Shown here one piece after another: positions 1 to 64,000 of a DNA stretch of 64,000 bases. Every line of letters begins with the position of its first letter. Position 1 is the first letter of the stretch. The stretch comes from Candidatus Omnitrophota bacterium (lineage in GTDB: Bacteria; Omnitrophota; Gorgyraeia; Gygaellales; Profunditerraquicolaceae). The stretch lies in assembly GCA_963805065.1 (NCBI GenBank), contig CAWDSS010000010.1, forward strand, positions 275,696 through 339,695, given 5' to 3'. The translations under genes and the position numbers were made by a program. Below the pieces are notes generated by a model. That model saw nothing but the letters and a program-made list of their open reading frames with translations. It was not told the origin of the DNA and made no database searches.

Positions 1-654
1 CATAAAACTGGCAAAGAAAAGAACCAGGGGTATTGTAAGAAAAGCAAAAAACATACGCCCATATAGGCTTTTCATAACCGGCGTTAAGGATAAACCTACC
101 TGAAGCAGATACATGCGTGTATTTTTATAATAGTAAGGGGTAGTGATTATACGAAGCCTACGGTTGCCTATATTGACGTTATGGTAGGATACTATTTTTT
201 GCGCAGATTCGCTGGTACCCTTCAAAAGATACGATAGTAATTGCTCATCTACATTCTTGGAAGTCGCTATTGCCTGGCCGCTGGTGGTTGCCAAGACTAT
301 ATAATTATTGCGGATGTCGAGTTTCTCATAGATAAAAGACAAGCGCTTCTTTACTTCTTTAATCTTTTCCTGATTGGGATATGAGGCTTCCTCCTGCCTG
401 ATTACTGTATTGGCTGATAAATAAAATGCCCGCTGGTCATTTTCTAACACCGGCAAAAAAGAGTTTATGGCATTAGTTACCTCCTGTGCTTTTATGGCAA
501 GTTCCCGGTCAAGGTCGCGGTAAAGCGCATAACGTTGTCCGAAAAAGAGGATTGCGGTGTAAAAAATCAGGATAACGCCCAGGATTGCCGTATATAACAA
601 GCTGACTTTGAACCTGATAGAATTGAATCCTATAAGTTTTATTCTTTTAGACAA
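1..654 (-). CDS. sensor histidine kinase, N-terminal part (gene runs off window start)
   Basis: The minus-strand frame is open from a TTG at 654 to position 1, and that TTG overlaps the response-regulator stop. Translation MSKRIKLIGFNSIRFKVSLLYTAILGVILIFY...RMFFAFLTIPLVLFFASFM shows two TM helices around a ~150-aa extracytoplasmic segment. This is the usual layout directly downstream of an OmpR-type regulator. It is missing from the ORF track because it is truncated. Confidence 0.6.
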   Translation of the reverse strand, partial: MSKRIKLIGFNSIRFKVSLLYTAILGVILIFYTAILFFGQRYALYRDLDRELAIKAQEVTNAINSFLPVLENDQRAFYLSANTVIRQEEASYPNQEKIKEVKKRLSFIYEKLDIRNNYIVLATTSGQAIATSKNVDEQLLSYLLKGTSESAQKIVSYHNVNIGNRRLRIITTPYYYKNTRMYLLQVGLSLTPVMKSLYGRMFFAFLTIPLVLFFASFM

Positions 655-1307
655 TAACCGCTCCCGCGAATGGTGTGAATCAGGGGCTTAGGAAACCCCT
701 TGTCAATTTTATTACGCAGATATTTAACAAATACGTCGATAACATTGGTAAGGCTGTCAAAATCTTCATGCCAGACATGTTCTGAAATCATGGTGCGGGT
801 AATCACTGCGCGGGGGTTAAGCATAAAATATTCAAGCAGGGCATATTCCTTGCTAGTAAGCTCAATTTCCCTTCCCTGCCGCGTGACTTTGTGGGTAAGC
901 TGGTTTAATTCCAAATCCGCCAGTTTAAGAATGCCTCCCTGGATTGGCCTTTGCCTCCTTAGCAAGGCCTGGACCCTGGCTAAAAGCTCCTTAAAAGCAA
1001 ACGGCTTTGCCAGGTAATCATCGGCACCGCAATTAAGGCCGCGCACCTTATCTTCAGCGGTGTTCTTGGCAGAAAGCATAAGAATCGGCATATCTTTCTT
1101 TTGGCTGCGTAGCTGCCGGCATATAGATATCCCGTCCTGGCCCGGAAGCCTGATGTCAAGGATAAGCAAATCGTAATCATTAACCTCGGCTAGATAAAGT
1201 CCTTTCTCTCCGTCTCCGGCAACATCCACTATATAATGGGCTTCTTTGAGACCCCGTGCGACAAAAGAAGCGATTTTTTCCTCATCTTCAACTAATAGAA
1301 TACGCAT
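639..1307 (-). CDS. OmpR/PhoB-family two-component response regulator
   Basis: 222 aa. The receiver domain is MRILLVEDEEKI...DLLILDIRLPGQDG...LSAK, and the C-terminal winged-helix is LTSKEYALLEYF...IHTIRGSGYCL. Confidence 0.9.
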   Translation of the reverse strand: MRILLVEDEEKIASFVARGLKEAHYIVDVAGDGEKGLYLAEVNDYDLLILDIRLPGQDGISICRQLRSQKKDMPILMLSAKNTAEDKVRGLNCGADDYLAKPFAFKELLARVQALLRRQRPIQGGILKLADLELNQLTHKVTRQGREIELTSKEYALLEYFMLNPRAVITRTMISEHVWHEDFDSLTNVIDVFVKYLRNKIDKGFPKPLIHTIRGSGYCLKE

Positions 1308-1346
1308 GGTTTATCCGTTTTTAATGCAACCCGTTTAGCGTACATA

Positions 1347-3365
1347 CTAATCGTTGCGCTTGGATGATAAAGACTCTATAATCTTTTCAACGTCCCTATC
1401 TATCTTTCTCTCTATGAAATGGGGAATAGATGCCTGAATTTTTCTTTTGAAATCCGATTGCAGCCACTGGAAGTTCATTTTATGCAAATTACCCGAAAGC
1501 TGGAAATCAAAAATTAGATTCTTAAAGTCTTTTCCCAAAAGATTAAGCAGGGGCGTAAATTTTCTAGACCGCCGCAGCAGTTCTCTGGTAAAGGACAAAG
1601 AAATCTTGCTGGAAACTAAATCTTTGTGCCCCAGGTTAAAAAAACCATTCAGGTTGACGTCTTTGGATTCAAGATACATGTTTTGCAGTCCGGCACCTTC
1701 TTCGTTAACCAGGAAATTTGAGGCTGCCCGCTTAAAGTATATTTTCTTAAGCGCTGACAAATCAAAGAAATCGGCTAACCATTTGAAGAATTGCAAATTA
1801 TATACATAACCTTTCTCTATATCCATGTCCCCTTTTAAATATGGATACGGAAGGCTGCTGAAATACATTGAGCTGGCTAACTTACCGCGAAATTTGGAAA
1901 AATGAATTAATAAACCATCGAGCTTGTTGGCGCTAACATTGTTTATTCTGGCCATAGCAGTAATTGTAGGGGGCCACTTGGATGTATCAAAGCGCCCCTG
2001 GCCTCTCAATACCCCGTCATAAAACAGAGAGCTGAATTTAACAAATTTTTCTTTCTCATTCTTAAGGAAAATTTCGGAATTTAAATCTTTCCAAGATAAT
2101 TGGTATTCATTTTGATTTGTTTGAAGGAATAAATTACCTTCCCCCAGGGACATCCTGAGGTGGGGGTATTGACTAAAATATAAATTTAATTTGTCAAAAC
2201 CCAATTCAAACCCCTCTAAAGGCAGGCCGCCTGCCTTCTTCTTTACAGACTCAAGCTTGAGTATCCCGTTACTACTAAATATATTATCCCTCAATGTCCC
2301 TTTTATTTTTAGCTCTACATTTTTAATATCTTCTGACTGTCCGTATTTTAAATTCATTAAGGAGGAAGAAATTACCAAATCTATAGTGACAGGGTCCAAA
2401 AGCACAATATTTCCTTTCAAGCTGACTGGATTGTTATTCAGGGAAAACTTTAGGCGTTCTATTTGAAGTAAAGGAAAATTAAAATTTCCCTGGCAGTCTA
2501 TATCAAGTATAAATAAGTTTGCCTGGGGCAGCCGCGCAACCGAAAGAATCCCCGGGCCCTCTTTAAAAAACCTCAAATTTTCAGTGACATTAAATGCTGA
2601 TCCCTGATGTTCGCTTTCTTTAAAAAGCGTATTCATGAAGATAAACCCGCTGAATCTAAAACTGCCGCCCTTTAAATTACCCTTTAATTGCGAAGAAAAA
2701 TTCTCCCTCGCTAATTCTAATTTTTCTATGGATATCCCGTTTCCTGTGAAAAGTGCCTCAATATTATACTTTAGGGGGAATTCCAGAGTTGGGTTTGCGG
2801 GCGTAACCTTGCTAATTGAGCCGAAGCTGGAAATAGAATTGCCTTTTATCAATAAAACGAAGTCTACGAAAGCATACTTAAAACCGATATTTTCTTTTGT
2901 AAAATCCGACTTGAGTCTTTTTATAAAAATGTTGATATCCTGTTTGTGCAAACTATGGATAAATGCCATAATTTGCTTAAAATTATACCTTAGGAAATTT
3001 CTAAACTCATAAGAATTCAGCTTAGCCCCATATACGTAAATATCTGAAACTAATAAATGCCTTTTTGTTAAGATTTCGCGCAAAGATAGTTTCATGCATA
3101 CGGTAGGCATAAAAAAAGATGCATTCTGATCAGGGAACATTACTTCCCTTAGTGAGACGTTTTTTAAAATAATGAAGTTGGGCGGCAGGTATATAATACG
3201 GGCTATGGTTATTTTTTTATCAAAATATTTTTCCAGAGGGAGTGTTAATTTATCTTTTGATACGGCAAGAATTATATTAAAGGATGCTGTGGTAAATGCG
3301 ATTACTAAAAGCAGGATACAGATGATAAACCAGAATTTACTAAATTTAATATGATATTTGCGCAA
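1347..3365 (-). CDS. large membrane-anchored hypothetical protein (AsmA-like architecture)
   Basis: 672 aa. An N-terminal TM anchor (FWFIICILLLVIAFTTASF) is followed by a long, apparently beta-rich extracytoplasmic region. No diagnostic motif was recognised. Confidence 0.4.
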   Translation of the reverse strand: MRKYHIKFSKFWFIICILLLVIAFTTASFNIILAVSKDKLTLPLEKYFDKKITIARIIYLPPNFIILKNVSLREVMFPDQNASFFMPTVCMKLSLREILTKRHLLVSDIYVYGAKLNSYEFRNFLRYNFKQIMAFIHSLHKQDINIFIKRLKSDFTKENIGFKYAFVDFVLLIKGNSISSFGSISKVTPANPTLEFPLKYNIEALFTGNGISIEKLELARENFSSQLKGNLKGGSFRFSGFIFMNTLFKESEHQGSAFNVTENLRFFKEGPGILSVARLPQANLFILDIDCQGNFNFPLLQIERLKFSLNNNPVSLKGNIVLLDPVTIDLVISSSLMNLKYGQSEDIKNVELKIKGTLRDNIFSSNGILKLESVKKKAGGLPLEGFELGFDKLNLYFSQYPHLRMSLGEGNLFLQTNQNEYQLSWKDLNSEIFLKNEKEKFVKFSSLFYDGVLRGQGRFDTSKWPPTITAMARINNVSANKLDGLLIHFSKFRGKLASSMYFSSLPYPYLKGDMDIEKGYVYNLQFFKWLADFFDLSALKKIYFKRAASNFLVNEEGAGLQNMYLESKDVNLNGFFNLGHKDLVSSKISLSFTRELLRRSRKFTPLLNLLGKDFKNLIFDFQLSGNLHKMNFQWLQSDFKRKIQASIPHFIERKIDRDVEKIIESLSSKRND

Positions 3366-3870
3366 ATAACTCGCCCTCTAAGTAAAATTCTATCTTCTCT
3401 ATATAATAGACTGCCTTATATTTTTTACCAAGAGGAGACTTGTATTTAAATTCTTTAGAATTCTTAAATAAGAAAATCTGTTGCTTAAAAGTCAGTATTG
3501 CATTCTCTAAATTACTCACTACGGCCTCGTTACCCTGAATTTCTGCTATTTTTAAAAGATAGACAAGAGCAAATAATTTGGATTTAGAATCCGGGTAATC
3601 ATTGATTAATTTAACGAATGCGTCATTCGCACCACGATAATTTTCAGTATCAAAGTAATATTCTCCTGTTGCAAATAATGCATCCGGCTTATATTTTGAT
3701 TCGGCAGAATTAGCCACAATCGACTGAAAATTCATAAATGCAGAAATAAAATCTCCGGATTTTGCCGCATTGATTCCTTCGTAATATATCTGCTTATCTT
3801 CCTGTGCATATACTGTAATGCCAGATAGAAGAATCAGAAAAAAAATGATACTTACTCTTTTAAATATCAT
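3346..3870 (-). CDS. secreted TPR-like repeat protein
   Basis: 174 aa. It has a signal peptide (IIFFLILLSGITVYAQ) and TPR-like helical repeats of the YbgF/BamD type (GDFISAFMNFQSIV, YKPDALFATGEYYF, GANDAFVKLINDYP). Confidence 0.5.
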   Translation of the reverse strand: MIFKRVSIIFFLILLSGITVYAQEDKQIYYEGINAAKSGDFISAFMNFQSIVANSAESKYKPDALFATGEYYFDTENYRGANDAFVKLINDYPDSKSKLFALVYLLKIAEIQGNEAVVSNLENAILTFKQQIFLFKNSKEFKYKSPLGKKYKAVYYIEKIEFYLEGELFAQISY

Positions 3871-3913
3871 CTAAACGCTCCTTTAGGTTGGCAATTTCTC
3901 ATCGCCGTTCTTG

Positions 3914-4133
3914 CTTTCATTAGTATGGCTATGGAGGCACCAAAACACATTGTTTGCAATCGAAGATTCCAAATCACATTGATTTGGAATAGATTCTGCG
4001 CCACATTGGTGTTAAGATACCAAAACACATTGTTTTGGTATCTCCGTTATCTTTCATTAATGCAGCTATGGAGGCACCAAAATACATTATTTTGGTGCCG
4101 TAGCCTTTTTTCATTAATGAAAAAAGGCTACGG
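3914..4133 (-). repeat. tandem hairpin-repeat array 1 plus tRNA trailer hairpin (downstream of tRNA-Ser GGA)
   Basis: The palindromic units are 3941-3956 (degenerate), 3966-3990 (ATTCCAAATCACATTGATTTGGAAT), 4016-4042 (GATACCAAAACACATTGTTTTGGTATC) and 4073-4099 (GGCACCAAAATACATTATTTTGGTGCC). A degenerate ATTAAT hairpin lies at 4041-4072, and the perfect trailer palindrome is at 4098-4133. Confidence 0.85.
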
Positions 4134-4215
4134 AGAGGCAGGGATTTGAACCCTGGGACCCTTGCGAGTCATACGCTCTCCAAGCGTACGCATTCAACCG
4201 CTCTGCCACCTCTCC
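4131..4215 (-). tRNA. tRNA-Ser (anticodon GGA)
   Basis: The reverse complement reads GGAGAGG TG GCAGAGCGGTTGAATGC G TACGC TTGGAGA GCGTA, then a long variable arm, then CAGGG TTCAAAT CCCTG CCTCTCC G. It folds as a class II cloverleaf by hand. No CCA is encoded. Confidence 0.85.
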
Positions 4216-4637
4216 AAAAAATTTTAATGTAAAATTTTTTGGATTCTGTAGGCAATGCTTAGATTAATCTAAGCATTGCCGCAAGAATCTCCAAAGTCGT
4301 TCGCTATTGCTTAATCAATACTTATCAGTAAACAAATAACAGTTGTTGCTTTATTTATTACGTAGCTTTATATTTTAGGACGCTCACTCCTCATAGGGGA
4401 AACCCGTTTGGTTTCCCCTGATGACGCTCTCCGCCAGCTGTTAGCTTTGGTCGCTGTCACCCCTTCCTTCGCAATTTAGAGAAACATCCTTAAGGGGAAA
4501 ACAATCTTTTCCCCTTAATAATCCCTTTTTTAGGTTTTTAACAACAGAACTTAAAACCACTTCTATTGTCCTGCTTCGCAGGATAGTTGTTAAAAACCTT
4601 TGTCGTTCGCTTGAGCTTTGTTTGTCAGATTACCAGA

Positions 4638-4753
4638 TCCTGAAATACATTATTTCAGGACTAAGATACCAAAACACATTGTTTTGGGACAAAGAAGCCA
4701 AAATACATTATTTTGGCTTCTCCGTGATTTTTCATTAATGAAAAATCACGGAG
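4638..4753 (-). repeat. tandem hairpin-repeat array 2 plus tRNA trailer hairpin (downstream of tRNA-Ser CGA)
   Basis: The units are 4638-4660 (TCCTGAAATACATTATTTCAGGA), 4669-4687 (CCAAAACACATTGTTTTGG) and 4694-4720 (GAAGCCAAAATACATTATTTTGGCTTC). The trailer palindrome is at 4720-4753 (CTCCGTGATTTTTCATTAATGAAAAATCACGGAG). Confidence 0.85.
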
Positions 4754-4835
4754 AGTGGAGGATTTGAACCTCCGGTCACCTTACGGCGACAACGGTTTTC
4801 GAAACCGCCGCATTCAACCGCTCTGCCAACTCTCC
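4749..4835 (-). tRNA. tRNA-Ser (anticodon CGA)
   Basis: The reverse complement reads GGAGAGT TG GCAGAGCGGTTGAATGC G GCGGT TTCGAAA ACCGT, then a long variable arm, then GGAGG TTCAAAT CCTCC ACTCTCC G. No CCA is encoded. Confidence 0.85.
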
Positions 4836-4869
4836 AGATTTATGAATACATACACGACTTTATCTGAAC

Positions 4870-5151
4870 TCAGCCTCTGAATACCAGTAAAAAAACTACT
4901 GAAGAAATAATACAGATTAATCCGACAATAACCCTTTTCTTTAATAGGCTTTCCTGAAAAGTATAAATCGTAGTCTCTAACTTAGGGATCATTATTTTTT
5001 TTAACCCAAAAATTTCTTTACCTAAAATACCTTCTAGTCTTCTGTATTTGTACTCGGCAATTAACAATAATACTCCCACTACAAAAACCACGGGGCTGAC
5101 GAATAATAACGCACTTTTCATGATATCGAAAATCGTTAATTCCGGAGCCAT
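4870..5151 (-). CDS. small membrane protein, two predicted TM helices, unknown function
   Basis: 93-aa ORF with hydrophobic segments ALLFVSPVVFVVGVLLLIA and VIVGLICIISSVVFLLVF. It lies between two tRNA-Ser genes. Confidence 0.45.
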   Translation of the reverse strand: MAPELTIFDIMKSALLFVSPVVFVVGVLLLIAEYKYRRLEGILGKEIFGLKKIMIPKLETTIYTFQESLLKKRVIVGLICIISSVVFLLVFRG

Positions 5152-5192
5152 TCTATACCTCCTTGCTTTGCTTGCGGATTAAAAGGTATCGA

Positions 5193-5350
5193 GGCACTGA
5201 AATACATTATTTCAGTTACGCAATAGGCACCAAAATACATTATTTTGGGTCTCAATAGGTACTAAAATATATTATTTTGGGCAACGATAGGCACTGAAAC
5301 ACATTGTTTCAGTGCCACCGCTTAGCTTCATTAATGAAGCTAAGCGGTGG
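5193..5350 (-). repeat. tandem hairpin-repeat array 3 plus tRNA trailer hairpin (downstream of tRNA-Ser TGA)
   Basis: Four units with a 32-33-nt period start at 5193, 5226, 5258 and 5290. One example is GGCACTGAAACACATTGTTTCAGTGCC at 5290-5316. The trailer palindrome is at 5315-5350 (CCACCGCTTAGCTTCATTAATGAAGCTAAGCGGTGG). Confidence 0.85.
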
Positions 5351-5433
5351 GGGTGAGATTTGAACTCACGGAGGGGAGAAATCCCCTCAACAGTTTTCAA
5401 GACTGCCGCTTTCAACCGCTCAGCCACCCCACC
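5345..5433 (-). tRNA. tRNA-Ser (anticodon TGA)
   Basis: The reverse complement reads GGTGGGG TG GCTGAGCGGTTGAAAGC G GCAGT CTTGAAA ACTGT, then a long variable arm, then GTGAG TTCAAAT CTCAC CCCCACC G. No CCA is encoded. Confidence 0.85.
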
Positions 5434-5543
5434 TATCCTGTTTTTCCCGCATCTATGAATTTTATTGTCGGGCGGGATCCCGCCTGTGATTTAATAGCCG
5501 AGCGGGACAAGACAAGCCCATTCGACCACTCTGGCACCCCACC
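5434..5543 (-). pseudogene. tRNA-like 5' half (class II, Ser-like) interrupted by a 63-nt twin-hairpin module and truncated after the anticodon stem
   Basis: The minus strand reads GGTGGGG TG CCA GAGTGGTCGAA TGG G CTTGT CTTG, then [TCCCGC-N18-GCGGGA][TCCCGC-N21-GCGGGA], then AAA ACAGG ATA, after which tRNA-Ser(TGA) begins. The variable arm, T arm and 3' acceptor strand are absent. Confidence 0.55.
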
Positions 5544-5551
5544 AGAACTAA

Positions 5552-6238
5552 TTATAAGAAAAGCTGTTTAAACACAGCATAAAATATACTCTCAGCCGAA
5601 AGGAATGCGCTGTTGAAGAAATTAACAAAGGAGAACTGTTTAAAAATGAAACTAAGGCTTAGGGAAAGCAGGATTAAATTGACTATAAAAATAAAAGAAA
5701 ACCCGAAAATGTAATTTGCTTTCAGGAAATCATTTTGTTTTGTCCGCACTGACTTTGCGCTGAATACCAAATGTAATGCCACACTGAAACTAAAAATAAA
5801 CAAGAAAAAATAAAAGAAATCTTTGGATTTAAAAATTAAAGAAAGCGGTAAGTACAAAATAAATACAATAATCGCATAGACCGGCAATACGAACGGCGCC
5901 ACCTTTACCAGAGGAGAAAAGAAACTGAATATAACCTCAAGCAGCCTGTGGCCTTTACGATAAATCGCTGCCGGTTCAAACACAAACAAATGTATGAGAA
6001 GAAAAGTTATTATGCCTGCCCAAAAATAACTTTGCGACGGTAAATCTATCAGCCCTAATTCTTTTAAAAATGATACCGATATCGAATATACGAACGGCAA
6101 AAGGCAAACCCCTAAGACAAATTTTATGATTCCAAACAACTTATCGGAAATTCCCGATATTCTGGAACGAGCACCCTCTAAAATCCTGGGACCCTCTTTT
6201 TTAGGAAGTTCTTTCTTAGGAAATTCTTTCTTTTCCAT
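5552..6238 (-). CDS. polytopic membrane protein, unknown function
   Basis: 228 aa. A lysine-rich N-terminus (KKEFPKKELPKKEGP) is followed by about 6 hydrophobic helices. The gene overlaps the serS 3' end by 23 nt. Confidence 0.5.
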   Translation of the reverse strand: MEKKEFPKKELPKKEGPRILEGARSRISGISDKLFGIIKFVLGVCLLPFVYSISVSFLKELGLIDLPSQSYFWAGIITFLLIHLFVFEPAAIYRKGHRLLEVIFSFFSPLVKVAPFVLPVYAIIVFILYLPLSLIFKSKDFFYFFLFIFSFSVALHLVFSAKSVRTKQNDFLKANYIFGFSFIFIVNLILLSLSLSFIFKQFSFVNFFNSAFLSAESIFYAVFKQLFL

Positions 6239-7484
6239 CTAAATATGTCCTTAAGACTTGCGGTATTATTACCGAGCCGTCTTTTTGTTGGTAGTTCTCA
6301 ATTATCGCTATCACTGTGCGCGCCAAAGCAATGCCTGAACCGTTGAGGGTATGTACAAAATCGATTTTCTTCGTGCCTTTTCTTCTGAATCTTATATTTG
6401 CCCTGCGTGCCTGGAAACCCTCAAAATTTGAACAACTGGATACTTCCAGCCACTTGTCCACTCCTGCGGCATATGCTTCAAGGTCATAGCATTTGCTTGC
6501 GGAAAAACTCAGATCTTCTGTAGATAACATTACTACCCGGTAAGGTAAACCCAATAATTGAAGTACCTCCTCTGCATCCTTGACTAATTTTTCCAACTCA
6601 TCATAAGAAGTCTCAGGCTTAACAAATTTAACCATTTCCACTTTATCAAACTGATGCACGCGCATAAGGCCTTTGGTATCTTTGCCGTATGAACCTGCCT
6701 CTCTTCTAAAGCATGCGGTATAAGCAGTATAATAAATAGGCAAGCTATCTTCGTCTAAAACTTCGTCCCGAAAGATATTTGTTACCGGCACTTCTGCGGT
6801 AGGAATTAAAAATAAATCGTCATCTTTTAAGCGGTACATATCTTCTTCCAGCTTGGGAAGCTGGCCTGTGCCGGTCATGGAAGCCCTGTTTACCAGAAAA
6901 GGTGGAAAAACTTCAGTATAGCCGTGTTTTTTGGTATGCAAGTCAAGCATGAAGTTTAATAATGCTCTTTCAAGTTTTGCACCCCAGCCTTTATAAAGAA
7001 TAAAATTTGAACCCGTGATTTTTGCCGCGCGGTTAAAATCAATTATATCCAGATGCTGGCTAAGTTCTATATGGCTAAGCGGCTGGTAATCAAATTTTGG
7101 CAAATCGCCCCACGAGCGCACAGTTTCTTTTTTTGAATGATCTCCGATAGGAATGGTTGAATCTGGTACATTAGGAATAGTTAACAATATTTTATCTAAC
7201 TCGGTTTCTGCTTGTTTTAATTTGTCTTCCAGTTGATCTATTTTATTTGAAATCTCCTTCATTGAGTAAATTTTTGCTTTTGCATCTTTTTTCTCTTTTA
7301 ATAGGCCGGTGATTTCATCGTTTGCCTTGTTCCTTTTTGCCCTTAACTCTTCCAATTCAACCAGGGCCTGCCTTCGCGCATCATCAACTTTCAACAAGGC
7401 AGATAAATCTAGCTTGAGATTACGGTTGTTCAAAGACTGCTTTACTAAATCCTGATTTTCGCGAATGAATTTTATGTCTAACAT
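6216..7484 (-). CDS. serS: seryl-tRNA synthetase
   Basis: 422 aa. It has an N-terminal coiled-coil tRNA-binding arm (MLDIKFIRENQDLV...) and class II core motifs (FRREAGSYGKDTKGLMRVHQF, TLNGSGIALARTV). Confidence 0.95.
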   Translation of the reverse strand: MLDIKFIRENQDLVKQSLNNRNLKLDLSALLKVDDARRQALVELEELRAKRNKANDEITGLLKEKKDAKAKIYSMKEISNKIDQLEDKLKQAETELDKILLTIPNVPDSTIPIGDHSKKETVRSWGDLPKFDYQPLSHIELSQHLDIIDFNRAAKITGSNFILYKGWGAKLERALLNFMLDLHTKKHGYTEVFPPFLVNRASMTGTGQLPKLEEDMYRLKDDDLFLIPTAEVPVTNIFRDEVLDEDSLPIYYTAYTACFRREAGSYGKDTKGLMRVHQFDKVEMVKFVKPETSYDELEKLVKDAEEVLQLLGLPYRVVMLSTEDLSFSASKCYDLEAYAAGVDKWLEVSSCSNFEGFQARRANIRFRRKGTKKIDFVHTLNGSGIALARTVIAIIENYQQKDGSVIIPQVLRTYLDGKERIS

Positions 7485-7485
7485 T

Positions 7486-8946
7486 TTATCCTTTTATTAC
7501 TCCTAATGGTCGCATCCTGCAGACGCGCTTGGAAATACCCACATTATGCACTACATCCACCACATCATTAATATCTTTATAAGCCTGGGGAGCCTCTTCT
7601 ACAATAGTGCCTCTGCCCGACGCTTTAACAATTATACCCTTAGATTCCAATTCTTTCAACAACATATTCAAGTCAATAGACTTAGTGGCAGATGTGCGCG
7701 ATTTTAGTCTTCCTGCGCCATGACAGGTAGAATAAAAGGTTTCTTCGGCTTTTGCAGTACCTACCAACAGATAGGAATTTCTTCCCATATCTCCGGGTAT
7801 AATCACAGGCTGGCCTGTTTTTTTATACCTCTGTGGCAATGCAGGATGCCCCGGGCCAAAAGCTCGCGTTGCTCCTTTTCTATGCACGCACAGCGATTTC
7901 TCCTTGCCATCAATTTTATATTTTTCAATTTTCGCAATATTATGTGCTACATCATAAATCAGAAACATTCCCAATTTCTGCCACGACGCTCCAAAAATAC
8001 GCTCAAAAGATTTACGCGTAAGATGCATCAGGCACTGACGGTTATTCCAGGCATAATTAGCAGCGCACTTCATAGCTGCCAAATATTGTTTACCTTCGGC
8101 AGAATTTACCGGAGCGCAGGCAAGCTGCCTGTCAGGTACATTGATATTGTATTTCTGAAGGCAATGAACCATGTTCTTTACATATTCATCGCATATCTGA
8201 TAGCCGAAACCCCGCGAGCCGGAATGGATCATCACTGTAACCTGGCCTAGATTAAGCCCGAATTCATCACAACAATCCCTATCGTAAAGTTGATCGATGA
8301 CTTGAACCTCAAGAAAATGATTTCCCGAACCCAGGGTCCCTGATTGCGCCTTTCCCCTTTCATAAGCCCTGTCTGAAACAGCATCGGGATCAGCGCCTTG
8401 TATTGCGCCATTTTCTTCAGTGCATTCCAAATCTTCCTGTGTCCCGTAACCTTTTTCTACCGCCCACTGAGAGCCTTTTACCAGAATTTCTTTTTCTTCT
8501 CTTGCGCTGACCCTGATATCGCCTTTTGAACCCACGCCAGAAGGCACATCAGAAAACAATGCATAAACTAAATCTTTGATTTTATCCTTTATTTCATCAT
8601 ACTGAAAATTAGTTTTTAATAATCTAATGCCGCAATTTATGTCATAGCCGACGCCTCCGGGAGAAATCACTCCGCCGTTTTCAATATCAGTCGCAGCTAC
8701 CCCTCCTATCGGAAAACCATAGCCCCAATGTATATCAGGCATGGCTAACGACGCATTTACAATTCCCGGTAAAAATGCCACATTAGCCACCTGCTGGGCT
8801 GCTTTGTCGTTACGGATATCCTTTAATAATTTCTCGTCTGCATAGATTATCCCCGGAACACGCATACCAGGCTGGTATGACTTAGGTATGCGCCAGCGAT
8901 AATCATCAATTTTCTCTAAAGGTCCATTCCAAACCTCAGACATCAA
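7486..8946 (-). CDS. rtcB: RNA 3'-phosphate/5'-OH ligase RtcB
   Basis: 486 aa with RtcB signature segments: GYDINCG, GSGNHFLEVQ, HSGSRGFG, CHGAGR and PLGVIKG at the C-terminus. Confidence 0.93.
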   Translation of the reverse strand: MMSEVWNGPLEKIDDYRWRIPKSYQPGMRVPGIIYADEKLLKDIRNDKAAQQVANVAFLPGIVNASLAMPDIHWGYGFPIGGVAATDIENGGVISPGGVGYDINCGIRLLKTNFQYDEIKDKIKDLVYALFSDVPSGVGSKGDIRVSAREEKEILVKGSQWAVEKGYGTQEDLECTEENGAIQGADPDAVSDRAYERGKAQSGTLGSGNHFLEVQVIDQLYDRDCCDEFGLNLGQVTVMIHSGSRGFGYQICDEYVKNMVHCLQKYNINVPDRQLACAPVNSAEGKQYLAAMKCAANYAWNNRQCLMHLTRKSFERIFGASWQKLGMFLIYDVAHNIAKIEKYKIDGKEKSLCVHRKGATRAFGPGHPALPQRYKKTGQPVIIPGDMGRNSYLLVGTAKAEETFYSTCHGAGRLKSRTSATKSIDLNMLLKELESKGIIVKASGRGTIVEEAPQAYKDINDVVDVVHNVGISKRVCRMRPLGVIKG

Positions 8947-9352
8947 AAATCACCTCTGCCATCCAGCCGGAATCCGACTGTTCCAATTTCAATTCATGAT
9001 AAGTAGCTGCCTTTATCTCGGTATTTACTTTATAATTTTTCATGTCGCTGCCTGCAACAACAGCCTCCAGGCTATGCTTATCTATTTTGTTTATCTTAAA
9101 ATCGCAAAATATCAGCGCCTTGGCAGCGGATAAAGACAATAATTCATTCAGCCAATTAACAAAAAGCTCATCAATATTATCCGCGCTCTGCTTAATTTGG
9201 ATTTGGTTGACTTTCTTAGCGCAATGCCCTGATTCTTCAGCCATAATGTCAAACATCGCGCGGGCAGTTTTTCGAAATAATTCTTCCAGGCTAGCCGCTG
9301 TTATTTTGACGCCTACGTCTGCGGTATGCTCGATCAGCTCATAATCCTTCAT
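8936..9352 (-). CDS. archease (RtcB activator family)
   Basis: The ORF track starts at 9373, but that ATG lies inside the tRNA-Lys acceptor stem/CCA. The second Met (MKDYELIEHTADVGVKI...) gives the canonical archease N-terminus. The gene overlaps the rtcB start by 11 nt. Confidence 0.8.
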   Translation of the reverse strand: MKDYELIEHTADVGVKITAASLEELFRKTARAMFDIMAEESGHCAKKVNQIQIKQSADNIDELFVNWLNELLSLSAAKALIFCDFKINKIDKHSLEAVVAGSDMKNYKVNTEIKAATYHELKLEQSDSGWMAEVIFDV

Positions 9353-9362
9353 GGGAGGGAAA

Positions 9363-9438
9363 TGGTGGGCCATGTAGGAGTCGGACCTACGACCTTGACA
9401 TTAAGAGTGTCCTGCTCTGCCAATTGAGCTAATGGCCC
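9363..9438 (-). tRNA. tRNA-Lys (anticodon CTT), CCA encoded
   Basis: The reverse complement reads GGGCCAT TA GCTC AATTGGCA GAGC A GGACA CTCTTAA TGTCA AGGTC GTAGG TCCGACT CCTAC ATGGCCC A CCA. It has an unusual C at T-loop position 55. Confidence 0.75.
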
Positions 9439-9640
9439 TAAAATCTAGGTTTTTATACCAGCCATTAGCGAAATGCCCGCTAGGGTATGAGCTAATGGCC
9501 CTGATTATTTGTTAGTGTAGTAAAGAGTATATCTTAGATAAAAAACTAAATCAAGGAAATTGTTACACAGAAATAGCTAGTGTCCAAATATTATCCATAT
9601 ATAACTACGCTGCTCGTTGTAAACAGATAAAATCTAGTTA

Positions 9641-9676
9641 CAAACAAAAAGGGCTGAACGGTTAAGTCCAGCCCTG
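9641..9676 (-). terminator. rho-independent terminator (shared islet terminator family, copy 1)
   Basis: The minus strand reads AGGGCTGGACTTAACCGTTCAGCCCT followed by TTTTTGTTTG. It lies 44 nt downstream of the 9720 stop. Confidence 0.65.
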
Positions 9677-9719
9677 GGAGAGTAAATGGTGCTTCTTATT
9701 TTCTGATTTAATTTAGTCT

Positions 9720-10031
9720 TTATTTTTTCACAGCTTGAGGCACTACAATGGTTGGCAGTTGAACAACCCCATTGGTTTTGGCCTTAGTGTCATTCAGTGC
9801 TTTCTTTGTGGTATCAAGCTCTGCTTTAACGCTGTTCAACTCAACTTGTTTTGTCCTTATTTCTTTAGTAAGTTTGGTTATCTGGGTATAATCTCGTTGA
9901 ATTATAGCGTTCAATGTATTAATTTGGTTTATCATCTGCTTTGCATTTTTATAATTTTGATAAGTAATACCGGCGGCGATAACTAAAACTACTAAGCCTA
10001 TGCCAATAACTATGTTCTCTTTCTTTGCCAT
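9720..10031 (-). CDS. membrane-anchored coiled-coil protein (paralog of 11853..12167)
   Basis: The start is moved to MAKKENIV, which is preceded by AAGGAGGGAGC. A TM helix (IVIGIGLVVLVIAAGI) is followed by a heptad-rich region (ELNSVKAELDTTKKALNDTKAK). Confidence 0.55.
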   Translation of the reverse strand: MAKKENIVIGIGLVVLVIAAGITYQNYKNAKQMINQINTLNAIIQRDYTQITKLTKEIRTKQVELNSVKAELDTTKKALNDTKAKTNGVVQLPTIVVPQAVKK

Positions 10032-10147
10032 GCTCCCTCCTTTTTTATTATTATAACACTCCTGTTCCAAAATGGTAGGGGATTTTTATAAACAAAAATG
10101 ACTGAACAGTTAAGTCCAGCCCTTAATTATTTGTATCTTGGTTAACT

Positions 10148-10849
10148 TTACCTGCAAGTCATCTTACTCGCATCGCCATCTTCGCTTATAAACCAACTAG
10201 ATTGCCCACCATTCTCTCTTGCCTCAGAACAAAAACCTCCTTTATCATCAGTAAAAACACAATATTTCCAATGCTCCGAGGAAAGTTTCAGACTTAGCTT
10301 ACTATTACAATCTTCCGTAGAATCACAACTTATATAATTATTTTTATCCGACCGTAACATTTTTTCTGCTAGTTGTATTGTTTTTAAACTTGCTTTTGCT
10401 TCCAAGTTTATTAGCTGCTCTTCATTAATCTTGTGATTCTTAATAAAAGACATGAGTTTTTCCGCCTTTTGATAATCTCCTGCCTTATTATATAACTCTA
10501 TCGCCTGTTGCATATTTTCTTGCCCGTCTTTCTCTCTGCCTGTCAAAAAATACGCAGTACCTATAAGGCTATAAGCTAAGGGGTCTTTAGGATTTGATTG
10601 AATAGCTTTTTGGAATTGCTCAATTGCTTCTGGGTATTGTCCACTCTTAAAATATTCAGTTCCTTTATTAAGATACAAGTTAGTTTCGGTATTATCTGAT
10701 GAAGGAATAGTTCTTTGAGATAAGGCTGATTTAGAAAACAAGGTGGTTAAAAATAATCCAACAAATATTGTTGTTATTGTAAGCACAAGTAATATATTCT
10801 TCATTATTTTAGTGTTTGGTCTCCTGTGAGTATTTATACTACTTAACAT
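10148..10849 (-). CDS. signal-anchored TPR protein with Cys-rich pilin-like C-terminal domain
   Basis: 233 aa. It has an N-terminal hydrophobic anchor and TPR repeats (YLNKGTEYFKSGQYPEAIEQFQKAIQSNPKDPLAY...). The C-terminal segment EAKASLKTIQLAEKMLRSDKNNYISC...C...C...C resembles a pilin/pseudopilin head. The start is uncertain (10849 or 10804). Confidence 0.5.
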   Translation of the reverse strand: MLSSINTHRRPNTKIMKNILLVLTITTIFVGLFLTTLFSKSALSQRTIPSSDNTETNLYLNKGTEYFKSGQYPEAIEQFQKAIQSNPKDPLAYSLIGTAYFLTGREKDGQENMQQAIELYNKAGDYQKAEKLMSFIKNHKINEEQLINLEAKASLKTIQLAEKMLRSDKNNYISCDSTEDCNSKLSLKLSSEHWKYCVFTDDKGGFCSEARENGGQSSWFISEDGDASKMTCR

Positions 10850-10867
10850 ACATAGAGAGTCACCTTA

Positions 10868-11002
10868 TTAATCCTCTTCTATCTCAAAGCGACAGCCGCA
10901 TACATTACACTCATAAACTGACATTTCTTCATGAGGCTCAACAAATCTTGTGTCTGTGCTGTTACATTTAGGACATTCAACGGGCGGATTCCATTCAGGC
11001 AT
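10868..11002 (-). CDS. 44-aa zinc-ribbon protein (CPKC...CNVCGC)
   Basis: Hand-translated as MPEWNPPVECPKCNSTDTRFVEPHEEMSVYECNVCGCRFEIEED, below the ORF-track size cutoff. It carries two CxxC-type knuckles and lies downstream of the ferritin-like gene. Confidence 0.45.
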   Translation of the reverse strand: MPEWNPPVECPKCNSTDTRFVEPHEEMSVYECNVCGCRFEIEED

Positions 11003-11099
11003 CGTCTTTCATCCCCAAGTAACTATTAATTGTTTTTATGTCTGTGGGTTTCTATTGGCCTTTAGCAAAATTTCTAATGCCTATCAAATCATTCTAAAA

Positions 11100-11600
11100 C
11101 TATTTCCAGTTATTAATCAAGAGACAGAGTAATCTTGCTCCCTCATCTTCATGAAAAAATTTATCTTCTTCTTGAAAATGCCTTTCTTTATCTAATGCCG
11201 ACCAATGTTTTCTTTCATCCCTAATTATATCATCATAAACTTTGCGAAAGCCTCTATCTTTTTTCTTTGCTTCTTCGTAAAACTCTATTGCTTGTCTTTC
11301 CGATTCCTTAGCAATTTTTAAAGCACCAATTAAGGAAAAACTGGAAACTTTAATGTTAGTATCTAACTTGCTTAAGTCTGCGACATAGGATTCCCCGGTC
11401 ATTGATTTCAATCTCTCATTTAAAAGCTCTTTATGTCTTTGTGCTTCTTCCTTACCAAATTTCATAAACATTTGCCTTATTCTGCCGTTTCTTATCTTCT
11501 GGGCAATATACATATAAAAATCGCCTGCTGCCTGTTCTGCTATTATGGACTCCTGTAGCATGTTTACAAACTGCTCTTCTCTTTTGCTTAATCTTTTCAT
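11100..11600 (-). CDS. ferritin-like diiron-domain protein (rubrerythrin family, no rubredoxin domain)
   Basis: The start is moved to MKRLSKREEQ, which is preceded by AAAGGAGAGG. It has paired ExxH-type helices (GKEEAQRHKELL, IIRDERKHWSAL) and the EQAAGDFY / ESERQAIEFY glutamates. Confidence 0.6.
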   Translation of the reverse strand: MKRLSKREEQFVNMLQESIIAEQAAGDFYMYIAQKIRNGRIRQMFMKFGKEEAQRHKELLNERLKSMTGESYVADLSKLDTNIKVSSFSLIGALKIAKESERQAIEFYEEAKKKDRGFRKVYDDIIRDERKHWSALDKERHFQEEDKFFHEDEGARLLCLLINNWK

Positions 11601-11763
11601 TTTTGCCTCTCCTTTTAACAAAAAAAGCAACCCACTATTTAGAGAGTTGCCTTATAAATTTAGCCTGCTTCTGCCTTCATGTACACCTCATTGCAACATA
11701 GGCATATTATACTACTTTCTAGGTATCATTTAAGCATTTTCTCGGTCTTTATGGCATAGAGCG

Positions 11764-11800
11764 CAAACAAAAAGGGCTGAAACGTTTTAAGTCCAGCCCT
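11764..11800 (-). terminator. rho-independent terminator (shared islet terminator family, copy 3)
   Basis: The minus strand reads AGGGCTGGACTTAAAACGTTTCAGCCCT followed by TTTTTGTTTG. It lies downstream of the 11853 stop. Confidence 0.6.
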
Positions 11801-11852
11801 TTTAAGATTTGCTATGTTCGTATCTTCTTATCAGTGACGTTTAATTTTAGAG

Positions 11853-12167
11853 TTATTTTTTCAAAACCTCTGGCTTAGCTGTTAAAATATTAAGCTTTTT
11901 ATTCACGTTATCCAGTTCTTTTTTTACACTGTCTAACTCTTTTTTAGAACTATTTAATTCCTTTTTAATACGTTCCAGCTCTTTTTCTTTCACCTGTGTT
12001 TGGTCAGTAAGCGTTTTTATTTTAGCATCTTTTTGTTGAATTAACTGATTCAGTTGACTGACCTCACTTTCTAACTGTTTCATTTTTCCAGAATTTATGC
12101 AGCCGCTTGTTAAAAAAGTAACTAAAGCTAAACCCAGAATTGCGAATGTAATCTGTCTATATGTCAT
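11853..12167 (-). CDS. coiled-coil lipoprotein (paralog of 9720..10031)
   Basis: 104 aa with a strong SD (AAGGAGGTG). It has a lipobox-type signal (LALVTFLTSGC) and heptad repeats (KKELNSSKKELDSVKKELDNVNKKL). Confidence 0.6.
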   Translation of the reverse strand: MTYRQITFAILGLALVTFLTSGCINSGKMKQLESEVSQLNQLIQQKDAKIKTLTDQTQVKEKELERIKKELNSSKKELDSVKKELDNVNKKLNILTAKPEVLKK

Positions 12168-12262
12168 CTCGCCACCTCCTTTTCTAGCTTATTTTACTTT
12201 AACCAGAACAGTCTTTGTTATATTCTACCACAAATTCCAAAATTACAAGCAAACAAAAAGGG

Positions 12263-12505
12263 CTAATACACCCCTTTTGTATTGATTATAGATTGTAATC
12301 TTTGAGAATCAATTTTTGACCAAACTAAACCACAGAATGAGCAGGCATTAAAATTGTTCTCCACCTGAATATTGGTGAAGAAAATTGCATAAAATGGCAG
12401 GTTCGCTGGCCTGAAATACGCCGGAGGATTAACATAATCAACCTGATTATAAACCTTGCCTACAACCGTTGCTTCACCATGGCATTGCGGGCACTTAACA
12501 CTCAT
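12263..12505 (-). CDS. zinc-ribbon-containing hypothetical protein
   Basis: 80 aa with SD AAAGGAGGAAAG. It has an N-terminal CPQCHG knuckle and a distal CSFCG knuckle. The stop overlaps a variant of the shared terminator (12250-12278). Confidence 0.5.
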   Translation of the reverse strand: MSVKCPQCHGEATVVGKVYNQVDYVNPPAYFRPANLPFYAIFFTNIQVENNFNACSFCGLVWSKIDSQRLQSIINTKGVY

Positions 12506-12522
12506 ACTTTCCTCCTTTGAAA

Positions 12523-12653
12523 TGCGCCTGGCAGGAGTTGAACCTGCAACGCCTAGCTCCGAAGGCTAGCGCTCTATCCAGTTGTCCCGCTATATCATTT
12601 AGTTCCGCTAGCGGGATCCCGCCTGCTATGGAATAGCTTGGCGGGAAGCTACA
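12523..12653 (-). pseudogene. tRNA-Arg-like gene (anticodon TCG) interrupted in the D arm by a 62-nt twin-hairpin module, with a decayed 5' acceptor strand
   Basis: The minus strand reads ..TG TA GCT, then [TCCCGCC-N16-GGCGGGA][TCCCGCTA-N16-TAGCGGGA], then C AACTGGATA GAGC G CTAGC CTTCGGA GCTAG GCGTT GCAGG TTCAACT CCTGC CAGGCGC A. The 7 nt that should pair with CAGGCGC read TTGAATG, giving only 4 of 7 pairs. Confidence 0.55.
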
Positions 12654-12660
12654 TTCAAAA

Positions 12661-12733
12661 CGCGCCCGAGTGGAGTCGAACCACCAATAGCCAGTTCCGA
12701 AGACTGGTGCCTTATCCATTAGGCCACGGGCGC
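12661..12733 (-). tRNA. tRNA-Arg (anticodon TCG)
   Basis: The reverse complement reads GCGCCCG TG GCCT AATGGATA AGGC A CCAGT CTTCGGA ACTGG CTATT GGTGG TTCGACT CCACT CGGGCGC G. Confidence 0.85.
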
Positions 12734-12734
12734 A

Positions 12735-13454
12735 TCAAATTATCTCGCACCTTTCCCCCAATATTTCTTTGATTTTCTTAAGCTTACCTTTATCTACCGG
12801 TAATATCCCCTCTTCTGCAGTAGAGCGCACAGGAGAATTCAGCTGGATTTTATCGGGATTTATCTCATCAATTACTGCTTTTAATTTCTTTATCTGCCTT
12901 AAATCATCATTCATCCCTTTAACCAGCATTACTTCCAGCCAGATTTTACCGCGGTATTCTTTTCTTAAAGCAATCAAACCGTTTATTATCGCTTCTAACT
13001 TTATATCCGGATGAGGCCGCTCAATCTTTACAAAGATTTCAGGAGTTACGGCATCTAAAGATGGAACTATAATATCAGAAGATAAAATATCTTTTCTTAC
13101 GGCAGGGTCACCTAACAACGAAGAATTGGTAATAACGACTATGGGTAAATTAGTCAGGGATTTGACTTTCTCTATCAATTCAGCGATTTTACTATTCAGC
13201 GTAGGCTCGCCGGAACCTGAGAGGGTAATATAATTTATTTTTTGTGTATCCGCGGGGTTATTTTCCATCCACCACTTTAACTCCCCCAATATATCCGAAA
13301 TCGAGACATACTCTTTTCTTTCACACAGCGGGTTAGAGGTTTTACCCAACTGGCAGTAAACGCAGTTAAAATTGCATACCTTGGGTGGAGTGAGAGTAAT
13401 CCCCAGAGAAAACCTTAGCCTTCTTGATTTAACCGGCCCATATATGTATTTCAT
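12735..13454 (-). CDS. radical SAM protein
   Basis: 239 aa. The N-terminus is YGPVKSRRLRFSLGI, followed by the CNFNCVYCQ cluster motif and GSGEPTL. Confidence 0.85.
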   Translation of the reverse strand: MKYIYGPVKSRRLRFSLGITLTPPKVCNFNCVYCQLGKTSNPLCERKEYVSISDILGELKWWMENNPADTQKINYITLSGSGEPTLNSKIAELIEKVKSLTNLPIVVITNSSLLGDPAVRKDILSSDIIVPSLDAVTPEIFVKIERPHPDIKLEAIINGLIALRKEYRGKIWLEVMLVKGMNDDLRQIKKLKAVIDEINPDKIQLNSPVRSTAEEGILPVDKGKLKKIKEILGERCEII

Positions 13455-13470
13455 AGCTTATATTATACCA

Positions 13471-13522
13471 CAAAAAAATCCCCGTCTCCTGAAAGTATTA
13501 ACTTCCTCTAAAAGACGGGGAT
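13471..13522 (-). terminator. rho-independent terminator after the CBM48 gene
   Basis: The minus strand has a 10-bp stem, ATCCCCGTCT...AGACGGGGAT, followed by TTTTTTTG. TGGTATAAT follows immediately, ending 7 nt before the radical-SAM ATG. Confidence 0.65.
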
Positions 13523-13539
13523 TATACCTTTAAATTATC

Positions 13540-13815
13540 TTATTTAACTTCTACTATGCAGTTCTGTGAGCCAAACGAATTAGTAACGCAAGAAGAACAA
13601 CGGGGATCATTAAGCCATGAGCCGTCGACAAAAAACTTATATTCGTGCCTACCCGGCTTTAGATTTACCTTTACTACCCAGTTTCCCTTTGAATCTTTTT
13701 TTGCTGAAAGTTTCTTGGGGTCCCAGTTATTAAAACTACCGGCAAGACTGACCCGTTTTGCCTGCGGCGCATAAAACTTAAACTGCATTGTTTTAGCTCT
13801 GGTTGTCGTAGCCAT
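13540..13815 (-). CDS. glycogen-binding CBM48 (AMPK-beta/isoamylase N-terminal type) domain protein
   Basis: The start is moved to MATTTRAK, preceded by AAGGAGGTAGTT. The sequence FKFYAPQAKRVSLAGSFNNWD...GNWVVKVNLKPGRHEYKFFVDGSW is a typical CBM48 fold sequence. Confidence 0.75.
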   Translation of the reverse strand: MATTTRAKTMQFKFYAPQAKRVSLAGSFNNWDPKKLSAKKDSKGNWVVKVNLKPGRHEYKFFVDGSWLNDPRCSSCVTNSFGSQNCIVEVK

Positions 13816-13874
13816 AACTACCTCCTTTGTCAAACTTAATTTATACACAAAACTAAGGGTAATGTCAAGGGTTT

Positions 13875-14687
13875 TTATACCGCAACTATCGCAAGCCTTT
13901 TTTTGTTCGCCAACTTCAGGCTTTGTTCTTTATCTATGAAAAGGGTTTTGCCCGCTTCAATTGCCAGGCAAGCGGCATCCGTCTTAATCAGGTTCTTCAC
14001 CGTGTTTAATCCTACTACCGGTATATCAAACCTCAAGTCCTGCATAGGCTTACTTACCTTCACTACAGTGGCACCGCCTCCGGTAATTCTTCCCGCACGC
14101 TTGATAAGATTATCGGTTCCTTCCAAAGCCTCAACCGCAACTATTGCCTTATCCTTCACTGCTACGGTCTGGCCTATATCCAAATAAGCTATTGCCTTTG
14201 CCAGATGCAGGCCGAAATAAATGTCTTCCCAAAGCGAAAAATCAGGCGCATGTTTAGTAAGAGAGCATTTTTCAGGCATGTAATCCTCCAGAAATGTTGT
14301 AGAGCTTAACAACTCCACGCCTGATTCACTTAATTTTTGAGCTATTGCCCCGAATATTGTATCTGCTTTCTTGTCTTTTATGCCTTCTAATAATTTCTTC
14401 AAGCCGGCATCTTTTGTAATTTCCCCGCTAAACAGCCTTCGCGGGCTGATTTGCCCGGCCATAATTACTTTGGAAATTCCCTCTTTCTTAAAAATCTCAA
14501 ACATGCGGCTGAATTCGCTAAGCCCCAGCCAGTATATTTTATCTACTTTCTTTTTTAATTGCGGGGAGGTGTCGCCTTTTACAGCAACCGCAACAATAGC
14601 GTAGCCTTTCTTCTTAGCTGCGCTTGCGACTAAAAGGGGGAATTTTCTATTGCCTGCAATCAAACCTATTTTATCCATATAAGCCAT
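13875..14687 (-). CDS. lpxI: UDP-2,3-diacylglucosamine pyrophosphatase LpxI (DUF1009 family)
   Basis: 270 aa with IGLIAGNRKFPLLVA, DIGQTVAVKDKAIVAVEALEGTDNLIKRAG and VVKVSKPMQDLRFDIPVVG. It lies directly downstream of lpxA. Confidence 0.8.
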   Translation of the reverse strand: MAYMDKIGLIAGNRKFPLLVASAAKKKGYAIVAVAVKGDTSPQLKKKVDKIYWLGLSEFSRMFEIFKKEGISKVIMAGQISPRRLFSGEITKDAGLKKLLEGIKDKKADTIFGAIAQKLSESGVELLSSTTFLEDYMPEKCSLTKHAPDFSLWEDIYFGLHLAKAIAYLDIGQTVAVKDKAIVAVEALEGTDNLIKRAGRITGGGATVVKVSKPMQDLRFDIPVVGLNTVKNLIKTDAACLAIEAGKTLFIDKEQSLKLANKKRLAIVAV

Positions 14688-15470
14688 TTATTTACGGCAG
14701 GAGTGAGTCACGCCTCTAGAAGAATTTTTCATAAAATTGATTAGATGCGAGACTTCTTTGCTAATCTCTACTTCTTTTTCAACCTTCTCCAGTGAATGTT
14801 TTAAGATATAACCCTCGTTAAAGAATATTTTAAAAGCACGGTTAAGCTGCTGTATGGAATCTTTTGAAACATTGTGGCGCCTTAACCCTACGAGATTTAA
14901 TCCGTATACGCGCGCAGGGTGCCCGTCGCAAGTGGAATACGGCGGGATATCCTGGACAACCTTGGAACAGCCTCCGATTATGGAAAGTGTGCCTATCCTG
15001 ACAAACTGATGTATGGCAACCAAGCCTCCTACTACCGCCATGTCTTCAATTGTGACGTGGCCGGCGAGAGTGCCGTTATTGGCAATTACGCAGTTGTTTC
15101 CTACCACGCAGTCATGCGCCACATGCGAGTATGCCATAAACAGGTTATTATTTCCTATCAATGTCTTTGAACCCTTTTCCGTTCCGGGGTTAAACGTGCA
15201 GTATTCGCGGATTATATTGCCGTCTCCAATTTCCAGGAAAACTTTTTCTCCTTTATATTTTAAATCCTGCGGCCTGCTTCCCACAACCGCTCCCGTAAAG
15301 ACTTCACAGTCCTTCCCAAGGCTGGTATAGCCGTCAATTACGCAAAATGCCCCAACTTTAGTATTTGCGCCTATACTGACATCGTCTCCTACAATGGAGT
15401 ATGGGCCGACCAGGACAGTATCGGCTAATTTTGCCTTTTTGGAAACTAAAGCTGTAGAATGTACCTGCAT
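14688..15470 (-). CDS. lpxA: acyl-ACP:UDP-GlcNAc O-acyltransferase
   Basis: 260 aa. It has hexapeptide-repeat left-handed beta-helix sequence and a C-terminal helical domain, and its position in the lpx cluster fits. Confidence 0.9.
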   Translation of the reverse strand: MQVHSTALVSKKAKLADTVLVGPYSIVGDDVSIGANTKVGAFCVIDGYTSLGKDCEVFTGAVVGSRPQDLKYKGEKVFLEIGDGNIIREYCTFNPGTEKGSKTLIGNNNLFMAYSHVAHDCVVGNNCVIANNGTLAGHVTIEDMAVVGGLVAIHQFVRIGTLSIIGGCSKVVQDIPPYSTCDGHPARVYGLNLVGLRRHNVSKDSIQQLNRAFKIFFNEGYILKHSLEKVEKEVEISKEVSHLINFMKNSSRGVTHSCRK

Positions 15471-15472
15471 AA

Positions 15473-16789
15473 TTATTCCTCTACCAGCGCAAACATGAAT
15501 TCCGCTTCTGCAACTACTTTTCCGTCGACAAGCGCTTTTGCAAATACCTGGCCGGTCCTGGATTTTATCTTGCCGGCAACCACATCAAGCACCAACTGGT
15601 CTCCTGGTAGGACTGTCTTTCTAAACTTTATATCTTTGGCTGACAGGAAGAATGCAAGTTTTCCCCTGTTCTCCTGCGGGGCTAACATCATAATACCTCC
15701 TACCTGAGCCATGGCTTCCACAATAATTACTCCCGGCATAACAGGCCTGCCCGGGAAATGCCCCTTAAAGAAATAGTCATTTATGGTTACGTTCTTTATG
15801 CCGGTGGCATGCTTTCCCATCTCCAAATGAATAATCCTGTCCACAAACAAAAACGGCTCGCGATGCGGCAGGATTTTCATAATGGTCGTTACGTCCAATT
15901 CCTGGCCGTGTTCCAGATGAAAACCCGCACCTATCCCTCCGGAAAAAGACCTTTCCTTTTGGACAGCAATCTTATTGGTTAGTTTTAGATTAAGAGAATG
16001 GCCGCTCCTTAATGCAATAATATGGGCTTTTAAAGGACTTCCTACCAAATATAAATCTCCTATCAAATCCAGCATCTTATGACGGACAAATTCATTTTCA
16101 AAACGCAATTTATTCTTGATTACTCCATTTTTGCCTACAACTAATGTATTTTCATAATTTGCTCCCAGGCCCATCCCACCACGCTGTAACTCATTGGCTT
16201 CCTCTTCAAGGCAAAATGTCCTGGCAGGCGATAACTCTGATTTGAAGACTTCAGGGTTTAAGTTAACTTCTAAGAAATCTTTTTTCAGGAATGCATGATT
16301 GTAACTTAAAGTGTAGGAAATCCTGAACTCATTAGAGGGCAAGGCAACAATGGATGCGTCCTCTTCTTCCACAAATATAGGCTCTCTTATGGAATAATAC
16401 TGCCGTTCTTTTTCCTGCTCAACAATGCCTGCCCGGGCAAACATCTCGGAAAAATTATTACTGCTTCCGTCCATGCCGGGAATTTCATTGTTATCGATGT
16501 CAATACAAATATTATCGATGCCTGCCCCGCATAAAGCTGCCATAAGATGTTCTATGGTTTGTACTTCAGCCCCGTCACGGCCTATGGATGTACGGCGCAA
16601 AGAATGTTCCGGAGACAAAAGGTTATTAGCCGAGGCTTTTATTATGGGCTTGCCCGGTAAATCCACGCGGATAAAATTAATGCCACTATTGGGCTCTGCC
16701 GGCTTAAATGTAATATTAACCTTATTTGCGGTATGTAAGCCTGTGCCTTTTAAACTAAATTCTTTGGCAATTGTTTTCTGTTTATCCAT
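15473..16789 (-). CDS. lpxC/fabZ: bifunctional UDP-3-O-acyl-GlcNAc deacetylase / 3-hydroxyacyl-ACP dehydratase (LpxC-FabZ fusion)
   Basis: 438 aa. The N-terminal ~285 aa are LpxC-like (TLKGTGLHTANKV, TIEHLMAAL, HKMLDLIGDL). The C-terminal ~140 aa are a FabZ hot-dog domain (LPHREPFLFVDRI, FFKGHFPGRPVMPGV). Confidence 0.9.
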   Translation of the reverse strand: MDKQKTIAKEFSLKGTGLHTANKVNITFKPAEPNSGINFIRVDLPGKPIIKASANNLLSPEHSLRRTSIGRDGAEVQTIEHLMAALCGAGIDNICIDIDNNEIPGMDGSSNNFSEMFARAGIVEQEKERQYYSIREPIFVEEEDASIVALPSNEFRISYTLSYNHAFLKKDFLEVNLNPEVFKSELSPARTFCLEEEANELQRGGMGLGANYENTLVVGKNGVIKNKLRFENEFVRHKMLDLIGDLYLVGSPLKAHIIALRSGHSLNLKLTNKIAVQKERSFSGGIGAGFHLEHGQELDVTTIMKILPHREPFLFVDRIIHLEMGKHATGIKNVTINDYFFKGHFPGRPVMPGVIIVEAMAQVGGIMMLAPQENRGKLAFFLSAKDIKFRKTVLPGDQLVLDVVAGKIKSRTGQVFAKALVDGKVVAEAEFMFALVEE

Positions 16790-16801
16790 ATCACAATTTT
16801 A

Positions 16802-17845
16802 TTATTTATCCTTTAATTTATTCTCTAATTCCTTTATTTTATTTTCCAACTCCTTAACGCTTTCATATAGCTTGGGTAAGTTTTGTATACAGGCATTCAC
16901 GCGCTTGGCCTGCTCGTGAGGCTTAGCAGGATAACCCGACACAATGGTATTGGCTGGCACGGACTTGGTTACACCTGCCTGAGCTGCTAGCACAGCGCCA
17001 TCCCCTACGCTGATATGGCCGACAAGACCTGCCTGGCCTGCAATGGTGACGCCATTTCCGATTGTGGTACTGCCGGAAATCCCTGCCTGCGCAACTATGA
17101 TGGAATTTTCGCCTATGACTACGTTATGGGCAATTTGCACAAGGTTATCAATTTTCGTGCCTTTACCGATAACCGTTTTATCAAAACGCGCCCTGTCGAT
17201 AGTTACGTTTGCGCCGATTTCTACATTATCGCCTATTTCTACTATGCCGATTTGCGGGATTTTATGATGCAGGCCCCTTATGGTAGCAAAACCGAACCCA
17301 TCAGAGCCTATTACCGTGCCGCTATGAATAATCACGCCGTTACCTATATTAATGCGCTCGCGTATTGAAACATTAGCGTAAATTAGCGTATCGGAGCCGA
17401 TTTTAGTATGATGGCCGATAAAGCAGCCAGAATATACCAGGGTATTGTCACCGATGGAAACACCGTCTTCAATAACCGTATACGGGCCTATGGCAATATT
17501 TTTGCCCAGCGATACTTTCTTGCCGATTATTGCCGTACTATGCACTTCCCTCGGCCGGACAGTCTCATGTGGAGCAAAAGAGGAAATTATTTTGGCAAAT
17601 GCAAGAGAAGGATTATCCGTGCGGATAATAGGTTTGGATGAATTTTTAACGTCTTTTGACGTAATTACTGCTGAGGCGCAAGTTTTATCCAAAAGCGAAA
17701 GATATTTGGGATTAGCTAAAAAAGTTATGTCGCCTTCCCGGGCTTCCTTAATGCCGGCTACTCCCGTGATAACTTTGCTTTCGTCTCCTATTACTTCACC
17801 TTCAATAAGCCTGGCTATTTCCTTTAAAGTTTTTTTCATCACCAT
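16802..17845 (-). CDS. lpxD: UDP-3-O-acylglucosamine N-acyltransferase
   Basis: 347 aa. It has an N-terminal uridine-binding domain (ITFLANPKY), a long hexapeptide-repeat core and a C-terminal coiled coil. Confidence 0.9.
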
Positions 17846-17881
17846 ATGTTTAATGCCGGATAATCTTTAGGCATTAGACAT

Positions 17882-18388
17882 TTATTTTTTGTACCCTTTA
17901 TTCAAAATCTCTATGACCTTATCCGTAATGTCATAGGATTTGCTTTCATAAACCAATACGCGGTCATTAAAGACAAAGCTATAGCCTTCTTTTTCAGAAT
18001 ATTTTTTTACCGCATCTTCTATGTCTTTAAGAATCTCTTTCATCTTCTCGTCTTGTTCCTTGCGTAAATCCTGCTGCTTCTGCCTGTCGAATTCCTGAAG
18101 CGCCTTTATCTTAGTCTCCATATCCGGCTTTTTTGCTTCTTTTTCTTTATCGCTTAACAGGTTCATTTTATCCTGGAGCTGTTTCACTTCATTTACTTTT
18201 TTCTCTTTTTCCTGGTTAAATGCATTTTCTTTCTCGCTTAACGTCTTATCATAATCTTTGGTCTTAACGTATTCGCTGAATGTCCTGCTTAAATCAACAT
18301 AAGCTAACTTGTCAGCTGCCTGAGCCATTCCGGTGAGAAACCACAACGTAAACATAACTATCCATATTTGAACAGTTATTTTTTTCAT
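17882..18388 (-). CDS. skp: periplasmic chaperone Skp/OmpH
   Basis: The start is moved to MKKITVQIW, preceded by GAAGGAGGAGG. It has a signal peptide ending MAQA and a lysine/glutamate-rich coiled coil, and it lies between bamA and lpxD. Confidence 0.8.
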   Translation of the reverse strand: MKKITVQIWIVMFTLWFLTGMAQAADKLAYVDLSRTFSEYVKTKDYDKTLSEKENAFNQEKEKKVNEVKQLQDKMNLLSDKEKEAKKPDMETKIKALQEFDRQKQQDLRKEQDEKMKEILKDIEDAVKKYSEKEGYSFVFNDRVLVYESKSYDITDKVIEILNKGYKK

Positions 18389-18488
18389 GCTGCCTCCTCC
18401 TTCTCTGGGTTTTCGGTGTTCGGTTTTCGGTTCTCGCCACAAAGAACCTAGAACCTATAACCTAGAACCTATCTGTTGTTTATATATT

Positions 18489-20949
18489 CTAAAATCCGTG
18501 ACTTGCGCTGAAATGCAACCTTCCGTTGCCTCTATGGTCTTGCCCGGTCAGCTTATTCATAGGGATACCATAATCGAGCATTATTGGCCCGATGGGTGTC
18601 TTAATTCTCACTCCCAGGCCAACGCCTGTCTTAAAACCGCCTTGGCCGATATCGCCTAATTTAGACCAGACATTACCCGTATCGCAAAATGCTGCCAATT
18701 TAAGGAAGCTCATTAACGGATATGTATATTCTATATTTCCTACGATCATGGCGTCGCCACCCAAAGGATCAGAAGAAGCAGGATCAATAGGCCCGACTTC
18801 TCTTTCTTTATAGCCTCTTATCGTATAAGCGCCTCCTGCAAAGAATCTCTCATATATGGGGATTTTTTCTGAGTTCGAATAAGGCTCAGCTGCTCCTACC
18901 CGAGCCCTTACCTCAAGGACAGAATCTTTTGGCAACGGGAAATAATGCGACGCCCTGCCAAAAAATTTCCAGTAATCCTTATCCCCGCCAAAAGGCCCGC
19001 CTGCCAACTCAAAAGACCCATTTAACAAATTTCCTCTTTTTGGATCAAACACATTATCCCTGTTATCGAAAGTAAGGCTGGGGGTTAAACTGCTTATAAC
19101 ATTCTTTCCAGCTTCGCTTTTAAGATCATCACTTGCCGCATCATCTACATTCCTGATATCTATGCTGTCAAGCCGATAGGTTATGTCTGACCTGAGATAT
19201 TCGGATAATTCTTTGCCTAAACGTAAATCCCCTCCCGTAACATCCTCATCATAACCATAACCGACATCCTCATTTTGTTTATGAGTTCGGCGGTAGGCAT
19301 CAAAGCCAAATGATACAGGATAGTCAAAAACCCAGGGATTAGTAAAACTTAACTCGAAACCCGAACTAACGGTTCCGGTGGAAGCGCGGAGCCTTAAGTC
19401 CTGGCCGGCCCCGGTAAAATAAGGAAAATTCTTCCAGTCAAAATTCTTCTGCTCTACCTCTATGAATCCGATTAATTGATCAACGGTGCTGTATCCGCCT
19501 CCAAAGCTGAATGCTCCTGTCTTTGCCTCTTTTACCTCAACAATCAAATCCTTCTTATCGGGTACCTGTGTGTTTTGGGTATCGTAATTTATTTCTTCAA
19601 AAAAGCCTAAGTTTTGCAACCTCTCTCTGCTGCGCCGTAGCTTATCTCCGTCGAACCTTTCGCCGGGGTGTATCCTTAATTCTCTGCGGATGACCACATC
19701 GCGGGTTTTTATGTTCCCGCGTATCTTTATCTTATCCAGATATGCGATGGTATTTTCTGTTATATTATAGGCGATATCGACCCTGCCTGTATACGCATTT
19801 ACAGAACTGGTATCTTCTACCTGGCAGGAAATGTAGCCTTTATCAAAATACAAGCTCTGGATGTTGGCTACATCCTCTTTTAAAGCATCGTTGCTGAAGA
19901 CCTTGCCAGGGATACATTCTTTTAATTTTGCCAAAATATCTTTCTCTGGAATATCCTTATTCCCCGGAAACAGTGATATTGCCTACAAGATACTTTTTGC
20001 CTTCAACTATTGTAATGTAGACAAATAATAAATACGCCCTTTTTACATCGGGCTTAACTTCATATTCAACTGTTGCGTCGGTAAAGCCCTGCCTGTGATA
20101 AAATGACCTTAAGCGTTCGATGTCTTCCTTTAATACCTCATCCTTAAGCACCCCGGCATTAAATAACCAGGCGCTTTTTGTCTTCATTAATTTTAGCAAG
20201 CGGCCTGAACTAAATGCTTTATTGCCTTCTGTAACAATTTTTTTAATCCTTACTTTCTTGCCTTCGCTCACATTAAATTGTATATTTGCTTTAGTGCCTT
20301 CTTTGTTTAAATCTATCTTGTAATCGACCTCGGCCTGGCTAAAACCCATTTTCTCATACATCTGTTTAAGCGTGCGCACATCCGCAACAAGACTAGGCTG
20401 ATCGAGATACTGTTTTTCTTTTGACTTCAGTTGCTCTTTGAGTTTCTCGTCCTTCATGGTAATACGCCTGATGCCGGAAAAATTAATCTTATCAATTATC
20501 GGCCGTTCTACAACCGAAACTATGACTTTAATACCATCTTTGTAATCTTCGGTATCTATTTTTATATCGCTGAAAAAACCCAAAAGGTATAGCCTTTTTA
20601 AATCATCACTGGTAATATTTTCTTTGTAGGAGGCACCTATTCGGGTTTTCATTTTGGAAATAATGTTGTTGGTGCTTATGGATTTATTCCCTTTGACTTC
20701 AATCGCTGTAACTAATTTTTCTTCCTTTGGGGCAGTTGTGGTAGTAGAAGGTTCTTGAACTGAGGGTTGATCTTGGGCGAAGGATAAATGACAAATGAAT
20801 ACCAAAGCACAAATTACAAAACTTAAAGAAAAGGGGACGTTTCTATTTTTCTGCTGATTAGGAGACGTTAAAAATAGAAACGTCCCCTTTATTTTGGGTG
20901 TTGAATTGCCTGAATTAAAGGCTTTATTTTGACATTGGGATTTTGTCAT
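18489..20949 (-). pseudogene. bamA: outer-membrane protein assembly factor BamA, interrupted by one frameshift
   Basis: ORF 19957..20949 holds the signal peptide and POTRA repeats. ORF 18489..19934 holds the last POTRA and a 16-strand-type barrel ending HFSASHGF. The frames join if one G is removed from GGGG (plus-strand CCCC 19962-19965): ...NITVSGNKDIPEKDILAKLKE... Confidence 0.85.
20830..20890 (-). terminator. GGGGACG hairpin family copy 1 (terminator-like)
   Basis: A 21-bp stem, AAAGGGGACGTTTCTATTTTT / AAAAATAGAAACGTCCCCTTT, with a 19-nt loop. On the minus strand it is followed by TCTTTAAGTTTTG. It lies inside the annotated N-terminal extension of bamA, downstream of dnaB. Confidence 0.55.
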
Positions 20950-20997
20950 TTGGATTTTTTACAATATATCGTGATCTTTTATGAATGTAAATTACCC

Positions 20998-22338
20998 TTA
21001 TTCTATACGGGCGATATTTTCGAATCTTGTATATTCTTTAATAAAGGACAGTTTCAGCGAGCCCACGGGTCCGTTACGCTGTTTTGCTATTATGACTTCT
21101 GCTATCCCCTGGTTTTCAGACGTAGGGTTATAATATTCCTCTCTTAACAATAAAACTACCACATCCGCGTCCTGCTCTATGGCTCCGGATTCCCTTAAAT
21201 CAGAAAGCTGGGGCCTGTGGTCTGTGCGCGACTCTACTGCGCGGGATAACTGGCTTATGGCTATGACGGGGATATTTAATTCCCTTGCCAATGCCTTAAG
21301 AGAACGCGAGATTTCGGAAATCTCCTGCTGCCTGCTTTCTATATTGGTGCTGGAACTACGCATTAACTGCATATAGTCTAAGATAATTAACTTTATATCC
21401 TGATGTGCCTTTAGCCTTCTGGCTTTCGCACGTAGTTCCATAACCGAAATCGACGGAGAATCGTCTATAAATATAGGCACTTCTGAAAGTTTTCCCGCAG
21501 CAGCAGTCAGGCGCGGCCAGTCGGAAGTAGCGAGGTAGCCTGTCCTTACCTTATGCGCGTCAACTTTAGCGTGGGAGCAAAGCATTCTCTGGACAAGCTG
21601 CTCCTTAGACATTTCCAGGCTAAAAATCGCTACGGGTGTTTTTTCAGTTACGCCCACGTATTCTGCAATGCCTATGGCTAAAGCACTCTTTCCCATAGAA
21701 GGCCTTCCTGCAATAATAATCAAATCAGACGGCTGTAACCCTGCGGTCTTAATATCAAAATCTATGTAGCCTGTGGGGACACCCGTAATATGAGCTTTTT
21801 TCTGATACAACTTGTCTATGGTTTCAATGCTGTCTTTAACAATCTCCTTCAGATGTATGTAGCTACCCTGTGTCCGCCTGTCACTTACTTCAAATATAAA
21901 TTTTTCCGCGCTGTCCACTACCTCCTCGACGTTGCCTTCGCTTTCATAACAAAGAGAAACTATTTTTGTGGCATTATTGATGAGGGTCCTAAGGATGCTC
22001 TTTTCTCTGACGATTGCCACGTAGTGACTTATATTTGCCGACGTGGGCACTACGTTTACTAATGCGGTTAAGAAACTCACTCCGCCAATTCCATCAAGAT
22101 TGCCGTTTTTCTTAAGCTCGTTGGTAAGGGTAATAAGGTCGACCGCCTTGTTGGAGTTGTAAAGATCAAGTATTGATTCGAATATTTTCCTGTGGGTTTC
22201 TTTGTAAAAAGAATTTTTATCGAGGGTTTCAAAGGCTATGGATAAAGCTTCTTCGTCCAAAAGCATTGAACCCAATACCGCCATTTCCGCTTCCAAATTC
22301 TGAGGCGGGATTTTTTCTAAGGTTAGTTCCTGGGGCAT
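20998..22338 (-). CDS. dnaB: replicative DNA helicase DnaB
   Basis: 446 aa with PPQNLEAEMAVLGSMLLD at the N-terminus, Walker A GRPSMGKSA, and LIILDYMQLM and SQLSRAVE motifs. Confidence 0.95.
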   Translation of the reverse strand: MPQELTLEKIPPQNLEAEMAVLGSMLLDEEALSIAFETLDKNSFYKETHRKIFESILDLYNSNKAVDLITLTNELKKNGNLDGIGGVSFLTALVNVVPTSANISHYVAIVREKSILRTLINNATKIVSLCYESEGNVEEVVDSAEKFIFEVSDRRTQGSYIHLKEIVKDSIETIDKLYQKKAHITGVPTGYIDFDIKTAGLQPSDLIIIAGRPSMGKSALAIGIAEYVGVTEKTPVAIFSLEMSKEQLVQRMLCSHAKVDAHKVRTGYLATSDWPRLTAAAGKLSEVPIFIDDSPSISVMELRAKARRLKAHQDIKLIILDYMQLMRSSSTNIESRQQEISEISRSLKALARELNIPVIAISQLSRAVESRTDHRPQLSDLRESGAIEQDADVVVLLLREEYYNPTSENQGIAEVIIAKQRNGPVGSLKLSFIKEYTRFENIARIE

Positions 22339-22345
22339 ATTTAAA

Positions 22346-22789
22346 TTATTGCTTTACGATCCAGACTTTGATTTTTGCGAGAATTTGCGCATGCAACCTT
22401 ACGGGAATTTCATAAATACCCAATGATTTTATCGGCTCATTGAGCTCTATAATATTTTTATCAATATCAAACCCTTCATCTTTCAAAGCCTTGGCTATAT
22501 CCTGCGCAGTTACGCTGCCGTATAACCTATCTTCTTCCTGAGCCTGCGCCTGGATGGTTATCGATACTCCTGACAAGCGGTCTCTGAGGCCTTCGGCTTC
22601 TTTTTTTATTTTTTCCTGAAGCACAATTTTATTTTGCTTTTCGGATTCCAGCTGTTTAAGGTTCTTAGGGGTAAGCGGAAGCGCTAAATTATTAGGCAAA
22701 AGGAAATTCCTGGCGAAACCGTCTTTAACTTTCACTACGGCGCCTGCCTTACCTATCTTAGATACATCCTGTTTTAGAATGACTTCCAT
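22346..22789 (-). CDS. rplI: 50S ribosomal protein L9
   Basis: 147 aa: MEVILKQDVSKIGKAGAVVKVKDGFARNFLLP. Confidence 0.93.
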   Translation of the reverse strand: MEVILKQDVSKIGKAGAVVKVKDGFARNFLLPNNLALPLTPKNLKQLESEKQNKIVLQEKIKKEAEGLRDRLSGVSITIQAQAQEEDRLYGSVTAQDIAKALKDEGFDIDKNIIELNEPIKSLGIYEIPVRLHAQILAKIKVWIVKQ

Positions 22790-22799
22790 TTAAGTGGCG

Positions 22800-23069
22800 T
22801 TAACGTACGTAAGGCACAAGCGAAATGAACCTTGCCTTTTTAATTGCCTCTGCTATTCTCCTTTGATGCTTGGCGCAGTTGCCTGAAACACGGCTGGAGA
22901 GGATTTTTCCCCGCTCCGTTATAAAAGTTTCCAGCCTCTTAGTATCCTTGTAATCTATGAATTTAACTTTATCATGGCAGAACCGGCAATATCTCTTTTT
23001 AGTAATTATGCTTGCTGAGCGTTTCCTTAGAACTGGCTTTTTACCAAATTGTTTAGTCTTAACTTTCAT
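22800..23069 (-). CDS. rpsR: 30S ribosomal protein S18
   Basis: 89 aa: CRFCHDKVKFIDYKDTKRLETFITERGKILSSRVSGNCAKHQRRIAEAIKKARF. Confidence 0.93.
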   Translation of the reverse strand: MKVKTKQFGKKPVLRKRSASIITKKRYCRFCHDKVKFIDYKDTKRLETFITERGKILSSRVSGNCAKHQRRIAEAIKKARFISLVPYVR

Positions 23070-23499
23070 GTACTTGATCCTCGCTTTCCTCTAACCATGC
23101 TGTTTCTGTGGATTGTTCTGCTGCTGCCGGCGGCTCTTCTGCTGCTTCGGCAGTTGCGCCTTTAGCGGGTGCCGAACCCAGGAATTGCACGCGCTCAGCC
23201 CTGACTTCTATGACATTACGTTTCTGGCCGGCATTGTCCTCCCATGAACGCGACTGGAGCCTTCCTTCTACAAAAATACCGCTACCTTTATGCAAATATT
23301 GATTGCACGTCTCTGCCTGTTTATTCCAGACGACGACTGTAATAAAACATACTTCTTCTTTTAACTCCTGGGTTTTCGTGCGGTACCTTCTGTTCACTGC
23401 AAGCCGAAGGTTAACTACTGCCATGCCCTGCGGGGTATAGCGCAATTCAGGGTCTTTGGTTAGATTACCCATCAGGAATACTCTGTTAAAATTTGCCAT
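23059..23499 (-). CDS. ssb: single-stranded DNA-binding protein
   Basis: 146 aa. It has an OB fold (NRVFLMGNLTKDPELRYTPQG) and an acidic C-terminal tip. Confidence 0.92.
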   Translation of the reverse strand: MANFNRVFLMGNLTKDPELRYTPQGMAVVNLRLAVNRRYRTKTQELKEEVCFITVVVWNKQAETCNQYLHKGSGIFVEGRLQSRSWEDNAGQKRNVIEVRAERVQFLGSAPAKGATAEAAEEPPAAAEQSTETAWLEESEDQVHES

Positions 23500-23542
23500 C
23501 AGTTTCTCCTTAGAGTTGAACTGCCAAGCACAGTCAAAGCAC

Positions 23543-23836
23543 TTATTCTGCTTTTGTAATGAGAACTCTTAATATATTCTCGTTCAGCTTATAGGTGTGG
23601 TTTATCTCTTTTATCGCAGAAGGCGCAATGGAAAAGTTCACCAGATAATACAGCCCTTCATGCTGCTTATTGATGGGGAAAAACAGTTTTCTTCTTTCCG
23701 CCCATACAGAGCTTGTAATAACACTACCCTGATTTTTGGATACTGCTTCATTGACCTGGTTAAACAGGTTCTTTTTTTCTTCTTCAGACAAATCCGGTCT
23801 TATGATAAACATTGCTTCGTATTTATTCATTGTCAC
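23543..23836 (-). CDS. rpsF: 30S ribosomal protein S6
   Basis: 97 aa: YEAMFIIRPDLSEEE...WERRKLAY-like segment. It completes the rpsF-ssb-rpsR-rplI gene order. Confidence 0.9.
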   Translation of the reverse strand: MTMNKYEAMFIIRPDLSEEEKKNLFNQVNEAVSKNQGSVITSSVWAERRKLFFPINKQHEGLYYLVNFSIAPSAIKEINHTYKLNENILRVLITKAE

Positions 23837-24401
23837 CCCTCTTGTTAAATATGTTCATAGTTTCAGTTGTCCCTTTAGTAACCCACACAGAGCAACATTC
23901 AGTTGCTCTGATAATCATTTCCCTGACCTGTTTACTTTCCTTCCTGTTAAAAGGCGATAATACGTAATCAGCGGCATCTGTATTCTTTAAGGGCCTGCCT
24001 ATGCCGATACGTAACCGCGCAAATTCATTATTCCTGAGTGAATTTATTATAGACTGGATACCGCGATGGCCGGCTGATGACCCGCCTGGCCTTAGTTTCA
24101 ACCTTCCGAATCCTAAGTCCAAATCATCGCAGACGACCAACAAATCAGCCAAATCTATTTTATACTTTCTAAGCAGGCCTGCTACTGCAATGCCTGATAA
24201 ATTCATAAAAGTTAACGGCGTTGCGATTAAGACAGCCTGGCCTTCAATTCGTAACTTAGCGCTTTTACAAAGAACTCCCCTCTCTCTTTTAAGAGAGGCT
24301 TTGTGAGATTTTGCGATATTCTTAACTACTGAAAAACCTATATTATGCCTTGAAAATGCGTAAATTAATCCCGGGTTACCTAATCCTACAATGAGCTTCA
24401 T
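23823..24401 (-). CDS. pth: peptidyl-tRNA hydrolase
   Basis: 192 aa: MKLIVGLGNPG...RHNIGF...DDLDLGFGRLKLRPGGSSAGHRG. Confidence 0.93.
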   Translation of the reverse strand: MKLIVGLGNPGLIYAFSRHNIGFSVVKNIAKSHKASLKRERGVLCKSAKLRIEGQAVLIATPLTFMNLSGIAVAGLLRKYKIDLADLLVVCDDLDLGFGRLKLRPGGSSAGHRGIQSIINSLRNNEFARLRIGIGRPLKNTDAADYVLSPFNRKESKQVREMIIRATECCSVWVTKGTTETMNIFNKRGDNE

Positions 24402-24473
24402 CGTATTAGCTATCAGCTTTCAGTCATCAGCTTTCAGCTGAAAGCTGGCAGCTGATAGCTGAGAGCTAAATTC

Positions 24474-25190
24474 CTATTTTTCTTTTTCTTTATCTTTTTC
24501 CTTCTTGCTTTCTTTGCCTTCTTCCTGACCCTCGCCCTCAACAGGCACTTCCTTCTTTTCTTTGATTACTTCGGGCTCCTGTGTTTCCTCGCCTTCAACA
24601 GGAGCGGCTGCAACTTCTTCCTTCATCGGTTCAGCTACAGAAAGCACAATTGCCGTCGGGTCATTTAAGACCTTAACCTTTGGCGGCAGGGTTAAATCCT
24701 TTATGTGCACTGAATCTCCGATCTTTAACTGGCTTACGTCAACCTCTACCTCTTTAGGAATATCGGTAGGCAGACACTCAACTTCAATTTCCCAAAGAAT
24801 ATGCTCTAAGGATCCGCCCTCCTGTTTTACTCCCACGGGCTCTCCCTTTGCAACTACGGGGATATTAACTTTTATTGCCTTAGTCAGGGAAACTTCGTTA
24901 AAATCCACGTGCACTATGTCTCCATGAACCGGGTCATATTGAATTTCCTTGATTAAACATGCCCTGGCCTTTTGTTTTTTGTCGTCCTTGATATTGAGAT
25001 TGATTATTATACCCTCAACCCTATGATGATGTACGAGTTTTAAAAATTCGCTGTGCAATAGTTTTAAAGGAGTTGCTATTTTGCCCTCGGCGTAAACCAC
25101 AGCCGGAATAAAGCCCTGCTGCCTTAAATCCTTAACCTTACCCTTGCCTAATTCTTCTCTAGGCTGCACATCTAAAAATATGTCTGCCAT
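24474..25190 (-). CDS. rplY: 50S ribosomal protein L25 / general stress protein Ctc form
   Basis: 238 aa with an L25 N-domain (RQQGFIPAVVY), the Ctc C-domain and an acidic/lysine-rich tail. Confidence 0.85.
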   Translation of the reverse strand: MADIFLDVQPREELGKGKVKDLRQQGFIPAVVYAEGKIATPLKLLHSEFLKLVHHHRVEGIIINLNIKDDKKQKARACLIKEIQYDPVHGDIVHVDFNEVSLTKAIKVNIPVVAKGEPVGVKQEGGSLEHILWEIEVECLPTDIPKEVEVDVSQLKIGDSVHIKDLTLPPKVKVLNDPTAIVLSVAEPMKEEVAAAPVEGEETQEPEVIKEKKEVPVEGEGQEEGKESKKEKDKEKEK

Positions 25191-25219
25191 TTCTCTACGC
25201 TCCGCTCGTTGTTTGCTTG

Positions 25220-26158
25220 TTAATCAAATAGTGAACTTACCGATTCTTCGTTGTGTATCCTTTTTATTGCCTCACCCAACAGGCCTGCGACTGACAGAAC
25301 TTTAATCTTCGGGCGCTTCTTATTGTTAGCTAAAGGAATACTGTCAGTGATTAAAAATTCCTGAATGTCTTTACAATTATCTATTCTTTCTATGGCTGGC
25401 CCCGATAAAACACCATGGCTAATAGCAGCCCTGATAGTCTTTGCCCCTTCTTGCTTTAATGCCTCTACAGCCTCAAGCAGAGAACTGCCCGTAGCAATTA
25501 AATCATCGACTATTACGGTGTTCTTTCCTTTTACCTCGCCTAAAATATGCATTACCTCTGTTTTTTCCGGAGAATCACGCCGTTTGTCTATTATGGCAAG
25601 GCCCGCAGAAAGCCTTTTTGCATATGCACGTGCCATTTTTATTCCGCCGACATCCGGAGAAACAATTACCAAATCTTTGAGCTTTAATTTCTCAATATAA
25701 TCTTTAAAAACTCCGATAGCAAAAAGATGATCCACGGGGATATCAAAAAACCCCTGGATTTGCCCGGCGTGCAGGTCCATGGTGAGTACCCTGTTTGCTC
25801 CGGCAACAGTCAAAAGGTTTGCTACCAGTTTTGCCGTAATGGGGACGCGCGGCTGGTCTTTTCTGTCCTGGCGCGCATAACCAAAATAAGGGACGACCGC
25901 AGTAATTCTGGAAGCCGAGGCCCTCTTTAAGGCATCGATCATTATCAAAAGCTCCATTAGATTCTCGTTGGGCGGAGGACAGGTAGGCTGGATTACAAAC
26001 ACATCTTTTCCCCGTACATTATCGTTAATCTTTAAGCGAATCTCTCCCTCGCTAAATTTAGTCACCAAAGCATCGCACAATTTAACTTTAAGGTACTTAC
26101 AGATATCCTTAGCTAATTTAGGATGGGCACTTCCACTGAATATACATAATTTATCCAT
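25220..26158 (-). CDS. prs: ribose-phosphate pyrophosphokinase
   Basis: 312 aa: PYFGYARQDRK, DLHAGQIQGFF, and a VDDLIATGSS PRPP loop. Confidence 0.95.
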   Translation of the reverse strand: MDKLCIFSGSAHPKLAKDICKYLKVKLCDALVTKFSEGEIRLKINDNVRGKDVFVIQPTCPPPNENLMELLIMIDALKRASASRITAVVPYFGYARQDRKDQPRVPITAKLVANLLTVAGANRVLTMDLHAGQIQGFFDIPVDHLFAIGVFKDYIEKLKLKDLVIVSPDVGGIKMARAYAKRLSAGLAIIDKRRDSPEKTEVMHILGEVKGKNTVIVDDLIATGSSLLEAVEALKQEGAKTIRAAISHGVLSGPAIERIDNCKDIQEFLITDSIPLANNKKRPKIKVLSVAGLLGEAIKRIHNEESVSSLFD

Positions 26159-26160
26159 GC

Positions 26161-27420
26161 TTACCTCTTTTTCTTAAGTATTTTTGCCGGAACGCCTGCG
26201 ACTATTGCGTTATCGGGGACGTTTCTATTCTTAAGCACGATACTGCCTGCGCCGGTAGAAGCACGCTTGCCGATTTTGACGGGAGCTACCAGCACCGTAT
26301 CAGAACCAATAAACGCACCGTCATTTATTACCGTGGCATTCTTTTTCTTGCCGTCGTAGTTAGCGGTAATAGTGCCTGCTCCGATATTTACCTTACGTCC
26401 TATAAGGCTGTCTGCAAGATAACTGAAATGTTTTGCGCGGCTTCCTGAAGAAATCCTTGAACGGGTGATTTCTGAGTAATTCCCGACCGACACATCATCA
26501 TCAAGTCGAACATTATCTCTTAAGTGACAAAATGGACCAACGCGGCAACGTTTACCAATTTTAACATTCCTTTCAATAACTGTAAAGGGATAAATAACCG
26601 AATCCTCGCCTATTCTTGTGCCGAAACTTATAAAAGTAGTGGCTGGATCTACGATGGTAACGCCGCTTTTCATTAGTTCTTCATTAATGCGAGCCTGCAT
26701 TATTGAATTTGCCTTGGCCAATTCAGAACGCGAATTTATTCCCAATGCCTCATTGATATCCGAAAGTTTGACTGCATCGATTAAATAACCCTTATTATAA
26801 AATATGGTTACGATGTCGGTTAAATAATATTCTTTTTTTCGATTATTAGGCCGTATCTGTTTAATACACTCAGTTAGCTTGTCTTTCTTAAAACAAATGA
26901 TACCGGTATTTATCTCTTTAATATCTTTTTGAAAATCATCGGCGTCTTTTTCTTCGATGATGCCATAGACGCTGGAATATTTATCCCTTAAAATCCTGCC
27001 ATAGCCAGTGGGTTTATCCAACTGCGCAGTTAAGAGTGTGGCGTCTAAAGCATTTTCTGTATGATATTTCAAAAGTTTATTTATTGTTTCTCTGGTTAGC
27101 AAAGGATTATCTCCGTAAAGAACCAATACGGTTCCTTTAAAATTACGCAGCAAAGCCAGCCCTTCTTTTACCGCATCGCCAGAGCCTCTTAGCCTTTTTT
27201 GTATGGCTATTTTTATTCCGGGGTTTAGCACTTTTCTTACATCCTGATGCTTATATCCTAAAACGCAAACAACTTTGCTAGGCTTTAAATTAGCTGCCAG
27301 GTCCAGGACATAACTAAGCATGGCTCTTTGGCAAATAGGATGTAAGACCTTGGGGGTCTTGGATTTCATCCTTGTGCTTTTTCCGGCTGCTAAAATAATA
27401 ATCGCAAGATTTTTATTCAT
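26161..27420 (-). CDS. glmU: bifunctional GlcNAc-1-P uridyltransferase / GlcN-1-P acetyltransferase
   Basis: 419 aa. The N-terminus is LAAGKSTRMKSKTPKVLHP, and the C-terminus is a hexapeptide-repeat acetyltransferase domain. Confidence 0.88.
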   Translation of the reverse strand: MNKNLAIIILAAGKSTRMKSKTPKVLHPICQRAMLSYVLDLAANLKPSKVVCVLGYKHQDVRKVLNPGIKIAIQKRLRGSGDAVKEGLALLRNFKGTVLVLYGDNPLLTRETINKLLKYHTENALDATLLTAQLDKPTGYGRILRDKYSSVYGIIEEKDADDFQKDIKEINTGIICFKKDKLTECIKQIRPNNRKKEYYLTDIVTIFYNKGYLIDAVKLSDINEALGINSRSELAKANSIMQARINEELMKSGVTIVDPATTFISFGTRIGEDSVIYPFTVIERNVKIGKRCRVGPFCHLRDNVRLDDDVSVGNYSEITRSRISSGSRAKHFSYLADSLIGRKVNIGAGTITANYDGKKKNATVINDGAFIGSDTVLVAPVKIGKRASTGAGSIVLKNRNVPDNAIVAGVPAKILKKKR

Positions 27421-27440
27421 AGTTTATTGAGTATGTTAAA

Positions 27441-27511
27441 TTGCCCGGTGAGGATTCGAACCTCAACAGTCAGACCCAAATTCTGATGTGCTACCATTAC
27501 ACAACCGGGCA
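27441..27511 (-). tRNA. tRNA-Gln (anticodon TTG)
   Basis: The reverse complement reads TGCCCGG TT GTGT AATGGTA GCAC A TCAGA ATTTGGG TCTGA CTGT TGAGG TTCGAAT CCTCA CCGGGCA A. The U1:A72 pair is typical of tRNA-Gln. Confidence 0.8.
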
Positions 27512-27538
27512 GATAATAGTTCGAACCTCATTTGCTAC

Positions 27539-27931
27539 TTAAACAGTAATTCCCTTTGCCTTTTCCTGTTCGTAACCCTCTAGAACTTTCTTTTGCAAAT
27601 ATTCCCTGAAGGACTGTGTTATGGGATGGGCAATGTCTTTGTGCTCTAATTGAGCTGTGCTTTGCGCTTCGGGAGTAGCCGGCTTAACTGTCATAGGCAG
27701 CGAAGAGCCGCACTGGTTACAATATTTGCTGCGCATTTCATTCTTAAAACCGCACTTTGGACACGGCTGCTTTATCTTCCTTGAAGGCATGGCAATAAAT
27801 AAACCGCTTGTGCCTTCTATGACTTTTATATTCCTGACCACGAAAGCATTATCCAAGGTTACCGTGGCATATGCCTTTAATTTTTTATCGGGAGAGTCTT
27901 TTAAAACCACCTTAACCTCTGTTATCTCCAT
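27539..27931 (-). CDS. spoVG: SpoVG-family protein with internal zinc-ribbon insertion
   Basis: 130 aa. The SpoVG core is MEITEVKVVLK...AYATVTLDNAFVVRNIKVIEG..GLFIAMPSRK...DIAHPI. It is interrupted by CPKCGFKNEMRSKYCNQCGSSL plus a ~25-aa linker. Confidence 0.8.
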   Translation of the reverse strand: MEITEVKVVLKDSPDKKLKAYATVTLDNAFVVRNIKVIEGTSGLFIAMPSRKIKQPCPKCGFKNEMRSKYCNQCGSSLPMTVKPATPEAQSTAQLEHKDIAHPITQSFREYLQKKVLEGYEQEKAKGITV

Positions 27932-27949
27932 ATTAACCTCCTAGTTGTT

Positions 27950-28891
27950 TCAAATTGTGCCTGTTACAAATACCTGTAAGGATTTATCCCAAGTTTTAAG
28001 CTTCCTGGCTAAAGTTGCTGCCTCCTTTCTTGCAGGAACAATAACAAACACAGCCGGACCGCTTCCGGACATCAAGATTGTTTTTAACCCAAGCTTACGA
28101 AGCTTATTCCTTATGGCTTGAACCTTCGGATAGTATTTAACCGTAACAGGTTCAAGGCTATTGAACAAAAAACTCCCACTGCGAGAAAGAGCATTCTTTT
28201 GCAATGCCGAAGTTAATAGTTTAACATCAAATTTTGGCATTGTCAACCCCGCGCCTTTTATTTTATTCATGTTTTTGTGATTTCTTTGAATGCCAAAAAG
28301 GTGCGGGGTCAACCCAGAATCTTCATCCCATTTTCTATATATAAAGGGCGTAGAAACTGCCAATTTAGGCACAACCAAGACATGCCAAAGCTTTGTATCT
28401 TTAAGCGCCGCTAATGGTTTTATTTCATCTCCACGGCCACTACCTATTGCAAAACAAGACTCATAAACAAAAAATGGCACATCGCAGCCTATTCTTTTGG
28501 CTAGCCGCAAGAGGCTATCTTTGGATAAATGCAGTTTCCAGAGTTTGTTTAAGCCCAGAAGAACAGCTGAGGCATTACTAGAGCCTCCTGCCAGCCCTGC
28601 TCCTACCGGGATACGCTTTACAATTTCTATATCTAAGCCTTTATTCATATGAAGGGTTTCCCGCAATAATGCAGCGCTTTTAAAGCAAAGATTGGAACTG
28701 TTTTTAGGGACAGCGGGATTTTTACATACAATCTTTATTTTTTTGTCCGCACGGGTTCTTAAAAGGATTCTGTCGACAAGGTCTATTCGTTCGAATAGTG
28801 TTTTAATGTTGTGGTAGTTGTCTTTGCGTTTATTTAAGACTTCAAGGCAGAGGTTTAATTTAGCGTAGGAGTTTAAGGCTAGGCTTTCCAC
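27950..28891 (-). CDS. ispE: 4-diphosphocytidyl-2-C-methyl-D-erythritol kinase
   Basis: 313 aa. It has the GHMP-kinase motif PVGAGLAGGSSNASAVL and an N-terminus AKLNLCLEV. Confidence 0.9.
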   Translation of the reverse strand: MESLALNSYAKLNLCLEVLNKRKDNYHNIKTLFERIDLVDRILLRTRADKKIKIVCKNPAVPKNSSNLCFKSAALLRETLHMNKGLDIEIVKRIPVGAGLAGGSSNASAVLLGLNKLWKLHLSKDSLLRLAKRIGCDVPFFVYESCFAIGSGRGDEIKPLAALKDTKLWHVLVVPKLAVSTPFIYRKWDEDSGLTPHLFGIQRNHKNMNKIKGAGLTMPKFDVKLLTSALQKNALSRSGSFLFNSLEPVTVKYYPKVQAIRNKLRKLGLKTILMSGSGPAVFVIVPARKEAATLARKLKTWDKSLQVFVTGTI

Positions 28892-28920
28892 TTATGAACC
28901 CAATTTAAAAACTAGTAAAT

Positions 28921-28981
28921 AATGGGGACGTTTCTATTTTTATGCTAATCTGGAGACGTTAAAAATAGAAACGTCCCCATT
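28921..28981 (-). terminator. GGGGACG hairpin family copy 2 (terminator-like)
   Basis: AATGGGGACGTTTCTATTTTT / AAAAATAGAAACGTCCCCATT. It starts 3 nt after the transketolase stop, and on the minus strand it is followed by ATTTACTAGTTTTT. Confidence 0.6.
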
Positions 28982-28984
28982 ATT

Positions 28985-29914
28985 TTAAGAAGCGATTCTT
29001 AATGCTACTTTTTCTATATCGGCGCTTGTAAGATTATACTCTTTTAAAAGTTCCTCGGGTTCTCCTGACTGGCCATATCTGTTTTTTATGCCCAGGCACA
29101 TTACTTTGGTGGGATGATTCTCCACAACAATTTCATCAACTGCCGAGGCAAGGCCTCCGATAACTGAATGTTCTTCGCATACCAAAATGGCACGGGTTTC
29201 TTTGGCTGCTTTTAATATTGCCTGCGCATCAAAAGGCCTGATAGTATGAATATTAATAACACGCACCTTTATACCTTTATTAAGAAGGTTTTTAGCGGCA
29301 ACAAGCGCCTCTTGAACCATAATCCCGCAGGCGACGATTGCTAAATCATTTCCTTCAGTCAAAACCTGTGCCTTGCCTAATATAAACTCACCCTTGTTTT
29401 CAATGGTAGTAACTTTAGGCCTGCCCAGGCGTACATAAAAGGGGCCCTTATTATTTGCAGCAGCCATTATAGCATCTCTTGTTTGAGGCCCGTCGCAGGG
29501 GACAATTATGTTCATATTCGGTATTACCCTCATAAGTGCTATATCTTCCAAGGCCTGGTGGCTTGCTCCGTCAGGCCCGACGGTGATACCGGCATGCGTA
29601 GCTACTATTTTAATATTGAAGTTATTGTAACAAACGGAATTTCTCACCTGATCCCAGGCCCTTCCAGCTGCAAATATGGCAAAAGTGGAAGCAAAAACTG
29701 TTTTTTGACAGCTGGCAATGCCAGCTGCAGTTGCCATCATGTTTTGTTCAGCTACACCGAAATTAAAAAATCTATCTGGGAATTCTTTGGCAAACAGGCC
29801 TGTGCGAGTTGAGCCGGATAAATCAGCATCCAGAACGACTATGTTCTTATTAGCCTTTCCTAGCTCGACCAGGGCCTTGCCGTAAACATCACGTTGATAA
29901 AGTTGCTCTGCCAT
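28985..29914 (-). CDS. transketolase, C-terminal (pyrimidine-binding) subunit
   Basis: 309 aa: FGVAEQNMMATAAG, HAGITVGPDGASHQALEDIA. It is start/stop-coupled to the N-terminal subunit. Confidence 0.9.
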   Translation of the reverse strand: MAEQLYQRDVYGKALVELGKANKNIVVLDADLSGSTRTGLFAKEFPDRFFNFGVAEQNMMATAAGIASCQKTVFASTFAIFAAGRAWDQVRNSVCYNNFNIKIVATHAGITVGPDGASHQALEDIALMRVIPNMNIIVPCDGPQTRDAIMAAANNKGPFYVRLGRPKVTTIENKGEFILGKAQVLTEGNDLAIVACGIMVQEALVAAKNLLNKGIKVRVINIHTIRPFDAQAILKAAKETRAILVCEEHSVIGGLASAVDEIVVENHPTKVMCLGIKNRYGQSGEPEELLKEYNLTSADIEKVALRIAS

Positions 29915-30735
29915 TATTCCAATTCCTTTAAAGCTTTTTCCGCTTCTTCATTTGTCGGTGCGCGGCCGTGAAAATCGCAGACGTTTTCCATAAAAGACAC
30001 GCCTTTACCTTTTATGGTATGGGCAATGATAATTGCGGGTTTTCCTTTTGTTTTTTTGGCTTCCTCATACGCAGACAAAATTTGTTTCATATCGTGGCCG
30101 TTTATTTCTATGGTATGCCAGCCAAAAGATTGCCACTTGGCAACAACAGGCTCTAATTCCATAATATCGCAAATTTTCCCGTCGATTTGAAAACCATTGT
30201 AATCTAAAATCGCGCACAGATTGTCGCATTTATAATGAGCGCAAGCCATTGCCGCTTCCCAAATATTTCCTTCCTGTGTTTCTCCGTCACCCATAAGCAC
30301 ATACACCCGGTAATCCTTTTTGTCAATTCTGGCTGCCAGGCTCATCCCCAAGCCAACAGATAAACCCTGGCCCAAAGAACCGGAAGCAGCTTCTACTCCA
30401 GGAGTACGCCTGTCAGGATGGCCTTGCAACATCGAACCCAATTGCCTTAAGGTAAGCAATTTATCTTTGGGGAAATAACCTGATTCTGCTAATACCGCAT
30501 ATAGTAACGGACAGCAATGGCCTTTTGACAAATGAAACCTGTCTCGATCAGACCAGGATGGATCTTTAGGATTATACTGTAATACGCTAAAATATAAGGC
30601 AGTAATTAAATCCGCTGCAGACAGGCTTCCTCCGGGGTGACCTGAACCTGCCTTAGCAAGCATCTGTATAATCAGCCGCCTTATTTGCTTAGCTTTATTT
30701 TCTAATTCTTTAATTTGGTTATCGGTATATTGCAT
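29914..30735 (-). CDS. transketolase, N-terminal (TPP-binding) subunit
   Basis: 273 aa: GSGHPGGSLS, LSKGH, GDGETQEGNIWEA. Confidence 0.9.
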   Translation of the reverse strand: MQYTDNQIKELENKAKQIRRLIIQMLAKAGSGHPGGSLSAADLITALYFSVLQYNPKDPSWSDRDRFHLSKGHCCPLLYAVLAESGYFPKDKLLTLRQLGSMLQGHPDRRTPGVEAASGSLGQGLSVGLGMSLAARIDKKDYRVYVLMGDGETQEGNIWEAAMACAHYKCDNLCAILDYNGFQIDGKICDIMELEPVVAKWQSFGWHTIEINGHDMKQILSAYEEAKKTKGKPAIIIAHTIKGKGVSFMENVCDFHGRAPTNEEAEKALKELE

Positions 30736-30736
30736 T

Positions 30737-31750
30737 TTACTTTTGAGTTTTGCTTTTTTCGTTTTGAGTTATTTTCTCTAGCTTCTGTTTTACCTTATCC
30801 TGTTTTGCGTCCAATTTCAAGGACTTCTGCCAATTTAATTTTGCATTAGCGGGATCATTTAATTTAAGGTAGGCATCCCCCAAGTGGTCATATATAACCG
30901 GATCTTCCATCAATGAGCTTGCTTTTTGTAACTGTGTTAGCGCCTCTTTGAATTTTCCTTTCTTAAAATAAAACCAGCCGAGGCTGTCAATATATGCGCC
31001 GTTATCAGGGGATAATTCCAGCGCCTTTTTTATCATCGCCTCTGCCTGGTCTAAATTCTTATCACTATCAACATACATATAACCTAAAAAATTCAAGGCA
31101 TCGTCGTAATCGGGCTTTAATGCAAGCGCTTTTTTCAGCTCTGTCTCTGCCGTATTATTATCTTTAAGCTCGTTGTAAACACTGGCTAAATAAAAGTGGG
31201 CTTCAGCGTCATTAGCGGACAACTTTATTACTAATTTGTATATCGCCTCTGCCTGTTTAAATTTCTTCTGCTGTACGTAAATTGCCCCCAGGCTCTTATA
31301 AATATCTATATTATCAGGTTGAAGCTTGGAAGCGTTTTTAAGCGCGGTTTCGTATTCTCCTGCCGCCTCATCCTGTTTGTTCTGTGAAGAATAAAGGATC
31401 GCTAATATGGCATGCGGCTCTACAGCACCGGGATCAAGTTTTATCACGGTATTTAATTCATCTACGGCCTTAGGGATATTGTTATTTTTTATGAAACTGG
31501 CGGCTAAACTTAAATGTACCACGGAATTTTCAGGCTCTGATTTTAGAACCTTTTTGTATTCCTGGATGGCTTGCTCTGCCTGGCCCAGGTCATCATACAT
31601 AACACCCATCATATAGTGGCTAAGGGCATAAGAAGCCTTACGGTCCAAGGCAAAACTGTTTGTTGTCACAAACAAGGTTGTAGCGACGCTTAAAAGCAGA
31701 CTGCACCTACACATTATGCGAGGTATCATAAGTGTTATGTTTAAAGACAC
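30737..31750 (-). CDS. secreted tetratricopeptide-repeat protein
   Basis: 337 aa with an N-terminal signal/anchor and about 8 canonical TPR units (e.g. AEAHFYLASVYNELKDNNTAETELKKALALKPDYDDA). Confidence 0.75.
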   Translation of the reverse strand: MSLNITLMIPRIMCRCSLLLSVATTLFVTTNSFALDRKASYALSHYMMGVMYDDLGQAEQAIQEYKKVLKSEPENSVVHLSLAASFIKNNNIPKAVDELNTVIKLDPGAVEPHAILAILYSSQNKQDEAAGEYETALKNASKLQPDNIDIYKSLGAIYVQQKKFKQAEAIYKLVIKLSANDAEAHFYLASVYNELKDNNTAETELKKALALKPDYDDALNFLGYMYVDSDKNLDQAEAMIKKALELSPDNGAYIDSLGWFYFKKGKFKEALTQLQKASSLMEDPVIYDHLGDAYLKLNDPANAKLNWQKSLKLDAKQDKVKQKLEKITQNEKSKTQK

Positions 31751-31789
31751 AGCATAATTAGCGTGTCCTGGAAGGCTATAATCGGGGAT

Positions 31790-31891
31790 TTAACCCCAGG
31801 CTCTCTTCTTCAGATGGCGTAGGCGTCTACGCATCTTTTTTCTTTTATGAGTCCTGATTTTTCTTCTTTTTCTTTTTCTGCCGCAAGGCAT
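31790..31891 (-). CDS. 33-aa highly basic protein, bS22/AURKAIP1-like small ribosomal-type protein
   Basis: Hand-translated as MPCGRKRKRRKIRTHKRKKMRRRLRHLKKRAWG, with SD AAGGAG 8 nt upstream. It is below the ORF-track cutoff. Its pattern resembles the actinobacterial/Bacteroidota bS22 peptide (KRRKRM.KKKHRKLL.R.R). Confidence 0.5.
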   Translation of the reverse strand: MPCGRKRKRRKIRTHKRKKMRRRLRHLKKRAWG

Positions 31892-32002
31892 AGCCTCGCT
31901 CCTTTCAGTCGCTCGGAAGTCAAAATGTAAAAGTTAACTTAAAATTTAAAAGTTTTTACTTTTTACTTGTACTTTTTACTTTTGGCTTTTTACTTTTAAC
32001 TT

Positions 32003-32887
32003 TTAATAGATTACTTTATTCAACGGGTACTCAATAATTCCCTGGGCACCTGCTTTTTTTAATTCGGGAATTAAAACCCGTACAATTTTTTCGTCAATCA
32101 CTGTTTCAATAGCGAACCAGCCTTCTTCCGAAAGCCCGGATATAGTCGGCCTTTTTAAAGCCGGCAGCTTCTTAATAACTTTTCCTAAATCCTGCTTTCT
32201 AACGTTCATTTTTAGTCCGACCTTCTCTTCTGCACTGATTGCGCCCTTCAAGAGAAGCGCAATTTGTTCCATTTTTGATTTTTTCCACTCTTGCTTATAG
32301 GAATCCTTATTGGCGATGAATCGGGTAGTAGATTCACAAAGTGTGGCGATTTCTACCAGTTTATTTGCCCGAAGGCTCTTTCCGGTTTCTGTCAATTCCA
32401 CAATCGCATCCACTAATCCAGCGCTTACCTTTACTTCGGTTGCTCCCCAGCTGAATTCCACATCTACATTTACTTTGTTTTTCTTAAAATAATCCTTGGT
32501 AACGTTGACCAACTCTGTGGCAATGCGCTTTCCGGAAAGATCTTTAAGGGATTTAATCCCTGAATCCTGCGGCACTGCCAAAACCCACCTTACCTTGCTT
32601 AAACTCTGTTTGGCATAAACCAAGTCAGTTATCGTTACGCAATCCGACTTATTCTCTAGTATCCAGTCATTACCGGTAATCCCGCAATCCAAAGCCCCAT
32701 CCTGGACATACCGAGACATTTCTTGCGCACGCAGCAAAACCGGCTCAATCTCCGGGTCATCTATCGACGGAAAATACGAGCGCTCGCTGGGCAGGGAAAC
32801 ATTGAAACCTGCTTTTTTGAACATTTTAAAGGTGGCCTCCTGGAGGCTCCCCTTTGGTAACCCTAATTTCAGCACTTTATCGCTCAT
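32003..32887 (-). CDS. hisG: ATP phosphoribosyltransferase, long form
   Basis: 294 aa: [21 protein letters not shown], and a C-terminal regulatory domain is present. Confidence 0.9.
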
Positions 32888-33027
32888 TTTTGATTATCCT
32901 TTTTAGTTCCAGTTTAAATTTCTGGCGCGAATATATTAACAGCCCAGGTTTTTCTCAACTTTATGGGCCTCTTTTTCACGGAGAATCATTATAGCGGTCT
33001 TACGGCGTTTTGTAAAGTAAAAAGTTC

Positions 33028-33167
33028 TAATGAATCTGTCGGTTTTCTCACCAATGGACGGGTCCTGCCTGCCAAGCCACCTCGCCGTGCTCGCTCACGC
33101 TCCGCGCGGCAAGGGCTTCGGCTTGTCAGTCACCCGTCCATACGCTTGAAAACCGCCAGATTCATTA
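33028..33167. repeat. GC-rich long-hairpin element with 19-20-nt terminal inverted repeats, copy 1 (140 nt)
   Basis: The ends are TAATGAATCTGTCGGTTTTC ... GAAAACCGCCAGATTCATTA. Interior pairings are ATGGACGGGT/ACCCGTCCAT, GCCAAGCC/GGCTTCGGC and GCCGTGC/GCGCGGC. The ends are shared with 46018-46243. Confidence 0.7.
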
Positions 33168-33198
33168 ATATAATGGGGGCGGTGGCTGAATTTTGTAA

Positions 33199-33226
33199 TT
33201 GCAATATTTGATTTTTAAATTATAAT
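33199..33226 (+). promoter_or_regulatory. sigma70-type promoter candidate for the ppiD-like gene
   Basis: TTGCAA, a 16-nt spacer, then TATAAT. It lies about 3 nt upstream of the start of the conserved leader element. Confidence 0.5.
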
Positions 33227-33228
33227 CA

Positions 33229-33343
33229 AATGAAGACATAACTTACGGAGCGTAAGCGAACGTAAGTTATTGTCTGAATTTGTCCCCGCGTTTTGCTTCG
33301 CAAAGCGAAGCAGCGGGGATTAATTCGCAAAAAAGGAGCAGGT
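33229..33343 (+). promoter_or_regulatory. conserved two-hairpin 5' leader element, copy a
   Basis: It starts AATGAAGACATAACTTACGG. Hairpin 1 pairs 33238-33247 with 33261-33270. Hairpin 2 is TCCCCGC...GCGGGGA, pairing 33283-33289 with 33313-33319. An SD and ATG follow. It is homologous to the reverse complement of 38489-38620. Confidence 0.6.
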
Positions 33344-34753
33344 ATGCTAAAAGCGTTACGCAATAAGAAAACGGCAAGAAAAATATGGATTGTCCTGGCA
33401 ATTATAATTGTTCCGGCATTTGTCCTCTGGGGCCTGGGAGGAGCTTTACGCAGCAAGCAGGAAGCAGCTTATGTAGGCAGGATTTTCGGCCGGGAAATCT
33501 CAAGCATGGAATATAAAGACGCCCTGATTGCCGTGACAAATACAGCAATCATGCAGTATGGTGATAAATTACCCGAGGTACAAAAATACCTTAACTTAGA
33601 GGCCCAAGCATGGGAAAGGCTTATTCTACTACATGAGACAAAGTGGCGTAAAATTCGGGCGAGCGATAAAGAAGTTATTGAACTGATTGAGGCTTATCCG
33701 TTTTTTCAGCGTAACGGACAATTTGATAACCGGATATATTCACAAACTCTGCGCTATTTATTCAGGATTCAACCCCGTGCCTTCGAAGAGCAGACGCGGC
33801 AAAACATAATGATCGCCAAGCTGTTCAATCAGGTTACCCGCAAAATCAACATAACCCCGGAAGAACTAAAGGAGGAATACAGAAAAGCAAATGAAGAGAT
33901 AAGCCTTTATTACATAGCGGCCTTACCTTCTGATTTCGCAAAACAAATTAACCCCAGCGATCAGCAGATCAAGGATTACTATGAGAAAAATTCCCTTGAA
34001 TTTAAACTTCCCCCTTCCTTCAACCTCGATTACGTATCTGTCGATTCCGAGGAAAAGGCAAAAAATATAATTACGGGCTTATCCAAAAAAGAAGACTTGG
34101 GAAAGATAGCAAAGAATTTGGGGCTAACCCTCAAGGAAACCGGATTGTTCAAACAGACAGACCCTATACCCGGCATTGGCTGGTCTCCGGAAATCGCAAG
34201 CCTGATTTCCAAATTAAATATCGGGCAATGCAGCCAGCCGATACTCTATGAAAAGAATTACTACTTTTTAAGGCTCAAGGATAAAAAAGAAGCTTATATC
34301 CCGGAATTCGATAAAATAAAAGATAAGGTAAAAGAAACGGTTATAAAGAAGGGTTCTGGTGAATTGGCAAAGAAAAATTCCCAAGACTGCCTGAAGTACA
34401 TGAAAGAATTATACAAACAAAATCCTAAACTTGTTGATTTTGGAGTATGTGCAAATAAATTCAACTTAAAGTCAGACTCTACAAAACTGTTTAAATTCGG
34501 CAGCTATATTGAGGGGATAGGTGCATCTGATGATTTCTGGAACGCCGGCGCTAGCCTAAAGCCGCAAGAGTTTAGTGATGTAATCGCTATTCCTATCGGA
34601 TTTTTTATCGTAAAGGTTAAGGACAGGACTGTAACTGACGGGAGCAAATTCGAAAAGGAAAAAACTGACTTCGCACAAAAATTACTATCTCAAAAGAAAC
34701 AGGCGTATTTTTCTTCGTTTGTAGACGACCTGAAGAAAAAAACGCAGATTTAA
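33344..34753 (+). CDS. periplasmic chaperone / PPIase-like protein (PpiD/SurA family)
   Basis: The start is moved to MLKALRNKKTARKIW, preceded by AAAGGAGCAGGT. It has an N-terminal TM anchor and SurA-N-like and parvulin-like segments. It is the only convincing plus-strand gene. Confidence 0.7.
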   Translation: MLKALRNKKTARKIWIVLAIIIVPAFVLWGLGGALRSKQEAAYVGRIFGREISSMEYKDALIAVTNTAIMQYGDKLPEVQKYLNLEAQAWERLILLHETKWRKIRASDKEVIELIEAYPFFQRNGQFDNRIYSQTLRYLFRIQPRAFEEQTRQNIMIAKLFNQVTRKINITPEELKEEYRKANEEISLYYIAALPSDFAKQINPSDQQIKDYYEKNSLEFKLPPSFNLDYVSVDSEEKAKNIITGLSKKEDLGKIAKNLGLTLKETGLFKQTDPIPGIGWSPEIASLISKLNIGQCSQPILYEKNYYFLRLKDKKEAYIPEFDKIKDKVKETVIKKGSGELAKKNSQDCLKYMKELYKQNPKLVDFGVCANKFNLKSDSTKLFKFGSYIEGIGASDDFWNAGASLKPQEFSDVIAIPIGFFIVKVKDRTVTDGSKFEKEKTDFAQKLLSQKKQAYFSSFVDDLKKKTQI

Positions 34754-34762
34754 ATCAGCTTC

Positions 34763-34945
34763 TTAGTTTACCTTAATTGCAGTAACCGGGCACTGCTCGG
34801 CCACTTCCGTAAGATTGTGCATCCCGCAACTTTGTGCCTTGACATGAGCAATACCATCCCCCTGGACTTCAAATACCTCAGGGCAAACCTGTTCGCATAA
34901 GCCGCAACCCACACAAGTTGAAACATCAACGCTTACTTTAGCCAT
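34763..34945 (-). CDS. small ferredoxin (single [4Fe-4S]/[3Fe-4S] type)
   Basis: 60 aa: CVGCGLCEQVCPEVF ... CPVTAI. Confidence 0.85.
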   Translation of the reverse strand: MAKVSVDVSTCVGCGLCEQVCPEVFEVQGDGIAHVKAQSCGMHNLTEVAEQCPVTAIKVN

Positions 34946-35016
34946 TTCTTACTACCTCCGTTTAGCTGTCAGTCGCCAGCTATCAATTATCGACTGAAGG
35001 CTAAAAGCTATCAAAT

Positions 35017-35496
35017 CTATCTTTCTAATAAATTCTCAAATATCTCTTCGTGGTTGACTTCTTCCGATAATATATGAGTTACCAGCTGGTAAGTGACATT
35101 GTCCTTGCCCAAGGTCTTTTTGGCAATTTTATTATAAACTTCTATAGCGCCTGCTTCTGCCTCAGTGACAATGCGGATTATCCTGTTAATGTCTGCAGTA
35201 TTCTTTGGCGGCATCGCATACGGAAAATTAGCATGCTTTTCCAGTTCCATGGGATTGGCAATCGGCACATCGCCTAATTTAACGATTAAATCTGCCAATT
35301 CTGTGGCATGCTCCAACTCTTCCTTGGCAACCTTATTCAAAAATTCCGCGATATCTTCGTAGGCGCGGCCGGAAACTATCTGTGCCATGTACCAATACAA
35401 ATAAAACGCCAGCCATTCATCTGCATATGCCTTGTTTAAATCTTTTACCAAATCCTTTAAGCTTACTTCAACTATAGTCCTTGCTTGTTTTCCCAT
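35017..35496 (-). CDS. ferritin-like / Dps-like (DPSL-type) diiron protein
   Basis: 159 aa with four-helix-bundle ligand motifs: EWLAFYLYWY, KEELEHATELADLI, EAEAGAIEVY, SEEVNHEEIF. Confidence 0.7.
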   Translation of the reverse strand: MGKQARTIVEVSLKDLVKDLNKAYADEWLAFYLYWYMAQIVSGRAYEDIAEFLNKVAKEELEHATELADLIVKLGDVPIANPMELEKHANFPYAMPPKNTADINRIIRIVTEAEAGAIEVYNKIAKKTLGKDNVTYQLVTHILSEEVNHEEIFENLLER

Positions 35497-35600
35497 CCCA
35501 CACCTCCTTAATTTTCCCGCTATCTGCGGTCAGAAAATTAATCCCGAGCTTACGCAGAAAATTTCGTAGAAATTTTCAAGTGCTTAAGCGAGGGGTCTGT

Positions 35601-36494
35601 TTATTGCTGATTCTGCTGTGCTTGCGCTTTAAGGCCATATTTTGCTATATTGGCATCAGCAATAGCCTGAATCTGCTTAATTGCATCAGGGTTATTAAGT
35701 AAATGCTTAAATCTGCCTTGAGTCTTCAAATATTCCTCTACAGGCTTAGGTGTAATTTGGCGCCTGGAAATTAATACCCCATTCTCATACTCAATCAGAG
35801 GATATAAACCGGTATCAACCGCTAACTTTGCCACCTTGAACATATCCTCCGGCTCATGCCTCCATCCTAAGGGACAGGATGCGTGAATCTGAATGTATTT
35901 CGGCCCTTTAATGGAAATGGCTTTTTTGACTTTACGTTGCAAATCCTGTATGAATCCGCTTGAACAAGTTGCTACATAAGGAATGCCGTGGGCAAGCGCA
36001 ATTTCCGGCATGGGTTTTTTAGGCCGTATGTTTCCAGATGACTTTGCGCCTATTGGACTGGTTGTAGTATTGGTGCTAAAAGGCGTAAGCCCGCTTCTTT
36101 GCACGCCTGTATTCATATAGGCTTCATTATCATAACAGACATAAAGTATGTCGTGGCCTCTTTCAAACATTCCCGATAAAGCCTGCAGGCCTATATCCGC
36201 AGTGCTTCCGTCTCCGCCCTGCGCGATTACATTTGTTGTGTCTTTCTTGCCCAAATGAATCAGCGCCGCTTCCACGCCAGAAGCAACTGCAGCTGCATTC
36301 TCAAATAGAGAGTGTATCCAGGGGACATTCCATGCTGTCTCAGGAAACCTTGTAGAAAAAACCTCAAGGCAGCCTGTATTATTTACCACTATCGTATTAC
36401 TCCCGGCTGCTTCTATTACCAAACGCGCAGCTATCGCCTGTCCGCATCCTGCGCAGGCAGTGTGGCCGGGTTTAAATAAAAGCTTATTGTCCAT
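35601..36494 (-). CDS. porB: pyruvate/2-oxoacid:ferredoxin oxidoreductase beta subunit (TPP-binding)
   Basis: 297 aa: CAGCGQ, GGDGSTADIGLQALS, YDNEAYMNTGVQRS. Confidence 0.9.
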   Translation of the reverse strand: MDNKLLFKPGHTACAGCGQAIAARLVIEAAGSNTIVVNNTGCLEVFSTRFPETAWNVPWIHSLFENAAAVASGVEAALIHLGKKDTTNVIAQGGDGSTADIGLQALSGMFERGHDILYVCYDNEAYMNTGVQRSGLTPFSTNTTTSPIGAKSSGNIRPKKPMPEIALAHGIPYVATCSSGFIQDLQRKVKKAISIKGPKYIQIHASCPLGWRHEPEDMFKVAKLAVDTGLYPLIEYENGVLISRRQITPKPVEEYLKTQGRFKHLLNNPDAIKQIQAIADANIAKYGLKAQAQQNQQ

Positions 36495-37671
36495 ATTCCT
36501 CCCTTAAAAGCTCGGGTTTTAAATCAATGAATTCCAGGTTTATTTCTTTTGCATTCAGTTTGGCGAATATTTCTCTTACGGATTCTAACGTAATATCTCT
36601 TCCTCCCAGGCCTGCTATAAAGCTGCTGATTATCTGAGGAGATTTTTTCTTGCCAAAGAACGTAGATTTTATTTCAACCGCCAAAGGCGCATAAGCGCCT
36701 AATGAAACCGATTTATCTAACACCGCTACCTTAGGCACATTTTTCAAGGCTTCATAAACCCGTGCGTAGGCAAACGGCCGATATGAAATAATTTTTAACA
36801 AGCCGACTTTTTTGCCTTTCTTTCTCAACTCATCAACTACTTCCTTAATTGTCCCGCAGACTGAACCCATGGCCACAATTACTTTCTCAGCATCTTTGGT
36901 ATGATATTCTTCTACCAGGCAATCCTTATAATCGCGGTTAAACAGGGCTTTGAATTCTGTACTCACTTGGGGTAACATTTCTAATACGTGCTTAAAGGTT
37001 TCCTGTATTGCGAAGCGTGCCTCCATATAATAATCAGGATCAGCCAATATCCCCATAGTTAACGGCTCTGCAGTATCAAGCTTATACAAAGGTTTATATG
37101 CCGGCAGGAATTTATCTACCTTGTCTTGTTCGGGCATATCCACTGATTCCATGCCGTGTGTTAATATAAAGCCATCCATACACACCATCACAGGAAGCAT
37201 TATGGATTTATCTTCGCTTAAACGGTAGCCCATGAAGTGAAAATCAACTGCCTCCTGGTTATTTTCCGCGTAAAGCTGAATCCATCCTGCATCACGCAAG
37301 GATATGGAATCCTGCTGGTCGTTCCATATATTTATGGGAGCGGATACTGCGCGGTTAGCACAGGTTAAAACTAAGGGAAGCCGCAGCCCCGCGATATTAA
37401 AAATAACTTCTGCCATGTAAAGCAGACCTTGAGAACTGGTAGCCGTATAAGAACGCACCCCTGCTGCAACACCTCCCAACACCACCGACGCAGCGGAATG
37501 TTCGCTTTCCACATTCACGAATTGGGAGTTTAATTCTCCGTTGGCAACCATTTGGGCCAATTCTTCCACTATGTGCGTCTGAGGGGTTATGGGATAAGCA
37601 GAGATGACTCCCGGCTTACACAACTTTACCGCTTCAGCAATTGCGCGCGAACCTTCTAAGAATGCTTTCAC
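36484..37671 (-). CDS. porA: pyruvate/2-oxoacid:ferredoxin oxidoreductase alpha subunit
   Basis: The start is reassigned to a GTG at 37671, with a GTGA overlap onto the porD stop and GGAG 8 nt upstream. This gives VKAFLEGSRAIAEAV... and removes the Arg-rich 28-aa extension in the ORF track. Confidence 0.88.
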   Translation of the reverse strand: MKAFLEGSRAIAEAVKLCKPGVISAYPITPQTHIVEELAQMVANGELNSQFVNVESEHSAASVVLGGVAAGVRSYTATSSQGLLYMAEVIFNIAGLRLPLVLTCANRAVSAPINIWNDQQDSISLRDAGWIQLYAENNQEAVDFHFMGYRLSEDKSIMLPVMVCMDGFILTHGMESVDMPEQDKVDKFLPAYKPLYKLDTAEPLTMGILADPDYYMEARFAIQETFKHVLEMLPQVSTEFKALFNRDYKDCLVEEYHTKDAEKVIVAMGSVCGTIKEVVDELRKKGKKVGLLKIISYRPFAYARVYEALKNVPKVAVLDKSVSLGAYAPLAVEIKSTFFGKKKSPQIISSFIAGLGGRDITLESVREIFAKLNAKEINLEFIDLKPELLREEYGQ

Positions 37672-37940
37672 TTCTTTTCTCCTTCGGGGTTTTCTTCTAT
37701 CATCACAATATCGCCTTTGGGGCATACAAGCGTGCAAAGCCCGCAGCCCTTGCAATAATTATAATCACAGGTATAGGCATTCTTTTCTTTACCCTGGATA
37801 CAGCCTTCAGGGCATACCGTAATACACATCTTACAACCTATGCAGTTCTTCTTTAAGAATTCAGGCCTTAGCTTTATTCTCCAGGCCCCTGTCTTATCGC
37901 CTTTACTCTTTATGGGTTTTACTATTAACGGTCCAAACAT
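37668..37940 (-). CDS. porD: pyruvate:ferredoxin oxidoreductase delta subunit (2x[4Fe-4S])
   Basis: 90 aa: CIGCKMCITVCP and CKGCGLCTLVCP. Confidence 0.9.
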   Translation of the reverse strand: MFGPLIVKPIKSKGDKTGAWRIKLRPEFLKKNCIGCKMCITVCPEGCIQGKEKNAYTCDYNYCKGCGLCTLVCPKGDIVMIEENPEGEKK

Positions 37941-37948
37941 AACTCTCC

Positions 37949-38488
37949 TTACCTCTTTATGTATTGATACCCCTGCTTTACTGCTTCAATATTGCCTTCC
38001 AGGGCCTTACCGGAAAATCTCTGCTTTACAACCTTTAATAAGGTATCCAGCTTAATTTCCCCGGTTGCAGCAGCAAAACTTCCAATTAGTGTAGTGTTTG
38101 CTAAAGGCCTGCCAATGGTTTTTAGGGCAATATCGTTTGCCGGAACAACAAAAGCCTTTTGCTTGGGCTTTAGCTTAGGCAAATCTAGCTCATCTTTTGC
38201 GTTTATTATTGCGATCCCCTCTTCCTTCAGGCCGGAAAAACAATTGTAACCACGCATAAGCGTGGGATCCACGATAATCACGAAGTCTGGAGTATAGATC
38301 TGGCTTCTTAAGCGTACCGGCTTTGCATCAACCCTTACAAAGGCATTCATAGGTGCGCCCATGCGTGCCGCTCCAAAATTCGGGAAAGCATAGGGATACA
38401 TCCCTTCTTCAAAATAGGCAAAGCCAATTAAACTGGCGGTAGTAATTGCCCCCTGCCCTGCGCGGGCATGAATACGTATTTCTTTCAT
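37949..38488 (-). CDS. porG: pyruvate:ferredoxin oxidoreductase gamma subunit
   Basis: 179 aa: IRIHARAGQGAITTA. It is first in the por G-D-A-B gene order. Confidence 0.9.
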   Translation of the reverse strand: MKEIRIHARAGQGAITTASLIGFAYFEEGMYPYAFPNFGAARMGAPMNAFVRVDAKPVRLRSQIYTPDFVIIVDPTLMRGYNCFSGLKEEGIAIINAKDELDLPKLKPKQKAFVVPANDIALKTIGRPLANTTLIGSFAAATGEIKLDTLLKVVKQRFSGKALEGNIEAVKQGYQYIKR

Positions 38489-38620
38489 TTAATGTTAGCT
38501 CCTGTAGTTTCCCCGCTGCTTCGCTTTGCTTCGCAAAGCGCGGGGATTAATTCAGCCATAAACTTATGTTCGTTTACCTGCCTGCCAGCAGGCAGGCACT
38601 CCATAAGTTTAGGCTTCATT
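38489..38620 (-). promoter_or_regulatory. conserved two-hairpin 5' leader element, copy b
   Basis: The minus strand reads AATGAAGCCTAAACTTATGGAG...CATAAGTTTAT GGCTGAATTAA TCCCCGCG...CAGCGGGGA AACTACAGGAGC. It aligns with 33229-33343, but hairpin 1 carries an extra GCCTGCCTGCTGGCAGGCAGG palindrome in its loop. Confidence 0.6.
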
Positions 38621-38635
38621 AAAAAACGATTTCCT

Positions 38636-38664
38636 ATAATATAACTTTTAAGTGAATTTGTCAA
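38636..38664 (-). promoter_or_regulatory. sigma70-type promoter candidate for the por operon
   Basis: The minus strand has TTGACA, a 17-nt spacer, then TATTAT, about 15 nt upstream of leader copy b. Confidence 0.55.
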
Positions 38665-38675
38665 ATAATTTATTT

Positions 38676-39719
38676 TTAGGGCAATTTTGTAAGTAAGGAT
38701 GAGGTTTGGGAAAGGAGCGTGAATACTTTTTCCGCTTTTTCAACAGCAAAGGTCCCCAGGCCGCAAGCCGGGCTGATTAAGAGATTGCTGGATAATATTT
38801 CTTCTCCTATTGCCTTATTCTCCAATTGATAAATCCCCTGTTTAATCTTTCTAATCAGTAAATCCGGCGTTTCTTCGCCGCTGAATAACTGCGTAGGCAC
38901 TATGCCCCAGCAAAGAATGCCGTCTCTGGCAAAGAAATCCTTAAGGTCGTTTGCGTAAAGCAATAACCTGTCCAGATACCCAAAGGCGTCAAAGCTGATG
39001 ATATCCAGCGCATTTATTTGAGTAAACATTGACCAATCGGTATTACCGCAGCAATGCACTCCCAGCAAAACCTCTTCGGATTCTAAGGGTTGCGTAAATT
39101 CGGATAATACTTTTACTACATCTTCCCTGTTTATGGGAGTATAAGCAGAGCCAAAACAACCCAGAAACGGCTCATCAATAAACAGTATTATCCTCCTGTT
39201 AAATTTCTTAAACAGCTTAATTTGCCAGAGTGCTTTTAAAGCCAGGGCTTTAGTAACTGCCTGCATATAAATTTTGTCGTGAAGCAGGGCAATCCCGTTT
39301 TCATCGCTGATTCCTGCAGCGAATGTAAACGGCCCGGTTACTTGGCATTTGATAAATTTAATATCCGCCAGGCTTATCTTCTCTAACAGCTGATTGAATT
39401 TATGTAATCCCGGGGCATAATCCTGGCTAATCTTGAAATAATCCGTATCATTGGCAATCACCCGCTCATAAAATTTTTCCAGCTGCTCGTCTTTATTATT
39501 CGGGTTAAAATTAAGCCCTCCGGAAGTCATGGTTAAGCAAGGCAAATTTTCGCTAAACTGGGCAACCATTGCCTCCCGGATATCCCGCTTGGGAAGCTGC
39601 GGCCAAAAGGGAATTGCCGGGACATATTTGAAAATAAAATCCAGGGCCTCATAAGCATCCTTATGCGGCAGGCTGCCTATACCTGTAGCTAATCCTTTAA
39701 TGTTATGCATAAGTTTCAC
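38676..39719 (-). CDS. MetE-like/URO-D-superfamily (cobalamin-independent methyltransferase-type) protein
   Basis: 347 aa with TIM-barrel-like sequence: GIGSLPHKD, FIDEPFLG, HCCGNTDW. The exact substrate is unknown. Confidence 0.5.
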   Translation of the reverse strand: MKLMHNIKGLATGIGSLPHKDAYEALDFIFKYVPAIPFWPQLPKRDIREAMVAQFSENLPCLTMTSGGLNFNPNNKDEQLEKFYERVIANDTDYFKISQDYAPGLHKFNQLLEKISLADIKFIKCQVTGPFTFAAGISDENGIALLHDKIYMQAVTKALALKALWQIKLFKKFNRRIILFIDEPFLGCFGSAYTPINREDVVKVLSEFTQPLESEEVLLGVHCCGNTDWSMFTQINALDIISFDAFGYLDRLLLYANDLKDFFARDGILCWGIVPTQLFSGEETPDLLIRKIKQGIYQLENKAIGEEILSSNLLISPACGLGTFAVEKAEKVFTLLSQTSSLLTKLP

Positions 39720-40167
39720 TCTTTAATGTGCCGCTTGGCCCGATTTCCAGAATTTCTTCAATCTTTACCTTAAAAACAACGAACCTTTGAGGCAATGAAA
39801 TTTCAAAACGTTCATGCACCTTACCCTTTTCTACGCCTTCAATAATACGTTTGGTAGAAAGGTCGATTTGCCTGCTCTCTAAATCCCTCAGTATGTCCTC
39901 ATATGCCGGCCCACCCTCGATTATCTCTACCGGCCCGTTTATACGGTACCCTATAAGAGAATCTGTATCTACAAACGAAATGGAAACGCGCGGATTAATC
40001 AAAATATTCTGCCAAGTCTTACCGATAACATAATCCACCAAGAATATAAAATTCTTTTCTACTTTTAAGAGAAATTTAGGTGCGGCATTGGGGTGGCCTT
40101 TAAAATCACACGTGGCCACGCTGACGAATTCCCTGGATTTAAGAAGCTTAGCGACTTTTTCTGTCAT
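39703..40167 (-). CDS. pyridoxamine 5'-phosphate oxidase-family FMN-binding protein
   Basis: 154 aa with split-barrel sequence: REFVSVATCDFKGHPNAAPK...NPRVSISFVD. Confidence 0.65.
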   Translation of the reverse strand: MTEKVAKLLKSREFVSVATCDFKGHPNAAPKFLLKVEKNFIFLVDYVIGKTWQNILINPRVSISFVDTDSLIGYRINGPVEIIEGGPAYEDILRDLESRQIDLSTKRIIEGVEKGKVHERFEISLPQRFVVFKVKIEEILEIGPSGTLKSETYA

Positions 40168-40214
40168 TAGAATGCCCCGTGTGCGGCAATATCATGCGAA
40201 TGCTTAATTGCTCT

Positions 40215-40243
40215 ATTATAGGCGTCTTTAATTGCTTTTTCAA
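40215..40243 (-). promoter_or_regulatory. sigma70-type promoter candidate
   Basis: The minus strand has TTGAAA, a 17-nt spacer, then TATAAT. The -10 hexamer ends about 47 nt upstream of the 40167 start. Confidence 0.55.
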
Positions 40244-40292
40244 GGCTGGTTTTATATGTTACTCCCTACCTTTTATTTATTCTTTCTTCCAT

Positions 40293-41645
40293 TTATTGCC
40301 TGTTTTTTAATTGGCGTGCTAGTTCCTGCCTAAGTTTCTTAAGAGCCGGGCTTATAATAACCGGATATTTATACCTTGAATAAGGCCCCTGCAATCTTTC
40401 GGGTAATCTGGATATATTGGACCTCACTACTTCTCTTATTTCTTTTAATGAAGGTTTTCCGTAGATTATTCTTCCGCAGGTAACAACCTTTTTTAAAAGA
40501 GGCACACCTTTTATCTTTTCGTTCTCTAAACCTAAAACGTCTCTTATGAATTTACCTTTAATATTTCTCACCCTAAAAATCTGCTTTCTTCCCGGATATG
40601 TCACTTTTGCCTGGCTCAATTTCATCGTCGGAAGGAACCTTCCGTTCTCATCAGTAACTTGGCTTATCTTGTAAATTACATCCAGTGATGGCGCATCCGT
40701 GCTTACGCCCATATTTGTCCCCACGCCAAAACTATCAACCTGTGCACCTCTATCCAGCAAATCTCTTATCTTAAATTCATCAAGATTTCCGCTGGCAAGA
40801 ATTTTTACGTAATTAAGCCCTGCGCCATCTAGCATGGTTCTTGCCATTTTAGACAAGGTCACGATGTCGCCACTATCCAATCTTATTCCCTGTAACTTGT
40901 ACCCTTTTTCCTTAAGATACAGTCCTGCTAAAATCGCATCTTTTACTCCCTTCCCAGTGTCATAGGTATCCACTAAAAGGGTTGATTTTTGTGGAAAGGT
41001 ATCGCAATATGCAAGAAAACTATCCATTTCCTGCTTGAAAGACATGATAAAAGAATGTGCCATGGTCCCGACTATGGGTATAGCGTATAATTTTCCTGCT
41101 AATACATTGGATGTGCCGTTAAAACCGGCGATAAAAGCAGAACGGGCAACTTTTAATCCGGCATCCTGGCCATGTGTCCTTCTTAAAGCAAAATCAAATA
41201 CCGGCCTGTCCTGTGCGCTGGAAACTACGCGCGAGGCCTTGCTGGCAATCATAGTCTGCAAATTTACTGTATTAAGCAGGAAACTTTCGATAATCTGGGC
41301 TTCGATTATCGAGCCGGTAACGCGTATCAACGGCTCATCTGCAAAGAAAATTTCTCCTTCCGGCAATGCCCATATATCTCCTTTAAACTTGAAATTACTT
41401 AAATAGCCTAAAAAATCTCTGGAGAAAATATTCTGTTTCTTTAAAAAGCCGATGTCATCCGGGCTGAAACGCAAATTTCTTATGTAACTCAAAATATCTT
41501 CTAACCCTGCGCTAACCAGGTAAGAGCGATTAATGGGTAATTCCCTGACAAATAAATCAAAGGTGGCAGAAGTTTGACTCCTATACACAAAGTAACTCTG
41601 CGCCATGGTCAGTTCATATAAATCCAGCAATAAAGAATTCCCCAT
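40293..41645 (-). CDS. pncB: nicotinate phosphoribosyltransferase
   Basis: 450 aa: LLLDLYELTMAQSYF, GTMAHSFIM, LRLDSGD. Confidence 0.88.
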   Translation of the reverse strand: MGNSLLLDLYELTMAQSYFVYRSQTSATFDLFVRELPINRSYLVSAGLEDILSYIRNLRFSPDDIGFLKKQNIFSRDFLGYLSNFKFKGDIWALPEGEIFFADEPLIRVTGSIIEAQIIESFLLNTVNLQTMIASKASRVVSSAQDRPVFDFALRRTHGQDAGLKVARSAFIAGFNGTSNVLAGKLYAIPIVGTMAHSFIMSFKQEMDSFLAYCDTFPQKSTLLVDTYDTGKGVKDAILAGLYLKEKGYKLQGIRLDSGDIVTLSKMARTMLDGAGLNYVKILASGNLDEFKIRDLLDRGAQVDSFGVGTNMGVSTDAPSLDVIYKISQVTDENGRFLPTMKLSQAKVTYPGRKQIFRVRNIKGKFIRDVLGLENEKIKGVPLLKKVVTCGRIIYGKPSLKEIREVVRSNISRLPERLQGPYSRYKYPVIISPALKKLRQELARQLKNRQ

Positions 41646-41655
41646 TGCTCTTTAG

Positions 41656-42126
41656 TTATTTTTTAATCAATTCCTTATATTGTTCTTCAGGAAAACTATG
41701 GTCGACTGAAATGATGTGACCTGCCTTGTCTATAAGTATATAGGTAGGGATACCTAAAACATCGTAAGACTCAGCAACCCTCGTATCTTTGTCTAAAAGT
41801 ATTTTAAAATTTAAAGAATTGGCTTTGGCGAATTTGTCAACTTTACTTTCGGACTCTCCTACGTCAACAGCAAATAACTCAAATCCCTGTTTTACCAGCT
41901 GCGGATACCTGTCTTTGAGCCCGGAAAGCTCCTTACGGCAGAAAGGGCACCACGTAGCCCAGAAAAGTAAAATTACAGGTTGTTTTTCTTTATAGCTGCT
42001 TAAGGAATATTCCTTGTTATATGCATCTGCCAATTTAAAATCAGGCGCAAGCCTAAGTTCCTCTGCCGCCGACACAGCTTGTGCCAAAATTAAAAACAGC
42101 AAAATGCCGATAACGTACTTCTTCAT
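41656..42126 (-). CDS. secreted thioredoxin-fold thiol:disulfide oxidoreductase (TlpA/ResA-like)
   Basis: 156 aa with a signal peptide and the active site WATWCPFCRKE. It is adjacent to ccdA. Confidence 0.85.
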   Translation of the reverse strand: MKKYVIGILLFLILAQAVSAAEELRLAPDFKLADAYNKEYSLSSYKEKQPVILLFWATWCPFCRKELSGLKDRYPQLVKQGFELFAVDVGESESKVDKFAKANSLNFKILLDKDTRVAESYDVLGIPTYILIDKAGHIISVDHSFPEEQYKELIKK

Positions 42127-42127
42127 T

Positions 42128-42796
42128 TTATAGCCCCCTTATCCCGCTGTATACAAAATATGCGCCTATTGCAATTAAAAATATTGCCACTGTCTTTTTG
42201 ATATATTCCATCCACTTGCCGGATTTAGGCAGATTAATTAAAAGAGAGCTAAAAGCTCCGATTAAAATCAATATCAAGCCCATGCCATAGGCAAAACTTA
42301 ACAGAAGTAAGGTTCCGTAAACCAAATTCTTTTTTGTGGTTAAATAAAATAATATTGAACCTAAGACCGGTGTCAGGCAGGGAGATGCCACTAATCCTGA
42401 ACTTAGCCCTAAAACAAAAGCAGAAAAATAATTCCCTTTATCATGCTTGTGTAATTTGATTACGGGGTAAAACGGTACAATAAATAAATCCAGCATGGAT
42501 ACACCGAATAAAATCATGATTATACCTACAATAATATGGGTAATAGGATTAGTGCTGATCATTCCGAAAATCGAACCGGTCAGCGATGCCAATAGCCCCA
42601 GCATGGCGTAAGTTACAGCTACGCCGCTAACATAGATGAAACTTAAAATCAAACCTTTAAATTTGGATCCGGCTGCATTTACTCCGATATAGCCGGCGGT
42701 TATGGGTATGAGAGGATAGATACAGGGAGTTAAGCTTATCGTTACTCCCCCTAAAAATGCCCTTAGATAATCCAAGGAATCAGCTGAGAGAATCAT
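42128..42796 (-). CDS. ccdA: cytochrome c biogenesis / thiol-reductant transporter CcdA (DsbD core)
   Basis: 222 aa and 6 TM helices, with conserved PCIYPLIP and SPCLTPVLG cysteines. Confidence 0.85.
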   Translation of the reverse strand: MILSADSLDYLRAFLGGVTISLTPCIYPLIPITAGYIGVNAAGSKFKGLILSFIYVSGVAVTYAMLGLLASLTGSIFGMISTNPITHIIVGIIMILFGVSMLDLFIVPFYPVIKLHKHDKGNYFSAFVLGLSSGLVASPCLTPVLGSILFYLTTKKNLVYGTLLLLSFAYGMGLILILIGAFSSLLINLPKSGKWMEYIKKTVAIFLIAIGAYFVYSGIRGL

Positions 42797-43091
42797 TTAT
42801 CCAGTTTAAATAAGGTTTAAACCCGCCTATTATAGGTACGGCAATAATTTCAGGAACTTCGTAAGTATGCCGCGACTTAACAACTTTGATGATTTTAGCT
42901 AATTTTTCTTTTTTAGATTTTATAATCATCAGGGTTTCATTCGCGTGCTCGATTTTATTCTGCCAGCGGAATATTGATTCTATTTTTTCAACTATATTTA
43001 CGCAGGCAACGAGTTTTTTCTTTAGAAGTTCGCTAGCAATAGCCTTGGCTTGTTTTTTATGAGAAACGGTTATGAAGATAACAATGTGCAC
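42780..43091 (-). CDS. cutA: divalent-cation tolerance protein CutA
   Basis: 103 aa: LVACVNI....SIFRWQNKIE...E..MIIKS...YEVPEII. Confidence 0.8.
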   Translation of the reverse strand: MHIVIFITVSHKKQAKAIASELLKKKLVACVNIVEKIESIFRWQNKIEHANETLMIIKSKKEKLAKIIKVVKSRHTYEVPEIIAVPIIGGFKPYLNWINDSLS

Positions 43092-43094
43092 CTT

Positions 43095-43331
43095 TTATGC
43101 TCCTTGTTCATTTACTTTAATTGCCTTGATCCTGCCGAATTGTGAACAGATATCGAAAATCATCGTCGGGTCTTCGGTATTAACATTGATTTTAAAATCC
43201 CTGCCCGCACCTTTCGTCACTTCGCAATTATGGATTTCCAAGTATTCTGCGAATTCGGTCAGAGAATTCTTTATTGCATCTTCTGAGATATTATAAGTGG
43301 TAATGATAAATTCAAGAAAATACTTTTGCAT
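43095..43331 (-). CDS. small hypothetical protein
   Basis: 78-aa ORF in the operon context. No motif was recognised. Confidence 0.35.
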   Translation of the reverse strand: MQKYFLEFIITTYNISEDAIKNSLTEFAEYLEIHNCEVTKGAGRDFKINVNTEDPTMIFDICSQFGRIKAIKVNEQGA

Positions 43332-43343
43332 ACGAGAGAATTT

Positions 43344-44078
43344 TCACTTTAGCATTATAACAGACATGAGCCTGCCGCAGGATTTTCCTTCTTTACGGAA
43401 AGAAAAAAAATCTTCATTCCTGCAAGAAGTGCAAATTTGAGAATCCCGCATATTCATTTCTTTAACTCCGCAGTCCTGTGCCTGTATTTTATTTACCTTA
43501 ACTAAATCCAGGTAAAAACGTCCTTGTTTTTGCGATACCTCTTTGGGGAAAAAATCCATAAAATCCTTAGCCACTTCACAACAACAGTTTCTTATGTCCG
43601 GGCCAAAAGAAACATGCAAGTTTACGGCCTTAGTATTAAAAGTCTCCTGCATTAAATTTATGGTTTTGGCTAAAATTCTTTCTTTGGAGCTACGCCATCC
43701 AGCATGGACCAGGCCTATGGCAGGAATCAGGGGATCAAATAAAAATATGGATAGGCAATCAGCAGTAAACACAGCCAACGGCACATCTTTCTTATCGGTA
43801 ATAAAAGCATCTGTCGCTTCTATGGAAGTATCGTGTGTTAAAGCGCCACTGCCCGTATCTTTTTCAGTTACGTACCTTGTGTTACTGCTATGAATTTGTT
43901 TTGCACAGACTAAAGACTGGTAATCTATGCCCAGGTTAACCAGGAAATTCTGTCTATTCTTCAAAGAATGGCTTGTGTCTCCATAAGATAAAGACATGTT
44001 GCCCAGGATGCGAGAACTGAATCCTGCAATAACACTTGAATCAACCAGATTAAAAATTTGTTCATGTGCTAATTTCAA
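43344..44078 (-). CDS. pgeF: YfiH/PgeF (DUF152, laccase-domain) family protein
   Basis: 244 aa: DAFITDKKDVPLAVFTADC, HAGWRS, CTSC. Confidence 0.85.
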   Translation of the reverse strand: MKLAHEQIFNLVDSSVIAGFSSRILGNMSLSYGDTSHSLKNRQNFLVNLGIDYQSLVCAKQIHSSNTRYVTEKDTGSGALTHDTSIEATDAFITDKKDVPLAVFTADCLSIFLFDPLIPAIGLVHAGWRSSKERILAKTINLMQETFNTKAVNLHVSFGPDIRNCCCEVAKDFMDFFPKEVSQKQGRFYLDLVKVNKIQAQDCGVKEMNMRDSQICTSCRNEDFFSFRKEGKSCGRLMSVIMLK

Positions 44079-44280
44079 TAATTTTTTCCCTCGATTTATG
44101 GCCTTTAATGATTTTTACCTGGTATTTTCTTACGTTAAAGAATTCCGACAATAGTTTAATAAGCTGTTCATTGGCGAGGTTGTCTTGCGCCGGCTTGGTA
44201 AGGTAAGCCTTGAAATGGCTATTTTCTTTTTTAACTAAGTTCCTGCTGGATTTCGGCGCGACACGCACATTTATAATCAT
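44062..44280 (-). CDS. DUF167 (YggU) family protein
   Basis: 72 aa: INVRVAPKSSRN...KPAQDNLANEQLIKLLSEFF.V.K..V.I.KG.KSREK. Confidence 0.7.
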   Translation of the reverse strand: MIINVRVAPKSSRNLVKKENSHFKAYLTKPAQDNLANEQLIKLLSEFFNVRKYQVKIIKGHKSREKIIEIST

Positions 44281-45248
44281 TCCTGCTTGGATTCAATCTG
44301 CTGCCTTTGGGCGGTCAGGCTTAATTTATCTTTAAACTGGCTTAATTTCTGATTTGCGTCGTTGTATTTGTTTGAGGCTTTAGAAAGGTGGCCGCCCACC
44401 AGCTCAAAATCTTCCTGGAATTTTTTAAAGTCTATCTCCAGCCTTCCTAATTCGGAAAATATTTTCTGGATATTCTTCTGGATATTCATCCCTCTTAGCC
44501 CGTAAAGTATTGCCTGGAGGTAGGCATAAAACGTATTGGGAGAAACAAATACGATTTTTCTCGTCTTGGCATAATTGCTCAGCTCCTCATCCCTGCTAAT
44601 CTGATAATATATCGCTTCGGCAGGAATGTACATCAGGGCAAAATCAAAAGTTGACTCGTCAGGCAGGATATATTTGGAGGCAACTTCATCAATGCGGCCC
44701 TTTACATCGCGCACAAACACGCGGTAAGTTGATTTCTTTTCATCTTCGGAGTTACTTTCGGAAAACTTTTTGAAATTTTCTAAAGGGAATTTTGCATCAA
44801 TGGAAATCAGGTTTGCACCGATTACAATCGCCGCATCCGCGATATCGCCGCTTTTAAAACGGTGTTGCAGTTTTATATTTTCCTTCGGTAGAATTTCTTC
44901 CAGTAATTTTCCCAATAAAGTCTCTCCTACTTCACCTCTAAATTTCGGCGCGCGTAAGAGATCCTGCAAACTGGTAATATTTTTACTTATTTCAATAATT
45001 TGTTTATTGGTTTCTTCGAGCTTGCCTAAGCTTCTTTGCACATCTCCGAAAACTTTAGTAGCTGAATCCAGCCTTTCACCCACTGTCTTATGGCCCTCCT
45101 GGACCGCCTGATACGCCTCCTTAAGGCGCTCGTTAAGCTGCTGGGTGATAGAATTCAACTGCTGATTCACCTGAGCCGAAATTTTCTGGACAAGAAAAAT
45201 CACCGCTATAAGCCCAATGGCAAAAATTCCTGCGATTATCCAAATCAT
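44277..45248 (-). CDS. rmuC: DNA recombination protein RmuC
   Basis: 323 aa with an N-terminal TM, a coiled coil, and the RmuC core (FRGEVGETLL, IDAKFPLE, ALMYIPAEAIY). Confidence 0.85.
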   Translation of the reverse strand: MIWIIAGIFAIGLIAVIFLVQKISAQVNQQLNSITQQLNERLKEAYQAVQEGHKTVGERLDSATKVFGDVQRSLGKLEETNKQIIEISKNITSLQDLLRAPKFRGEVGETLLGKLLEEILPKENIKLQHRFKSGDIADAAIVIGANLISIDAKFPLENFKKFSESNSEDEKKSTYRVFVRDVKGRIDEVASKYILPDESTFDFALMYIPAEAIYYQISRDEELSNYAKTRKIVFVSPNTFYAYLQAILYGLRGMNIQKNIQKIFSELGRLEIDFKKFQEDFELVGGHLSKASNKYNDANQKLSQFKDKLSLTAQRQQIESKQE

Positions 45249-45278
45249 AAGGTTATTATATCACCATCCCTTATTTTC

Positions 45279-45998
45279 TTAAAGTAAATAATCCTGTTTT
45301 ATCCTTTTAACGCTTTTAAAGATATTGGTTTTTATTTCGGGGCAGGTTCTTTTCAAATCGCTGATAATCTTTGCCATTTTCGTGCGGTTGGAAATTATGG
45401 AATTGGGGCAAGCGCAGGTTTCAAGCGGAAGTTTTTCTTCTTTGGCAAAGCGCTTAGTCATATATTCTTCTACATAGGCAAGTGGACGGATAATAGTAAT
45501 TTTCCCTTTAAACAATTCCTGCTTGGGCGCCATGGCTGAAATTTCTCCCTGGAAAAATAAGTTCAAAAGAATTGTTTCTACGATATCATCCTTATGATGA
45601 CCCAGGGCAACTTTAGTGCAGCCAAAACGGTTAGCTACTTCAAATAAGGCTTTCCTTCTATTCCAAGAACACCAAAAACAATTTATGTCTTTCTTGTTAG
45701 TTTTTTTTAATACATCAACTTTCTCAATATGATATTTGACGCCTATTTTCTTGAAATATTTCACTAACTTTTTGGCGCAGGAACGCGGATAACCCAAATC
45801 AATATGCACAGCCAAAATATCATATTTTATGGGCACAAATTTCTTCCGGTCATGCAATATGCGTAGCAGCGTAAGGCTATCCTTGCCGCCTGAAACTGCC
45901 ACCGCAATCTTATCGCCTTCGGAGAGCATCTTGTAATCCATAATCGCCCTCCCTATGCGCTTAGAAATATAAAACTCCGGACCTTGTAGAACTGCCAT
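45279..45998 (-). CDS. ttcA: PP-loop ATPase, tRNA 2-thiocytidine synthase TtcA family
   Basis: 239 aa with the PP-loop VAVSGGKDSLTLL and Cys motifs CFWCSW and CACPN. Confidence 0.8.
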   Translation of the reverse strand: MAVLQGPEFYISKRIGRAIMDYKMLSEGDKIAVAVSGGKDSLTLLRILHDRKKFVPIKYDILAVHIDLGYPRSCAKKLVKYFKKIGVKYHIEKVDVLKKTNKKDINCFWCSWNRRKALFEVANRFGCTKVALGHHKDDIVETILLNLFFQGEISAMAPKQELFKGKITIIRPLAYVEEYMTKRFAKEEKLPLETCACPNSIISNRTKMAKIISDLKRTCPEIKTNIFKSVKRIKQDYLL

Positions 45999-46017
45999 TT
46001 TAAACCTTTCTATCGTC

Positions 46018-46243
46018 TAATGAATCTGTCGGTTTTCTCGCTCAGCACGATTTTGCCCCTTTGGGGCACGCCAATGATCTTTCGTTCTTCGGCGGCTGCT
46101 GAACTCGTCGCATTTGCTCTAGCAAATGCTCCTCAAACAGCATCGCCGTGCCAGTGTTGTCGCTTCGCTCCACTGGCATTCCCTCATCACTCAAGCTCCA
46201 TTGGCTAAAATCGTGATTCGCTCGAAAACACGCCAGATTCATT
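46018..46243. repeat. GC-rich long-hairpin element with terminal inverted repeats, copy 2 (226 nt)
   Basis: The ends are TAATGAATCTGTCGGTTTTC ... GAAAACACGCCAGATTCATT. The interior is branched: CACGATTTT/AAAATCGTG, GCCCC-TTT-GGGGC, GCATTTGC-TCTA-GCAAATGC, GCCAGTG/CACTGGC. It ends 20 nt upstream of the ttcA start. Confidence 0.7.
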
Positions 46244-46288
46244 TTTGCTATAACGCTATAGCTATATTTATAGTTCGGGTGTTATATC

Positions 46289-47263
46289 CTAAATGTAGGA
46301 TTTATACATAGGTTCGCTTCTTATAAATTGGCGATCTTTTGAAATTATAACCTCTTGAAATGAATAACTTTTTTCCTCGTGTGTTTCTAGTAATAGCTTT
46401 ATTTTGATATCTTTTTTAAAACTCAAAGTGATATGATCAAAAACTGTTGGAGAATTTGGATATAAAGGTCTCCGAAGAAGCTCAAACTGAAAAGCTTTTA
46501 TGCAATTAGAATTTATACTGGTAACATCAGTACTCTTTTCACTTTTAATGATTACATTTGAATCTTGACCTTCATGAAGTCTAAAGGTTAAAATTGAAGT
46601 TAAATGAGTTCCGGGTTTATTACCAAAATTATTGTAAACAACTCTTAACTTACCCTCTATAGAATCTTCTTTTTCCTCCCAAGTTTCTGGTTCTAGATTA
46701 ATGTTAATCCGAGGTATTATTTTTTCCTCAATCAGCTTCAAAGTTTCAACAAAAGGGATTTGTGTAGTCTCATCTCCTATCCTACGATAAGCGCGATCTT
46801 CTAATCTTGAGAAATAAACAACATTCAAATCTATTGGATGAATTTCTATAATAAAAATGTTTTCTTTCTTTTGGATTTCGATCTTCTCAATTTCAACTGA
46901 TGGGAAAGTAGAATAAAGAGGAATAGAAGTCAAATTGGCTATTATCCATTTTCTTATTTGATCATCATCTTTAATCAATTCTTCCTTGATGGGGATAATA
47001 TCTATGGGAAATCCATCTTTTTCACTCAACCCCAAAAATAAGACGCCTCCTTCTGAAATAAATTTATTGAGGAACCCAACTAAGGGCTTGATGATTATTT
47101 GTTTAGAATGGTCATCACGTATTGATATATTCTTAAATGTTTTACATTCAAATATCGTTGATTCTTTATATTTGCAATCTATTATATTATTTTTTATATC
47201 TACTTTATTAATATTATTCTCTTTTCCAAATATATCTTTCATTAATCTTCTTGAATTCATCAT
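46289..47263 (-). CDS. AlbA_2 (Schlafen-like divergent-AAA/DNA-binding) domain protein with unknown C-terminal domain
   Basis: 324 aa and very AT-rich. The N-terminal half fits the AlbA_2 pattern (ESTIFECKTFKN...LVGFLNKFISEGGVLFLGLSEKDG...IFIIEIHPIDLNVVYFS..DRAYRRIGDETTQIP). The C-terminal ~140 aa are unassigned. Confidence 0.55.
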   Translation of the reverse strand: MMNSRRLMKDIFGKENNINKVDIKNNIIDCKYKESTIFECKTFKNISIRDDHSKQIIIKPLVGFLNKFISEGGVLFLGLSEKDGFPIDIIPIKEELIKDDDQIRKWIIANLTSIPLYSTFPSVEIEKIEIQKKENIFIIEIHPIDLNVVYFSRLEDRAYRRIGDETTQIPFVETLKLIEEKIIPRININLEPETWEEKEDSIEGKLRVVYNNFGNKPGTHLTSILTFRLHEGQDSNVIIKSEKSTDVTSINSNCIKAFQFELLRRPLYPNSPTVFDHITLSFKKDIKIKLLLETHEEKSYSFQEVIISKDRQFIRSEPMYKSYI

Positions 47264-47578
47264 TTATCTCCTTCCATAAATTTTATGCGTTTCGCTGAAG
47301 ACGCTCCAGAAAATTTTCGCTGCGTAAGCGGGTGACTTGGCTGATTTCCGAGCAGGGCATGGAGGCAAGGAGCGGGCACGGTTCCCGCATCCGGCTCCTA
47401 AATTAAAAAAATGGATTTATACACGGCCCGGATGCGGGAGAGCGACGCAGCCGACCTGAGCGAAGTTTTGCCTCGCAGGGGCAAAACGAGCGTCCCTGCG
47501 AGGAAACAGCCAAGGCAACACCCGGCTCTAAAGGATGAGCCGGTGCGCCGCCTCCTGCGGCGGGACCCGCAAAAAAAG
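47264..47578. other. GC-rich, hairpin-dense non-coding region (candidate structured RNA or 5' leader)
   Basis: A 12-bp stem pairs 47383-47394 with 47428-47439. Two mutually exclusive hairpins pair 47465-47472 with 47480-47487 and 47471-47480 with 47494-47503. A further stem is CCGGCTC-N8-GAGCCGG. There is no credible ORF. Confidence 0.5.
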
Positions 47579-49321
47579 CTATATTCTACCAGAATCAGAA
47601 ATCATGCTACGGATTTCTTTGGTTACTTTGTGCTTTAATAATTCCTCGAGGGAAATTGGAATAGTTAAGGACCAGTTTTTGTTGCTGATTGTGCCGGGGA
47701 AATTAATCCTGTATTGGTAAGGATCGCCCTTAAACACATCAGTAAGATACAGGTAGTCTACGATGGTATTGATGCAAAGGCGTGCATTGGAATTAAGGGT
47801 TATTTTTAATACTGCTTTAACAATCTCGGCATCGGACTTCTCGCGCATCTTTCCTTTTAATCCCAAATGTTTCCATAGCTTTTCTTTCTCCTGGTAGGAA
47901 TTAAGGTACAAGTCTATAAAATCACCGACTTCTCCCCTGTTTTTACCCAGGCTAGATACGAGCTTTTCTTGGGAATCAATGCTGTCAAGCCAACGCAGCC
48001 TGCCATGGCAAGAGCGGGCCTTGTCAAAAAGCAAGCCCTTTACAGAATCATAATCTATTTTTCTGTCTTTGCATTTTCTCAAAAATAAATCCTCATCAAT
48101 AGTGCCTGCCTCATTTTCCCACCAGGCAGGCCAGTTGGTTGTATCATGTGTGGATAACATTGCCACTGAAAGCGCGCGGTATTCTGCCGGTTCAAGAAAA
48201 TCATGCAACACATTCCAGTCTTTTACCCAACGCTGGACATCATTGCCAGGAATTCCTAGTTCTTTTAAAGTATCTGTGCAAACTTTAGGTATAATCCCTA
48301 GATCTTCAGCGCATAAGCTCATTTTCGTGCTTGCCTGTATCAGGGATAATATGTGTTTACCCTGCCCCAGCCATTTGCTTTCATCAACAGGATCGAAGAA
48401 ACCGTTTAAACCCTGATTCTCTAACGGTTCATTATAAGAAATGCTCCAGATACGGAATAAGCCCACAACATGGTCTATTCTTAAAATATCGTAGAAATTC
48501 TCGGCGTATTTTAATTTTTCTTTTAAATACTTATAATCATCGGCTGCAATCCTCGCCCAATCATAAGTAGGCATGCCCCAACGCTGCCCCTTAGCACAAT
48601 ACATATCGGGAGGCGCTCCGGCGGCAAAATCCAATTTGAAATACTCTGGATACGACCAGACATCCGCGCTGTCTCTGGAAACCAAAATCGGCAGGTCACC
48701 TTTTAATAAAACTTTTCTCGAAGCAGCGTAAACTTTGACTTCTTTGAACTGCTTAAATGCTAACCACTGCATCCAACTCTGAAATTCTATTTCGCAAAGA
48801 TGTTCGTTTTTAAAACTCTCCAATGCCTGGGCTTTGCGGTTCCTGTATTTTTCCTGCCAATCCCACCAGGCTAACCCTTGGTGATAATCTTTGAGCGCTT
48901 TAAACAGGGAAAAATCAGCCAGCCAATAAGAATTCTGGTTCTTGAATTTATCAAATTCTGAATTTAATTTGGGGCGAGAAACAAAAATTTCCCGCAAGAT
49001 TTTGATTTTTTCATTTTTTAACGAATAGTCTACATATGGTTTTACATCCGGGAAGGATTTTTTTAAAGCTGCTTGTTTGGCGGCGGTGAGCGAAATGTAA
49101 ACTGGCTCAAGCGCAAAAGAACTTACCGAATCATAGGGGCAAAACAGCGACCCTACTTCGTTCATGGGCAAAAGCTGTATTATGCTATTACCGGTTTTCC
49201 TGGCCCAATCTACAATAAGTTTGATGTCTGATAAATCCGCCAGCCCTGCGCTTTTTTGGGAATATACGCAGAAAAGGGGAACTAAAACCCCGGCCCTTTT
49301 TTGTAACTTTACCTGTTGCAT
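47579..49321 (-). CDS. malQ: 4-alpha-glucanotransferase (GH77 amylomaltase)
   Basis: 580 aa: RAGVLVPLF, LRIDHVVGLFR, GIIPKV..T...LGIPG, STHDT. Confidence 0.88.
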   Translation of the reverse strand: MQQVKLQKRAGVLVPLFCVYSQKSAGLADLSDIKLIVDWARKTGNSIIQLLPMNEVGSLFCPYDSVSSFALEPVYISLTAAKQAALKKSFPDVKPYVDYSLKNEKIKILREIFVSRPKLNSEFDKFKNQNSYWLADFSLFKALKDYHQGLAWWDWQEKYRNRKAQALESFKNEHLCEIEFQSWMQWLAFKQFKEVKVYAASRKVLLKGDLPILVSRDSADVWSYPEYFKLDFAAGAPPDMYCAKGQRWGMPTYDWARIAADDYKYLKEKLKYAENFYDILRIDHVVGLFRIWSISYNEPLENQGLNGFFDPVDESKWLGQGKHILSLIQASTKMSLCAEDLGIIPKVCTDTLKELGIPGNDVQRWVKDWNVLHDFLEPAEYRALSVAMLSTHDTTNWPAWWENEAGTIDEDLFLRKCKDRKIDYDSVKGLLFDKARSCHGRLRWLDSIDSQEKLVSSLGKNRGEVGDFIDLYLNSYQEKEKLWKHLGLKGKMREKSDAEIVKAVLKITLNSNARLCINTIVDYLYLTDVFKGDPYQYRINFPGTISNKNWSLTIPISLEELLKHKVTKEIRSMISDSGRI

Positions 49322-49334
49322 AGGTAGTTATAAA

Positions 49335-50144
49335 TTAAAAACCTATAATTAAGCGTATTATTTTATCAGCCCAGAACAAAGAAATCAAAGCAGCTAGAGA
49401 CAAAAACGGGCCGTAAGGTATGGTATGGTCTTTTTTGATAATGAGATTTACTAAGCCGATTATCGCTCCAAAGAAAGGAGCGAGGAAAAAAGTCAATACT
49501 GCCCTTTTCCAGCCTAAGAATGCGCCGATTGCCGCCAATAGCTTTACATCCCCTCCTCCCATGGATTCAGTCTCACCCTGGATAGGGGCTTTTTTGAGCA
49601 ATTTAAAATACACCAAATCAAAAATAAGGCCTGTGAGATAAATTATGCCTCCTCCGATTATTATTCCGGCAAAGGAACTTAGCATGGACTTAGGATTTAG
49701 AGAAAACGGGTGCAGGTTAATGCCCCTAACCGAACTTAATATAAAACCAATAATTATTCCGCCTACTGAAATTTCATCCGGTATAATGCGGTGTTCTATG
49801 TCCACGAATGTTGCTATAATCAAGCCGCAGGCAAATAGAAGATAAAAAATAAAATTATAACTTAGGCCGTAGCGGCTATAGAATAGCACGAATATTATGG
49901 CCGTTAATAATTCTACCAATGGATACTTTAAGGAAATCTTCTGTTTACAATAACGGCATTTGCCTTTTAATAACAGGAAGCTTAAAAAAGGTATGTTATC
50001 ATAACCGGGAATCCTTTTCTTGCATTTAGGACAATGCGAACGCGGCCAGACAATTGACTCACCCAGCGGCATCCTGTGGATACAAACATTTAAGAAACTA
50101 CCGACTATAGAGCCAAAAATAAAAACAATAATTTTCTCTAACAT
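49335..50144 (-). CDS. pilD: prepilin peptidase (A24 family)
   Basis: 269 aa with an N-terminal CPKC...CRYC zinc motif, polytopic TM helices and the conserved GGGDVKLL aspartate motif. Confidence 0.88.
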   Translation of the reverse strand: MLEKIIVFIFGSIVGSFLNVCIHRMPLGESIVWPRSHCPKCKKRIPGYDNIPFLSFLLLKGKCRYCKQKISLKYPLVELLTAIIFVLFYSRYGLSYNFIFYLLFACGLIIATFVDIEHRIIPDEISVGGIIIGFILSSVRGINLHPFSLNPKSMLSSFAGIIIGGGIIYLTGLIFDLVYFKLLKKAPIQGETESMGGGDVKLLAAIGAFLGWKRAVLTFFLAPFFGAIIGLVNLIIKKDHTIPYGPFLSLAALISLFWADKIIRLIIGF

Positions 50145-51007
50145 AACTTATCCTCTCCTCCTTGTCCACTCTGTAATAACGCATCCCACATCACATCTTT
50201 TGGAGCCTTCTGGACTGTCCAAATCTCAAAACTGGCCATCGCTTGATACAAAAGCATACCCAGGCCGTTAGAGGCATTTGCCCCGCATTTTTTTGCCAGG
50301 GCCAGCAATTTTGTTTCTTTAGGGTTATAGATTAAATCATAAACCAAAAGCCCGGCATGAAGGCTTTTTTCCTCAACCAGGCAATGGTCGCTTGCTTTCA
50401 TGCCCATAGGCGTAGCATTAACCAATAAATCCGCCTCCTCAATACCTAATTTATCGGCTGAGCTTACAGGATTAAATTCTATGTGATTAAAATTTGCCTT
50501 CAGGTGATTAACTAAGGTCAAAAGTTTAGCGCCATCAACGTCGTAAATGGAGAGCTTCTTGGGATTAAGCCTACACAAGCCGACTGAAACTGCCCTGCTG
50601 GCTCCTCCTGCTCCTATAATGGCAATGCTCTTTGCTGCAGGATCAAACCTCAAGTCCTGGGTCAGGTGCTTTAGGAAACCATCTGCGTCGGTATTGAAAC
50701 CTTCGAGGGCTTTATCCCCAATTTTAATAGTATTGACTGCTCCGATTAACTTGGCTTCAGCGGAAATGCTAGTAAGAAAAGGAATGACTTTTTCTTTGTA
50801 AGGCACCGTGACATTCAGGCCACTGATATTTCCTTTTGATAACGAATGCATAAAAACATCCAGGTCTTTCGGTTCTATCTCAAAGACTTGATACTTTGCG
50901 TCTATGTTTAAAGCGCTGAATGCTGCATTATGCATTAAGGGTGAAAGACTATGCCTGGAAGGAAACCCTAATACTCCGTAGATTTTAGTGGCCAAAGTTT
51001 TTTCCAT
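50138..51007 (-). CDS. aroE: shikimate dehydrogenase
   Basis: 289 aa: SLSPLMHNAAF, NVTVPYK, GAVNT, GAGGASRAV. Confidence 0.9.
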   Translation of the reverse strand: MEKTLATKIYGVLGFPSRHSLSPLMHNAAFSALNIDAKYQVFEIEPKDLDVFMHSLSKGNISGLNVTVPYKEKVIPFLTSISAEAKLIGAVNTIKIGDKALEGFNTDADGFLKHLTQDLRFDPAAKSIAIIGAGGASRAVSVGLCRLNPKKLSIYDVDGAKLLTLVNHLKANFNHIEFNPVSSADKLGIEEADLLVNATPMGMKASDHCLVEEKSLHAGLLVYDLIYNPKETKLLALAKKCGANASNGLGMLLYQAMASFEIWTVQKAPKDVMWDALLQSGQGGEDKLC

Positions 51008-51048
51008 TTACCCCCGCACCAATTAGAATATTACTATCATGTAGAGTC

Positions 51049-52569
51049 CTAATTGGTGCGGGGGTTAAGACTTTCTATTTTGTTGAGGGCATTAATATAC
51101 GCCCTTATTGAAGCTTCAATAATATCCGTGCTTGATCCGCGGCTAGTTACAACTTTCCCTTTAGCTTTTAGTTTTACTCCTACCTCACCTAAAGCATCTT
51201 TACCTTTGGTAACTGCCTCAATGCGATAATCCTGCAGATCAACTTTCATGCCGGTAACCTTATCAATTGCCTTAAAACAGGCATCAACCGGACCGTCACC
51301 GAAAGATTTGGCAGAATAAATTTTGTTTTTATACTTAAGCGCAACGCTTCCCGTGGGCTTGATTTTTGAGCCGGAGTTAATTTCAAAACCTTCCAGCTTC
51401 CAAACCGGTTTAACCACCCTGATTTCATCCTCGACCAAAGATACCAAATCGTCGTCGAAGATGTTCTTCTTCTTATCGGCAAGCGCCTTGAAACGTTCGC
51501 TGACTTTATCCAGCTGCTCTGCTGAAAGAGCAAAACCCAATTCTTTCAGGCGGACAAACAATGCATGCCTTCCCGAATGCTTTCCCAGCACAATCCCCGT
51601 CCCGCTAAAACCTACGTCCTCAGGCTGGATAATTTCATAGGTAGTGCGCTCTTTCAATATTCCATCCTGATGAATTCCTGATTCATGGCGAAATGCATTG
51701 CCTCCTACGATAGCTTTATTGGGCGCAACTACAAAACCGGTCAGCTTGCTTACCAGACGAGAAACTTTATAAATATTTTTCGTATTTATACTGGTTTCAA
51801 TTCCGCTAAAAATATCTTTACGCGTCTTTATGCACATAACTATTTCTTCCATGGATGCATTGCCTGCGCGCTCGCCTATACCGTTAATAGTGCACTCAAC
51901 CTGGCGGGCTCCGTTCTTCACTGCCTGCAAAGAATTTGCCACTGCCAGCCCCAGGTCATTATGGCAATGTACGGAAATGACCGCTTTATTGATATTAGGC
52001 ACGTTTTCATTTATGGCCTTGATTAAACTTCCGTATTCCTGCGGCTCTGAAAAACCTACGGTATCCGGTATATTAACAGTGGTAGCGCCAATATCAATAA
52101 CCGACTCAACCACTCTAAACAAGAATTCTCTTTCAGTGCGTGAGGCGTCCTCCGGAGAAAATTCTACGTCCGGGCAGAAGCGCTTTGCGTATTTTACGAG
52201 TTCCACTGCCAGCCTCAATATTTCATCCTCGGCTTTTTTCAATTTATACTGCATGTGTATTTTGGAAGTAGCCAGGAATACATGAATGCGCGGCCTCTTA
52301 GCGAGCTTGACTGCTTCAGCGGCAGCATCAATATCTGCTTTTATTGCCCGCGCCAAGGCGCAAATAACCGGGTTCCTTACTGACTTGGCAATTTGCTTAA
52401 CCGAATCAAGTTCCCCCTTACTGGCAATGGGAAAACCTGCTTCAATTACGTCAACACCCAGTTCAGCCAGAGAATGGGCTATCTCCAACTTTTCAGTGGG
52501 ATTTAAACTTGCTCCCGGCGCCTGCTCTCCGTCGCGCAGCGTTGTATCAAATATTATAATCTTTTCCAT
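51049..52569 (-). CDS. leuA: 2-isopropylmalate synthase
   Basis: 506 aa: IFDTTLRDGEQ, HCHNDLGLAVANSL, and a C-terminal LeuA regulatory domain. Confidence 0.93.
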   Translation of the reverse strand: MEKIIIFDTTLRDGEQAPGASLNPTEKLEIAHSLAELGVDVIEAGFPIASKGELDSVKQIAKSVRNPVICALARAIKADIDAAAEAVKLAKRPRIHVFLATSKIHMQYKLKKAEDEILRLAVELVKYAKRFCPDVEFSPEDASRTEREFLFRVVESVIDIGATTVNIPDTVGFSEPQEYGSLIKAINENVPNINKAVISVHCHNDLGLAVANSLQAVKNGARQVECTINGIGERAGNASMEEIVMCIKTRKDIFSGIETSINTKNIYKVSRLVSKLTGFVVAPNKAIVGGNAFRHESGIHQDGILKERTTYEIIQPEDVGFSGTGIVLGKHSGRHALFVRLKELGFALSAEQLDKVSERFKALADKKKNIFDDDLVSLVEDEIRVVKPVWKLEGFEINSGSKIKPTGSVALKYKNKIYSAKSFGDGPVDACFKAIDKVTGMKVDLQDYRIEAVTKGKDALGEVGVKLKAKGKVVTSRGSSTDIIEASIRAYINALNKIESLNPRTN

Positions 52570-52730
52570 TTGTTAGCTTTCAGCTTTCAGTCTTCAGCTG
52601 ATGGCTGATAGCTGACGACCGATAGTAAACTTCTCTCTTACTTCCTCATCCATGGCATCATTCAAAACAAGCGTTGCCTCTGGCGCTTTACGCTTGTTTT
52701 GTCCTTCGCTCTGCGAAGGATCTCCTTAGC

Positions 52731-53723
52731 TTATTTCTTCATCCAAGGCATCATCTGCCTAAGTTGTTTTCCCACCTTCTCTATCTGGTGCTCATCGCCT
52801 TCCTGTAGCAATTTATTGAAATTTGGCCTGCCGGATTCATTCTCTTTAATCCATTCACGTGCGAATCTACCCGTCTGTATCTGTTTTAGCATCTTTTTCA
52901 TTTCTTTTCTGGTTCTCTCGGTAATTATCCTTTTACCCCTGGTTAAATCTCCGTAACAAGCGGTATTAGAAACCCTACGGCGCATCCCGCTGATTCCAAA
53001 CTCCTGAATTAAATCAGTAATCAGTTTTAATTCATGCAAAACTTCAAAATATGCGATTTCGGGTTGATAACCGGCTTCTACTAATGTATCGAACCCTGCT
53101 TTGATTAATTCACTCACTCCGCCGCAAAGCACAGCCTGCTCGCCAAAAAGATCGGTTTCTGTTTCCTCTTTGAATGTAGTTTCAATTACGCCTGCCCTTG
53201 TTGCACGAAGCGCCTTTGCATAAGCTAAAGCCAGGTTCAAAGCATCTCCGGTAGCATTCTGAAAAACCGCAACTAGCGAAGGAACACCCTTGCCTTCTTC
53301 ATACATTCTTCTCACTAAAGCGCCCGGCCCCTTAGGAGCAACCATAAATACATCTACGGTCTTAGGGGGCTTTATCTGTTTAAAGTGAATATTAAATCCG
53401 TGAGAAAAACAAAGTGCCTTGCCTTTTTTTAAATTTGGTTTTATGGATTCTTTATAAACTTTTGCCTGGACATGATCCTGAGTTAAAATCTGGATGATGT
53501 CAGCTGCTTTTGCCGCTTCTTGCGCAGAAACCGGCAGGAATCCGTCTTGTTTTGCCAGTTCAAAATTAGGGGTGCCCGGCATTTCCGAAACCACTACCCT
53601 GCAGCCTGAATCGCGTAAACACAGCGATTGTCCCCTTCCCTGAATGCCATAACCGATTATGGCAATTGTCTTGTCTTTTAATAAATTTAAATCCGCGTCG
53701 TTGTCATAGTAAACTTTAATCAT
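52731..53723 (-). CDS. ilvC: ketol-acid reductoisomerase
   Basis: 330 aa: [36 protein letters not shown]. Confidence 0.95.
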
Positions 53724-53741
53724 CTTTTTTACCCTCCACTT

Positions 53742-54215
53742 TTAACTTGCCACTGCAACTCTACCTGTCCTTGCCAACTCCTTAATCCCAAACTCCTTCA
53801 ATTTCTCAAGAAGATCCTTAATCTGCGTTTGATCGCCTACTGCTTCAATAATCGCGGTATCGCCTTTATGCTGAACGATCTTTCCCACGTATTTATTGAA
53901 TATCCCTTCTAACTTGGCTTTTTCTTTTGTGCTATAAATAACTTTTGCCAGAATGAGCTCACGGTCAACATGCTCTTTCTTGGTAAAATCCGTGACGATA
54001 ATCACATCAATCAATTTATTAAGCTGCTTTTTTATCTGCTCAAGGATTTTTTCGTCCTTAGCCTCTACCACTATAGTCATATAGGAAATAGAGGGATCCA
54101 GTGTCTCGCTGACTGATAAAGATGCGATATTATAACCCCGCGCGCTAAACAGGCCTGCTATGCGCGCTAAAACTCCGAATTTATTTTCTACTAAGACAGA
54201 TATTGTGTGCCTCAT
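53742..54215 (-). CDS. ilvN: acetolactate synthase small (regulatory) subunit
   Basis: 157 aa with an ACT domain: HTISVLVENKFGVLARIAGLFSARGYNI. Confidence 0.9.
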   Translation of the reverse strand: MRHTISVLVENKFGVLARIAGLFSARGYNIASLSVSETLDPSISYMTIVVEAKDEKILEQIKKQLNKLIDVIIVTDFTKKEHVDRELILAKVIYSTKEKAKLEGIFNKYVGKIVQHKGDTAIIEAVGDQTQIKDLLEKLKEFGIKELARTGRVAVAS

Positions 54216-55882
54216 TATGCTAACCCGCCTATTATCTTATTAATCGCTTCTCCCGCCGGCACCATAGGAAATACATTTTCCTCCGGTTCAACGTGAAAAT
54301 CCAGAAAAACACGTATTATCCGTTGCTATTGCCTTTTCAATAGCCGGCCGCACTTCTTCTTTTTTTGTGACTTTTATTCCCACCGCCCCGTAGCTTTCGG
54401 CTAAGTTTGACAAAATCCGGGCTGGTAATACAGACCTGGGAATAACGCTTTTTGTAAAAAAGCTCCTGCCATTGCCTTACCATCCCCAAATATCCGTTAT
54501 TTAAAATCGCCACCTTCACGTTTATTTTATTACACACACAGGTACCTAATTCCTGAATATTCATCTGGATTGACCCGTCTCCGGCAATATCAAACACGTT
54601 TTTCTCCGGGCAACCCATTTTGCTCCCATGGCAGCGGGAAAACCAAAACCCATAGTGCCTAACCCGCCCGAAGAAATAAACGTACGCGGGGTCTTATATT
54701 TATACCACTGCGCAGCCCACATCTGATTCTGGCCAACTTCAGTAGTAATAATCGCATTACCCTTTGTAGCTTCATAAATTTGCTCAACCACGATATTGCG
54801 GCCTAAGCCTATCATCCTTCTTGTATTGCAAAGGGTATTTTTTCTTCCAGGCCTCTATGGTCTTAAGCCACTCTCCAGTATCGGGTGATTTTTTAACCTG
54901 TTCCAGTAATTCACCTAAAATATTCTTAGCATCACCGACTATAGGCATATCCACTCTCACGTTTTTGCTGATTGATGAGGGATCGATATCAATATGGATG
55001 ATCTTTGCATAGGGCGCAAATGCATCGAGCCTGCCGGTTACGCGGTCATCAAAACGCGCACCAACCGCAATGATTAAATCCGATTCCATTATGGCATGAT
55101 TCGCATAGGCAGTCCCATGCATGCCTAGCATTCCCAAAGACAATTCATGGTCTGCGGGAAAACCACCTATCCCCATAAGCGTCCAAGTTAAAGGCGCTTT
55201 TATTTTTTCCGCTAATTTTCTTAATTCTTTGTGCGCGCCGGAAGTAATTACTCCTCCGCCGATATAAAGAATGGGTTTCTTGGCGAAAGATATAAGTTTA
55301 GCTGCTTTTTTAATCTGCCCGGGATGGCCAAAATACGTAGGTTTGTAACTGCGCATTTCCACGGTTTCCGGCCAGATAAATTCCGTATCAGCCAGCTGAA
55401 TATCAGAAGGAATATCAATAACCACAGGACCGGGCCTTCCGGTTGATGCAATATAAAAATGCCTCGCGCACAATCCTGGCTAAATCTTTTACGTCTTTTA
55501 CCAGATAATTATGCTTGGTTATCGGACGGGTAATCCCGGTGACATCGGCTTCCTGAAACGCGTCATTGCCGATTAAGAATGTTTTTACCTGTCCGGTAAT
55601 CGCCACCATGGGAATTGAATCCATGTAGGCATTGGCAATGCCGGTAGTAAGGTTAGTTGCTCCCGGTCCTGAGGTAGCAATACAAACTCCTACTTTGCCG
55701 GTTGCGCGCGAGTAACCATCAGCAGCATGTGCTGCCCCCTGCTCATGGCGCACCAGGATAAACTTTAAATCAGAATCATAGAGTTTATCAAAAATAGGCA
55801 AAACCTGGCCGCCGGGGTATCCGAATACAACTTCAACCCCTTCGCGCTTCAAACATTCAAGTAAAATCTGTGAACCATTCAT
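54215..55882 (-). pseudogene. ilvB: acetolactate synthase large subunit, broken by at least five frameshifts
   Basis: The fragments are 55415..55882, 54784..55473, 54561..54815, 54337..54618 and an unlisted tail 54215-54340 ending ...NKIIGGLA, with a TAATG overlap onto ilvN. Concatenated, they give a colinear AHAS sequence ([40 protein letters not shown]). Confidence 0.85.
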
Positions 55883-55983
55883 AATTATCTTTATCCTTCC
55901 AATACAGAATGAACCAAAGTTTTGCGTTTTTACTTTTACGTTTTAAGTTTATTTCAATATCGCTCCTTTATCCGCTGAACTTA

Positions 55984-57599
55984 CTAATTGGAATACCTCT
56001 TTAGATATCCTGTCTTTATCTTCGGAGGAACCGGCTTCCAGGTTTTAAATCTCTTTTGTATTTCTGATTGAGTAAGTTTTACTTCCAATTTTCTATTGGG
56101 TATATCGATTGTTATTTTATCACCATCTTTTAAAATTGCAATCGGGCCGCCGCTTGAAGCCTCGGGAGAAACATGGCCTATGCAAGGCCCTTTTGTGCCT
56201 CCGGAGAATCTTCCGTCAGTAATCAAGGCTACCGAATCAGCCAGGCCCATGCCCACAATTGCCGAAGTAGGCGCCAGCATCTCACGCATGCCTGGGCCGC
56301 CGCTTGGGCCTTCATAACGGATAACTATCACATCCCCGCTTTTGATTTTCTTATTTAAAATTGCCTGCATGGCTTCTTCTTCCCGGTTAAATACGCGTGC
56401 CTTACCGCTAAACTTAATCATTTTTGCGCTTACTGCGGATTGCTTCACCACAGCCCCTCCAGGAGCCAGATTTCCGTACAAAACCGCAATCCCTCCCTGC
56501 TTATGGTAGGCATTATTTAAAGGCCTTATTACGTCTTCATCAAAAATTTCTGCCGCGTTAGCAATATTAAATATTTTTTCGCCGCTTACAGTTGCAGTAT
56601 TGTTCAATTTATTTTTCAACCTCTTTAGCACCGCAGGAATTCCTCCGGCATATTCCAAATCTTCCATAAAATGCTCGCCGCTGGCTCCAGGTTTGTAATA
56701 TGCGGGGTCTTTTTGCTGACATCGTCAAAGGTTTTGAGATCCAATTTAATCCCTGCTTCATTTGCAATAGCCATAAGGTGTAAAACCGTGTTGCTTGAGC
56801 CTCCTAAAGCCATATCAACCACGATTGCATTATGTAAAGAATCTTTCGTGATTATATCTTTTGGTTTGATATCTTTTTTCACTAATTCCACAATGCGCTC
56901 ACCACTTGCCTGTGCAATGCGCCTCTTTTTTGCAGACACTGCTAGTGCCGTGGCGCAACCCGGCATAGACATGCCTAAGGTTTCTGTGATGCAAGCCATG
57001 GTATTAGCTGTATACAAACCCTGGCAAGAACCTGCTCCCGGGCAAGCCTCCATTTCCAAACACACCAATTCCTCGGGAGAAATATCCCCATTTTTGGCGC
57101 GCGCTAATGCTTCATAGGTATCGTGCACAAAAGCTAACTTTTTCTGGCGGAAACGGCCGGATAACATTGGTCCGGCAGTAACGATAATCGCAGGGATATT
57201 TAAACGTGCCACTCCCATAAGCATGCCGGGAGTAATCTTATCGCAATTTGTCAGGCAGATTATTCCGTCCAGGCTATGTGCATTACACACTGTTTCAATA
57301 GTGTCTGCCACAATCTCTCTTAGCGCCAAAGGATAGCACATCCCTAAATGGCCCATGGCAATCCCGTCGCAAATGCCCGGCACTCCGAAGAAAAACGGCA
57401 CACCTTGACCGTAACAAACACCGCGTTCAATGAAACGCTCAAGGTCCCGCATTCCGATATGTCCGGGAATTAAATCAGTAAATGATGTGGCGACACCTAT
57501 AAAAGGCCTGCCTAAATCCTTTCTGCTTAATCCGGTTGCATGTAAAAGTGCGCGGTGAGGTACACGTTCAAGTCCTTTTTTGATTTTGTCTGAACGCAT
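55984..57599 (-). pseudogene. ilvD: dihydroxy-acid dehydratase, broken by one frameshift
   Basis: ORFs 56625..57599 and 55984..56667 overlap and are colinear with IlvD ([21 protein letters not shown], ...[21 protein letters not shown]...). One nucleotide appears to be missing near 56674-56686. Confidence 0.85.
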
Positions 57600-57640
57600 G
57601 TTTTTCTCCCTGTTAAAAACTACAAGTTAACGTAAAACGT

Positions 57641-57687
57641 AAAGCGTAAAACTCAAAACTGAAACTTAAAACAAAAACGTTTTGAGT
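57641..57687 (-). terminator. terminator-like hairpin after fba
   Basis: The minus strand has ACTCAAAAC, a 19-nt loop and GTTTTGAGT, followed by TTTACGCTTT. Confidence 0.45.
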
Positions 57688-57738
57688 CTTTACAGAATGA
57701 ACCTTAGTTTTGCCTTTTGACTTTTGCGTTTTGAACTC

Positions 57739-59061
57739 TTAGTCTGCTCCTTCGCTGTCATGCATTACCTTTGATTCTTCGCGTTTACGCACGATAACCC
57801 TCTTTAGGGTTATGTATTTATCCACGAGCTCTTTATTATTCACGGCATTGAGCTGCTTGAAAAGAAAATCAAATTTCTGCTCAATTTCCCGGGCAATCGC
57901 ATCCCTGGTGTCTTGAGGTAAACCTATAATCTCTTTTTTAAACGGCCCCAGTGCTTTTTTACGGGTCTTATAAATAAATTGCTCCTCAGTCTCGTCTTCT
58001 TTCTTTTCTGAAGCAGCGTTGACTTTCAGCCATTCGTAAATTTTCGCCTTAAGTTCAGCAGGAAAATGCTTGCTTTCATAAATCATGTTCTGAAATTCTG
58101 TTGCCAAATGCACCTCTATAGCTTCACATTCAGCGAATTTATGGAATGCCTCAGCAGGCAAGGTTGAGGCACCATGCTGCACTGCTCCGCCTAATCCATA
58201 TTCTTTCCTGGCTATTTCTGATAATGCCTTTAATGTATCGAAATCAAGCTTAACCTGTGCAACTGTACCGTCGGGCAAAACTACCCCTCCGTGCGAAGTT
58301 CCGGTCTGAATGGAAATCTTGCTTATGCCTGCCAGGCCTTTGCGTAACCTTTCTTTAAAACCAGCCATAAACGCGTGCAAATCTTCGGGAGTTGAATTTT
58401 GATGGCCGACCTCTCCTATTTCTCCTCCTACAGAAACCGTAATGCCTTTTGGCTCAATACGGCGGATAAACTGGGTAAGCTTGGCGCATACTTCATAATT
58501 AGACTTCTGTTGCTTTTTGATATCAGGCTTAGATAAATCCACTAAAGTGGATGAATCAATGTCAATGTTATAAAAGCCGCAAGCTATTGCATCGGCAATC
58601 ACATTCTGCAGAGTTTCTAATTCCTTGTCGGGGTTCTCCTGGAATTTCTTGGCATTAGCCTGGGTATGATCTGCCTGAATGAAAACAGGGCCCCTGTAAC
58701 CTTCTTTTAAGGCTGCTGCCAATATTACTGCAGAGTATTCCAGCGGCGGCTGATTAGTATAGCCCATTTCGGATTTGGCAATTTCAAAAATAAATGCGCC
58801 GGAATTATTTTTGTTCGCCACTCTAAATAGTGCCTTGGCCAAATCATAAGTCATGCTTCTTAAATTTATTGCCGGCACGGTAAACCCGTGGAATTCCTGC
58901 CTTCCTCTTGCCATATAGAATTCATGAATGCTCGAAGGATAAATCCCTTTCTTATATGCCATATCAAATATTTTTTTAGCGGTTTTCTTTTTTGTTTCCT
59001 GATCATCGCTCATAATTAATTCCATCGCGATTTTGTCAATATCCAGCGGCTTCCTTCCCAT
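57739..59061 (-). CDS. fba: class II fructose-1,6-bisphosphate aldolase (long form)
   Basis: 440 aa: FIQADHTQ, SVGGEIGEVG, TGTSHGG, HGASTLP. Confidence 0.88.
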   Translation of the reverse strand: MGRKPLDIDKIAMELIMSDDQETKKKTAKKIFDMAYKKGIYPSSIHEFYMARGRQEFHGFTVPAINLRSMTYDLAKALFRVANKNNSGAFIFEIAKSEMGYTNQPPLEYSAVILAAALKEGYRGPVFIQADHTQANAKKFQENPDKELETLQNVIADAIACGFYNIDIDSSTLVDLSKPDIKKQQKSNYEVCAKLTQFIRRIEPKGITVSVGGEIGEVGHQNSTPEDLHAFMAGFKERLRKGLAGISKISIQTGTSHGGVVLPDGTVAQVKLDFDTLKALSEIARKEYGLGGAVQHGASTLPAEAFHKFAECEAIEVHLATEFQNMIYESKHFPAELKAKIYEWLKVNAASEKKEDETEEQFIYKTRKKALGPFKKEIIGLPQDTRDAIAREIEQKFDFLFKQLNAVNNKELVDKYITLKRVIVRKREESKVMHDSEGAD

Positions 59062-59076
59062 GTTACCTTTCCCCCT

Positions 59077-60039
59077 TTAAGTTAATATTTTAAGCAGATC
59101 GTATAACCTGTCTACCTCTAATTCTTTTTTCGTAACTGCATGTTCCAATTCAACCGTGATTATTTCACTGTCTTTAGTCGCTACTGCCTTATCGGTCCCT
59201 CCCTGTAATAAATGTTGAACTGCGGCATTCCCCAGCCTGGCGGCAAGAGTCCTGCTGAAAGCAGTGGGCCTGCCGCCTCTCTGGATATGGCCTAAAACCA
59301 CATCACGCGTTTCTAAACTCGTGATATCACTTATCTTTTTGGCAATATCTTCTGCCTTGCCAGCGCCTTCTGCTAACACGATAATCCAGCTGATTTTGCC
59401 GCGTATGTTGCCTTGCACAATACTATGGCATATGCTTTCCATGTCAAGTTTCTTCTCGGGGATTATTACGTCTTCGCAGCCGCCTGCCAAAGCTACCTGC
59501 AAAGCAATGTAACCTGATTCGCGGCCCATAACTTCAACCACAAAAATTCTCTCCATGGAACTCGCAGTATCGCGGATATTATCAATAGCGAAAAGCGCGG
59601 TATTCAATGCAGTATCTAAGCCTATGGTCATTTCTATGCCGTTTATGTCGTTGTCAATGGAGGCCGGTATTCCCATGCAGGGAAATTTATATTTTTTATA
59701 AAATTCGTGTGCGCCACGGAAACTGCCGTTTCCTCCGATAACAATCATCCCGTCTATGTAATTATTTTTTAAGGTGTTGTATGCCCTATCCTGGCCTTCT
59801 TTGGTTTCAAATTGAGGGCAGCGCATGGTCTTAAGTATTGTTCCGCCCTGGTTGATAATCCCGGATATGGAACGATGGTCCAGGGGTTTAAGTTCCTCAT
59901 TAATTAAACCCCAATAACCGCGTAATACCCCTACTACCTCTATCTTGTTATTCAAGGCAGTCCGCGCTGCTGCGCGTATTGCAGCGTTCATTCCCGGCGC
60001 ATCACCGCCGGTCGTAAGAATCGCAATTTTTTTAATCAT
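59077..60039 (-). CDS. pfkA: ATP-dependent 6-phosphofructokinase
   Basis: 320 aa: TTGGDAPGMNAAIR, GGNGS, PASIDND, MGRESG, LGHIQRGG. Confidence 0.93.
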   Translation of the reverse strand: MIKKIAILTTGGDAPGMNAAIRAAARTALNNKIEVVGVLRGYWGLINEELKPLDHRSISGIINQGGTILKTMRCPQFETKEGQDRAYNTLKNNYIDGMIVIGGNGSFRGAHEFYKKYKFPCMGIPASIDNDINGIEMTIGLDTALNTALFAIDNIRDTASSMERIFVVEVMGRESGYIALQVALAGGCEDVIIPEKKLDMESICHSIVQGNIRGKISWIIVLAEGAGKAEDIAKKISDITSLETRDVVLGHIQRGGRPTAFSRTLAARLGNAAVQHLLQGGTDKAVATKDSEIITVELEHAVTKKELEVDRLYDLLKILT

Positions 60040-60104
60040 CGTACACTACCTATTATTATAACTTACTGTGTAACGTTTAAGGTGTAATGTGTAACGTGGG
60101 TAAA

Positions 60105-60169
60105 GAAAAGGGGACGTTTCTATTTTTCTTCTAATTAGGAAACGTTAAAAATAGAAACGTCCCCTTTTC
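60105..60169 (-). terminator. GGGGACG hairpin family copy 3 (terminator-like)
   Basis: A 23-bp stem, GAAAAGGGGACGTTTCTATTTTT / AAAAATAGAAACGTCCCCTTTTC. On the minus strand a T-rich tail (TTTACCC) follows. It is embedded in a larger imperfect GTGTAA-word palindrome. Confidence 0.6.
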
Positions 60170-60309
60170 TTTACTTTATTTTGCATTACACTGGCATTAC
60201 ACACTTTACACATTAAACGATTCTATGTGCCTATTTCTGAAATGAAACCAGCCTTTGGCGTTTTGGTTTCATTTCACCCTTTCCTCTGGAAAGGACCTTT
60301 ATGAAGTTA

Positions 60310-61566
60310 TTACGTTCCTATTTCCCAACTAGCCAAATACTTTTTCTGTTCTTTGGTTAATGTGTCTATCTTAATCCCCAGTGATTTTAATTTTAAGCTG
60401 GCAATATTCTTATCGATATTCTCCGGGACTTTATAAACCTGCCTGTTTAATTTTTTGTAATTTCCTGCCAAGTATTGCGCAGATAACGCCTGATTAGCAA
60501 ATGACATATCCATAACACTTGCCGGATGGCCTTCAGCAGCAGCTAAATTTATCAGGCGGCCTTCGCCTAAAAGATAAATTTTACGCCCGTCTCTTAGAAT
60601 ATATTCTTCTACAAAATCGCGGATAACTTTTCTTCTTTTGCTTAATTTCTGCAATCCTGGAATATCCAATTCCACATTAAAATGCCCCGAGTTACAAACT
60701 ATTGCGCCGTCTTTCATTAATTTAAAGTGCTCTTTTCTTATAACATTTATATCGCCGGTTACCGTAACAAAAACATCCCCGATTTTAGCAGCTTCTCTTA
60801 TCGGCATAATTCTAAAACCATCCATATTCGCTTCTAAGGCACGCAGCGGATTGACTTCTACCACAATTACCTTAGCACCCATACCTTTAGCGCGCATAGC
60901 AGTTCCTTTTCCGCACCAGCCATAGCCACAGACCACAAAATTTGCACCGGCTAATAATTTATTCGTTGCCCTTATTATGCCGTCTAGCGTAGATTGGCCT
61001 GTGCCATAACGATTATCAAACAGATGCTTAGTCTGGGCATCGTTAACCGCAATTATGGGATAGCGTAATTTGCCTTCACTGGCCAAGGCCCTTAAGCGTA
61101 TGACGCCTGTGGTTGTCTCTTCGGTCCCGCCGATAATATTATTGTGTGTAGAAATCGGGCGTTGATGAATAGTGCTGACTAAATCCGCGCCATCATCCAT
61201 AGTGATATCGGGCTTGGCACTTAAAGCAGATTTTATATGGCTATAATAAGTTTTAGTATCCTCACCCTTGATTGCAAAGACACTAATTTTTAAATCCTTG
61301 ACCAAAGATGCGGCAACGTCGTCTTGCGTAGACAATGGGTTAGAGGCGCAGACAAATACTTGTGCTCCTCCTGCTTTTAAGACTTCAGACAATACGCCTG
61401 TTTCAGTAGTAACATGCAAACACGCAGCTATCTTAAGCCCTTTTAAAGGTCTAACTTTTCTGAATTGCTGTTTTATCAGGCTTAAAACAGGCATATTATT
61501 CCTTGCCCACTCTATTCTTGACGCGCCCTTCTTAGCTAAATTGATATTCTTGATGTCGTATCTCAT
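60310..61566 (-). CDS. ahcY: adenosylhomocysteinase
   Basis: 418 aa: [40 protein letters not shown]. Confidence 0.95.
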
Positions 61567-61575
61567 GCAATCTCC

Positions 61576-62754
61576 TTATAAACGAGCTGCCTGTTTCTTT
61601 AAAGCTGCTGTTTTATCTATCCTCTCCCAGCTAAACTCCGGCTCCATCCTGCCAAAATGCCCGTAACAAGCGGTTTTCCTATATATAGGACGCAATAAAT
61701 CCAGAGTTTTAATTATACCTTTAGGCGTAAGGTCAAAATTCTCACGGATAAGTTTTATAAATTTATCTTCTGCCAATTTGCCCGTGCCGAAAGTATCCAC
61801 ATAAATAGATAGCGGTTCGGCATGGCCAATAACATAGGACAATTGCACCAATAATCTTTCTGCCAGCCCCGCAGCGACCATATTCTTGGCTACATAACGG
61901 CAGATATAGGCTGCCGAACGGTCCACTTTCGTAGGGTCCTTGCCTGAGAAAGCACCACCCCCATGGGGAACGGTTCCGCCGTAGGTATCTACGATTATTT
62001 TTCTTCCGGTCATGCCGGTATCTGACTGCGGCCCGCCAATCACAAACTTTCCTGTCTGATTGACATAATATTTTGTATTCTTATCTACAAGGCCTTTTAA
62101 TACGGGCTTGGCAATTGCTTCAATCATCTCATTGCGCGCCTTGGCGGTAATGTGCTTACCCGTGTTATCCAGTATATCCTCGGTATGCTGACAGGCCAGG
62201 ACTATGGAATCAATGCGCTTAGGCTTATTGTTTTCGTACTCTACCGTTACCTGGGATTTACAATCCGGCCCCAGATACTTTAAAATATTCTGCCTGCGCA
62301 CATCTGCCATACGCTTTACTAATTTATGCGCCAGCATGATGGGAAGAGGCATAAATTCTTCGGTTTCTAAACAGGCATACCCGAACATAATGCCCTGGTC
62401 TCCTGCCCCGCCGGTATTAACGCCCTGGGCTATATCCGGAGACTGGCTATTGATTGTATTAACGATTGCGCAGGTTTCATAATCAAACCCGTATTTTGGG
62501 TGGGTGTAGCCTATTTCCTTAATAATCCCGCGCGCCATCTTTTGTATATCAACATAGGCATTGGTCGTAATCTCTCCGCCTACTATCAAAAGCCCCATTG
62601 TAACGTAAGTCTCGCAGGCTACCCTGCATTTTTCCTTATTATTATCGCGGGATAATACCTGATCCAATACCGAATCGGATATCTGGTCGCATACTTTGTC
62701 AGGATGGCCCTCTCCGACTGATTCAGATGTAAAAAAATGCTTGCGTGCTGCCAT
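61576..62754 (-). CDS. metK: S-adenosylmethionine synthetase
   Basis: 392 aa: [46 protein letters not shown]. Confidence 0.95.
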
Positions 62755-62769
62755 TAATCCTCCTTATTA

Positions 62770-63510
62770 TTAGCTGGCGAACTTCTTGATAGCTTCGTGA
62801 TAAAATTTGTAATCGCCTATATCAAACCAAATGCCCTTAAACACACAACCATAAACCGGCACCCTGTTTCTTAGCCAATCTATATACAAGCCTGTGGCAT
62901 CGTGAATTTTCGCTTTATTATTGAGATACTCCTTCATCAGCGTTAATTTCTTTCCGGGGAAAAAATAAAGGCACATGGCTACCAATTTTGATTTGGGCTT
63001 AGCGGGTTTCTCCTGGAAATCAATCACTTTGTGTTCTTTGTCCAGCTTGAGAACCCCGTATTTTTTCGCATTAATTTTATTTTTGATATTATAAACACCT
63101 ATCACCGGATTCGGGTATTTATCCTGAGCTAAGGCAACAAAATCTTTTAAGCTTGCGTCAAACAGGTTATCGCCCCCGATTACAATCAAGTCGTCTTTGA
63201 TGCGTTTATTCTTTATAGCAAAATGCATATCGCCTATGGCACCGCGCCTATCCGAGAGGCTTTTCGTCAAATCATCAACCAGGGTTATTTTTTTGCCGGC
63301 CTTAATACTCCTCGCCCACTTTCTAAAATGAGGTATAAATTTGCTGTTGGTTATTACGATTATCTCGTCAATTTCTTCGATTGGCTTAAGCTTATCAATA
63401 ATATAATCAATAATCGGCCTTTTGCCTAACTTAAGGAGCGGCTTAGGATAATCCTTGGTTAAAGGGTAAAGCCTCGTAGCATATCCTGCTGCTAAGACTA
63501 ATGCCTTCAT
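62770..63510 (-). CDS. sugar-1-phosphate nucleotidyltransferase
   Basis: 246 aa: KALVLAAGYATRLYPLTKDYPKPLL, of the RmlA/GalU-type N-terminal fold. Substrate not assignable. Confidence 0.7.
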   Translation of the reverse strand: MKALVLAAGYATRLYPLTKDYPKPLLKLGKRPIIDYIIDKLKPIEEIDEIIVITNSKFIPHFRKWARSIKAGKKITLVDDLTKSLSDRRGAIGDMHFAIKNKRIKDDLIVIGGDNLFDASLKDFVALAQDKYPNPVIGVYNIKNKINAKKYGVLKLDKEHKVIDFQEKPAKPKSKLVAMCLYFFPGKKLTLMKEYLNNKAKIHDATGLYIDWLRNRVPVYGCVFKGIWFDIGDYKFYHEAIKKFAS

Positions 63511-63514
63511 TGAG

Positions 63515-64000
63515 CTATGCTAAAATCTCTTTTAATTTAAGCTTGGTGTATTCTTCTACCTCGGTTCCGGTAGAAAGCTTAAGTACGGCTTGGGCAATTT
63601 CCTGCGCCTGTTTAAAAGTCAGCGACCGTATTATATACTTTAATTCAGGAATTACTTGCGGAGGAATACTGAATTCATCCAGGCCCATGCCCAAAAGTAT
63701 CAGCGCCAGGTTCTGCTCGCTGGCCATTTCACCGCACATGCCTACCTTTATTTTGTCCCTGTGCGCAACATCAATGATATTCTTAATCAGCCTTAACACC
63801 GCAGGGTGTGCCGGCTCATACAGATAAGCCACCTTTTCATTCGCCCGGTCAACTGCCAAGGCATACTGGATTAAGTCATTCGTACCAATACTAAAAAAAT
63901 CCGCCTGTTTTGCCAATATGTCTACGGTCATGGCAGCTGATGGTACTTCTATCATCGCGCCCACCTCGATATCTTCATTATAAGCAATGCCCTTGCTCTT
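63515..64000 (-). CDS. ptsI: phosphoenolpyruvate-protein phosphotransferase (PTS enzyme I), C-terminal part; gene continues beyond window end
   Basis: MIEVPSAA...FFSIGTNDLIQYALAVDRANEKVAYLYEPAHPAVLRLI...VGMCGEMA. The frame stays open to position 64000. Confidence 0.8.
   Translation of the reverse strand, partial: KSKGIAYNEDIEVGAMIEVPSAAMTVDILAKQADFFSIGTNDLIQYALAVDRANEKVAYLYEPAHPAVLRLIKNIIDVAHRDKIKVGMCGEMASEQNLALILLGMGLDEFSIPPQVIPELKYIIRSLTFKQAQEIAQAVLKLSTGTEVEEYTKLKLKEILA

Follow-up and report, generated by a model that had tools for sequence, protein, structure and literature searches.

Among prokaryotic Schlafen (pSlfn) defence proteins, those of the pSlfn5 type cleave tRNA upon sensing a protein of the phage, and in the published cases pSlfn systems work as a single gene (PMC13056530). 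The reference case used here is RorSlfn5, the pSlfn5 of Raoultella ornithinolytica, and the catalytic motif of pSlfn proteins has been defined as Ex4(E/D)xK (Perez Taboada et al., Nat Microbiol 2026; PMC13056530). We analysed a Schlafen gene found in a 64,000-nt stretch of DNA from a Candidatus Omnitrophota bacterium, referred to below as the window. Omnitrophota are a phylum of uncultured, ultra-small bacteria that may depend on hosts, and phage defence in them is largely uncharted. Core-gene defence hotspots are known from Pseudomonas, Vibrio and E. coli. Among palindromic extragenic sequences, REP units are 20-40 nt long and REPINs approximately 100 nt, with a high copy number and a genome-dispersed distribution, while integron cassettes carry an attC hairpin of 57-141 nt located 3' of a promoterless ORF and form a direct array beside intI and attI.

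Compared with these systems, we read the locus, with moderate confidence, as an acquired defence gene of the pSlfn type sitting in a hotspot, with the hairpins around it being resident elements of that hotspot.

An AT-rich gene between two core genes

The Schlafen gene had been placed between malQ and ttcA in the initial annotation, and Pfam matches for both neighbours confirmed this position (Table 1). Its GC content of 0.290 is the lowest among the 67 genes of the window (z = -3.2), the other 66 ORF-called genes having a mean of 0.410 (sd 0.038; minimum 0.308), in line with the early remark that it is more AT-rich than its neighbours. GC3 tells the same story, with 0.23 in the Schlafen gene vs 0.42-0.46 in malQ, ttcA and rmuC. 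The description of its codon usage as led by AAA, AAT and ATT was roughly right: the three are indeed frequent (24, 18 and 16 occurrences), but so are ATA (23) and GAA (22), with GAT (18) and TTT (16) also among the top codons. ATA and TCA codons are 3-4 times more abundant than in neighbour genes.

Table 1. Features of the Schlafen locus and of a second element in the window (positions are those of the window).
Feature	Position	Strand	Basis or detail
Schlafen gene, 324 aa, two-domain protein	46289..47263	-	ORF list, Pfam, AF2 model
Leader of the Schlafen gene, 59 nt	47264..47322	-	GGAGAT ribosome-binding site 5 nt ahead of ATG
Trailer of the Schlafen gene, 45 nt, AT-rich	46244..46288	-	Small palindrome GCTATAGCGTTATAGC
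malQ (4-alpha-glucanotransferase)	47579..49321	-	Glyco_hydro_77 PF02446, E = 9e-117; upstream core gene of hotspot
ttcA-like PP-loop ATPase	45279..45998	-	PF01171, E = 6e-21; downstream core gene of hotspot
Schlafen/AlbA_2 nuclease domain, residues 34-169	46757..47164	-	PF04326, E = 1.5e-11
Catalytic motif E34-x4-E39-x-K41 (ESTIFECK)	47141..47164	-	Motif definition from PMC13056530
C-terminal all-beta Ig-like sandwich, residues 186-322, presumed sensor	46298..46708	-	AF2, Foldseek
Element B, ~197-nt GC-rich branched hairpin, malQ-sense, adjoins malQ	47323..47519	-	nhmmer E = 2.6e-38
Two short GC hairpins right after malQ stop codon	47520..47578	-	CGCCGCCTCCTGCGGCG; CACCGGCTC..GAGCCGGTG
Element A, 226-nt multi-branched hairpin	46018..46243	+	Terminal inverted repeats TAATGAATCTG / CAGATTCATT
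Second element, A-type termini, different interior	33028..33167	+	Terminal matches: 24-nt exact, 28-nt 89%

A scan of the minus strand 5' of the Schlafen ATG found no consensus promoter, and the search for consensus promoters and terminators gave nothing usable. Transcription probably comes from malQ read-through or from a weak promoter within the 59-nt leader.

We then compared the region with 160 Omnitrophota loci in which the gene order aroE-pilD-malQ-ttcA-rmuC is conserved. The Schlafen gene was absent from all of them; in 92 of the 160, ttcA follows malQ, and gaps between the two genes range from 0 to 2838 nt. We found no empty-site allele from the same species, the closest MalQ being 69% identical among genomes and 74% among metagenomes. 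The closest homologues of the Schlafen gene lie on contigs of 28-31% GC. From its absence in the syntenic loci and its composition, which is like that of these low-GC homologues, the gene is judged to be acquired and inserted between malQ and ttcA. The gene part of the acquired module that had been postulated therefore stands.

A Schlafen nuclease followed by an Ig-like domain

The AlbA_2-type domain first noticed in the 324-aa ORF was borne out by the Pfam family SLFN_AlbA_2 (45.3 bits; cut-off 25.3), while approximately 140 C-terminal residues matched no Pfam family. An AF2 model built from a final alignment of 68 sequences reached a pLDDT of 95.5 and a pTM of 0.89 (with 5 sequences, the N-terminal domain reached a pLDDT of 54.6), and the C-terminal beta domain was modelled at a pLDDT of at least 90. 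The best Foldseek matches were the SLFN11 N-domain (7fex, E = 4.9e-5) and the SAMD9 tRNase (9o0d), followed by integrin ectodomains (8xfo, 4o02, 5es4 and 3k71), integrin alphaV among them, and by further Ig-like folds in cohesin, ApaG and GH2 Ig-like domains. Searching the PDB with the family profile again retrieved SLFN11 (7fex, 2.4e-6), together with rat Slfn13 (5yd0, 1.5e-5), the region being the catalytic C-lobe. Profile and structure searches of both protein halves, as suggested at the outset, hence gave a Schlafen nuclease for the N half and an Ig-like sandwich for the C half, the latter being the presumed sensor domain.

The ESTIFECK stretch aligns with ESxxIEFK, the motif of SLFN11. 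Within the family, E34 is found in 67 of 68 sequences and K41 in 65 of 68, and all 68 have E or D at position 39. The catalytic site E34/E39/K41 of the protein is intact. Conservation is uneven along the protein: mean pairwise identity is 0.30 in the nuclease domain vs 0.20 in the C-terminal domain, with the former exceeding the latter in 97% of pairs. These features bear on whether the protein is an immune effector at all. As an alternative, it could be a chance acquisition that binds nucleic acids in the AlbA_2 manner and serves in housekeeping or regulation, e.g. in RNA processing, and AlbA_2 domains are indeed found in regulators too. We hold this to be improbable: the catalytic triad is both intact here and conserved in relatives, the regulator-type HTH or HATPase domains sought with Pfam are absent, and the putative sensor varies faster than the nuclease.

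The distribution of the family also speaks to this question. A profile search yielded approximately 284 cluster representatives, mostly of 310-350 aa and matching over their full length, and the full-length two-domain architecture is common to about 100 relatives; a word search of 5.8 billion proteins returned 5 clusters. The family members that we looked up were all metagenomic proteins. Such a patchy and rare distribution argues against a housekeeping function, as do the defence-like neighbours of the homologues, among which we found a SIR2-like gene (PADLOC Aga_SIR2, 5e-10), an MkoA-like helicase (2.7e-105) with a methyltransferase, and a Hypoth_Ymh gene. On the other side, searches of PADLOC and NCBIfam with the Schlafen protein gave no match, and 30.4% of prokaryotic Schlafen genes, i.e. 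about 30%, lie away from defence genes (PMC13056530). The silence of PADLOC is explained by its 2023 database, PADLOC-DB, which has no pSlfn model. No second recognisable defence gene was identified adjoining the Schlafen gene in the window, no match was obtained by tblastn against plasmids, and no relatives were found among viral contigs.

Taken with the cargo found in the same spacer of relatives (see below), the nuclease and sensor architecture and the SIR2-like and MkoA-like neighbours of homologues make it very probable that the Schlafen gene is defence-related, as had been suspected of the AlbA_2 gene. The accompanying statement that no known system matches did not survive, since a 2026 paper described Schlafen defence proteins of prokaryotes that carry an Ig-like sensor (PMC13056530). 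In the mechanism that we propose, the gene would be a single-gene anti-phage system of the pSlfn kind, gained by horizontal transfer and lodged in the malQ-ttcA hotspot within an inward-facing pair of elements (B beside malQ and inverted A beside ttcA). The C-terminal Ig-like beta-sandwich would sense a phage protein, and binding would activate the N-terminal nuclease. By analogy with RorSlfn5, the nuclease would then cut tRNA anticodon arms in a metal-dependent manner, stopping translation and limiting phage yield.

The malQ-ttcA spacer and its structured elements

In relatives, the spacer between malQ and ttcA holds a variety of genes. Cargo with a link to defence includes a DRT reverse transcriptase (RT_UG19, 2e-146), SoFic (5e-50), a type IV Mrr-type restriction enzyme (8e-58), AbiEii with an HTH protein, pairs with a DUF6036 nucleotidyltransferase, and a CopG toxin-antitoxin pair. 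Judging from this gene content, the spacer is a lineage-wide accessory and defence hotspot. It also houses a HAD hydrolase, an ankyrin protein, an HD-GYP protein and a TonB-dependent receptor, a non-defence cargo that agrees with a non-immune role for the Schlafen protein. We rejected the idea that hotspot cargo is always recent: between two of the loci (L059 and L124), cargo is as diverged as its flanks, with approximately 71% identity throughout, implying vertical descent of some cargo. As a compact, phylum-wide hotspot, malQ-ttcA could be used as a bait locus for new defence genes in metagenomes.

The Schlafen gene was initially described as lying between two strongly folding GC-rich stretches, and both GC content and shuffling z-scores agree with this. 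The upstream spacer (47264-47578; 315 nt) has a GC content of 0.57, making it the most GC-rich intergenic stretch of the window, and folds with an MFE of -131 kcal/mol (z = -4.3 and -4.05 by strand; 0 of 100 shuffles as good). The downstream spacer (45999-46288) has a GC content of 0.47 overall and 0.52 within its 226-nt element, with an MFE of -107 and -103 kcal/mol on its two strands; the corresponding z-scores are -8.6 and -9.2, and none of 200 shuffles folded as well. Strong intergenic hairpins are frequent in the window (of its 27 intergenic regions that are 90 nt or longer, 9 reach z ≤ -5), and structure alone is therefore not special to the Schlafen gene. Three small ORFs overlapping these stretches (46020-46208 on the plus strand, 46042-46242 on the minus strand and 47411-47638 on the plus strand) were treated as by-products of GC-rich palindromes, and no consensus intrinsic terminator was found at the two short hairpins that follow malQ.

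We examined the structure of the elements using nhmmer profiles and RNAalifold with pair counting. For element A, 93.6% of cells were paired and 28 of 53 pairs showed compensatory changes, a score that none of 500 shuffles attained; the stems of element B covary too. Terminal inverted repeats are present in both. The reverse strand of the elements always folds better, as expected of a G-rich strand, and G.U vs A.C counts point weakly to the strand opposite to this fold preference. Element A is opposite in orientation to the genes, and 19 nt separate it from the start of ttcA. The element with A-type termini listed last in Table 1 lies 13 kb from it, giving two such copies in the window. A TTTYCTCGC..TTTTGCCCC motif common to A and B had hinted at homology of the two, but their similarity was not significant (z about 1.8).

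These structures had led to the proposal of a protein-plus-RNA defence or toxin-antitoxin layout, in which a stable RNA made from the 315 nt upstream would either act as partner of the AlbA_2 protein or neutralise it. The region does fold significantly better than its shuffles and stands directly 5' of the gene. The comparison with relatives points elsewhere: homologues of element B occupy the spacer of about 30 related loci that have no Schlafen gene, and the A and B families together fill the malQ-ttcA spacer in dozens of such relatives. Conversely, homologues of the Schlafen gene found elsewhere are in tight operons, overlapping their neighbours or 7-20 nt away from them, with no structured flanks around them. 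We found no tandem repeats of the ToxI kind near the gene, and Rfam gave no match on 44-50 kb (E ≤ 1), reporting only tRNAs for the whole window (at the gathering score) and for five related loci (E ≤ 0.1). With published Schlafen defence cases being single genes (PMC13056530), we regard a partner RNA as highly improbable, and a type III toxin-antitoxin layout was rejected for want of a co-conserved non-coding RNA locus, tandem repeats or an Rfam family.

Since the elements are found in relatives without the gene, and homologues of the gene are found without structured flanks, the hairpins are judged to be resident spacer elements, neither part of the module nor its RNA partner. The idea of an acquired segment thus divides in two: absence of the gene from relatives speaks for its acquisition, and presence of homologous elements in them speaks against acquired flanks.

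The resident elements are nonetheless unusual in their conservation and arrangement. Element B is 83.5% identical to its counterpart in one related locus (L007, 2890-3078), compared to 68% for malQ and 73% for ttcA at the nucleotide level, and element A is 77% identical to a copy in another (L010, 7779-8009). All 11 homologues of element A are just downstream of malQ, and a third family, C, also occupies the malQ-ttcA spacer of relatives. In approximately 1.4 Mb of related sequence we counted about 65 distinct element copies, with only about 5 outside the stretch just downstream of malQ. Polarity is strongly biased: copies on the malQ side are in sense orientation 19:1 and those on the ttcA side are inverted 10:1, family C having apparently the same polarity from inspection of the match table rather than from a tally. 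Elements are usually in inward-facing pairs and cargo, when present, is between the two, as seen for an HTH gene (L030 and L048), three ORFs (L107) and a DRT (L168); L007 has an inward-facing pair without cargo. In layout, elements A, B and C are BIME/REPIN-like.

Such an arrangement raises the possibility that the whole unit, B and A facing inward with the gene between them, is a mobile cassette whose ~200-nt hairpins are TIR-like ends or recombination sites that target, or are exchanged at, malQ-ttcA. In that case the acquired module would include the flanks after all, as DNA sites and not as a partner RNA. The biased polarity, the unrelated cargoes within inward-facing pairs, the existence of a cargo-free pair, the greater conservation of elements relative to flanking genes, and the second element with A-type termini in the window would all fit. 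Yet the two ends of the unit in the window belong to different families without significant similarity, and cargo-free single elements and mixed pairs (C/B, C/A, A/C and B/C) are common. Copies are almost absent beyond the malQ-ttcA spacer in the sequence sampled, and the cores of elements A and B had no copies in viral contigs. The cargo contains no transposase or recombinase, no clear target-site duplication was seen at the three A-type copies inspected, and the vertical descent of the L059 and L124 cargo adds to these objections. We consequently find a mobile cassette improbable and keep the interpretation of an acquired gene among resident elements.

A broader proposal concerns the hotspot itself. 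It is conceivable, if rather unlikely, that inward-facing element pairs form a new hotspot device with the Schlafen gene as one of its cargoes, the elements being either cassette-exchange recombination sites or structured-RNA insulators. As exchange sites, they would serve a site-specific, non-autonomous system as its ends or as its sites of recombination. As insulators, they would let foreign cargo be placed between two co-transcribed core genes without disturbing either. The elements are conserved, covarying and not in Rfam, and if they truly mediate cargo exchange or insulation they would represent new hotspot biology.

Comparison with known systems

An integron gene cassette was discarded as a model for the locus, as the elements are inverted around the cargo, longer than attC sites, and also found cargo-free, with no adjacent integrase. 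The elements share several features with REP/BIME/REPIN sequences and MITEs: they are extragenic, GC-rich imperfect palindromes that form inverted pairs between co-directional genes, they bear terminal inverted repeats, and they comprise several sequence families of similar architecture. In contrast to REP and REPIN sequences, they are 130-245 nt long (4-6 times longer) and branched, and apparently low-copy (in the ~1.4 Mb sampled) and strikingly linked to a single locus in a sample that spans the phylum. They also differ from these and from MITEs in being more conserved than the neighbouring genes and absent from Rfam.

The spacer resembles known core-gene hotspots in that two syntenic housekeeping genes enclose a variable slot, rich in defence and toxin-antitoxin genes that often have a deviating GC content. 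It differs in that the slot is very small, usually holding one or two genes, lacks an integrase or tRNA, and is often bounded by an inward-facing pair of structured elements.

At the protein level, mammalian SLFN11 and SLFN13 and the SAMD9 tRNase share the nuclease core fold and catalytic motif, with tRNA cleavage as the presumed antiviral output. Unlike them, the protein described here has one lobe-equivalent, no helicase or linker domains, and an unrelated regulatory module. The present protein and pSlfn5 are each encoded by a single gene. In both, an N-terminal Schlafen/AlbA_2 nuclease carries the Ex4(E/D)xK motif, and the C-terminal part is an Ig-like beta-sandwich with integrin ectodomains among its nearest solved folds, a match to RorSlfn5 made from its published description. 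Also shared are the stronger conservation of the nuclease domain relative to the sensor and genomic neighbourhoods of the defence type, seen here around homologues and in the same spacer. Differences are found in the host (Omnitrophota vs Enterobacterales), in size (~324 aa vs 43.1 kDa for RorSlfn5), in the start of the motif (residue 34 vs residue 15, the motif here being preceded by an N-terminal extension of two helices) and in position 39, which is E and not D. The Schlafen gene belongs, on this architecture, to the already described pSlfn kind of defence gene, the element-bounded hotspot being a side finding, and it would extend the Schlafen tRNase defence family with an Ig-like sensor to Omnitrophota.

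A low-GC gene inserted between malQ and ttcA

The initial annotation had described an AT-rich AlbA_2 ORF between malQ and ttcA, with GC-rich folding flanks, and all of these features are present (see table). The sole ORF in the region has a GC content of 0.290, against a mean of 0.410 for the 66 other ORF-called genes of the window (sd 0.038, minimum 0.308; z = -3.2), and a GC3 of 0.23 compared to 0.42-0.46 in malQ, ttcA, and rmuC. AAA, ATA, GAA, AAT, and GAT are its top codons, with ATA and TCA enriched 3-4x relative to its neighbours. The closest homologues of its product (35-49% identity) are found on contigs of 28-31% GC, in genes of 25-31% GC, so the gene has kept the base composition of its low-GC donor. 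The assembly of a second sample contains it at 100% identity, on a contig that breaks inside both hairpins.

Using MalQ as a query, we fetched 80 loci from species-representative genomes (best identity: 69%) and 80 from metagenomes (74%), all from Omnitrophota or mislabelled relatives. The gene order aroE-pilD-malQ-ttcA-rmuC is recurrent among them, and ttcA lies downstream of malQ within the fetched DNA in 92/160 loci. The window gene is an insertion into this conserved order: a tblastn search of all 160 loci found nothing related to the AlbA_2 protein. The malQ-ttcA gap spans 0-2838 nt; it reaches at least 600 nt, with extra genes, in about a quarter of loci. In at least 12 it is no more than 20 nt, so that malQ and ttcA adjoin and the ancestral arrangement was probably an operon.

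Features of the window and of related loci (L, fetched loci from related genomes or metagenomes, or loci of protein homologues)
Feature	Location	Description or E value
Window gene	46289-47263 (-)	AlbA_2 gene, 324 aa
malQ	47579-49321 (-)	GH77 4-alpha-glucanotransferase (Pfam, 9e-117)
ttcA	45279-45998 (-)	TtcA-type PP-loop ATPase (Pfam)
Element A	46018-46243	226 nt, ttcA side
Element B	47323-47519	malQ side
Upstream spacer	47264-47578	57% GC
Element with A-type termini	33028-33167	Stem GGGTCCTGCC...
Near-perfect hairpin, two copies	about 28918-28984; about 60098-60176	GGGGACGTTTCTATTTTT...AAAAATAGAAACGTCCCC, intergenic
Repeated hairpin family	about 33283-33326; about 38510-38553	CCCCGC..GCTTCGCAAAGCGAAGC..GCGGGGATTAATTC, intergenic
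Repeated short hairpins	3871-4869; 5152-5551	CCAAAACACATTGTTTTGG-type
Match of element B	L007 2890-3078	83.5% identity
Head-to-head B copies	L007 2730-3085	No cargo
C->, <-B pair, twice	L113 3214-3593; 5304-5640	Flanking a gdhA-like gene
DRT RT_UG19 + partner	L168 4618-8101	Slot cargo, 2e-146
SoFic	L116 6054-7397	Slot cargo, 5e-50
Type IV Mrr-type restriction enzyme	L143 6739-8451	Slot cargo, 8e-58
AbiEii + HTH protein	L033	Slot cargo
DUF6036 nucleotidyltransferase pairs	L059, L124	Slot cargo
CopG-type toxin-antitoxin pair	L150	Slot cargo
ORF6N protein	L133	Slot cargo
HTH protein	L030/L048	Slot cargo
Low-GC ORFs	L107 6090-7620; L131 3109-4122	206, 131, 84, 337 aa
Split homologue	L003 164-1140; L004 1209-2185; L005 139-1115	Overlapping ORFs of 124 and 203 aa

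Structured elements of the malQ-ttcA spacer

Hairpins are abundant in the window, with z <= -5 in 9 of the 27 intergenic regions that are 90 nt or longer, and several repeat families occur. Strand bias is extreme (66/67 ORF-called genes on the - strand), hence all spacer hairpins lie between co-directional genes. Folding of the spacer upstream of the window gene gives z values of about -4.3 and -4.05 for its two strands; the downstream spacer holds element A (z about -9).

Both flanks have counterparts in relatives. Element A is 77% identical to the entire malQ-ttcA spacer of L010, and has homologues in 10 more loci; none of these carries the AlbA_2 gene, and almost all have the element immediately downstream of malQ. 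Element B is present in the spacer of about 30 loci, and its identity to the L007 copy exceeds that of malQ (68%) and ttcA (73%) between the same two genomes. A third family, C, is found in about 24 loci. A and B share no significant similarity, none of the three families matches Rfam, no copies were found in viral contigs, and a scan for consensus terminators and promoters found none within the elements. The fold of element A is multi-branched and conserved (paired cells: 93.6%, vs 81% in shuffles and 36-51% with partners slid), with compensatory changes in 28/53 pairs against 13.1 +/- 2.1 in shuffles (0/500 as high); covariation is also present in element B stems. Intrastrand templated repair can likewise yield covariation in a DNA palindrome, so the signal indicates selection or maintenance of pairing, and not necessarily an RNA.

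These elements are polar. For families A and B, copies adjacent to malQ are in malQ sense (19:1), those adjacent to ttcA are inverted (10:1), and lone copies in short gaps can face either way (6:3); an untallied inspection of hits suggests that family C follows the same polarity. A typical spacer reads malQ [X->][<-Y] ttcA, X and Y being drawn from A, B, and C, and when cargo co-occurs with a pair it sits between its members. In the window the order is malQ, 60 nt, [B->], 59 nt, gene, 45 nt, [<-A], 19 nt, ttcA. Because the elements occupy the spacers of gene-less relatives and form polar pairs around cargo, the flanking hairpins are resident elements of this slot, older than the cargo. The view of the segment as an acquired module therefore holds for the gene, missing from the related loci and low in GC, but not for its flanks. 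Nor is the suggested protein-plus-RNA layout supported, since homologues of the protein elsewhere have no such structured flanks.

Together, the two divergent B copies of L007 make up a palindrome of roughly 360 nt in the malQ-ttcA gap; of the two, the ttcA-side copy is the better match to the malQ-side copy of the window. The double pair in a single L113 contig implies that paired elements are not strictly confined to the malQ-ttcA junction. Within the window, the intergenic element with A-type termini reproduces the 24 nt at the 5' end of element A exactly, along with about 22 nt of its 3' end, which shows that related elements exist at other sites of this genome. Its GC-rich interior is unlike that of A, its stem recalls B-type stems, and the divergent intergenic region around it holds two more hairpins. 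The second copy of the near-perfect hairpin is nested in a larger one (region z = -13), and the repeated short hairpins crowd the spacers around three tRNA-Ser genes (region z = -17).

As inverted pairs of extragenic palindromes, the elements resemble BIMEs/REPINs, yet they are 4-6x longer and branched, appear to have a low copy number, and keep strikingly to a single locus. We found no published description of the malQ-ttcA hotspot with covarying elements in polar pairs at its borders.

Cargo of the slot and neighbourhoods of homologues

In relatives, the malQ-ttcA slot is a defence and accessory hotspot; the slot cargo in the table is of defence or toxin-antitoxin type, with DRT RT_UG19, SoFic, and the Mrr-type enzyme as recognised defence genes. 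The partner in the DRT RT_UG19 locus is a 437-aa protein without Pfam or PADLOC match, and non-defence cargo comprises a HAD hydrolase, an ankyrin protein, an HD-GYP protein, and a TonB-dependent receptor. GC content is lower in much of the cargo than in the surrounding locus. Not all of it is recent: the cargo common to L059 and L124 has diverged to the same degree as its flanks. A HAD-family hydrolase gene, directly after malQ in several lineages (L013, L026, L115, and L132), looks like an older resident, the structured elements coming after it and not after malQ. The low-GC ORFs between or beside the elements of L107 and L131, with no Pfam or PADLOC match, are candidate accessory or defence genes.

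Homologues of the window protein have defence-type neighbourhoods as well: they come after a SIR2-like gene in L002 and L004 (PADLOC Aga_SIR2, 5e-10), ahead of an MkoA-like SF1 helicase (2.7e-105) and a methyltransferase in L003, and ahead of a Hypoth_Ymh protein in L086. One 46%-identical homologue is split in three independent assemblies; a frameshift may have made it a pseudogene, or the gene may be truly split or recoded.

The protein and known Schlafen defence

Pfam SLFN_AlbA_2 spans residues 34-169 (E = 1.5e-11), and the last ~140 residues have no Pfam match. A word-indexed search returned five clusters only, while profile searching against 1.84 billion representatives gave 284 matches (about 100 with E <= 1e-10), mostly of 310-350 aa and aligned end to end, revealing a genuine two-domain family. 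In the AlphaFold2 model (68-sequence alignment; pLDDT 95.5, pTM 0.89) the N-terminal domain is alpha/beta and the C-terminal one (residues 186-322) all-beta, predicted to be an Ig-like sandwich. Foldseek ranked first in the PDB the SLFN11 N-terminal domain (7fex, E = 4.9e-5) and second the SAMD9 tRNase domain (9o0d), followed at lower ranks by integrin alphaV and alphaX ectodomains, cohesin modules, ApaG, and GH2 Ig-like domains. In SLFN11 and rat Slfn13 it is the catalytic C-lobe to which the family profile aligns, and E34-S-T-I-F-E39-C-K41 of the window protein falls on their E-S-x-x-I-E-F-K motif; among 68 relatives, E34 is conserved in 67, E or D at position 39 in all 68, and K41 in 65. 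The nuclease fold and catalytic motif are intact. Mean pairwise identity is 0.30 in the N-terminal and 0.20 in the C-terminal domain (N > C in 97% of pairs).

By analogy with RorSlfn5 (a pSlfn5-type defence protein of Raoultella ornithinolytica), SLFN11, and SAMD9, the sandwich domain would bind a phage protein, activating the nuclease to cut tRNA, and the resulting translation arrest would limit phage yield. Transcripts of the gene probably read through from malQ or start at a weak promoter in the leader of the gene, and transcription of ttcA would have to pass through element A or begin within it.

Anti-phage effectors that fuse a Schlafen nuclease with an Ex4(E/D)xK motif to one of diverse sensor domains are widespread in prokaryotes (PMC13056530, 2026). 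In RorSlfn5, the Ig-like sensor recognises the T5 tail assembly chaperone, after which the Mn-dependent nuclease cleaves tRNA anticodon arms (PMC13056530). The earlier statement that no known system matches arose because PADLOC-DB (2023) and NCBIfam have no model matching the protein; the pSlfn architecture has now been described (PMC13056530). The window protein has the domain architecture of a pSlfn with an Ig-like sensor, and its family shows the same asymmetry as pSlfn5 orthologues, which combine a conserved nuclease domain with a variable sensor (PMC13056530). It adds a pSlfn with an Ig-like sensor to this known kind, from a phylum whose defence is barely studied.
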